This document shows, in pieces, positions 1 to 39,934 of a DNA stretch of 39,934 nt. Location of the stretch: NCBI GenBank assembly GCA_964453345.1, contig CAYVOC010000013.1, positions 1 to 39,934 on the forward strand, in the 5' to 3' direction. The translations under genes and the position numbers were made by a program. Positions within the stretch are counted from its first letter, which is position 1. Each line of letters opens with the position of its first letter. The notes beneath the pieces are model-generated. The model saw only the letters and a program-made list of their open reading frames with translations. It searched no databases and was not told where the DNA came from. Source of the DNA: an uncultured Aquificales bacterium. GTDB lineage: Bacteria > Thermosulfidibacterota > Thermosulfidibacteria > Thermosulfidibacterales > Thermosulfidibacteraceae.

Positions 1-9
1 GACCCTCAT
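1..9 (-). CDS. possible 5' end of a gene continuing beyond the left edge (M-R-V...)
   Basis: ATG AGG GTC on the minus strand, just downstream of a TTGACA-N18-TAGCCT promoter-like element; only 3 codons visible. Confidence 0.3.
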
Positions 10-17
10 CCCACCAA

Positions 18-47
18 AGGCTATTCCCCATCCAACCAGATTGTCAA
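18..47 (-). promoter_or_regulatory. putative sigma-70 promoter
   Basis: Perfect -35 TTGACA (47-42), 18-nt spacer, -10 TAGCCT (23-18). Confidence 0.45.
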
Positions 48-99
48 GAAAGCCCGAACCCAAGAGAACAACTGCGCTACTCTAATCATCGTTATTGAG

Positions 100-1056
100 C
101 TAAAATGGAGATTTCCTGTATAGGGTGTATATGAACCTTGCCCTTATTCTGAGTTCCTTCTCCTCCCAGTCCTTGGGGAATGGACCGAAGGGAGCCGCGG
201 CTATGATGGCGTTTACGGCGGCCTTATCGAGAATAGAATACCCCGAAGATTCCAGAACCCTCACCTCCTTCAGGTGTCCATCCCTGGATATGACAAAGAG
301 AATTCTCACAACCCCGGATATTCCCGCCATGGCAGCCTCAGGAGGATAGCGCCACACAAGGTATATTTTGTCCCTTATGTGCTTGAAGTAGGATATGTAT
401 TTTGAAGCTGTTGTATCCAAGGAAATTTCAACGGACTCCCCCTGCCCCATCTGAGGCACTATTTTTCTACTCTCCCTGCTTATGAGCCTGGGATCTATCA
501 GGGGCAGTTTCCTTTTAGGAATCGGCGGCAAAGGAACCCTCACCAGCTTCTGCTTCAACTCCACCTTCGTTTTAGGCGAAACCTTCTTTTTTTTGACAGC
601 CGCCTTGGCAGACTTCGTCGGACCCGCATTTTTTTTACCGACCCTGTTTTTGTTAACCTTGCTTCCCTTACCGGCCCTTTTTTTCGCATGTTTTGTCTGC
701 TTCGCCTTGGTCTGTTTATTTTTTGCCACCACAGGAGCCGGCAACACCTCAAAGGGTGCACCCCATCTCGGCTTCATAACAGGGGAGGATCCCGAAAGCA
801 TTGACTTCTCCTGCTTACCAAGGGGCCCCTTCTTCCTCATGGTGTATTGGGATATGATGGGTGTGTTTTTATCCACGGGCTTCTCAGGCCTTTTGGGTTT
901 GGGAACATCAAGGATCTTAACGTAAACCACCCTTTGCTTCTTCTTAAGTATCTTTGATATGGGATTGGCCCTGCCGGTCAAAAGACCTGAAACAAAAAGC
1001 ACAATAAGATGGATCAAACAGGATATAAAAATAAAAAGAGCTTTTTCAGTCTTCAT
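100..1056 (-). CDS. tonB: energy transducer TonB family protein
   Basis: N-terminal TM helix with SxxxH (ISCLIHL), Lys/Pro-rich linker, TonB_C domain (WRYPPEAAMAGISGVVRILFVISRDG...SSGYSILDKAAVNAI). Confidence 0.85.
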   Translation of the reverse strand: MKTEKALFIFISCLIHLIVLFVSGLLTGRANPISKILKKKQRVVYVKILDVPKPKRPEKPVDKNTPIISQYTMRKKGPLGKQEKSMLSGSSPVMKPRWGAPFEVLPAPVVAKNKQTKAKQTKHAKKRAGKGSKVNKNRVGKKNAGPTKSAKAAVKKKKVSPKTKVELKQKLVRVPLPPIPKRKLPLIDPRLISRESRKIVPQMGQGESVEISLDTTASKYISYFKHIRDKIYLVWRYPPEAAMAGISGVVRILFVISRDGHLKEVRVLESSGYSILDKAAVNAIIAAAPFGPFPKDWEEKELRIRARFIYTLYRKSPF

Positions 1057-2007
1057 TTAGATTCTGCCCTTGGAGTATATGACAAAGATATACACCCCGT
1101 AGGCGATAAGCAAAAGTATCCCCCCAAACCTTCCTATCTTATAATTCCTCCTCATAAGGGGGAATAGAAGCAATCCTAAACCCAGCATGTATGGCATATC
1201 AAATGCGTAAACCCTTCTTTCAACAGCCACCCTGCCGAAGGAAGAGAGAACCCCCAGGATGAAGACTATATTCAGTATGTTGCTTCCCAGAACATTGCCC
1301 ACAGCGATATCATCCTTCCCCTTGAGGGAAGCGGCAAGACTTGATGCAAGCTCAGGCAGAGACGTCCCCAGAGCAACCAGGCTCAGCCCTATAACAACCT
1401 CGCTCACCCCCAAAGCCCTTGCAATCCATATGGCCGACCTTACGAAAACCTCAGAACTGATCAGCAGCATAAGAAGCCCGGCTATGCAGATGAACAGGGC
1501 TCCGGGAAGGCTCGGGAACGATACCTCTTTCACCTCCTCCTCAACCGGCGGACTCTTCTTCACAAGGGCGAAGTATCCGATAAAGATCAAAAGCATTCCC
1601 AGCAAAATCACCCCATCCCCATGTCCGAGAACACCATCCCTCGATAGGAGAAAAACCACCACTGCAGTGAGCATCATGTAGGGATACTCAAAGGAGAAGA
1701 TATCCCTGTTACATTTCACAGGGCTAACCAAAGCCGAAACCCCGAGGATAAGCCCTATGTTGCATATGTTGCTGCCAACAACATTCCCAACGGATATGTC
1801 CGAACTGCCCCTGACAAGCGCAACAAGACTAACAAAAAACTCCGGAAGAGATGTGCCAAGGGCAACTAAGGTGACTCCTATTACCAGTTGACTGACCCCG
1901 AACCTTACAGCTATTCTGTGTGCACCTTCGACAAAATAATTCGCTCCTAAGGCGAGGAAAAAGGAGGACAGCAGCAGAAGAAAAATTCTAAGAACTATAT
2001 CTTGCAT
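1057..2007 (-). CDS. calcium/sodium antiporter (CaCA, YrbG-like)
   Basis: Two alpha-repeats VALGTSLPE...GNV(V/L)GSNI, ~10 TM segments. Confidence 0.93.
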   Translation of the reverse strand: MQDIVLRIFLLLLSSFFLALGANYFVEGAHRIAVRFGVSQLVIGVTLVALGTSLPEFFVSLVALVRGSSDISVGNVVGSNICNIGLILGVSALVSPVKCNRDIFSFEYPYMMLTAVVVFLLSRDGVLGHGDGVILLGMLLIFIGYFALVKKSPPVEEEVKEVSFPSLPGALFICIAGLLMLLISSEVFVRSAIWIARALGVSEVVIGLSLVALGTSLPELASSLAASLKGKDDIAVGNVLGSNILNIVFILGVLSSFGRVAVERRVYAFDMPYMLGLGLLLFPLMRRNYKIGRFGGILLLIAYGVYIFVIYSKGRI

Positions 2008-2018
2008 TTAATTAAGGG

Positions 2019-2450
2019 CTATTCCTCTATTTTTATGATCTCCTTCAACAGAGAAAATAACTTTTTGTGGCGCTTTTCATCCTCAAGTATATCCTCGTAG
2101 AGCCTCTTTGTTTTCTCGTCCCCCTCCTCCTCGCATATCCTTATATGCTCCTCATACATGGATATGGCCTCATCCTCCACCTCTATATCCGCATCAAGCA
2201 TCTGTTGAAAGTCCGTTTTCCAAACAACCTTGCCCACAGCCGTGGACTCCGTTCCTCCCAGCTCAACCACCCTCTTGGAAAACTTCTCCGCATGCTTCAT
2301 CTCTTCAACAGCTATCCTCTCAAGCAGCTCCCTGGCCACAGGATGACTGTCCTTGGGGAATCTGTAATGCTGCCCCATATACTGGAATATCGCCCCCACC
2401 TCCCTTTCTATGGCCTGATTCAGTATGGCGATTATCCTCTCTTTGTTCAT
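2019..2450 (-). CDS. ferritin-like (bacterioferritin-related) di-iron protein
   Basis: Four-helix ferroxidase pattern E..., EEMKH, E..., EDEKRH; RVVELGG motif. Confidence 0.85.
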   Translation of the reverse strand: MNKERIIAILNQAIEREVGAIFQYMGQHYRFPKDSHPVARELLERIAVEEMKHAEKFSKRVVELGGTESTAVGKVVWKTDFQQMLDADIEVEDEAISMYEEHIRICEEEGDEKTKRLYEDILEDEKRHKKLFSLLKEIIKIEE

Positions 2451-3220
2451 CTTAAAACCTCCTCTGGTAAAATCTCCCTCAGTTTGTTCAATATAGCAGA
2501 GGAAGCCGCCACAAGCCAGCCGTCAAGGGGCCTTCTCCCCAGGATCCCCTCAACCACTCCCCCCGCCTCCTCCACCAGAAGTATTCCCGGAGCCACATCC
2601 CAGGGGGACAGGTAGAAATAGACTATGGCATCGTATCTGCCGCAGGCCACATAGGCCAGATCAAGAGCGGCAGAGCCGGTGTGTCGGGATGCAGCTGCGG
2701 CCATAAAGATATTTCTGTATAATTTCACCTGCAGATCTATGAGATCCCTCCCCCTGTAGGGAAGGCCTATGGCCACAAGGGCCCTGCTAATATCCTGGTT
2801 GTCGGACACCCTGATCCTTTCCCCGTTTAGCCAGGCACCCCTGCCGTTTTCCGCCTCAAAAAGCTCCTTCTTTACAGGATCATAGGTGACACCACAGATA
2901 ACATTGCCATCAGAAACGAGGGCTATGTTCACGGCAAAATGGGGATTGCCCCTCAAGAAATTCCTGGTTCCATCGATCGGATCAACAATAATGCACCTAT
3001 CAGGCAAGCTGCCGGAAAAGCTCTCTTCTCCCACCACCGGGAAACCGGCATCGGATAGCAGATCCTTTAGGTAAGATTCCACCTCCTCATCAACCTTGGT
3101 GACGAAATCGCTCTTACCCTTTTCCCTTACCTCAAGGCCCCCACCCCTGAGCAGCTCAAGATAGCGGATCTCAAGCAGTCTCCCCGCTTTAACCGCAGCG
3201 TCCCTCAAAAACCTCAGCAT
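2447..3220 (-). CDS. suhB: inositol monophosphatase family protein (SuhB-like)
   Basis: DFVTKVD, GEE, IVDPIDGTRNF, GSAALDLAYVACG, PWDVAPG motifs. Confidence 0.9.
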   Translation of the reverse strand: MLRFLRDAAVKAGRLLEIRYLELLRGGGLEVREKGKSDFVTKVDEEVESYLKDLLSDAGFPVVGEESFSGSLPDRCIIVDPIDGTRNFLRGNPHFAVNIALVSDGNVICGVTYDPVKKELFEAENGRGAWLNGERIRVSDNQDISRALVAIGLPYRGRDLIDLQVKLYRNIFMAAAASRHTGSAALDLAYVACGRYDAIVYFYLSPWDVAPGILLVEEAGGVVEGILGRRPLDGWLVAASSAILNKLREILPEEVLR

Positions 3221-4716
3221 GACAGCGCCCTCACCCTATACTGTTCCTGATGAAAGCCCGCATTCTCCTGAACCCTTATCTTGACCCCAAGCAACTCCTC
3301 AAGATCCTCCATGGAATCGCTCTCCTCCTCTATCATGAACTTGGCAACATCGGGATGGGCCTCAACAAATATCAGATTTTTCTTCGGATTCAGTGCCCTC
3401 ACCCTCCTTATCTCCCTGAAGATCTCATAGCACACGGTATCAGGCGGCTTGATGTAGCCCCTGCCCCCGCAGTAGGAACAGGATCCGCACAGGCTCTTCA
3501 AAAGGCTCTCCTTGACCCTTTTTCTGGTCATTATCACAAGGCCCAGCTCAGTAAATCCCTGGATATTGGAGGGGAAGCGGTCCTTCTTCAGATGCTCCGA
3601 AAGAACCCTCAAAACCTCCTGCCTGTGCTCCTCACTGCTCATGTCTATGAAATCGATGATTATTATCCCCCCTATGTTCCTGAGCCTTATCTGATGGGCT
3701 ATCTCCTTGGCTGCCTCAAGATTCGTCTGGAATATTGTCTCCTCCAGATTGCTCTTTCCAACAAACTTGCCCGTGTTGACGTCAATCGCAGTCAGGGCCT
3801 CCGTCTCCTCAATCACTATATACCCGCCAGATTTCAGCCAGACCCTTTTGCCCAGCGCCTTCTGTATCTCCTCCTCCACCCCATACCTGTAGAAGATGGG
3901 AAGGGGATCGGAGTAGAGCCTTATCTTATCAACGGCCCTCGGAACGTAGGATCTGGCAAACTCAAGACACTTTTCGTAGGTCCCTTTATCATCGACAACC
4001 ACCTCATCGGTGTCGACCGTGAAAAAGTCCCTTAGCGCCCTCAGCGGCAGATCCAGATCCGCATACAAAAGGCACGGAGCAGAAACCCTTTCCGCCTTCT
4101 TCCTTATACTGTCCCACAGGGACAAAAGATACTCCATATCCGCCCTCAGCTCGTCCTCGCTTTTCCCCTCACTCACGGTCCTCACAATGAAGCCGTAACC
4201 GGACGGCCTTATGGAATCCACTATGCCCTTGAGCCTTTTTCTCTCCTCCGCATCGGTGATCCTGTGGGAAACGCCTATGTGGGTCATGGTGGGCATGAGG
4301 ATGAGATACCTTCCCGGAAGGGTTATGTGGGAGGTGAGCCTCGGTCCCTTGGAACCGAGGGGCTCCTTGGCAACCTGAACTATAACCTCCTGCCCCTCCT
4401 GCAGTATATCCTCTATGGGAACCCCCTTGGGAACCCTTTTGGGAATTTGACCGTCCTCCACCAGATCGGAAAAGTCCTCCGAAAGATCCACCGGAGAGAC
4501 TTCACTCACATAAAGAAAGCCCGCTCTCCCAACCCCTATGTCCACGAAGGCTGCATCCATCCCCGGAAGAACTTTTACCACCCTCCCCTTGTAGATGTTT
4601 CCAGCAATGGTTCTCTCCTTCTTTCTCTCAATGTAAATCTCCGCAAGGCCCACATCCTCGACAATCGCCACCCTCGTTTCCTTGAGATCCACGTTGATCA
4701 GGATTGAGCTACCCAC
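3214..4716 (-). CDS. rng: ribonuclease G (Rne/Rng family)
   Basis: S1 domain GNIYKGRV..VLPGMDAAFVDIG, IDVNTG, RLRNIGGIIIIDFIDM, Zn-link CSYCGGRG; no long RNase E C-terminal tail. Confidence 0.93.
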   Translation of the reverse strand: MGSSILINVDLKETRVAIVEDVGLAEIYIERKKERTIAGNIYKGRVVKVLPGMDAAFVDIGVGRAGFLYVSEVSPVDLSEDFSDLVEDGQIPKRVPKGVPIEDILQEGQEVIVQVAKEPLGSKGPRLTSHITLPGRYLILMPTMTHIGVSHRITDAEERKRLKGIVDSIRPSGYGFIVRTVSEGKSEDELRADMEYLLSLWDSIRKKAERVSAPCLLYADLDLPLRALRDFFTVDTDEVVVDDKGTYEKCLEFARSYVPRAVDKIRLYSDPLPIFYRYGVEEEIQKALGKRVWLKSGGYIVIEETEALTAIDVNTGKFVGKSNLEETIFQTNLEAAKEIAHQIRLRNIGGIIIIDFIDMSSEEHRQEVLRVLSEHLKKDRFPSNIQGFTELGLVIMTRKRVKESLLKSLCGSCSYCGGRGYIKPPDTVCYEIFREIRRVRALNPKKNLIFVEAHPDVAKFMIEEESDSMEDLEELLGVKIRVQENAGFHQEQYRVRALSC

Positions 4717-5167
4717 TCTCTCTGAGCCTCCTGAAAAATCTCCTCATCAATTCCACAGATTTATCCTCCATAACCCCGCCCTTGTAAAGAACCCTGTGAT
4801 TCAGCCGGGGATGCTCAAGGGACCTGAAGAGACTCTCAACGGCCCCAAACTTGGGATCCTTGGCGCCGTAGCACAGATACTCCACGCGCGCCTGAACGAG
4901 AAGACCACAACACATAAGGCACGGCTCAAGGGTCACAAAAATTGAGCACCCCTCAAGCCTCCAGTCCCCAAGCTTAGAAGCAGCCTCTCTGATGGCAAGA
5001 ACCTCGGCATGGGCCGAAGGGTCCTTCAAAGTCTCCTTTAGGTTATGTCCCCTTCCTATGATCAGACCATCCGGGGATACAACAACCGCGCCTACCGGGA
5101 CCTCGCCCCTATCGAAGGCCTTCTCCGCTTCCCTCAGGGCTTCCTCCATAAAGTATAGCTCGTCCAC
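4709..5167 (-). CDS. tadA: tRNA adenosine(34) deaminase TadA
   Basis: GEVPVGAVVV, HAE, TLEPCLMC, GAKDPKFGA, LNHR motifs; GTG start. Confidence 0.92.
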   Translation of the reverse strand: MDELYFMEEALREAEKAFDRGEVPVGAVVVSPDGLIIGRGHNLKETLKDPSAHAEVLAIREAASKLGDWRLEGCSIFVTLEPCLMCCGLLVQARVEYLCYGAKDPKFGAVESLFRSLEHPRLNHRVLYKGGVMEDKSVELMRRFFRRLRESG

Positions 5168-5182
5168 CTATCAACCCCTGCA

Positions 5183-7366
5183 TTAAACGAGCCTGTCAAC
5201 GGCAGCAAGCGGATCCAGCAAAGCCCCACTCACAGCCTCATAGGACCGCCCTCCAGAGAAAGCTGCGCTTCCTCTGTAAAGCCCCCTTCCTCCCCTCTCT
5301 CCTTGATGATCCCCCTTTGAATTCCCGCCTCCAGAGTGCTGAAAGGAGAGGTTCACATAGGAGAATCCCCTCTCATGAAGATTGTTCTTCAGATCCGGAA
5401 GGGTTCTGAACATGGACACAGCACCGGAGTAGTCCGAATCGCTAACATGGAAAACCACCCTGACCGAGTGATCACCAACGGTTGATATCCTGATCTTTTT
5501 AAGAAGATCATCATCCAGCTCCACCACAGCATGGCTAACAGTGTGATTGGTCTTGGCGCCATCGCCAAGATTCCTGGCATCAAACTTGGCGGATAATCTG
5601 GCCGTTTCTCCCCTCTCCGCCCCGGCAGAAGCCCTGCCCGAAGCCAAAGCCCCCCTATCTCCCACCAAAGCCTCCCTACCAAACGGATGCTCCCCGCCTT
5701 TGGCCTTCACAGCCTCTTTCAACTCTATCCTTTCCTTAGCCACTTTCTTCTTCTTTCCTTCAGAGACCCCAGCCCCAAGCAGCTTCACTATCTCATTGCC
5801 CTCATTCCCATCCCTCTTAATCCCAAGCAGCTTTACTATCTCATTCGCCCTACCACGCGGATGCTCCACGCCTTCAGCCTTCGCAATTCTCTCCAGCTCT
5901 ATCCTTTCCTCAGTAACTTCCTTTCTCTTCGTTCCCTCAAAGATATTACCTTCAAAAATATTAGCCGATCTCTCACCTGCTCTAACATCCACGCCTTTAT
6001 CAAAGGAAACGCCTTGTTTTTCCATCCCAGTATCCACAGGGAACTTCTCCTTCTTCCCGATCCAGCTCACTTTAAAACCGTTCTCATCCTTCTTTGAAAC
6101 CACCGAATCCGGCTTTGGCTCCACATTTTTGACCTTCACATCTTCTTCTGTAATCTTGCTGTTTTTCACCACAGTTTTTGCAATATCAGATTCTCTCTGG
6201 ACAACCCTTTTTACACCATCCTTCGGTCCTTTCTCGCTCCTTGCTCCTTTCATCACATGCTGTTTCACCTTCACCAGTTCCGTTTTACCGTTATTCGCAT
6301 TTTTGTGCAGTTCTTCTTTTTCCGTTTTCAACGCCTCAATCCTATCCTGCGAAATTCTTTTCAATTTAACTTTTTCAACAACTGTATCGTCAGACTTCCT
6401 CAACACATCAGCTCTGCCTGCAGCCTTGGGTTCGTCTATGCGCCTTTCCTCACTCTTCTCTTCAGTAATGAGCTGCAAATTACCTGTCTGCTCACTGTTT
6501 TCTTCAAATTCTACAGTTCTATCGTCAACGTTCTCAGTTGCTTCAGGCTTCGACAATTTGCTATAGTCAAAGTCATCTATCCTCTCCTGCAACTCCTCCA
6601 TCTTTCCACGATTAATCAGATTTGCATCAGATCCGTAAAAGCTGGGATCTTGCATGGGATCTTGCACTTCAGTTTCGGTATCACTGTCCGTCGGCTCCTT
6701 TTCAAACTGTTTCCCCACAATCAGACTCAATATCTCGAAAATCTGCGATTCCCTTCCGTTTTGCCCCGTATCCTTTGTCTTTTTCTCCACATCCTCTTTA
6801 TCTTCAGAATCCCCCTTCGCCCTTTTCTCCACCTGCCTGTCCAGCAACTTCAACAGGTCTATTTCAACCCCTTTGCCTCCAGGCTCTTTCAAATCTTCTC
6901 TATCTTTCAGATTGTTTATCAATCTAAGAATCTCACCAAGATTTACGCTCGCATCGGAACCTTTACAGTCTTCAACCGAACCAGATAGCAACGCTACAAC
7001 ATCTGGAATGACGCCGCCATCGGAACGCTTACAGTCCTCAACCGAACCCTCAGGCAATTCCACAGTATCCGTATCTGCCTCATCTTCGGTGAAGTATTTG
7101 AAAATCTCCTCAACTACCTTGGCAACTCCAGATTTATCATTATCCGCATCCTTAGCTACAACAAGCCTGCGGTCGAAATTCCTAAAGGCCTCAGCCTTCT
7201 CTTCATTACCTACCTCGTCAGGTTTCCGAACATTTCTGTCGATTATAAGCTTCAATATCCTTGCGAAATCCCCATCAAGCCTGGAGGACAGAAGGCGAGA
7301 TATGCTGTTAGGAAGGCTCTCTCCCTTAACGCCAAGGGCGATCCCCAAAAGCTCCCCAAAGTTCAT
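5183..7366 (-). CDS. fliK: probable flagellar hook-length control protein FliK (long, divergent)
   Basis: Position after fliJ and the MotE/YlxF-like gene; long charged low-complexity body; C-terminal T3S4-like alpha/beta domain (VVELDDDLLKKIRISTVGDHSVRVVFHV...LPDLKNNLHERGF) and terminal VDRLV. Confidence 0.7.
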   Translation of the reverse strand: MNFGELLGIALGVKGESLPNSISRLLSSRLDGDFARILKLIIDRNVRKPDEVGNEEKAEAFRNFDRRLVVAKDADNDKSGVAKVVEEIFKYFTEDEADTDTVELPEGSVEDCKRSDGGVIPDVVALLSGSVEDCKGSDASVNLGEILRLINNLKDREDLKEPGGKGVEIDLLKLLDRQVEKRAKGDSEDKEDVEKKTKDTGQNGRESQIFEILSLIVGKQFEKEPTDSDTETEVQDPMQDPSFYGSDANLINRGKMEELQERIDDFDYSKLSKPEATENVDDRTVEFEENSEQTGNLQLITEEKSEERRIDEPKAAGRADVLRKSDDTVVEKVKLKRISQDRIEALKTEKEELHKNANNGKTELVKVKQHVMKGARSEKGPKDGVKRVVQRESDIAKTVVKNSKITEEDVKVKNVEPKPDSVVSKKDENGFKVSWIGKKEKFPVDTGMEKQGVSFDKGVDVRAGERSANIFEGNIFEGTKRKEVTEERIELERIAKAEGVEHPRGRANEIVKLLGIKRDGNEGNEIVKLLGAGVSEGKKKKVAKERIELKEAVKAKGGEHPFGREALVGDRGALASGRASAGAERGETARLSAKFDARNLGDGAKTNHTVSHAVVELDDDLLKKIRISTVGDHSVRVVFHVSDSDYSGAVSMFRTLPDLKNNLHERGFSYVNLSFQHSGGGNSKGDHQGERGGRGLYRGSAAFSGGRSYEAVSGALLDPLAAVDRLV
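5674..5962 (-). repeat. nested in-frame duplications inside fliK
   Basis: 174-nt-period repeat (KEVTEERIELERIAKAEGVEHPRGR / KKVAKERIELKEAVKAKGGEHPFGR); inner 24-nt repeat at 5774-5797 and 5822-5845 (NEIVKLLG x2, 23/24 identical); NIFEG x2. Confidence 0.85.
6952..7048 (-). repeat. 31-nt direct repeat with 66-nt period inside fliK
   Basis: 6952-6982 and 7018-7048, 28/31 identical, encoding GSVEDCK(R/G)SD twice. Confidence 0.85.
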
Positions 7367-7920
7367 TGTGACTCCTTCATATACTTGCTCACCTGGGCCG
7401 CTTTGGCCGGATCCATATAGCCCAGTATCTTTGAAGCCACCTCCGCTTCCATATTTAGCAAAATCTTTGCCACATCCTGGGGCGGCATGTTGTTGAAGAT
7501 GTTGGCAGCCTTGGAAGCCCTCATGGCCGCATAGTATTCTGCAAGCCTTGCGTATTTCTCAGCGGAGGCCTCCTCCGATTTCTTTTTCTTCTCCTCCTTT
7601 TTCTTGCAGATCTGCTCAAGCCTCTTTCTCTCCTCCTCCACCTGCTTCTTCTCCCGATCTATCTGCTCCTTCATCCTCTTCACATTAGCCTCTATCCTGC
7701 GCTTTTCCGCCAGAAGGGCCTCTATCTCCTTCTTTACCGCATACATCTCCTCAATCTGGGAATCCAAAGAATTCCTGAGAACATCAAGGATTTTCACAAG
7801 CTCCCTGTTCGCAAGCTTCTCCCTCTTCAAGGACTCCGCCAGATCAAGGGCGCTCCCCTTCTGGGCCGCATAGGAGCAGCTGAAAAGAAGCAAAACCAGC
7901 ACAGCCCTAATCAGCCACAT
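7363..7920 (-). CDS. MotE/FlbB/YlxF-like flagellar motor accessory protein (coiled coil + MgtE_N-like domain)
   Basis: Signal peptide/possible lipobox (LLLFSC), long coiled coil, C-terminal LAEYYAAMRASKAANIFNNM...ASKILGYMDPAKAA; ATG at 7920 has SD AGGAGAGGGAG; located between fliJ and fliK. Confidence 0.8.
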   Translation of the reverse strand: MWLIRAVLVLLLFSCSYAAQKGSALDLAESLKREKLANRELVKILDVLRNSLDSQIEEMYAVKKEIEALLAEKRRIEANVKRMKEQIDREKKQVEEERKRLEQICKKKEEKKKKSEEASAEKYARLAEYYAAMRASKAANIFNNMPPQDVAKILLNMEAEVASKILGYMDPAKAAQVSKYMKESQ

Positions 7921-8332
7921 CGCTCCCTCTCCTCGAAGCGAAATCATCCAGAAAGGCTATCTCCTTTTTGAGCATCTCCCTGCGAAACTCCTCCCCCTTC
8001 TTCTCCTTTAGCTTTTCCAGTATCCTGACCTGCTTCTGATGCTCCACAAGCTCCGAAAGCACCCTCTCCCTCAGCTCGTAAAGCTCCTTCTTTCTGGCGA
8101 GAAGCTCCTTCTCCCTCCTTCTCAGAAACTCGGCGGTATCAAAGATTCTGCCAAGATCCCCAAAGCTGGCCACACCCTCAGGATAATCCAGTTCCCTCAG
8201 GGACCGGTAAACACCCTCAAGCTCCGCCTCCACAGCCCTTATTTGGGAATCCACATAGCCAAGCTCCGCCTTTTTGGCATCCCTGAGCTTTCTCCTCAAT
8301 TGCAGTATCTTCTCAAGCCTGAACCTGAACAT
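7907..8332 (-). CDS. fliJ: flagellar export protein FliJ
   Basis: MFRFRLEKILQLR N-terminus, coiled coil, LEKLKEK...LDD C-terminus, directly after fliI. Confidence 0.88.
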   Translation of the reverse strand: MFRFRLEKILQLRRKLRDAKKAELGYVDSQIRAVEAELEGVYRSLRELDYPEGVASFGDLGRIFDTAEFLRRREKELLARKKELYELRERVLSELVEHQKQVRILEKLKEKKGEEFRREMLKKEIAFLDDFASRRGSDVAD

Positions 8333-9672
8333 CAGGAGAGCACCTCTTTGAGCATGGAGACCGTCTGGTCAAAGTCGTAATGCTCGTCAACATCCTGCTT
8401 CAAAAAGTTATCCAGCTTGGGCTTGTATTTTATCGCCTCGTCTATCTCAGGATTGGACCCCGCCTTGTAGGCGCCTATGTTTATTAGATCCTCAGCCTCC
8501 CTGTAAACAGCCAGAAGGTTTCTGGCCCTGGCGGCAAGCCTGTAGTGCTCCCTGTCCACTATGTCGTGCATGACCCTGGACACGCTCTGCAGAACATCTA
8601 TCGCCGGATAGTGGGACCTTGAGGCAAGCTCCCTGGTAAGAACTATGTGGCCGTCAAGTATCGCCCTGACCGCATCGGCAACGGGCTCCTCCATGTCGCT
8701 TCCCTCAACCAGCACGGTGAAGATCCCGGTTATGCTTCCCTTGTCAGAGGTTCCGGCCCTCTCAAGGAGCCTGGGTAGAAGGGAGAAGACAGAGGGGGTG
8801 TATCCCCTTGTGGTCGGAGGCTCGCCAACGGACAGCCCTATTTCCCTCTGGGCCATGGCAAATCTTGTCACGGAGTCCATCATGAAAAGAACATCCATCC
8901 CCTGATCCCTGAAGAATTCCGCTATGGTCATGGCAACAAAGCAGGCAGCCTTCCTCAGAACGGGGGGCATGTCGGAGGTGGCCACAACCACCACACTCTT
9001 CTTCAGCCCCTCCTCCCCCAAGTTCTTCTCTATGAACTCCCTGACCTCCCTGCCCCTCTCACCCACCAGCGCTATCACATTCACATCCGCCTTGGCGTAT
9101 CTGGCTATCATACCGAGCAACGTGCTTTTTCCCACACCGGAGCCCGCAAAGATGCCTATCCTCTGACCCTTGCCCACGGTCAAGAAGGCATCTATCGCCT
9201 TTACGCCTGTGGGTAGCACTTCGCTGATCATGCTTCTCTCAAGGGGCTTTGGGGCGGGCCTGTATATGGGCAGCTCCTCCTCCCAGACCACAGGTCCCTT
9301 ACCGTCCATGGGGTTTCCAAGTCCATCGAGAACCCGCCCTATGAGATCGTGCCCAACCTTAACGGAGACAAAGTTGCCCGTAGCCCTCACCTTGCTCCCC
9401 ACGGAAACACCGGCAAGCTCCCCGAAGGGCATCATCAAGACATTTTTGCCCCTGAAGCCGACAACCTCGGCGAGTATCGGCTCCCCATTTGTATGGTTGT
9501 GCCTCTTGGTGCCGGTGTCCGGGTATATGTGGCACAGCTCGCCTATGAAGGTGGCCGGCCCCTCGGATTCAACGAACAGTCCAACAATATTCTTCACCCT
9601 TCCGTAGTGCCTTACGGGATCATACTCCTCAAGAAGCTGTCTGAGAACCGATAGCTTCTGGAGGCTACTCAC
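8332..9672 (-). CDS. fliI: flagellar export ATPase FliI
   Basis: Walker A GIFAGSGVGKST, VGERGREV, DSVTRFAMAQREIGL, GEPP. Confidence 0.97.
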   Translation of the reverse strand: MSSLQKLSVLRQLLEEYDPVRHYGRVKNIVGLFVESEGPATFIGELCHIYPDTGTKRHNHTNGEPILAEVVGFRGKNVLMMPFGELAGVSVGSKVRATGNFVSVKVGHDLIGRVLDGLGNPMDGKGPVVWEEELPIYRPAPKPLERSMISEVLPTGVKAIDAFLTVGKGQRIGIFAGSGVGKSTLLGMIARYAKADVNVIALVGERGREVREFIEKNLGEEGLKKSVVVVATSDMPPVLRKAACFVAMTIAEFFRDQGMDVLFMMDSVTRFAMAQREIGLSVGEPPTTRGYTPSVFSLLPRLLERAGTSDKGSITGIFTVLVEGSDMEEPVADAVRAILDGHIVLTRELASRSHYPAIDVLQSVSRVMHDIVDREHYRLAARARNLLAVYREAEDLINIGAYKAGSNPEIDEAIKYKPKLDNFLKQDVDEHYDFDQTVSMLKEVLS

Positions 9673-10534
9673 CGTTTACCCTTTTCAGAACCATCTCCTG
9701 AAATTCCTTAAGCCTCGCACAGAGACTCGTCTCAATGGAGCCGGCCTCCGTCTCAATAACGCAGGCTCCCCTCTTTAAGGTGCCATCCTCCTTAACCTCA
9801 AGCCAGGGCGGGATCTCCAGATCCTCTATGAACTTTGCATCCCTTGGATTTATGAAGAGGGTCGCTTTATGGTTATCGGAAAGCTTCTCTATCAGCTCCC
9901 TCACCGTCTCCCTCACGATCTTCTCAGGCGGAATGTAAAAAAAGAGCTTCTGCATGGCGGTTATAACCACCTCCAGCAATAGATCCTCACTTGAAGCGAG
10001 CACATCCTCAAAGCGCTTCTTCAAATCCGAAAGCTCGTTTAAGGAACGCTGGGCCTCTTGGAGGATCTTCCTGTATCTATCCTCAATTATCCTTCTCGCT
10101 TCGGCCTTTCCCTCTTCAAAGCCTTTGGAATACCCCTCCCTTTTTCCAAGCTCAAACCCCTCCTCTTTGCCAGCCTCAATCCCCTCACTCTTACCGGCCT
10201 TAAAACCCTCCTCCTTCCCCTTGGCAAAGCCCTCGGAGTAGCCCTTCTTCAGTCCCTCGGTTCTTCCCTGTTTAAAGCCCTTCTCATAGCCCTCCCTATA
10301 CCCCCTTTCCCTCGCCTCCTGGTAAATCCTCTCCAAATCCTGCTCGGAAACAGCTTGCTTCGAAGCTTCGGTCTGATCAGACTGCTTTTCCTGTTCAGTC
10401 TCTTCCTCCTGCTCTTCCTCAACGGAAGGCTTAACCACCTCACCATCTATGGTCAGAAGACAAAACCCCCCTATGCGATCGTCATCCACCTCGTGGGACT
10501 TTATTATCTTGCCGCTACGTGATGATTTCTTCAC
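9665..10534 (-). CDS. fliH: flagellar assembly protein FliH
   Basis: AxxxG(xxxG)nxxxA repeat, C-terminal INPRD...GACVIETEAGSIE; between fliG and fliI. Confidence 0.92.
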   Translation of the reverse strand: MKKSSRSGKIIKSHEVDDDRIGGFCLLTIDGEVVKPSVEEEQEEETEQEKQSDQTEASKQAVSEQDLERIYQEARERGYREGYEKGFKQGRTEGLKKGYSEGFAKGKEEGFKAGKSEGIEAGKEEGFELGKREGYSKGFEEGKAEARRIIEDRYRKILQEAQRSLNELSDLKKRFEDVLASSEDLLLEVVITAMQKLFFYIPPEKIVRETVRELIEKLSDNHKATLFINPRDAKFIEDLEIPPWLEVKEDGTLKRGACVIETEAGSIETSLCARLKEFQEMVLKRVNGE

Positions 10535-11552
10535 CGGCTCCTCCTATGGAGATAACGCCCTCGTCCTCAAGCTTCCTTATGAGCTCAACTATCTCCCTCT
10601 GGGCCGCCTCAACATCCTTGAGCTTAACAGGGCCGAGATACTCCATCTCCTCCTTCAAGGTCTCCGCCGCACGCTGGGACATGTTCCTGAAGAACTTCTC
10701 CTTCACCTCATCGCTGGCGCCCTTCAGGGCCACCGTGAGCACCTTCTTATCAACACGCTTCAGGATTTCCCTTATGGCCACATCGTCAAGGTTGATGATA
10801 TCCTCAAAGACAAACATGAGATCCCTGACCTGGGTGACCAGATCGGGATCTTCCTTGGCAAGCTCGTCAAGGATCTCCTTCGTGGACTCCCTATCCATGC
10901 GGTTGAGGATCTCCGCAACGGTCTTGGGACCCCCGATCTCAACATTGGTGGTTCCAACGCTCTGCAGCTTCTCCTCCAGAACCACCGAAAGTCTTCTCAG
11001 AACCTCCGGGGATATATCGCTCAAGCTCGCGAGCCTCTTCACCACCTCAACCCTCAATCTATCCGGCAACTCGGCCAGACACTCAGCCGCCCTGGGAGGC
11101 TCAAGATGGGCAAGTATAAGGGCGATGGTCTGGGGATGCTCCTTCTGTATAATCTTTGCAAGCTGCTGGGGCCTTATGTTCCTCAGGGCCTCAAAACCTA
11201 TGGAGGTCTCCATGTTCTTAACCAGGCTTGCAACCACCCTTTTGGCCCTCTCAGGACCCAAGGCCTCAACCAGAACCTTCTTGGCATACTCCACGCCGCC
11301 CTTAACCAGCTGCTCCTTCGCCACGGAAAGGGCGAAAAACTCCTTCAGAACCTCCTTCGCAATCTCCGGATCCACGGTCTTCATCATGGCAATCTCTTTG
11401 GTTATCTCCTTTATCACATCCTCAGAGAGCTCCCTGAAAACCTTTGGGGCAACCTCCGGACCGAGAAGTATCAAGAGTATCGCCGCCTTCTGAACGCCGG
11501 TCAGCTCATCTATAGAAAGATGCTCCTGCTCCTTTACCTCTTCCTCTGCCAT
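10515..11552 (-). CDS. fliG: flagellar motor switch protein FliG
   Basis: LTGVQKAAILL, GGVEYA, EHPQTIALIL, MFVFED, NMSQRA motifs. Confidence 0.97.
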   Translation of the reverse strand: MAEEEVKEQEHLSIDELTGVQKAAILLILLGPEVAPKVFRELSEDVIKEITKEIAMMKTVDPEIAKEVLKEFFALSVAKEQLVKGGVEYAKKVLVEALGPERAKRVVASLVKNMETSIGFEALRNIRPQQLAKIIQKEHPQTIALILAHLEPPRAAECLAELPDRLRVEVVKRLASLSDISPEVLRRLSVVLEEKLQSVGTTNVEIGGPKTVAEILNRMDRESTKEILDELAKEDPDLVTQVRDLMFVFEDIINLDDVAIREILKRVDKKVLTVALKGASDEVKEKFFRNMSQRAAETLKEEMEYLGPVKLKDVEAAQREIVELIRKLEDEGVISIGGAGEEIIT

Positions 11553-13297
11553 CAGAACTCTCCCTCAACCCAGGATTCTATAAGCTTGGCAGCAGCCCCG
11601 GGATTCTTGGCAACCCACTCCCTCACCTTCCTCAACATGGCCTTGGTTTTGGCCTTTTCGCTCTTGAGATCCTCGAATATGTCCTCGCCTATGATCTCCT
11701 TGGCTATCTCCTCGGTGCTCAGGGGGATCTCCTCTTCTTCCTCCTCTTCCCCCGCACCGGGAGGGGTCTTCACCCCAACAGCGGATGGCGTCGTCAGATC
11801 AGACACCGCAACCCCGGCGGCAGCCCCCTCAACACCGGCGACGGCAGCTGCAGGCGCACCGGCCACAGAGGCCTCTTCCTCCTTGGCTCCACCCTCAATG
11901 ATGTATTTGACAATAGGCCTGATGACCAGAAGGAGAAACAGAATCAGAAAGACGAAGAAGGCCGCATACTTTATCAAAGCTATCAGGAACTCCCTCTGCT
12001 CCATCTTCTTCAACTCCTCTGCCTGCTGTTTGGCCCAGTCATTGCGGAACCTCAGGTTTACAACCTCAACGATATCCCCCCTCTTTTTATTATACCCTAT
12101 GGCCGCCATCACCAGCTTCCTTATGGACTCAAGCTCCTGCTGTGAAAGGGGTTTATATACCTCCACCTCCTTCTTTCCCTTCTTAACCTTCTCATAGTAG
12201 CCGTCCACCGTAACCGAGGCGGTGATGCGCTTTATAACACCGGGGGGAATCTGTATCTTTTCCGTGGTTTTGCTTATCTCGTAGTTTCGGGTGATCTTCT
12301 TTCTCGAGTAGTTCACGCTCTGTCCGGACAGTATCTGCTGGGCCGGCCCCAGGTTGGACTCAACCCCAGGTATCCCACCGGCACCGGGGATCTTGCCCTG
12401 GGCCTGCTCCTCTACCTGTTGCTCGCTCCTCACCACATTCTCGGGATCGTAGATCTCTTTAAGCTTCTCTATCTTGCTGTAATCAAGCTCCACCGTAACC
12501 TTGGCAACGGCCTTGCCCGGACCGAGGGCCTTGGTGAGCATGGAGAGGATCTTTTTTTCATACATCCTCTCCAGCTTCTTGCGATACTCAAGGCGATCGA
12601 GGGCGACCTTGCCCAGATCCTCCTTCTCCTTCTCGAGAAGGGCGGTGAGGTCCCTGCCCTTGGTGTCGACAACGGTTATGTTCTCCGGCTTAAGTCCCTC
12701 CACCGCACTGGCGACGAGATGGACTATGGCCTTTATCTGATCCGGCTTCAGATCAACATCGGGTTTGAGCTTCACAACAACGGTGGCCTTGGGAGGCTGC
12801 TGCTCCTCCAAAAATACGCTCTTTTTGGGAATAACCAGAAGAACCCTGGCGTCCTGTATGGGTTCAAGCTGCATAATGGTCCTTGCAAGCTCCCCTTGCA
12901 GCGCCCTCACATAGTTGACATGCTCTAAAAACTCCGTCATGCCTATGTTGGTTTTGTCAAATATCTCAAAGCCAACAACCCCACCCTTGGGCAGACCCTG
13001 GGCTGCAAACTCAAGCCTCAAAGAGTAGACCTTATCCTTCGGAACAAGAATGGTCTTTCCGCCCTTCTCAAGCCTGTAGGGTATGCCCTTGGCCTGAAGC
13101 TGCTTCACTATTTCAGCCGCATCCTTGGAGGAGAGATTGGAGTATAAAACGCCGAAATCCTCTCCCTTATGCAAAAAGGCGATGGATAAAAGGGCCACAA
13201 AGGCAGCAATCGCCGCCCCGGCTACAACATACCGTTGCCATTTGGGAAGCTGAAGAAAGGGTGAAGCGATCTGCCTTAAACTGTCCTTTAAAGCCAT
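11552..13297 (-). CDS. fliF: flagellar MS-ring protein FliF
   Basis: Two TM helices, GLPKGGVVGFEIFD, RALQGELARTI, LVASAVEGL.PENITVVD, NYEISKT. Confidence 0.97.
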   Translation of the reverse strand: MALKDSLRQIASPFLQLPKWQRYVVAGAAIAAFVALLSIAFLHKGEDFGVLYSNLSSKDAAEIVKQLQAKGIPYRLEKGGKTILVPKDKVYSLRLEFAAQGLPKGGVVGFEIFDKTNIGMTEFLEHVNYVRALQGELARTIMQLEPIQDARVLLVIPKKSVFLEEQQPPKATVVVKLKPDVDLKPDQIKAIVHLVASAVEGLKPENITVVDTKGRDLTALLEKEKEDLGKVALDRLEYRKKLERMYEKKILSMLTKALGPGKAVAKVTVELDYSKIEKLKEIYDPENVVRSEQQVEEQAQGKIPGAGGIPGVESNLGPAQQILSGQSVNYSRKKITRNYEISKTTEKIQIPPGVIKRITASVTVDGYYEKVKKGKKEVEVYKPLSQQELESIRKLVMAAIGYNKKRGDIVEVVNLRFRNDWAKQQAEELKKMEQREFLIALIKYAAFFVFLILFLLLVIRPIVKYIIEGGAKEEEASVAGAPAAAVAGVEGAAAGVAVSDLTTPSAVGVKTPPGAGEEEEEEEIPLSTEEIAKEIIGEDIFEDLKSEKAKTKAMLRKVREWVAKNPGAAAKLIESWVEGEF

Positions 13298-13304
13298 TTA
13301 GATG

Positions 13305-13607
13305 CTACACCTGCATGCGCATTATTTCCTGATAGGCTTCAAGGGCCTTGTTCCTCACCTCCATAAGCATCTTTAAGGAAACATCCGCCTTCTGAAGGGT
13401 GACCATGACCTTCTGTATATCCTGCTCCTTTCCCGTGGCAAGGGCTTTGAGGGCCTCCTCGGCCTCCAGCTGCATCTTGTTGACTTCTTTTATGCTTTCC
13501 TTCAGAACATCGGCGAAGGACTTGCCTGCGGTCTTCTTCTGCTTTGAAGGGGCATCCGCAGCGCCCTGGGCCATATTACTGTATATTTTGGCCACCCTGT
13601 TATTCAT
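13305..13607 (-). CDS. fliE: flagellar hook-basal body protein FliE
   Basis: SFADVLKESI...EVRNKALEAYQEIMRMQV. Confidence 0.96.
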   Translation of the reverse strand: MNNRVAKIYSNMAQGAADAPSKQKKTAGKSFADVLKESIKEVNKMQLEAEEALKALATGKEQDIQKVMVTLQKADVSLKMLMEVRNKALEAYQEIMRMQV

Positions 13608-13626
13608 GGAGCATCACCCCCTCGCT

Positions 13627-14085
13627 CTAAACCCTGCCCATCTCCAGCAGTTTCAATACCATATCCTTGGCGGAATTAAAAGCTGTCACATTGGCTTCAA
13701 AGGAACGGGAGGCAGAGATAAGATTGACCATCTCCTCAACCACGTCCACATTGGGGTAAAGGACGTATCCGTCCTTGTCCGCATCCGGATGGTAGGGATC
13801 GTAAACCTTCCTAAAGGGCTTTTTGTCCTCCACTATCTCCATAACCCTGACGCCCTGGGCCTGCTTGCCGGCGCCAAAGACAGCGCGCCTCAGAAAATCC
13901 CCGAAGCTTTGGGCTGTTCCATCCAAAGGGTCGGACACGAAGACCACATCCTTCCTCCTGTAGGGGCCGCCCTCAGGGGTTCTCGTGGTGTCGGCATTGG
14001 CGAGATTGGAAGAGATAACATTCATCCTGATCCTCTGGGCACTCATTCCGGAAGCGGCTATGTCAAATATGTTGAAAAAGCCCAT
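13627..14085 (-). CDS. flgC: flagellar basal-body rod protein FlgC
   Basis: [54 protein letters not shown]. Confidence 0.97.
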   Translation of the reverse strand: MGFFNIFDIAASGMSAQRIRMNVISSNLANADTTRTPEGGPYRRKDVVFVSDPLDGTAQSFGDFLRRAVFGAGKQAQGVRVMEIVEDKKPFRKVYDPYHPDADKDGYVLYPNVDVVEEMVNLISASRSFEANVTAFNSAKDMVLKLLEMGRV

Positions 14086-14087
14086 GG

Positions 14088-14498
14088 CTACCTCCCGGTT
14101 ATGGCGTATTTCAGTCTGGCAATCTGCTGGGAATAGGCCTGAACCAGAGTCTCATACATGAGCTGATTCTCAGAGAGCCTCGCCATTTCTCTGTCTATGT
14201 CAACCGTGTTCTCATCGTTCCTTTTGGGCCGCCAGACCCTGCTCACCCGCCCCTTCACATCCTCCAAGCCCTCCGGAACCACCTGGATATGCTCAGGATG
14301 GGTGGTGTAGAGGGGAAGTTCATCGCCCCCGTAAACAACCCGCTGCAGATCCCTTTCAAAGGAGAACCTGACGGCCTTGTAGTTGGGGGTGTCGGCGTTG
14401 GCTATGTTGGCCGATATAAACTTGTGTCTTTTCCTGTGAAGCCTCATCGACGCCTCAAGCACATCCAGAGCCATCCGGGAGTAGATCCTGTCAACCAT
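14088..14498 (-). CDS. flgB: flagellar basal-body rod protein FlgB
   Basis: ISANIANADTPNYK, DENTVDIDREMARL.ENQLMY; ATG at 14498 follows SD GGAGG (14509-14505). Confidence 0.95.
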   Translation of the reverse strand: MVDRIYSRMALDVLEASMRLHRKRHKFISANIANADTPNYKAVRFSFERDLQRVVYGGDELPLYTTHPEHIQVVPEGLEDVKGRVSRVWRPKRNDENTVDIDREMARLSENQLMYETLVQAYSQQIARLKYAITGR

Positions 14499-14521
14499 CA
14501 TCCACCTCCACCCCACACATT

Positions 14522-14537
14522 AGCAAACCGCGTGCCA
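14522..14537 (-). promoter_or_regulatory. sigma-54 (-24/-12) promoter of flgB operon
   Basis: TGGCACGCGGTTTGCT matches TGGCAC-N5-TTGCW exactly. Confidence 0.9.
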
Positions 14538-14538
14538 C

Positions 14539-15393
14539 TTAGTCCTTGGTCTGCCCTCCCGTATGCCTGTAGGGAACGGGAACATACTGGACAGAGGATT
14601 TGGTGTTCATGGGCTGCTCATAAAGATCCATCAGGGCGTAAACCTCCTCGGGAACATCCGTTGAAACCTTTATGCCCAGCTGCTCCAGATCCCTCTTCAT
14701 CAGGGGATAATCATGGGTCCACCTGCCCTGGGACAGCAGCTCAGCCACCTCATCGGCCCTCTTCTCGTCCCAACCCTTGTGCATGAGGATCTCCTTAACC
14801 GTATCCTTCATCTGGGCGAGGGCTTTTTTAGCCACATCGGCCATTATGAGGGTGTTATCGTCAATCTTGTCCACCGGCTTTTGATCAAGGACGGAGACTA
14901 TTGATGCGGCGGGCATCTGCCCAAGCTGGGGATCCACGGGTCCCAGAACGGCATTCTCGTCCATAACCACCTCATCGGCGGCGAGGGCAATGAGGGTTCC
15001 ACCGGACATGGCGAAGTGGGGGACAAAGACCGTCACCTTTGCGGGATGCTTCATGAGGGCATGGGCGATCTGCTTGGCGGCAAGCACCAGACCGCCGGGG
15101 GTGTGTATGATGAAATCTATGGGAACATCCTCCGGCGTCATTCTTATGGCCCTGAGCACGCTTTCGGAATCCTCCATGTCTATGAACTTCATTATGGGGA
15201 TGCCCAGAAGGCTCCTGGACTCCTGGCGGTGGATCATGGTGATGACCCTCGAGCCCCTTTTCTTCTCAATTTTGCGCATCAGCCTCAGCCTTGCTGCTTC
15301 AAGCATCCTCTGACGCATGAGGGGCATAAAGGATAGAAAGATCAGAAAAAGCCAGAACACATCAAAGACGCTGATGTGAGGCATCTGCTGCAT
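14539..15393 (-). CDS. SDH-family ClpP-fold serine protease (SDH_sah/DUF114), membrane anchored
   Basis: N-terminal TM, HTPGGLVLAA, AMSGGTLIALAADE, LGPVDPQ, WTHDYPL (Ser-Asp-His order); ATG at 15393 with SD GGAGGTG. Confidence 0.9.
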   Translation of the reverse strand: MQQMPHISVFDVFWLFLIFLSFMPLMRQRMLEAARLRLMRKIEKKRGSRVITMIHRQESRSLLGIPIMKFIDMEDSESVLRAIRMTPEDVPIDFIIHTPGGLVLAAKQIAHALMKHPAKVTVFVPHFAMSGGTLIALAADEVVMDENAVLGPVDPQLGQMPAASIVSVLDQKPVDKIDDNTLIMADVAKKALAQMKDTVKEILMHKGWDEKRADEVAELLSQGRWTHDYPLMKRDLEQLGIKVSTDVPEEVYALMDLYEQPMNTKSSVQYVPVPYRHTGGQTKD

Positions 15394-15425
15394 ATAGCAC
15401 CTCCGCCACATGTGGTTTTGCCTTT

Positions 15426-15454
15426 ATGATAAGCCCGACAAATATTGATTACAA
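15426..15454 (-). promoter_or_regulatory. putative sigma-70 promoter of SDH protease gene
   Basis: TTGTAA-N17-TATCAT. Confidence 0.6.
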
Positions 15455-15474
15455 GGGCGCTTTCGTTTTACTGT
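15445..15474 (+). promoter_or_regulatory. putative sigma-70 promoter of PAP2-murJ
   Basis: TTGATT-N18-TACTGT, ending 7 nt before the ATG at 15482. Confidence 0.4.
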
Positions 15475-15481
15475 ATGCGGC

Positions 15482-16324
15482 ATGAGGATTGAAGAGCTTA
15501 TAAACATCGCCTTCGGCCTCTTCATGTCCCTGCTGATCCTGTGGAAGCACGCCAGGATCCCCCTGTGGGGCCTCAAGCTCGGGGTAAACCTTGCCGTAAT
15601 AATTGCAACCCTGCTTGTAAGCAGAATGCCGGCCCGCAGGGGTTTCATGTTTCACTTCAGGAACTGGTATGTTGCAGCAGCCGTTCCCATATACTTCATG
15701 AACCTGAAGGGGGTGGTGGGAGGGGTAAACCCAACCAACTGGGATCTCTTTCTCATGCACGTGGACAAAGTCCTGTTCGGGGGAAGATACCCGGAGCTTC
15801 TAATAGAAAGGCTATACAACCCTTTGCTCAGCGAAATCCTGCAGATAGCCTACGTCAGCTACTTTTTCATCCCCCTGCTGGTGGGCATCCCCCTATACAG
15901 AAAGGACATCAGGGCCTTCAGAAGGGCCGCAACGGCCATCATCCTGACCTTCTATCTATCCTACGTGGGATACTTCATAGTCCCGGCGGTGGGTCCCCGG
16001 TTCTCCATGAGCGAGATGTTCACCAAACAGATAAGGGGAATTCTTCTCACCCCCTATCTCAAGGCCATCCTCAACAGACTCGAGCCAACCCCCCACGACT
16101 GCTTTCCAAGCGGACACACGGCTGTTTCCCTGGTCTGCATGTGGATCTCAATAAGAGAGAGAACCTCAAGAAAACTTGTCATCCCCTTGGTGCTGGGGCT
16201 TATACTTGCAACTGTATATCATAGATACCACTACGTCATCGATGTTCTGGCGGGAATGATCCTCGCCCTGGTGAGCTATCCACTCTCCCAGCGGATCTAC
16301 AGGCTATGGGAAAAAGAGAGATAA
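15482..16324 (+). CDS. PAP2 superfamily membrane phosphatase/phosphotransferase (Aur1/Ipt1-like, PAP2_3)
   Basis: PAVGPR, DCFPSGHT, RYHYVIDVLAG motifs; multiple TM helices. Confidence 0.88.
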   Translation: MRIEELINIAFGLFMSLLILWKHARIPLWGLKLGVNLAVIIATLLVSRMPARRGFMFHFRNWYVAAAVPIYFMNLKGVVGGVNPTNWDLFLMHVDKVLFGGRYPELLIERLYNPLLSEILQIAYVSYFFIPLLVGIPLYRKDIRAFRRAATAIILTFYLSYVGYFIVPAVGPRFSMSEMFTKQIRGILLTPYLKAILNRLEPTPHDCFPSGHTAVSLVCMWISIRERTSRKLVIPLVLGLILATVYHRYHYVIDVLAGMILALVSYPLSQRIYRLWEKER

Positions 16325-17856
16325 CCAAAAACACCCTGATATTCGCCTCTGCAACCCTCGCTTCACGAATCCTCGGATTTGTAAGGGACATTCTTATTGC
16401 AAGCCTCTTCGGAGCATCCCCCCTGACCGACGCCTTCTTCGTGGCCTTCAGAATACCCAATCTCTTCAGAAGGCTTCTGGGGGAAGGGGCGCTATCCTCC
16501 GCCTTCATACCCCTATTTGCAAGATGCGAGCAGGAGGGCAAAGACCTAAAAGAGGTGATAAACAGCGCCTTCACAAGCCTTCTGATCATCCTGTGCCTTC
16601 TGCTGGCGCTTGGAGAAACCCTCACCCCCCTCATGGTAAGGGCCATAGCCCCGGGATTCTCCCCCAACAGTCCAATATTCGGACTTACGGTCAGGCTAAC
16701 CCGCATAACCTTCCCCTACATCTTCTTCATGGGAACGGCCATACTCATAGGCGCAGCCCTCAACTACAAGAAGGACTTCTTCTACACCTCCCTGTCCCCG
16801 TGCCTGCTGAACATCAGCTTCATCTTCTTCATGCTATTTCTCATCCGGCACTTCAAAGAACCCATCTTCTGCCTCGCCTGGGCGGTGTTTGCAGGGGGCA
16901 TAGCCCAGATGATCTTTCATCTGTATGGGGCATACAGGCTCGATCTTCTGCCCAGCAGACTCACCAAGCCCTTCTCGGAGGATGTGATAACCGCCATAAA
17001 GCTCATGGGACCTGCAACCGTGGGCTTAGCGATACACCAGATAAACACCCTCGTTGACACCATCATCGCATCCCTTTTGCCAGAGGCAAGCATATCCTAC
17101 CTCTACTACGCCAATAGACTCTTCCAGCTCCCCTTAGCCCTCTTCGGAATAGCCACCGGCGCCGTCCTTCTACCCTACGCCTCGGAGCTTGTGGCCAAGG
17201 GGGAAAGGCAGAAGCTGACGGAAAACGCCAGATTCTCAAACCAGTTCGTCCTTTTTATAACACTGCCGGCAGCAATAGGGCTCATGCTGCTCGCATACCC
17301 CATATCGGACACCCTCTTCAGGAGGGGGGCCTTTGGAGTTGAGGCCTCCAGGGCAACGGCCCTCGCACTCTCAATGTATGCCGTGGGGCTGCCCGCTGTA
17401 TCCATGACCAAGATCGCAGTCAGCCTCTTCCACGCCCACATGGACATGAGGACCCCCGTAAAGGCGGCGGGCATCGCGCTTATCGTTAATATAGCGTTGA
17501 ACCTTCTTCTCATGCACCCTCTGAAACACGCCGGACTCGCCCTTGCAACCTCCATAGCGGGATACATCCAGCTACTCTATCTCTATCACAAGCTTAAGAA
17601 CACGGGGATCCACCCAAAGGGCCTCATTCCCGAACAGATCCCCAAAATCGCCCTTCTCAACGCAGCCTTGGTGATCCTTCTGCTCATTCTCAGAAGCACA
17701 ATCCCCTACAGAGCCGACTTCGCCCTGCACACAAGGATACTCTACCTTTCGGCGGGCATAATACCGACTGCGGTGATCTACTTAACCTTGGGCATACTCT
17801 TAAGGATAGAAGCGGCTAAGCTTTTGCTCTACAGGAGTCGAAGAGGGACTTCATGA
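16306..17856 (+). CDS. murJ: lipid II flippase MurJ (MviN)
   Basis: SRILGFVRD, DAFFVAFRIPNLFRRLLGEGALSSAFIP, YYANRLFQLP, GLALATS. Confidence 0.96.
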   Translation: MGKREITKNTLIFASATLASRILGFVRDILIASLFGASPLTDAFFVAFRIPNLFRRLLGEGALSSAFIPLFARCEQEGKDLKEVINSAFTSLLIILCLLLALGETLTPLMVRAIAPGFSPNSPIFGLTVRLTRITFPYIFFMGTAILIGAALNYKKDFFYTSLSPCLLNISFIFFMLFLIRHFKEPIFCLAWAVFAGGIAQMIFHLYGAYRLDLLPSRLTKPFSEDVITAIKLMGPATVGLAIHQINTLVDTIIASLLPEASISYLYYANRLFQLPLALFGIATGAVLLPYASELVAKGERQKLTENARFSNQFVLFITLPAAIGLMLLAYPISDTLFRRGAFGVEASRATALALSMYAVGLPAVSMTKIAVSLFHAHMDMRTPVKAAGIALIVNIALNLLLMHPLKHAGLALATSIAGYIQLLYLYHKLKNTGIHPKGLIPEQIPKIALLNAALVILLLILRSTIPYRADFALHTRILYLSAGIIPTAVIYLTLGILLRIEAAKLLLYRSRRGTS

Positions 17857-18604
17857 GATTCTCCTCAAGCCTTGCGCATATGAACCTTCTCAGCATGGGG
17901 TTATCCGACTCGAGCATCTGCTTCGGGGTCCCTATGAACTCTATTCTGCCGTTGGCAAGATATGCCACCCTGTCCGCATACTTTACAACACTCCAGACGT
18001 CGTGGCTGACGACAACGGAGGTAACCCCGGTCCTATCCCTGGTATCCTTTATGAGGTTGTCTATCTCTTCGGTCAGCAACGGATCCAAGCCCGTGGTGGG
18101 CTCATCATACAGAAGCACCCGGGGATTCAGGGCAAGGGCCCTGGCAAGGGCCACCCTCTTCCTCATTCCGCCGGAAAGCTCCGAAGGAAGCTTGTGCTCA
18201 ACCCCCTTCAGATCCACAAGCTCAAGCTTCTCTTTAACGGTTTTCGCTATCTCATCCTCACTCATCCTGAAATGCTCCCTCAAGGGGAAGGCGATGTTCT
18301 CGTAAACGGTCATGGAGTCAAAGAGGGCCCCATACTGAAAGACCATGCCTATCTTCCGCCTCAGACGAAGGGCCTCGGTCCCCGAAACCTCCTGCAGATC
18401 CCTGCCCTCTATCAGCACCTTCCCCCTATCCGGCTTAATGAGACCGACAATATGCTTCAGCAGAACGCTCTTGCCCTCGCCGCTTTTGCCGATGATGTAG
18501 AAGAGCTCCCCCCTTTTGACATCAAAGGAGACCCCCTTTAACACCTGCTGATCACCGAAGGACTTGTAGAGGTTTATCACCTGTATAACCGTCTCATCTC
18601 CCAT
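17816..18604 (-). CDS. mlaF: MlaF/Mkl-family ABC transporter ATP-binding protein
   Basis: GKSGEGKS, FQYGALFDSMTVYENIAFPLRE, LSGGMRKRVALARA, YDEPTTGLDP. Confidence 0.9.
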   Translation of the reverse strand: MGDETVIQVINLYKSFGDQQVLKGVSFDVKRGELFYIIGKSGEGKSVLLKHIVGLIKPDRGKVLIEGRDLQEVSGTEALRLRRKIGMVFQYGALFDSMTVYENIAFPLREHFRMSEDEIAKTVKEKLELVDLKGVEHKLPSELSGGMRKRVALARALALNPRVLLYDEPTTGLDPLLTEEIDNLIKDTRDRTGVTSVVVSHDVWSVVKYADRVAYLANGRIEFIGTPKQMLESDNPMLRRFICARLEENLMKSLFDSCRAKA

Positions 18605-18619
18605 GGCAGCATCCCTTCA

Positions 18620-19375
18620 TCAGAACATGAGCGCCGTCAGGAAGTAGTCCGCAACCAGAATGGCCACCGAGCTTATCACAACGGCCTGGGTGGTTGATCT
18701 CCCCACTCCCTCGGCACCGCCCCTCGTGGAAAGACCCTTATAACAGCATATAAGCGCTATAAGGAAGCCGAAGACGAGCGCCTTCACCAGTCCGGTATAT
18801 AGATCGTTCAGATCCGTGTGATTGATCATCTGCCTTATATACACGTGCGAATTTATCCTGAGCAGGAATATACTGACAAAGTATCCGCCCACTATCCCCA
18901 GAAGATCCGAAATAACGGTGAGCACAGGCAGCATGGTGAGACCCGTGATTATCCTCGGCACCACGAGATAATGAACGGGTTCCACAGCCATGGTATACAA
19001 GGCGTCCACCTGCTCTGTAACCTTCATGGTCCCGAGTTCCGCCGCCATGGCGGAACCGGCCCTGCCTGTAACGACAAGGGCGGTGAGCACCGGCCCCAGC
19101 TCCCTGAACATGGAGACGGCAACTATACTGCCTATGACCGTCTCAGCGTTGAACTTCTTCAGCCCCGTGTAGGTCTCAAGGGCCAGAACCATGCCGGTGA
19201 ATAGCGAAGTTATGAAGACAACGGAAAGGGAGGAGACCCCGAACTTCTCCATCTCCTTAAAAAGGACCCTCCATCTGTATGGCGGGCGGAACATCCAGTA
19301 AAAGACCTTGAACAGAAGTATGGCCGCCTCGCCCAGCTGATATATAAATCCGTAAAGGACGCTCAGAATACCCAT
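18620..19375 (-). CDS. mlaE: MlaE-family ABC transporter permease
   Basis: RELGPVLTALVVTGRAGSAMAAELGTMKVTEQVDAL, GGAEGVGRSTT. Confidence 0.93.
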   Translation of the reverse strand: MGILSVLYGFIYQLGEAAILLFKVFYWMFRPPYRWRVLFKEMEKFGVSSLSVVFITSLFTGMVLALETYTGLKKFNAETVIGSIVAVSMFRELGPVLTALVVTGRAGSAMAAELGTMKVTEQVDALYTMAVEPVHYLVVPRIITGLTMLPVLTVISDLLGIVGGYFVSIFLLRINSHVYIRQMINHTDLNDLYTGLVKALVFGFLIALICCYKGLSTRGGAEGVGRSTTQAVVISSVAILVADYFLTALMF

Positions 19376-19378
19376 ATC

Positions 19379-20467
19379 TCACTCCACATATAAAAAGGAG
19401 GAGGCACCCATTGAGAAGAGGCAGAAGACCTCATAGGGTATGGTTCCCATCCACTCGGCACACTCAAAAACGCTCACGGCCCCCTCTCCCTCCCCGCCAA
19501 GGATATAGACCCAGTCTCCCTCGCAGGCCTCAACCGAGTCCAGATCGATAACGGTAAGATCCATGCAAACCCTGCCCAGGACCCTGCACCTTTTACCATT
19601 TACCAGAACCTCAGCCCTGTTGGAAAGACTCCTCAAGAAACCTGTGGCATATCCACAGGGGATAACCCCAACCCTTCTTTTCCTATCAGCCACATAGGTT
19701 CTCCCGTAACTTATGCTCCACCCCTCAGGAACGGTTTTAACATCCAGAAGCCTCGTTCTAACGTGCATAGCCTGCCTCAATCCGGGATAGGAAATGCCGC
19801 CGTAAAGGGCTATTCCCACCCTCGCCCCGTCAAAGGCCGCCTCCGGGTAAAAGAGAACCCCCGCCGAATTGGCTATATGGGCAACCTCCACCCCCACATC
19901 CGAAAAGAGAGAAACCGCGCCCTTGAAGGCATCTATCTGTTTAAGGGTGAAACTTCTGCTCTCCTCATCGGGTTCATCCGCCACCGGAAAGTGGCTCATC
20001 ACACCCACCGCCTTAATCCACTTCAGAGACAGAAGCCTCTCCTTCAGAGGCTCCCACTGCTCTGGAACAAAACCGAGCCTTCCCATTCCCGTATCAATCT
20101 TAATGTGAACCTCCAGAGGCCTCCTCCTGCAGGCAGCCTCCCTCTCCAAGGCCTCAAGCATCCAGAAGGAGCCTACAGAAGGGGTGAGACCATAATCGAA
20201 GACCAGCCCCACCTCCTCAGGCAGAAAGCCTCCCAGAAGCAGAACCTCACCGCGATAAAACCTGCGGACCAGACTCCCTTCCGAGGTGGAAAAGACAGCT
20301 AAGGCATCCGCACCCCCCTCAGTAAAGATCCTCGAACAACGGGTTATGCCATGGCCGTAGGCGTTTGACTTGACAACGGCATAGAGCTTGCCCTTAACCC
20401 TCTTTCTCACAAGGGCTAAATTATCCCTCAGAGCGTCTGTATCCACAACAACTTCCGTCCAGCCCAT
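19379..20467 (-). CDS. alr: alanine racemase
   Basis: AVVKSNAYGHG (PLP Lys), HIKIDTGMGRLG, SISYG, GRVCMD, TIPYE; ATG at 20467 preferred over TTG at 20482. Confidence 0.95.
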   Translation of the reverse strand: MGWTEVVVDTDALRDNLALVRKRVKGKLYAVVKSNAYGHGITRCSRIFTEGGADALAVFSTSEGSLVRRFYRGEVLLLGGFLPEEVGLVFDYGLTPSVGSFWMLEALEREAACRRRPLEVHIKIDTGMGRLGFVPEQWEPLKERLLSLKWIKAVGVMSHFPVADEPDEESRSFTLKQIDAFKGAVSLFSDVGVEVAHIANSAGVLFYPEAAFDGARVGIALYGGISYPGLRQAMHVRTRLLDVKTVPEGWSISYGRTYVADRKRRVGVIPCGYATGFLRSLSNRAEVLVNGKRCRVLGRVCMDLTVIDLDSVEACEGDWVYILGGEGEGAVSVFECAEWMGTIPYEVFCLFSMGASSFLYVE

Positions 20468-20491
20468 ACAGAAGACCGCCAAAGGCCCGGG

Positions 20492-21775
<1,284 letters not shown>

Positions 21776-23038
21776 CTAAGCCTCCCTCAAATGGGAAAGT
21801 ATGTCGGATTCCGGGACCTCCATGGAGGTTCCCTCAAAAACATCCATAACCAGCAGGTATCCCCTTTTCTTGAGTTCATCCGAAACAACCACAACCCTTC
21901 TTATACCATGAATCTTAGCATACTCCACCGAAGCCGAAAGATCCCTCTCAATTATGTCCCTTGCAACCCTGAAACCCTCCCTCCTCAGAAGAGCGGCCAG
22001 GGCAACCCCTCTATCCTTCACCTCCGATGTGTCCACTATAAGAACATCAACGGGCCTGCCCCGGAAACTGTTTCCCTCAAGCAGAGCCGCCCTGTATAGG
22101 GCCTCAAGGTTGAAGGCAAAGCCCATGCCCGGCTCCTCCGACCCGTAGGCCCTCATCAGATCATCGTATCTTCCACCAACGGCAACCCTTTTCCCCACTC
22201 CTTCAACAAAGACCTCAAAGAAGAATCCTTTATGGTAGGTCATTCCCCTTATCTCGGAAAGGTCAATGAGAATGTTCTTCAAAAGTCCGTATTCCCTAAG
22301 AACCCTGACAACAGCCTCAAGCTCATCAAGGTATCCCTCAAGGCCCGATCCCGCAAATACCCTTTTTATCTCACCGAGCCCATCTGGACCCACCACAAGA
22401 TCGGGCAGAACCATTATGAGCCTTTTCAAGGAACTGTCCGCATCGGATATGTAGGCCCCAAGCTCCTTCTTATCCTTCCGTGCAAGGGCAAAGGCTATCC
22501 TTTTTCTCATTCCCGGATCAAAGGCGGACAGCAGCTCCCTGATGAAGCTGACGTTGCTCAGAACGATTGTGTATCTCTGTATGCCAAGGCCCTCCAGCAC
22601 CTCCTCGGATATGGCGATAAGCTCGGCGCACGCCTCAGGCTTATCAAGCCCTATTATCTCCAGCCCTATCTGCTTTATCTGCTTGGAGTAGGAGGTGGTC
22701 TTCCCCAGCCATCTGAACACACTTCCCTTGTAAAAGAGCCTCAGGGGCCTCGGCATCTTCCTGAGGATGGTGGCCGCAATCCTGGCAACCTGGGGGGTAA
22801 AATCGGGCCTCAAAACGATGATGCGCCCGGTCTCCCTCTCAATGAGCTTAACAAGGGCGCCCTCCAAGGACTCGTCTATGCCCTTATACACATCGTCGTA
22901 GTATTCGAATATAGGCGTCCCCACCTCCCTGAAGCCCCAGCGGGAAAAGACATCCTCAACCCGGGATCTTACCAGCTCAAGCCCCTCCTGAGCCTCAGGG
23001 AGGCTTATGGAAACCCCCTTCGGTATAAGCCCCTGCAA
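21776..23038 (-). CDS. hisZ: ATP phosphoribosyltransferase regulatory subunit HisZ
   Basis: HisRS-like fold (TPIFEY, LRPDFTPQVARI, QIGLEIIG, GGRYDDL, GMGFAF) with degenerate motif 2; conserved hisZ-purA adjacency; TTG start. Confidence 0.88.
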   Translation of the reverse strand: MQGLIPKGVSISLPEAQEGLELVRSRVEDVFSRWGFREVGTPIFEYYDDVYKGIDESLEGALVKLIERETGRIIVLRPDFTPQVARIAATILRKMPRPLRLFYKGSVFRWLGKTTSYSKQIKQIGLEIIGLDKPEACAELIAISEEVLEGLGIQRYTIVLSNVSFIRELLSAFDPGMRKRIAFALARKDKKELGAYISDADSSLKRLIMVLPDLVVGPDGLGEIKRVFAGSGLEGYLDELEAVVRVLREYGLLKNILIDLSEIRGMTYHKGFFFEVFVEGVGKRVAVGGRYDDLMRAYGSEEPGMGFAFNLEALYRAALLEGNSFRGRPVDVLIVDTSEVKDRGVALAALLRREGFRVARDIIERDLSASVEYAKIHGIRRVVVVSDELKKRGYLLVMDVFEGTSMEVPESDILSHLREA

Positions 23039-23048
23039 AACCGCTACC

Positions 23049-24647
23049 TCAATTGAGATTGACCATCTTCACATCAATGATGTTGGGAAGCTGCCTGATC
23101 TTCTCCAGAACCTCCTCGGGAACAGGATCGTCAACGTTGAGAAGCGCCACCGCCATCTCACCGGGCTTGAACCTCCCAAGCCTCATGCCGGCTATATTTA
23201 TCCCGGCCTCGCCCAGAATCGTTCCTATGCGGCCTATAACGCCGGGTCTGTCGTAGTTGGTCAAGTAAAGGATGTATCCCGCAGGCTCAGCCTCCACCGG
23301 GAACTGGTTGATCATAACGATCCTCGGAGCGTCCCTCTTTATAAGGGTTCCCGCAACCGACACCTGCTTGCCCTCTCCCTTGAGGATAATCCTTATGAGA
23401 CTCACATAGCCCTCGGTGGACTTGGAACGCTTCTCAACTATCCTTATGCCTCTCTGCTTGGCTATATACTGGGCATTCACCATGTTCACGCCATTTCCAA
23501 GAATGGGCTTGAGTATCCCCACAAGGGCAGCGGAGGTCAGGGCCTGGTAGATCCCCTCCTCCAGCACCTCCCCGGAGTATTCAACCTCCACCTCCTCCAT
23601 CCTGCCCTCGTATATCTGGGAGACGAGGAGCCCGAGCTTTGTGGTGAGATTGAGATAGGGCTCGGCCTTGGGAATGAGTTCGGGCTTTATGGAGGGGACA
23701 TTCACCGCATGCTTTATAATACCCCGCTTGAAGTAGTCTATGATCTGCTGGGCGATGGCTACGGCGACAACCTCCTGAGCCTCCCTGGTGGAAGCCCCTA
23801 TGTGGGGCGTGCATATCACATTGTCAAGCTTCAAAAGCGGATTGTCGGGAGGGGTGGGCTCCTGCTCAAAAACGTCAAGGGCCGCACCCGCAAGATGGCC
23901 GCTTACAAGCACCTCATACAGGTCGTCTTCCTTTACAATGCCACCCCTTGCGCAGTTTATGAGGAAGGCCCCCTTCTTCATCTTCATGAGCCTCTCTTTG
24001 TTCAGAAGATGCTTGGTTTCAGAGGTTAGCGGGGTGTGAACGGAGACAAAGTCCGCAGTCTCAAGCAGCTCGTCAAGATCAACAAGCCTCACACCGAGGG
24101 ATGTGGCGGCCTCCTCCGAAATGTAAGGATCATAGGCTATAACCTCCATGTTCAGGCCCTGGGCCATTTTGGCAACGTATGAGCCGATCCTGCCTATCCC
24201 CACTATTCCGAGGACCTTGTTCCTGACCTCAACCCCCATGAACTTCTTCTTCTCCCACTTGCCCTGCTTCATGGATGCGTTGGCCTGGGGGATCTTCCTG
24301 GCGAGGGCCATGAGCATGGCTACGGCGTGCTCCGCGGCAGCAACGGTGTTGGCTCCGGGGGTGTTCATAACAACAATCCCCTTCTCCGTTGCCGCCTCAA
24401 CATCTATGTTATCCACACCGGTTCCCGCCCTGCCTATAACCTTCAGTCTTGTCCCAGCCTCTATGATCCTGCGGGTGACCTTGGTGGCGGAGCGAACGAT
24501 CATGGCATCGTAGTTCTCTATAATGGCGACAAGCTCGTCCTCCTTGAGCCCCGTCTTCACATCAACCTCAAAGTCCTGCTCAAGGGTTAAAAGCTTCACA
24601 CCCTCATCGGAGATCTTATCGCAGACCAGAACCCTATACACGGCCAA
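23049..24647 (-). CDS. serA: D-3-phosphoglycerate dehydrogenase (long type with ASB and ACT domains)
   Basis: GRAGTGVDNID, GIGRIG, NCARGG, TPHIGAST.EAQ, C-terminal ACT DRPGVIGRIG; TTG start with SD GGAGG. Confidence 0.96.
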   Translation of the reverse strand: MAVYRVLVCDKISDEGVKLLTLEQDFEVDVKTGLKEDELVAIIENYDAMIVRSATKVTRRIIEAGTRLKVIGRAGTGVDNIDVEAATEKGIVVMNTPGANTVAAAEHAVAMLMALARKIPQANASMKQGKWEKKKFMGVEVRNKVLGIVGIGRIGSYVAKMAQGLNMEVIAYDPYISEEAATSLGVRLVDLDELLETADFVSVHTPLTSETKHLLNKERLMKMKKGAFLINCARGGIVKEDDLYEVLVSGHLAGAALDVFEQEPTPPDNPLLKLDNVICTPHIGASTREAQEVVAVAIAQQIIDYFKRGIIKHAVNVPSIKPELIPKAEPYLNLTTKLGLLVSQIYEGRMEEVEVEYSGEVLEEGIYQALTSAALVGILKPILGNGVNMVNAQYIAKQRGIRIVEKRSKSTEGYVSLIRIILKGEGKQVSVAGTLIKRDAPRIVMINQFPVEAEPAGYILYLTNYDRPGVIGRIGTILGEAGINIAGMRLGRFKPGEMAVALLNVDDPVPEEVLEKIRQLPNIIDVKMVNLN

Positions 24648-24653
24648 CCTCCC

Positions 24654-25790
24654 TTATCTCCAGAGGATTTCCTGGGCCCTCTTGACCCCGGCGCCCATCT
24701 CAAAGTTGGTATAGCCCAGCTCTTTAAGAACGCCCTCCACGGCGCCTATAACGCTCAGCATATCAAACTTGGTGACGTATCCCATGTGAGAGATCCTGAA
24801 GATCTTGCCCTTAAGTTTCGCCTGGCCTCCCGCTATTATAACGCCATACTTCTCCCTGAGGAGCTTGGGAATCTTAGCCCCATCTATACCCTCCGGGACC
24901 TTCACGGCCGTCACAGCCTCGCTGGGGGACTTGGAGAACAGCTCAAGGTTGAGGGCCTTCATCGCTTCCCTTGTGGCCTCAGCCAGAAGGGCATGACGGG
25001 CAAAGACATTCTCAAGCCCCTCCTCCTTTATAAGCCTCAAGGTCTGACAGAGGCCTATGATCAAAGATACAGCAGGGGTATAGGCAGTCTGGTTCTTGGC
25101 CTGGCTCTTCTTTTCCTTTCTGAGATCGAAGTAGTATTTGGGACACTTGGACTGCTCGGCGGCCTCCCACGCCCTGTCGCTGAGGGTTATGAAGGCCAAA
25201 CCGGGAGGCAGCATAAAGGCCTTCTGAGAACCGCTCACAACAACATCCAGACCCCACTCATCCGTTTTCACATCAAAGACCCCAACGGCGGTAATTCCAT
25301 CCACGACGCTCAAAACCCCCTTGGCCCTGCACAGCTCCGCCAGCTCCTTGGTGGGGTGTTTTACACCGGTTGAGGTTTCACTTGCCTGCCAGAAAACGGC
25401 CTTGACCCCGGGGTTCTGATCAATGGCCCTCTCAACATCCTCAACCTTTACCGCTTCACCCCACTCAACATCAACGTTAACCGGTTCAACACCATATGCC
25501 TCACATATCTCGGCCCAGCGCTCCCCGAACTTGCCTCCCCTCACACACACAGCCTTGTCCCCGGGGGAGAGCAGATTGGCAACGGCAGCCTCCATGGCTC
25601 CGGTGCCCGAAGAGGCAAGGATCAAAACGTCCCTCTCCGTCTGAAAGACGTATTTCAGCCCCTCCCTCGCCTCCGCAAATATGGCCTCAAACTCGCTCGT
25701 CCTGTGGTGCAGTATGGGCTTGGCCATCTCAAGGGATGCCTCCGGCGGCACCGGCGTTGGTCCCGGAGCAAAAATAAATTGTTTTTTCAT
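24654..25790 (-). CDS. class V PLP aminotransferase (serine-pyruvate/alanine-glyoxylate family; probable phosphoserine aminotransferase)
   Basis: PGPTPVP, SSGTGAMEAA, SETSTG, VSGSQKAFMLPPGL (PLP Lys), FRISHMG. Confidence 0.9.
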   Translation of the reverse strand: MKKQFIFAPGPTPVPPEASLEMAKPILHHRTSEFEAIFAEAREGLKYVFQTERDVLILASSGTGAMEAAVANLLSPGDKAVCVRGGKFGERWAEICEAYGVEPVNVDVEWGEAVKVEDVERAIDQNPGVKAVFWQASETSTGVKHPTKELAELCRAKGVLSVVDGITAVGVFDVKTDEWGLDVVVSGSQKAFMLPPGLAFITLSDRAWEAAEQSKCPKYYFDLRKEKKSQAKNQTAYTPAVSLIIGLCQTLRLIKEEGLENVFARHALLAEATREAMKALNLELFSKSPSEAVTAVKVPEGIDGAKIPKLLREKYGVIIAGGQAKLKGKIFRISHMGYVTKFDMLSVIGAVEGVLKELGYTNFEMGAGVKRAQEILWR

Positions 25791-25835
25791 GGCAAGTCCC
25801 CCCTTTGTGCACTTTTTCTCTAATTCGGAGTTTTT

Positions 25836-25882
25836 GGTTTACCACGAAAAGACTTGCAGTTCAACAACACACCTGCTACGGA
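25836..25882. promoter_or_regulatory. overlapping divergent sigma-70-like promoters
   Basis: Minus strand TTGAAC-N17-TAAACC (25864-25836) and plus strand TTGCAG-N17-TACGGA (25854-25882); both have TGn before the -10, but the -10 boxes are imperfect. Confidence 0.35.
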
Positions 25883-25890
25883 AAAATTCC

Positions 25891-26799
25891 ATGGGAAGGA
25901 TAGGCATAGAGGGGGTAAAGGCAGCCGTCTTCACGGACAGGGAAAACCTGACGGGGGCCACAGCCCTCATCTTTGAAAGGGGAGCCGTCGGATCGGCTAT
26001 CCTGCTCGGGGGCGGCACCAGCACGAGGGGTTTTGATTCTCTAAAACCCGATGCCCCGCCCACAAGAATCTTCGCCTTTTTGGTAAGCGGCGGCAGCTCC
26101 ATGGGGCTCGACAGCGCATCGGGGGTGGTAAGATACCTGAAGGAAAGGGAGCTGGGACTTCCCATTGATCATGTCAGAATCCCTTTGGTTTCAGCCTGCA
26201 TAATCTTTGATCTGTTTGTGGGAAATCCCGTCCCTCCGGATCCGGAGATGGTCTATGAGGCGTGCAAAAAATCGGGGGATTTTATACCGGATGGCCCCTT
26301 TGGAGCCGGAACGGGGGCCACGGTGGGCAAGCTATACACGGTCAAGCGAGCCTCCCCCGGCGGGCAGTGCTACGAGGAGATAGCCACAGAATCCTTCAGG
26401 ATAGGCTGTCTGTCTGTGGTCAACGCCTTCGGAGACATTGTGGAAAGCGGAAAAATCATATCAGGTGCCAGAAACGAGCGGGGCGAGTTTGTCAACAGCG
26501 CCCGGAAAATAGCGGAAGGGGCGACCCGCAAAATACCCTCCATAACGGGTCAGTCCACAACCATCTGCTGCATCATAACAGACGCAAGGCTCACGAAGCC
26601 TGAGGCCTACAGGGTTGCCGTAACAGCAGCAGCGGGCATGGCGAGGGCGATAGATCCCGTGTGGACCATCTACGACGGGGACATTGTAGCGGTGCTCTCC
26701 GTAGGCGACCGCAAAGGGGACATAACGAGGCTGGGCACCCTCGGCGCCCGGCTCGTTGAGGAAACCATCAGAAAAGCGGTAACCTCCCACTTTCTGTGA
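25891..26799 (+). CDS. P1/S58 family (DmpA-like, DOM-fold) peptidase
   Basis: SGGSSMGL, IIFDL, GAGTGATVGK, VNAFGD, STT nucleophile site, DGDIV; ATG at 25891 avoids a head-to-head overlap with the aminotransferase. Confidence 0.88.
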   Translation: MGRIGIEGVKAAVFTDRENLTGATALIFERGAVGSAILLGGGTSTRGFDSLKPDAPPTRIFAFLVSGGSSMGLDSASGVVRYLKERELGLPIDHVRIPLVSACIIFDLFVGNPVPPDPEMVYEACKKSGDFIPDGPFGAGTGATVGKLYTVKRASPGGQCYEEIATESFRIGCLSVVNAFGDIVESGKIISGARNERGEFVNSARKIAEGATRKIPSITGQSTTICCIITDARLTKPEAYRVAVTAAAGMARAIDPVWTIYDGDIVAVLSVGDRKGDITRLGTLGARLVEETIRKAVTSHFL

Positions 26800-26810
26800 T
26801 TGGTTCTACT

Positions 26811-27572
26811 TTATCGATTCTTGTGGTAAATGATGCGGAGACCCTCCAAGGTGAGCCAGGGATCCACAAGGTCTATCTTGCTGCTAACAGAGGCCACAAC
26901 CTCCGCAAGACCGCCTGTGGCAACCACCCTGCAGGACCCGATCTCCCTCTCTATCAAGTCCACCATCCCATCCACAAGGCACACGTAACCGTAAAATATG
27001 CCCGATTTCATGCTATCAACAGTGTTTTTTCCGATAACGCTCTTGGGCTTTGAAAAATCTATCCTCGGAAGCTGGGCCGTCTCCTTGAACAGGGCCTCCA
27101 TGGATATGGCTATACCAGGAGATATGGCACCTCCCAGATACTCGCCCTTGGCCGATACAACATCAAAGGTGGTGGCGGTTCCAAAGTCCACAACCACAAG
27201 GGGTCCCCCATACTTGCTGTAAGCAGCCACCGCATTCACAATCCTGTCGGTCCCCACCTCCTTAGGATTATCCACCAGAATGGGCATCCCCGTCTTCACA
27301 CCCGGCCCCACAACAAGTGTGCCTATGCCGAAAAGCATTCTTATGGCCCTGACCACCACACCTGTGAGAGGGGGAACGACGCTTGACAGAACGGCCCCGT
27401 CTATGCTTTTCGGATCCATTCCCTCAAGCTCAAAGAGAACCTTCATCCAGGCCGCAAGCTCGCAGGGGGTTCTCCTCCTATCGCTGCTTATCCGCCAGGA
27501 TGAAACGAGCTTATCGCCCTCATACACGCCCACAACTATGTTTGTGTTTCCCACATCAACCACCAGAAGCAT
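26811..27572 (-). CDS. coaX: type III pantothenate kinase
   Basis: [49 protein letters not shown]. Confidence 0.95.
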
Positions 27573-27969
27573 TTCCTTCCCTCTCAAGGTAGGATTTCAG
27601 GATCAAGGCAGCGGCAAGGGCATCCACCTTCTTCTTTCTCTTCTTCCACGAAAGCCCCGCCGATCTCATCACCTCCTCGGCCTCAAAGGAGGTGAGCCTC
27701 TCGTCAAAGAAGACCACTTCAACCCCGATGGATCTTAGGGATTCCCCAAAGGCCCTTGCCCTTCTGGCCATCTCACCCTCTGTCCCGTCCATGTTCAGAG
27801 GAAGCCCCACCACTATACGCTCCACCTTCCTCTCCTCAACGAGACGGGAGATCTCCTCCAAGGCCCGGGATCTGGGAACAACCTTGAGGGGCTGGCTTAT
27901 GAGGCCCAAGGGATCACTTAAGGCGAGGCCGACCCTCTTCTCCCCGTAATCTACCGCAAGGACCCTCAT
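27556..27969 (-). CDS. ruvX: Holliday junction resolvase-like / pre-16S rRNA nuclease RuvX (YqgF)
   Basis: [42 protein letters not shown]. Confidence 0.95.
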
Positions 27970-27982
27970 GGAAGATGGAACA

Positions 27983-28001
27983 GGGGACCCACCGGGCCCC
28001 C
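27983..28001 (-). promoter_or_regulatory. stem-loop downstream of UGA; candidate bacterial SECIS element
   Basis: GGGGGCCC-GGU-GGGUCCCC, loop begins 21 nt after the UGA of the FmdB-family gene, no downstream U-tract. Confidence 0.55.
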
Positions 28002-28014
28002 AAAACTATATGGC

Positions 28015-28203
28015 TCATCCAAAGGAGGTGCACCCAGAGCCAGAAGACGCTGAAGAACCTACACTTCCAAAGGGGGAAAAGACCCTCTTAACATCCTGGC
28101 TGCCGCAGTGAGGGCACTTAACCTCCTGTTTGTCCTCAAGATTCAGAACAAGCTGGGAGAACCTTTTACCACAGGACTTGCACACAAACTCATAAATGGG
28201 CAT
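28015..28203 (-). CDS. FmdB-family zinc-ribbon protein (CxxC_CxxC_SSSS); may extend to 28006 via Sec readthrough
   Basis: [12 protein letters not shown]...CPHCGS..V.RVFS, Ser/Gly-rich tail with Cys; SD GGAGGTG. Confidence 0.9.
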
Positions 28204-28222
28204 ACCGGCATCACCTCCAAAG

Positions 28223-28546
28223 CTAACCGATATGCCTGTCTATTATAGCCTTTATGGTGTCCTTGGGCTGAACGCCCACCATCTGCTCAACCACCTTGCC
28301 GTCCTTGAAAAGCAGCAAGGTGGGTATAGCCCTTATGCCATACCTTATGGCAAGCTGAGAACACTCATCAACGTTGACCTTCCCAACCTTCAGCTTGCCC
28401 TCATACTCCTCGGCTATGGCATCAATGACAGGCGCTATCATCCTGCAGGGAGCGCACCAGGTAGCCCAGAAATCCACCAGCACAGGTATATCTGACTGGA
28501 GCACTTCCTTGTCGAAGTTCTCTTCCGTAAAGGTAAGAGTTGCCAT
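28223..28546 (-). CDS. trxA: thioredoxin
   Basis: [39 protein letters not shown]. Confidence 0.96.
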
Positions 28547-28583
28547 CTTCGCAACCTCCCAAGATTGCTTACAGTCAAAAATA

Positions 28584-28659
28584 TGGTGCCGGGGCCCAGA
28601 ATCGAACTGGGGACACGTGGATTTTCAGTCCACTGCTCTACCAACTGAGCTACCCCGGC
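28584..28659 (-). tRNA. tRNA-Phe (GAA), CCA encoded
   Basis: GCCGGGGTAGCTCAGTTGGTAGAGCAGTGGACTGAAAATCCACGTGTCCCCAGTTCGATTCTGGGCCCCGGCACCA; 76 nt, full cloverleaf, anticodon GAA. Confidence 0.98.
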
Positions 28660-28679
28660 ACCAGTTGGCTGCAAGGGTT

Positions 28680-28708
28680 TCTTTATTACCATAATGTGAT
28701 GCTGTCAA
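28680..28708 (-). promoter_or_regulatory. possible sigma-70 promoter for tRNA-Phe-trxA unit
   Basis: Perfect TTGACA (28708-28703) overlapping the csrA stop codon; -10 region AT-rich but imperfect (TAAAGA at 17-nt spacing). Confidence 0.45.
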
Positions 28709-28941
28709 GTCCCGGATACAGGTTTTATCAGATCCTCAAGTTTATCCAGATCCACCTTAGGAGAAACAGCCGCCTCATTCTCCCTCTTTATGGCCTCGTA
28801 AACCTCCTTGCGGAACACGGGAAGCTCTCTGGGCGCCTTTATGCCCAGTTTAACGCTTTTGCCGCTTATGCCCAAAACCTTTATCTCTATGTTGTCCCCT
28901 ATGATGATGCTCTCTTCAACCTTTCTGGTTAGAACCAGCAT
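28705..28941 (-). CDS. csrA: carbon storage regulator CsrA (FliW-responsive type)
   Basis: [23 protein letters not shown]...VKLGIKAP...R44...N55 and C-terminal extension. Confidence 0.97.
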
Positions 28942-29365
28942 CTCTTCTCACTATCCTGTATTTTATGGGATAACTGTCGTCGGGTATCACCACCTGCTTG
29001 GCAAGCCTCTTCTTTCTGTTTATCACGATGGGGCCCCTGAGGTTCGCCGTCATCTCCTCCGGATTATCAGGTATCACCACTATCACATAAACTTCCGCAT
29101 CCTCAGGGCTCTCTATCTGAAGCTTTTTGACATCCTCCTCCTCTATGGGCACCACATAGTCCGGCTTTATCAGCTTGGGATTTATCACCACAAAGGCAAG
29201 TTCCCCGTTATCCACCGACTGTAGCCACTTGAAGGGACTGCCCTCCCTGTGGTTGATAAGCACATACCTTTTGGCGTAAGGGAAGCCGAGTATCGGATCC
29301 ACCATGGTTATTATCTGGTCCTCGGAAACCTCAATCTCTCCAAATCTGGTTGTCTTTACCAGCAT
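28916..29365 (-). CDS. fliW: flagellar assembly factor FliW
   Basis: [38 protein letters not shown]. Confidence 0.96.
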
Positions 29366-29370
29366 CCTTC

Positions 29371-32300
29371 CTACCTCAGAAAGTCCAGAAGTGTTGGTGT
29401 GAACAGCCTGACAGAAGCCATAAGGGCGGATCTCAGCGCCATCTGCGCCTTCTGAAGCTCCATTGTGGCCTCCGCAAGATCCGCATCCTCAAGAGGAGCC
29501 TTGGCCTCAACCGTCTTCTGCTTGTATATCTGGTAGCGGTTCCTTGCCATCTTCACCGCCTCCATTCTCGCTCCCACCTCGGTCCTTCTGCGAAGCACCT
29601 GCTGATAGGCCTCGTCCAGCTCACCCACATTCTCGGTTATACCAGCTCCCACCTTAACTTGAAAGCTGTCGCCCGATTTTATCTGGCCCGAGCTGAAGGT
29701 GAGATAGACACCATCCCTCACGTAATACTGCCTGTAGGGGTCCTTGACCACGAGCTGCTTCACCAACCTTCCCTTAGAATCGGTGATGCTCACAAGAAGA
29801 TTGCTCTTTTTGTCCTCATCTATGGGCGCATAGCCGTTGGGGGTGGTTCTGACGGTAAGTTTTCCCTCAAAGCTCACATACTTTATGTTGCTGTAGCCGT
29901 TCCAGCTTGCGGTGTTCTCGCCTTCAACGGCTATATCTATCTTGCCCTCAAGAACCAGCGTTCCGGAGGCGGTGTCGCTGCTGACAATACTTCCCCTTTC
30001 AAGATAGACCCTGTATTTGGAACCGGGGGGAGCGTTGAGGGTTATGGACGAGGTTGTGACCGTATCTGTTTCGCCGTTGTCAAGGGTTATGGTGAAGGGC
30101 ATAGCCGTTCCCGCATCTAAGGTCACGTTATTTGTGGTGACGAGGAACTCTTTTTCCGCAAAGAAGCTGGTGTAGCCGTTGCCTATAACCTTCACCCCGG
30201 AGCCCGTATCCCTTATCACATCCACCTTCACATTCCAGGTGGTGTTGTAGTTTCCTGCAAACTCACCGTCAAACATGGGCAGAAGGGTGGTCTTTATAAC
30301 CTCTCTTTCCTGAACGCTCTTCCAATCGCCGGGCATGCCTATGGATCTTCTCGGAATGTTTTCGGCGTTGGCATCCCTCAAGTTCTTCACGATCCTGAAA
30401 ATATCAACCCCCTCCCCCTCCTTCGCCACGTAAAAACTGCTGAATATGTTTCTGACGCCCGGATCGGCGGCGGATATGCTGAGTTCAAAGAGAGATTTCC
30501 CCCCCATAACATCCTTGAAATAGAGAATCCCGTCCTTCACGTATCCCTTGACATGGTATCTGAAAAGCTCCTCCACCCTGTTTATCACATCCTTCAGCTT
30601 GTCAACCTCGGACTCCGCCACGGCCTTCCCGCCATCAATCCTCACATTGGGGAAGAAGTTCACAAGAAAGCCGGAAGGATCAAGCTCCAGCCTGAATCTG
30701 TCACTGGTGCTCACAAGCTGAATGCCGCCCTTTCCATCGGTCCTTGCAGACACACCTATAGAGGAGGCGGCCTTATTTATGCTGTATGCCAGCCTCAGGG
30801 CGGTATACTCGCCGGGCTTCATGTAGCCTTCGTGCTGCATAACATACACGTTGCTTTCCGCATCCGGGGAGAGTCCCATGAGATACAGAGCCGGATGGTC
30901 TGAGGTGGAGGTTTCGGCAAAGGTTATTCTGCCTGTGTCATACAGAGAGACCATCCTGTAGTCCGTATCCCCCTCCTTCACCATGGCAACGGGGGGCAGA
31001 TCCGCTCCCGCAGGGCCGCTCCAGTTGCCGGGATCGTTCCACGACTCCACAAGATCATCGATGGTCACTATATCGCTGGGTGCCTGCCACACAAAGGTCC
31101 CCACGCCGCTGACGGAGACGGACACGGTGGTCCCCGCCGATATCTCGTCGAACAGCCTGGGCGCTATCCTCTCATAGGTGTATAAAGGATGCGAAACCTG
31201 GGTTGCGGATGCGGTCACCTCAACCGAATTTGTCCCGGCGGTTATCTTAAACACTTCATCGGAGGGTGTATAGGTGTAAACGTTTCCCCAGACCCTCTGG
31301 GAAACCGTGTAGTGCGGATCCATGCCCCAGCTGCCAAGCCCGGAACCGAAGCCGAGATAATCAGAACCCTCCTCTTTAACGAACAGGTAATTATCTCCCG
31401 GATTTATAAGGTAAAAGACTAAATGGTCCCCCTCCGCCTCCACCTCCACCCTGTCCCTGAGCTTATCGTTGGCGTCAAGCTGCGCCTTAAGGACATCCAC
31501 CAGCTTGTCCATGCTCTCGTAGCTTGCCGGAAGGGAGATGGTCACGGATGCACTCACAAGGGATCCGCCCTCATTGACAAAGAAGTCGAGCCTCAAGGAT
31601 CCGCTTGAGGAACCAAGCCCCTCAAAGTCCACCGCCCTTGGCGCCACAACCCTTGCAGCGCCCGCAACCTCACCACTGTGCCCCACTCCCTCTATCCTGA
31701 ACCTTGCCCCTGTAAACTGGTTCAACCTGTCCATGGGCATGGACTCGTAGAAGGGAAGATCGCCGTAGGACTGGGAAGCGAGAACCCTGTGGGAGGGCTT
31801 GAACAACCCCTCCCCGGGAACATTGACCGTCACCCTGTTGTCGTATCCTATCTGGACCTGCTGCTCACCGTCGTTGCCGTAGTAGGCTATATCACCGCCC
31901 CTCACATACCCCAGATTTATAACCTGAAGCCTGTCCAGCTTTGAAATATCGAGGCCGTTGAAGTTTATCACGATACCCCTTCCGGTATCGTAGGTTCCGT
32001 AAATCTTCCCATTCACAACCGAGGGCTTGATCACCGCCCTGTCCGCAAAGACGTTGTGGTTTCTACCGCTGTCGTCCGAGCCGTTGGAGTCTATCTGAAC
32101 GATCCTCCCCTCCTCGTTCTCAACCCAGACGGCAACCCCGTCGGTCCCCTCGCGCTTCAGAAAGATCCTGTAATTGCCCGTTTCGAACTGGTATAGGTCA
32201 GAGAAGCTGTCCCCAACCTCGATCTTTATATCGGGAGCTATCTCCTGGGGAATGTATCCGAGCTTTATCCTGTTCTTCTTTGCAACCTCAAAGGGAGGAT

Positions 32301-32724
32301 CCGTGGTCTTCGTTCCCGCGAATATATACTTATCCATAACCTTCGTATTTCCTATATCCACAAGCTCCTCAAAGATCTGATCCAGCTCATGGGCTATGGC
32401 GTCCCTGGAATCGGCATTCTGTGAGTCGTTGGCACCCGTCAGGGCAAGCTCCCTCACCCTCTCAAGGTATCTGTCCATCTTGTCAAAGGCGGAATCGGCT
32501 GCACCAAGCCACGCATCGGCGCTGTCCATGTTCTTCAAGAATCTCTCCATCTCCTCTATGCTGCGCCTAAGATTGATGATCTGGGAGGTATCGGAGGGTG
32601 CATCGCTGGGATACTCAAGCCTCTTGCCGGAAGAGAGCTTGTAGGAAGCCTTCTCCAAGGATTCCATTATCTCCTGATGCATCCTCAAAAAGCGCTCAAC
32701 CAGAAGATTGTTGGTTATCCTCAT
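29371..32724 (-). CDS. flgL: flagellar hook-associated protein 3 FlgL, unusually large (1117 aa)
   Basis: Flagellin-N-like start MRIT...LSSGKR...[15 protein letters not shown], internal YYGNDG...VNVPGEGLF, flagellin-C-like end (EVGARME...LEDADLAEA...TLLDFLR); directly after flgK. Confidence 0.93.
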
Positions 32725-34469
32725 CTACCCACCACTCCCATACCGTTGATGACCCTGTTCATCATCTCATCAACGGTGGTTATGTAGCGGGCCGCCGCCT
32801 CATAGGCCCTCTGAAACTTGAGAAGGTGAGTGAACTCCTCATCAAGATTCACACCGGAGACCGACTCCCAGCGGTCCTCCAGAAAGTTCATGTATCTTTC
32901 GGTGTCGTCCTTCACATCCTTTATCCTCGCAACCTTAGCCCCTATTTCGCCCACGGTGGCGCTGTAATACTCGCCGAAGGTCCTGTCGCCCTCCATGAAC
33001 TTGCCGGACGCCAAGGAGGCTATCTCCAAGGCTATGGAGTTGTCCCCGGAATTGGGGGTGGAACCTGCAGCCACCAGCATGTGGTTGGTGTCTATCAGGG
33101 TGTTGATCCTTAAACTATCGATGCTGTCCCCCACAAAGAAGCTGTTTATCCCCATGGAGACGAGAAAACCGGAGGTATCCTCGCCAAAGGACAGGGTGTA
33201 TCCCGGAGAAGCCTTCACCACGAGTCTGCCGTCGTCGGTTATGTAGGCATCAACATTGCCCATCTTGTCTATCTTATCGGCGATAAGCCTCAGAGGATCA
33301 TCGGGAGAGACCTCTATCATTCTGGACTCAACAAGATTGCCAGCCTCATCCCAGACCCTCACCTCAAAGGCGCCGTAGGTGAGCCTATCTGCAAAAAACA
33401 GCCCCTCGGCACTCCTCAAAGGGGCATCGGGATCGTCAACGGCAGCCGCACTGGTGACAGATCCAAGGTGCACCAGCCCGATACCCGAAACATGCTTGTA
33501 ATTCACCCTGTAGGCGATCTCAGAAATCAGCCTGTCGAGCTTGGATATATACTGGGCGGATATGTTGACGATTCCGTTTATGGTTCCCCCGATCTTACCC
33601 TTGATAACCGTCGTGATATCCTCGCCCGAAACCGTAAGCTTGAGGTAGTCCCTTTCGTAAAGATTTCGCCTATAATAGGGAACGTTGTTGAGAAAGCCCA
33701 CCTCCTTCCTCTCCAGGTCCCCCGGCTCAAACTCTATGGTTCTGTAGTTCGCCCCGTCAACAAGGGAGATGCCATTGGCAAGAAAGACCTCAACCCCCTG
33801 CCCGTTCTCGTAATAGTAGGCTCCGGTAAGCTCGGTGAGCTTCTTCAGCTTGTGGTAAAGCTTGTCCCTGAGATCGTTGGCCTCCTGAGAGCCTACCTCC
33901 GCCTCCTTTATCCTGCGATTGAGACCGGCTATCTCCTTCACAAGGGTATTGACCTGATTTACCCACTCTTTGACCCTCTCAACCCCATCGTTTATGGTGT
34001 TCTCAAGGGCGGTTTTGGCCTCCCTGAAGGCACCCACGAGCTGCTGTCCCCTCTCAACCACCTCATCCCTTGCGGTTGTGCTTTCGGGCTGGGTGGAGAG
34101 GATCTGCCAGGCGTTCCAGAATTTATCCATAACCTCCTCAAGGCCCATGTTCTGATGCTCGTTGAAGGTGGCCTCAACGGAGGTTGCAACCTTCTCCAGG
34201 GCATCCCAGAAACCGTATTCACCCTTCTCAAGGGAGAGGCGCCTATCAAGCACCCTGTCTATGACCCTTTCAACCCTGGCCACATCGACGCCGGATCCGA
34301 ACCTGAGGCTACCCTCCCTGTAGGTGGGGGCCTCCTCAAAAACAGCCCTCCTGCGGACATACCCCGGCGTGTTTATGTTGGCCAGGTTCTCACCGGCAAC
34401 GCTCATTGCCCTCTGATGGGAGAGCAACGAGGATTTGCCCACATTCAAAAGCCCGAACAGCGTAGGCAT
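32721..34469 (-). CDS. flgK: flagellar hook-associated protein 1 FlgK
   Basis: [44 protein letters not shown]...[10 protein letters not shown]. Confidence 0.96.
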
Positions 34470-34471
34470 CC

Positions 34472-34942
34472 CTATCCCCTTAAGCGCAGTTTTCCGCCCG
34501 AGTAATCGGAACAGAGGTTCCCATTGGGGCCATAAGATAGGCTGTAGCAGGAAGAGAAAATTCTCATCAGATCCCTGTTCAGCTCTATGGCCTTGTTCAG
34601 CAAGAGGGCGTTCCTCTTATTCTCCCAGATAAGATTCTCAGCCGCCTCCTTCAATCTCTCCGACAGCTTTTCAAGCCTTGCCCTGTCGGAAGGGGCCAGC
34701 TCCTCCATGAGCTGGCTTACCGTGTATCCCTCCTTGCCAGCTTTCTTCAGACAGCTCAGCCTCGCCTCCTCAACCAGCTTGTGCCTGACCCCTAAGGTCT
34801 CCTTCCTTTTGGCTATGCTGAGCAGCCTGCTGTAATCCGAGGAGACAATGGCGTCCCTCTCCTCCGCGAGAAGCCCCCTCATCTCCTCAAGAAGGGCCAG
34901 CTCCTCCTCAAGCAACCCTATGAGCCTGTCAAGCCACCTCAT
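34472..34942 (-). CDS. flgN: flagellar export chaperone FlgN
   Basis: Helical protein with E...I....L...K pattern, [10 protein letters not shown]-terminal Y...G; between flgM and flgK. Confidence 0.85.
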
Positions 34943-35271
34943 CTCACGATCTTGTCAATAATGTTCTCCCGCACCATCCCGTAGGCGGTCCTCTTCGCGT
35001 TGGCCTGATAGGTTCCCTGCTGGACCTGCTGCCTGATCTGCTCAACCATCTGGGCGCGGGCCTGCTCCTGCTGCCTCAGCTGCATCCTCATCCTCTCGGC
35101 GTTTCTGGCCTGCTGGGAGATCTCAACCCTGTCCGCCCTTGCAGGAGTCCGCCTGTTCTCGGCCCTGTCAGCTCCCTGCTGATCCCCAGCCTGACGGGCC
35201 CTGTTGGTGTTTCTGACTGCATCCTGCTGCACATACTGGTAAAGCTGCTGCACCCTGTTATTAACCTTCAT
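34939..35271 (-). CDS. flgM: anti-sigma-28 factor FlgM
   Basis: DRVEISQQA and [19 protein letters not shown] (sigma-28-binding motif); ATG at 35271 with SD GGGGAGGTG; between flgJ and flgN. Confidence 0.88.
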
Positions 35272-35611
35272 GACGCACCTCCCCCTTGAGTTTGGTTCCA
35301 TCGTTATATATCGGCAGAGGTGCGTCCTTTCTGTAGCCCTGGGAAAACTTTTCGTAGATCCTTCTGCCGATGTAGGTGTCAGAACTCTTAGACAGAAAGT
35401 CCGAAAGCCTCCATATGACCAGCTGGGCGTATATGCTCTTCTCTCCCCTGCTGTTGAAGAAGGATCCCTTGGGCAAACTCTTGAAAGACTCCTTCAGAAC
35501 CTGCTGCCACAGCATACTCTCAAAGGCATCCGCCGCATCCCTGACGCTTCTTATATCCGGCGCCACCCTCTCCCAGTAGCCTCCCTGAACCACAGCCTCC
35601 GCCCTCATCAC
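35261..35611 (-). CDS. flgJ: short FlgJ (rod-binding domain only, no muramidase)
   Basis: [24 protein letters not shown]...F, directly after flgI. Confidence 0.8.
35308..35335 (-). promoter_or_regulatory. sigma-28 (FliA) promoter for flgM, embedded in flgJ
   Basis: TACA-N16-GCCGATAT, 36 nt upstream of the flgM ATG. Confidence 0.75.
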
Positions 35612-36696
35612 ATCACCTCCAGATCACCCTCAAGGGCACCGGCCGCCTTAATGGCTCTCAAGATGGCTATGATGTCCCTGGGGGAAGCCCCCACCCTGTT
35701 GAGGGCATTGATCAGATCGCTGACCTTCACCTCCCTCTTGCCCATACCTATGGCGAACACGGGCCCCTTCTTCTCCTCAACGGAGAGCTTAGTCTGCTGA
35801 GTCACAACGGTGGATCCGCCGCTCAGCGGAGGAGGCTGGGAGACCACAGGGGCGCTTTCAACCTTAACGGTAAGGCTGCCATGGGAAACGGCAACCGGCA
35901 GTATCCTCACATCGGCTCCCATGACAATGGTCCCGGTTCTTTCGGATATAACAATCTTCGCATTAGCATCCTGGGTGGCCTCAAGCTCCTGAACCTGGGC
36001 GACAAAGTCCACGATCCTTCCCCTGTAGTCGGGGGGAACAACCACCCTCACCGTGGCGGGATCCACAGCCCTCGCAACACCCGGCCACACCCTGTTTATG
36101 GCCTTGGCTATCCTGGATGCGGTCACAAAATCGGGAACGTTCAGGTTGAAGTTTATAACCCCTGTATCGGTGAAGCTTGCAGGAAGAGGTCTTTCAACAA
36201 TCGCCCCGTTGGGGATGCGCCCTGCAGTCGGATGGTTCTTCTGAACCTTCTGGCCGCCGCCCCTTGCGTTGAACCCGCCTATGGAGACAGGGCCCTGGGC
36301 AACGGCGTATATCTTGCCGTCGGGACCGAAAAGCGGGGTCATGATCAGGGTTCCTCCCTGAAGAGAGTCCGCATCCCCTATGGAAGCAACATCAACATCT
36401 ATCTTCATGCCCGGCTTGGCGAAGGGTGGAAGCTTGGCCGTGACGATAACCGCCGCAACATTGCCCACATCCACCTTGTCAGCAGGCACATGAATCCCCA
36501 GCCTCTCAAGCATGTTGGAGATGGTCTGGTAATACATCTTGGTGTCATCGCCCGTGTCGTCCAGCCCAACCACAAGGCCGTATCCAACAAGCAGGTTCTC
36601 CCTGACACCCTCTATGGTGGTCAAATCCTTTATCCTTGCGGCAAAGGAAGCCACCGCCGCCGAAAGAAAAAGCACCACAAGCAACACCCGCCTCAT
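35608..36696 (-). CDS. flgI: flagellar P-ring protein FlgI
   Basis: Signal peptide, RIKDL...[44 protein letters not shown]. Confidence 0.97.
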
Positions 36697-36706
36697 GCTC
36701 CACCTC

Positions 36707-37411
36707 CTACAACAGGGGCCACAGCCACATCAAAAGCTTGGTGAAGAGACCCGGCGCCTGGCTGCGGCTCACAACACCCGTTCCCTCGTATATGATCTCC
36801 GCATCGGCGAGGGCCTCAGAAGAAACGGTGTTGTCTGGACCTATATCCTGGGGCCTGACAACTCCCCTGACCCCGATCACCTTCCTCTCACCGTTCACAA
36901 CGATGGTTCTTTTGCCCTCGATCACCAGATTCCCGTTGGGAAGCACATCCACAACCACCGCAGAGATCTTGGTCTCCAGCATGCTGCTCTGCTCAACCTT
37001 GCCGCTTCCCTTAAACTTGCCGGAGGAGCTGAAGTCCATAAGATTGGTGGGGTCCTTCATGCCGGTGAGATCCGAAACATCGTCCTTAAGCCCGAACAGG
37101 CTCTTCAAAACGGTGCTCAGGGAGGTGCTCTTCTTGGATTCAGTGGCCCCGTAATCCTTGGACCTGGCGTATTCCCTGACAACTATAGTGACAATATCCC
37201 CGATTCTCCTGGCCCTTATATCGGAGTAGAAGTAGTTATCCACCCACAAAGAACCCTTAGAGGCGTATAGATTCTGTCTCTGCATGGCCTGTCTCACCTT
37301 CAACCTTCTGTAAACCCTCTCGGTCCTGCCAAAATCCCTCTTCGGCGATGTGGCGCACCCCACCAGAAGGGCCAAAAGGACCGCAACCTGAATAAATCCT
37401 CTGCCCCTCAT
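36707..37411 (-). CDS. flgH: flagellar L-ring lipoprotein FlgH
   Basis: Lipobox [50 protein letters not shown]. Confidence 0.96.
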
Positions 37412-38052
37412 CTTACCAACACCCTCCCCTCACCTATTACTTCACCACCAAAAACCCTGCCCGAAGCGAGGTTCCTGAGCTTCACCCAATCACCCGCGCA
37501 TCCGCTCTGCATGGCCTTGGCAACCCCCTCTATCCTCACACCACCTGCTATTAGCAAAAACTTTACCAACTGCCCCCTTCTCACCATGACAGGACGCTTC
37601 ACCATGGAGGAGGTGATAACCGTTCCGGGAGGGATGGGCCTTGTGGCAACCTTACCCAGAACATCCGAATAGGCCAGAATCCCCCTCACCCTTGAGGGCT
37701 TCATCCACAAATACTTAGGCTCCACATCGGAAGCGGAAATCTCCATCCCCCGCTCAATATCCCTCCTTGCGACAACCACGGGGACCTTAAACAGAAAGGA
37801 GGCCTGAACCCAGAAGGTCCTCAGTCCGTCCTTCAAAAGAAACCAGGCCCTTCCGGAACTTCTCTGAACCCTGAAAGAGACAAGCTCGTAATCTTTATTC
37901 TCATCAAAGCCCCTGTATGAGGACTGCATACCTGTTATCCTGACGGGATACTGGCAGTAATCGGAAATCTTCCTAAGCATAAGATCCCTGACAGAGGCCT
38001 GACACCAGGAAAAGACGAAAAGCAGAAGCAAAAGTGCCCCAAGCCTCCTCAC
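37408..38052 (-). CDS. flgA: flagellar P-ring formation chaperone FlgA
   Basis: Signal peptide, SAF domain [42 protein letters not shown] start. Confidence 0.92.
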
Positions 38053-38055
38053 GGC

Positions 38056-38844
38056 TTACCTCCTGAGATTGTTGGCAATCTGAAGCATATCATCGCCCGT
38101 CTGGATAGCCTTGGAGTTGGCCTCATAGGCCCTCTGAGCCACAATCAGATTGACCATCTCCTCAACCACATCCACATTCGAGGTCTCCACATACCCCTGG
38201 GCGATGGTTCCGAACTGATCCTGCCCCGGAGTTCCGTCTATGGGTGCACCGGAGGTATCGGTCTCCTTAAACAAATTCCTGCCTATGGCCCTGAGTCCCG
38301 CAGGATTTGGAAAATCCGAAATAGTTATCTGCCCCACCTGGGTGTAGGTGGTGCTACCGGGCTGAAGAACGCTAACGGTTCCATCCTCGCCTATCGAAAT
38401 GTCTATGGCATCCGGGGGTATGGTTATAACCGGATCCAGAGGGTATCCGTCGGAGGTCACGATCCTTCCCTGATCGTCAAGCTTAAAGGCCCCTGCCCTG
38501 GTGTAGGCTATCTCACCGTTGGGAAGCTGCACCCTGAAAAAGCCCTTCCCCTCTATGGCAAGATCTAAAGGATTACCGGTCTGCTTAAAGCTTCCCTGCT
38601 GAAAGATCTTCTCCAGAGCAGCCACCCTGGTTCCGAGACCCACCTGGATACCCGTGGGGATCTTGGTGGTGGAGGTGGAATCGGCACCGGGGGGCCTGAT
38701 GGTCTGATACATCAGATCCTGAAAGTCCGCCCTGGTCCTCTTGAAGCCAACCGTGTTCACATTGGCGAGGTTGTTGGCAATAACATCAATGTTCAACTGC
38801 TGGGCACGCATGCCCGTTGCAGCAGTCCACAAGGCCCTGATCAT
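38056..38844 (-). CDS. flgG: flagellar distal rod protein FlgG
   Basis: [67 protein letters not shown]. Confidence 0.97.
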
Positions 38845-38847
38845 GGC

Positions 38848-39657
38848 TTACCTCCCAACGTTTCCTACATCGTTAATGACCCTGGATGTGGTGTCCTCAA
38901 AGGTCACCTGCACCGCCTTCTGACAGGCCTCATAATGGCGCATGCAGGTAATAAGATTGACCATCTCCCTCACCACATCCGCATTACTGGTCTCAAGATA
39001 ACCCACCATCAACCTGTAGTCTGTCCTGCTGAACCCTCTCTGCTTCGGATTCTTAAAGGCAAAATAGCTGTATCCAAAGGCTTTAACGTAGCGGTTGTAA
39101 TCCCCGTTAAAGTCCACCACCTCAATCCGAAAGAGTCTGTTTCCGTTCTGCACAACCCAACCATCGGCGGTGATCTCCACCGGGCGATTGGGATCCACCA
39201 CAATAGGCTCAGGGGGCATATTGGGCGCCACCCTCCCCAGAACCGGATACCCATCAACCGTCTTCAAAACCCCATCAGGCCCAACCCTGAAGTTGCCCGC
39301 CCTGGTCAGAAGGGTCCCGGCGGGTCCCTCAACCGCAAAAAAACCGCCGCCATCTATGGCCGCATGAAGGGGATTACCCGTCTCCTTCAAGGCACCCGGT
39401 GTAAAGGAAAAGTAGTGCTCATCCGGAAAAACGACCGCATTCTGGGCGTTGAACCAGTAGTTGGGATCACGCCTGTAGGGACCAAACCTCTTGGGAGAAC
39501 CCTTAATCAAACCGGTATGGTAAAAGTAATCGGAAAAGGTTATCCCCTCACGCTTAAACCCCGGAGTATCAACATTGGCAAGATTATTGGCGACAACATC
39601 GAGCCTTCTTATCTCCGAAATCATCCCTGACGCCGCAGTATAGAGGCTGCTAACCAT
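38848..39657 (-). CDS. flgF: flagellar proximal rod protein FlgF
   Basis: LYTAASGM...[46 protein letters not shown]; upstream of flgG. Confidence 0.9.
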
Positions 39658-39683
39658 CCTTCCACCTCCCGCCGAATCACATT

Positions 39684-39699
39684 AGCAAAAGACATGCCA
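39684..39699 (-). promoter_or_regulatory. sigma-54 (-24/-12) promoter of flgF operon
   Basis: TGGCATGTCTTTTGCT matches TGGCAY-N5-TTGCW. Confidence 0.88.
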
Positions 39700-39759
39700 C
39701 AGCAGGTGATCTCTCCAGAAACGGTCCAACGGTTTCTTACAAGAGTTCTTGGATAACCC

Positions 39760-39788
39760 TTGCGATGCAACCGTAACGGCTGTAGAAT
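39760..39788 (+). promoter_or_regulatory. sigma-70 promoter of the divergent DUF499-like gene
   Basis: TTGCGA-N17-TAGAAT. Confidence 0.65.
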
Positions 39789-39818
39789 AGAATTCGATTA
39801 TATGACTGGAGAAAAACA

Positions 39819-39934
39819 ATGGTTGCATTTACACAGATAGCGCTTCCCCACAGCGACATAACAGAAGGCCGCCTTACTATGGATGTCTTTGCCGCCGACC
39901 TCTGGCAGGTGGCATCGGGAAAAGCCCCTTCTGA
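39819..39934 (+). CDS. 5' fragment of a DUF499-family AAA+ ATPase (runs off the right edge)
   Basis: SD GGAG then open frame MVAFTQIALPHSDITEGRLTMDVFAADLWQVASGKAPS..; the PHxDxxxG...FAADLxxV..G.AP pattern is what I recognise as the DUF499 N-terminus; not in the ORF track. Confidence 0.75.
   Translation, partial: MVAFTQIALPHSDITEGRLTMDVFAADLWQVASGKAPS

Follow-up and report, generated by a model that had tools for sequence, protein, structure and literature searches.

A zinc-ribbon gene between trxA and ruvX

The window, by which we mean the whole stretch of 39,934 nucleotides analysed here, carries on its minus strand a small gene of the FmdB/TIGR02605 zinc-ribbon family. Its ATG stands at 28203, 7 nt behind a Shine-Dalgarno-like GGAGGTGA (28211..28218, minus strand), and the frame reads TGC ACC TCC TTT GGA at 28032-28018 before reaching an in-frame UGA at 28015..28017, where gene callers end the gene. 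Two sense codons, GCC ATA, lie between this UGA and a UAG at 28006..28008, exactly as a sequence-only reading of the locus had described. With the UGA as the putative codon of a selenocysteine (Sec), U63, and the UAG as the true stop, the gene spans 28006..28203, and its product very probably has 65 amino acids and ends C58-TSFG-U63-AI. Public collections carry 62-amino-acid truncated records of this protein, which bears out the earlier suspicion that standard gene callers cut it short; the 90% cluster to which it belongs includes a 62-amino-acid record from Thermosulfidibacter takaii that ends at the same place at the protein level.

The protein scores 61 bits against TIGR02605/PF09723, above both curated cut-offs (31.3 and 34.4). 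Members of the family have two CxxC motifs about 17 residues apart and a low-complexity tail; here the motifs are 18 residues apart (C8/C11 and C30/C33), and a disordered Ser/Gly tail of about 20 amino acids ends in C58-T-S-F-G-U63-A-I. All four ribbon cysteines are encoded by TGC or TGT, that is, there is no Sec inside the ribbon. In the AlphaFold model, the ribbon has pLDDT values of 72-88 per 10-residue block, and the tail, of low confidence from about residue 45, has values of 49-58. Structure searches returned generic zinc-ribbon or rubredoxin-like matches only, none of them at E 0.001 by Foldseek.

Immediately upstream, at a distance of 19 nt, lies the thioredoxin gene trxA (28223..28546, minus strand), with a WCAPC active site and a TIGR01068 score above the cut-off. 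Downstream and co-directional is ruvX/yqgF (27556..27969, minus strand; profile match to TIGR00250), followed by an ORF that we take to be type III pantothenate kinase-like. A tRNA-Phe lies just upstream of trxA at 28584-28659 (minus strand). Beyond it, the minus-strand ORFs at 28705-29365 are presumably csrA and fliW, and those at 29371-34469 presumably long flagellar hook-associated genes; among these, an ORF that we take to be flgL-like is unusually long, at 1117 amino acids.

The candidate selenocysteine insertion element (SECIS) is a hairpin at 27983..28001 on the minus strand, separated from the UAG by TTTT and lying wholly 3' of that stop, inside the 36-nt gap ahead of ruvX. An 8-bp stem (28001-27994 with 27990-27983), made of seven Watson-Crick pairs and one G-U pair, closes a GGU loop (27993-27991) that begins 21 nt past the UGA, and the predicted folding energy is -16.3 kcal/mol. 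The bSECIS model, as given in PMC13188914, asks for a loop of 3-9 nt with a G in its first two positions, a stem of 4-16 bp, a distance of 16-37 nt from the UGA, and a minimum free energy of at most -7.5 kcal/mol; this hairpin, with its 3-nt loop, lies within all four constraints. A strict bSECIS rule of our own fires in the genome at only 7 of 1298 stops of long ORFs and at 451 of 52516 TGA triplets. By itself, the hairpin is no more stable than shuffles of its GC-rich 50-mer (z = -0.37; 64/200 shuffles equally stable), so the case for Sec rests on the homologues. A terminator scan did not include it among its predictions, and a U-rich tract follows the stem in only 7 of 90 homologous hairpins, in line with the sequence-only reading, which had judged it a poor intrinsic terminator and had correctly given its stem, loop and distance from the UGA, as well as the position of the gene just downstream of trxA. 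The ruvX start at 27969 is likewise 13 nt past the stem, as that reading had it, and SelB binding or ribosome passage might thus influence ruvX translation. There is no visible Shine-Dalgarno motif ahead of ruvX in 27970-27982.

Selenocysteine machinery and conservation of the UGA

The genome, assembled to 99.9% completeness, encodes the machinery that the earlier reading had proposed looking for: selA, selB, selD and tRNA-Sec (selC) are all present above curated cut-offs, with selA and selB side by side on contig C3, selD on C8 and tRNA-Sec on C10. Two selenoproteins of known type accompany it. The gene of SelD itself (G000:C8:32047-33075, minus strand) contains a TGA in frame, followed by a GGA-loop hairpin with its loop at 20 nt, and a TxxU peroxiredoxin (G000:C48:3954-4592, minus strand) has a GGUC-loop hairpin at 17 nt, built like that of the zinc-ribbon gene. 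These two are the only SECIS controls within the genome, since its FDH and NiFe hydrogenase matches contain no in-frame stop in the matched stretches. The second TIGR02605 gene of the genome (G000:C2:19372-19506, locus L023) encodes 103 amino acids with a long Cys-free tail, ends in TAA and has no SECIS-like hairpin.

We compared 208 distinct FmdB/TIGR02605 genes, counted after removal of duplicates and with six loci (L078, L084, L185, L222, L229 and L238) left out. They were classed only by the protein tail before the first stop: 109 have a single Cys in the tail, 58 have several and 41 have other tails. The boundary of the single-Cys class, a Cys 3-12 residues before the stop, was fixed after the tails had been seen; in an earlier, stricter class, 24/24 genes ended in TGA. 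The later loci were gathered as best matches to an alignment of TGA-ending proteins, and kin among them are not independent. With that proviso, TGA is the first stop in 109/109 single-Cys genes vs 56/99 others (32/58 multi-Cys and 24/41 other tails; Fisher p 3e-17). In 108/109 of the class vs 23/99 others, the next 1-6 codons bring a second stop (in the remaining gene of the class it comes at 7), and this stop is divided among TAG (38), TGA (37) and TAA (34). The CxxxxU spacing proposed earlier applies to our gene and is the commonest in the class (31/109); it is not a fixed feature, the Cys-to-TGA spacing ranging over 3-12 residues. Named records with this ending come from Desulfobacterales, Desulfobulbaceae, Thermodesulfatator, Anaerolineae and Desulfurobacterium. 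The groups outside the class include Sec-type variants, for example L168 and L188.

The hairpin follows the same division. Under the strict rule it occurs in 78/109 single-Cys genes vs 3/99 others (one multi-Cys, two other), with 1.5% in shuffles, and under a relaxed rule in 90/109, with 4.9% in shuffles; most of the 19 genes that fail the relaxed rule fold a shorter or bulged stem. Among the 90 hairpins, the distance from the UGA to the loop G is 16-24 nt, and the base after this G is G or U in 89. Covariation was assessed by anchoring on three inner pairs and scoring three held-out pairs, which avoids circularity: the held-out pairs form in 99, 103 and 88 of the 109 genes, compared with about 30% of shuffles, and full stems form in 63/109 single-Cys, 1/58 multi-Cys and 2/41 other genes, compared with 0.2% of shuffles. 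Each stem position shows five or six kinds of pair. The features for which the earlier reading had suggested aligning homologues are found among them: the TGA with its short tail, the hairpin, and Cys at the matching position.

Cys-ending homologues, with C-x4-C-x2-4 or a close variant, make up 8 of the best 150 cluster representatives, the Cys being matched by spacing within a low-complexity tail; 96 of the 150 end like the truncated Sec form, judged from the protein alone. Many FmdB paralogues end in CxxC-x4-CxxC, and some further genes appear to place Sec within this motif. L192 and L206 read C-S-T-C-S-S-F-S-TGA-A-x-C-R, with the TGA at the third Cys (CxxC-x4-UxxC), and in L142/L194 and L191 the TGA falls at the second (CxxU-x4-CxxC). 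The simplest reading is that C58-x4-U63 may correspond to the middle pair of the four-Cys motif. In a FastTree phylogeny of the first 48 residues (206 rows), tail types are clustered, with 21 changes between single-Cys and multi-Cys tails vs 42-54 in 30 shuffles; 48 residues are too short to order the events. Two FmdB paralogues lie in selA clusters, L193:2838-3059 directly after selA (G206) and L194:3935-4153, which has an internal TGA, three genes after it (G170). L244:403-621 has no upstream Cys, and its TGA-A-G-G-C-stop with a strict hairpin is a possible UxxxC variant.

Within the order, an orthologue is present in 12 of 17 other genomes, all 12 of them selA-positive. Each ends C-x3/4-TGA, followed by two or three codons and a stop, and each has a hairpin with G first in its loop at 17-22 nt, although the stem sequences differ. 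Two genomes of the sister genus (G004 and G007) are without selA and selB, and there trxA lies 15 bp from ruvX with nothing between; the absence of the gene from this Sec-negative genus counts as one event, a gain or a loss, in the predicted direction. In the three further genomes without an orthologue (G005, G008 and G017), ruvX gave no match either, and their assemblies probably miss this locus. Outside the order, where profiling covered the phylum of G054 and the class of G053, selA was found in 115/120 and 72/79 sampled genomes and in the genomes of 38/47 loci outside the single-Cys class; because it is near-universal in these samples, its co-occurrence is weak evidence there. The genome of L053 gave no selA match but has selB, and a Sec-type tail is carried by L188, whose genome gave no selA match.

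Reading of the UGA as selenocysteine, which we put at a probability of about 0.93 and which would make this a selenoprotein gene, is supported by the machinery, the invariant TGA, the covarying hairpin, the Cys homologues and the absence of the gene from the Sec-negative sister genus. The 65-residue product ending C-T-S-F-G-U-A-I that the sequence-only reading proposed is thereby strengthened by machinery, homologues and covariation, as a prediction from sequence. In the usual bacterial manner, SelB bound to the G-loop hairpin would bring Sec-tRNA to the UGA, and the ribosome would stop at the UAG, so the SECIS would sit in the 3' untranslated gap. Recoding by SelB is established for a SECIS placed shortly after the true stop, with SaoC as a precedent in the account of bioRxiv 2022.07.06.499078.

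The main alternative is that the UGA is a real stop, with the second stop as a tandem backup and the hairpin as a terminator or an RNA-processing or stability element. TGA is indeed the commonest stop of long ORFs here (611/1298), no part of the hairpin falls within the ORF, a U tract does follow the stem in the 7 of 90 homologues, and all public records examined end at the TGA. However, a real stop cannot explain why TGA is found in 109/109 genes while the second stop is spread evenly over three codons, nor the fixed distance of 16-24 nt and the G[G/U] of 89/90 loops, nor the Cys at the matching position and the absence of the gene from the Sec-negative genus, and we regard this explanation as very improbable. 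Less probable again is that the UGA is read as Cys, Trp or Gly through an alternative code or a suppressor tRNA. Some homologues have Cys at the Sec position, and UGA recoding as Cys is known in some bacteria; against this, the hairpin has a SelB-type loop and spacing, the only UCA-anticodon tRNA found by ARAGORN is tRNA-Sec, and the predominance of TGA among stops indicates table 11, which rules out an alternative genetic code.

Relation to known selenoproteins and a second candidate

FmdB is a listed selenoprotein family, as the earlier reading had it, and yet the listed form is another protein. FmdB selenoproteins were predicted from Global Ocean Sampling (GOS) reads by Zhang and Gladyshev in 2008 (two sequences in PMC2398784), and the entries in PMC9312934 and PMC13188914 give them as TIGR02605 with U/CxxU or UxxU and no accession. 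The representative in the deep-Sep supplement (PMC12013277), MPIYEYSUQEU..., has UxxU in the ribbon. Our gene shares with this form the TIGR02605/PF09723 domain family and the predicted bacterial UGA and SECIS recoding. In the GOS form, Sec takes the place of zinc ligands in the first CxxC, whereas here the four ribbon Cys are kept, Sec would stand in a tail of the form C-x(3-12)-U, at 1-7 residues before the C-terminus, and the SECIS overlaps or lies past the true stop; identity with the GOS form is rejected by the TGC and TGT codons of the ribbon. Under the rule stated in PMC13188914, proteins that carry Sec at different positions belong to distinct subfamilies, and by that rule the tail form is one of its own. 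The available parts of the literature describe FmdB selenoproteins only in the GOS form, and the tail form is absent from the full 119-family table of PMC13188914; the Sec-tailed FmdB is thus apparently an uncatalogued subfamily. The "FmdB" of PMC11227280 is, going by the part of that paper available, an unrelated enzyme subunit.

Several other families, SaoC (NF040734), KCU-star (NF033934) and UXX-star 1/2 (NF041114 and NF041211), resemble the tail form in having Sec near the C-terminus and a SECIS past the stop, and differ from it in fold. In SaoC, which PGAP does not predict, the stem has 7 bp and the loop is GGU, according to the available text of bioRxiv 2022.07.06.499078. UXX-star 2 (NF041211), a glutaredoxin-type model, has no match in the genome, and identity with it is rejected. 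NF041197 (OS_HP3, hypothetical protein DW) is likewise small, with two CxxC motifs and Sec, and occurs in Desulfobacterota, but its Sec lies between the two CxxC motifs (RxU/GxU); it was rejected on a best score of 13.8 bits against a cut-off of 40, with no match in the genome, where the control models were also silent. In NCBIfam 20.0, six read-through proteins gave no selenoprotein model above cut-off among the matches listed (25 of 29 for two of the proteins), and none of the four C-terminal-Sec models named above appeared among them.

A hairpin scan of the genome pointed to a second protein of this kind, of the XRE-type helix-turn-helix (HTH) class, with the tail C-F-S-F-G-TGA-G-TAA (G000:C9:39942-40181, plus strand; L118:3943-4182 in the locus set). 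Its tail, C-FSFG-UGA-G, is near-identical to the C-TSFG-UGA of the zinc-ribbon protein, and its hairpin has a GUC loop at 19 nt. In this genome the hairpin shares sequence with the end of a convergent gene, but relatives have other DNA downstream. The family has five orthologous loci (L119-L123), each ending F-G-TGA-G-TAA and each with a Cys that precedes the TGA by two or four residues. The strict hairpin rule fires in four of the five, on stems of differing sequence; the fifth has a bulged stem. Nine of nine database homologues end at the same place, one of them a record named from T. takaii, and neither of the two Sec-negative genomes (G004 and G007) gave a match to the gene. With its conserved and covarying hairpin, the HTH protein is probably another C-terminal selenoprotein missing from the catalogues, observed in this family alone. 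No Sec-bearing transcription regulator is listed among the 119 families of PMC13188914, the 2026 review.

Possible functions of the predicted selenocysteine tail

The closest studied look-alike of the zinc ribbon is Ruc (Rv0991c; Becker et al. 2020, PMC7448276). In the published account, as available, Ruc combines an N-terminal four-Cys zinc ribbon of about 50 amino acids with a variable disordered C-terminal tail of 7-61 residues, an architecture also found here, and its cysteines are numbered C8, C11, C29 and C32, where ours are C8, C11, C30 and C33. It binds one zinc and releases it on oxidation, after which it holds unfolded proteins, an activity that needs the disordered tail. Homologues are reported in the same source from 100% of Thermodesulfobacteria and Chloroflexi and 86% of Deltaproteobacteria, and the Sec tail is common in these same lineages. 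The available description of the Ruc tail includes no Cys or Sec, in contrast to C58 and U63 here, and it places Ruc genes beside chaperone genes (in a minority of loci in some phyla), whereas Sec-tailed genes adjoin thioredoxin genes. Because the comparison covers Cys numbering and architecture only, membership of the Ruc family is a lead.

Gene neighbourhoods bear on the same question. Within the order, trxA adjoins the gene in 12/12 distinct loci. Outside it, 16/67 Sec-tail loci have trxA or trxB at a distance of up to about 1.6 kb, vs 1/44 multi-Cys loci (p 0.002), and the other 51/67 Sec-tail loci have neither nearby. Over the same distance, dnaK, dnaJ, grpE and clpB are absent from all 149 loci. 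The Pfam scan covered 76 of 156 listed neighbours, leaving out in-order loci and ORFs that seemed spurious or repeated, and gave a mixed picture, with OsmC, DsbD, NifU-N, CsoR/RcnR-type, ArsR, CutA, ZnuA and FTR1 among housekeeping genes. In one Desulfobacterota group (L025, L026, L031, L045, L129 and L130), the Sec-tailed gene lies between a divergent phosphoribosyltransferase gene and a co-directional ABC ATPase gene; we take the ABC ATPases near Sec-tailed genes to be SufC-like. These neighbourhoods favour redox over chaperone partners. The thioredoxin link in the earlier suggestion of a thioredoxin-recycled redox or metal sensor thus gains support from gene order, and it remains an inference.

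The functional reading that we favour, by analogy and at somewhat less than even odds, is a thioredoxin-reset Cys/Sec redox switch of Ruc type on the disordered tail. Sec63 would react with peroxide or other oxidants and close a selenenylsulfide with Cys58; the flexible tail would trade its oxidation with the zinc-binding Cys, and release of zinc would bring about the holdase state, as in Ruc. The co-transcribed thioredoxin is the proposed reductant that would reset the tail. Mammalian thioredoxin reductase carries a flexible C-terminal Gly-Cys-Sec-Gly arm; its Cys and Sec are adjacent, where here they form C-x4-U, and the comparison is one of analogy and not homology, in that a flexible Cys/Sec pair could shuttle redox equivalents. 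Two observations weigh against a Ruc-like function: the lack of dnaK, dnaJ, grpE and clpB beside the 149 loci, and the shortness of the tail here (about 20 amino acids).

Two other functions would also be compatible with Sec insertion. The tail may be a site for soft metals or metalloids (Cu, Hg, Zn, Fe-S related) that remains, in reduced form, from the second metal site which CxxC-x4-CxxC makes in the paralogues, and the protein may be a metal carrier or sensor and not a redox-switched chaperone. The four Cys of the paralogue tails, the intermediates that put Sec at Cys positions of that motif, and neighbours such as CsoR/RcnR-type repressors, ArsR, CutA, ZnuA, FTR1, NifU-N and the ABC ATPases that we take to be SufC-like speak for it; yet only two soft ligands are left in the tail, the most frequent counted neighbours are thioredoxin-system genes, and the metal genes are scattered and were counted without a control class. 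We rank this possibility below the redox switch, as a serious but less likely alternative. Lower again, and in our view unlikely in either of its forms, stands a role in selenium handling or sensing, in which the ratio of full-length to truncated product would report Sec supply, or the tail would carry selenium from thioredoxin-reduced selenide to SelD. Truncation at the UGA would leave the zinc ribbon intact, the HTH protein of the same genome has a similar tail, and two paralogues lie in selA gene clusters, but those paralogues have tails of the four-Cys type and belong to the other class, and no sel gene lies beside the zinc-ribbon gene in the ORFs of 20000-36000 or among the 76 scanned neighbours.

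If the redox switch is the function, selenium would be linked to a family whose studied look-alike, Ruc, is an oxidation-switched chaperone. The tail form is widespread (109/208 genes; 96 of the best 150 representatives) and may be a large uncatalogued bacterial selenoprotein subfamily whose proteins are truncated in RefSeq and UniRef for cultured strains (T. takaii, Desulfurobacterium thermolithotrophum and Thermodesulfatator spp.), and work on the annotated protein would then miss the predicted reactive residue. A simple rule, a UGA with a second stop within six codons and a G-loop hairpin, exposed the HTH candidate, which suggests that C-terminal Sec may be systematically undercounted. More speculatively, and with the odds against the idea taken as a whole, a C-x(3-8)-U-x(1-4)-COOH tail with its SECIS in the 3' UTR could be a portable thioredoxin-reset switch on small non-enzymatic proteins, which would make the zinc ribbon a selenium-controlled Ruc-type holdase in several anaerobic phyla and the HTH protein a Sec-bearing transcription regulator. 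Tails of this kind would be a hidden part of the selenoproteome, since a Cys/Sec search depends on homology past the UGA.
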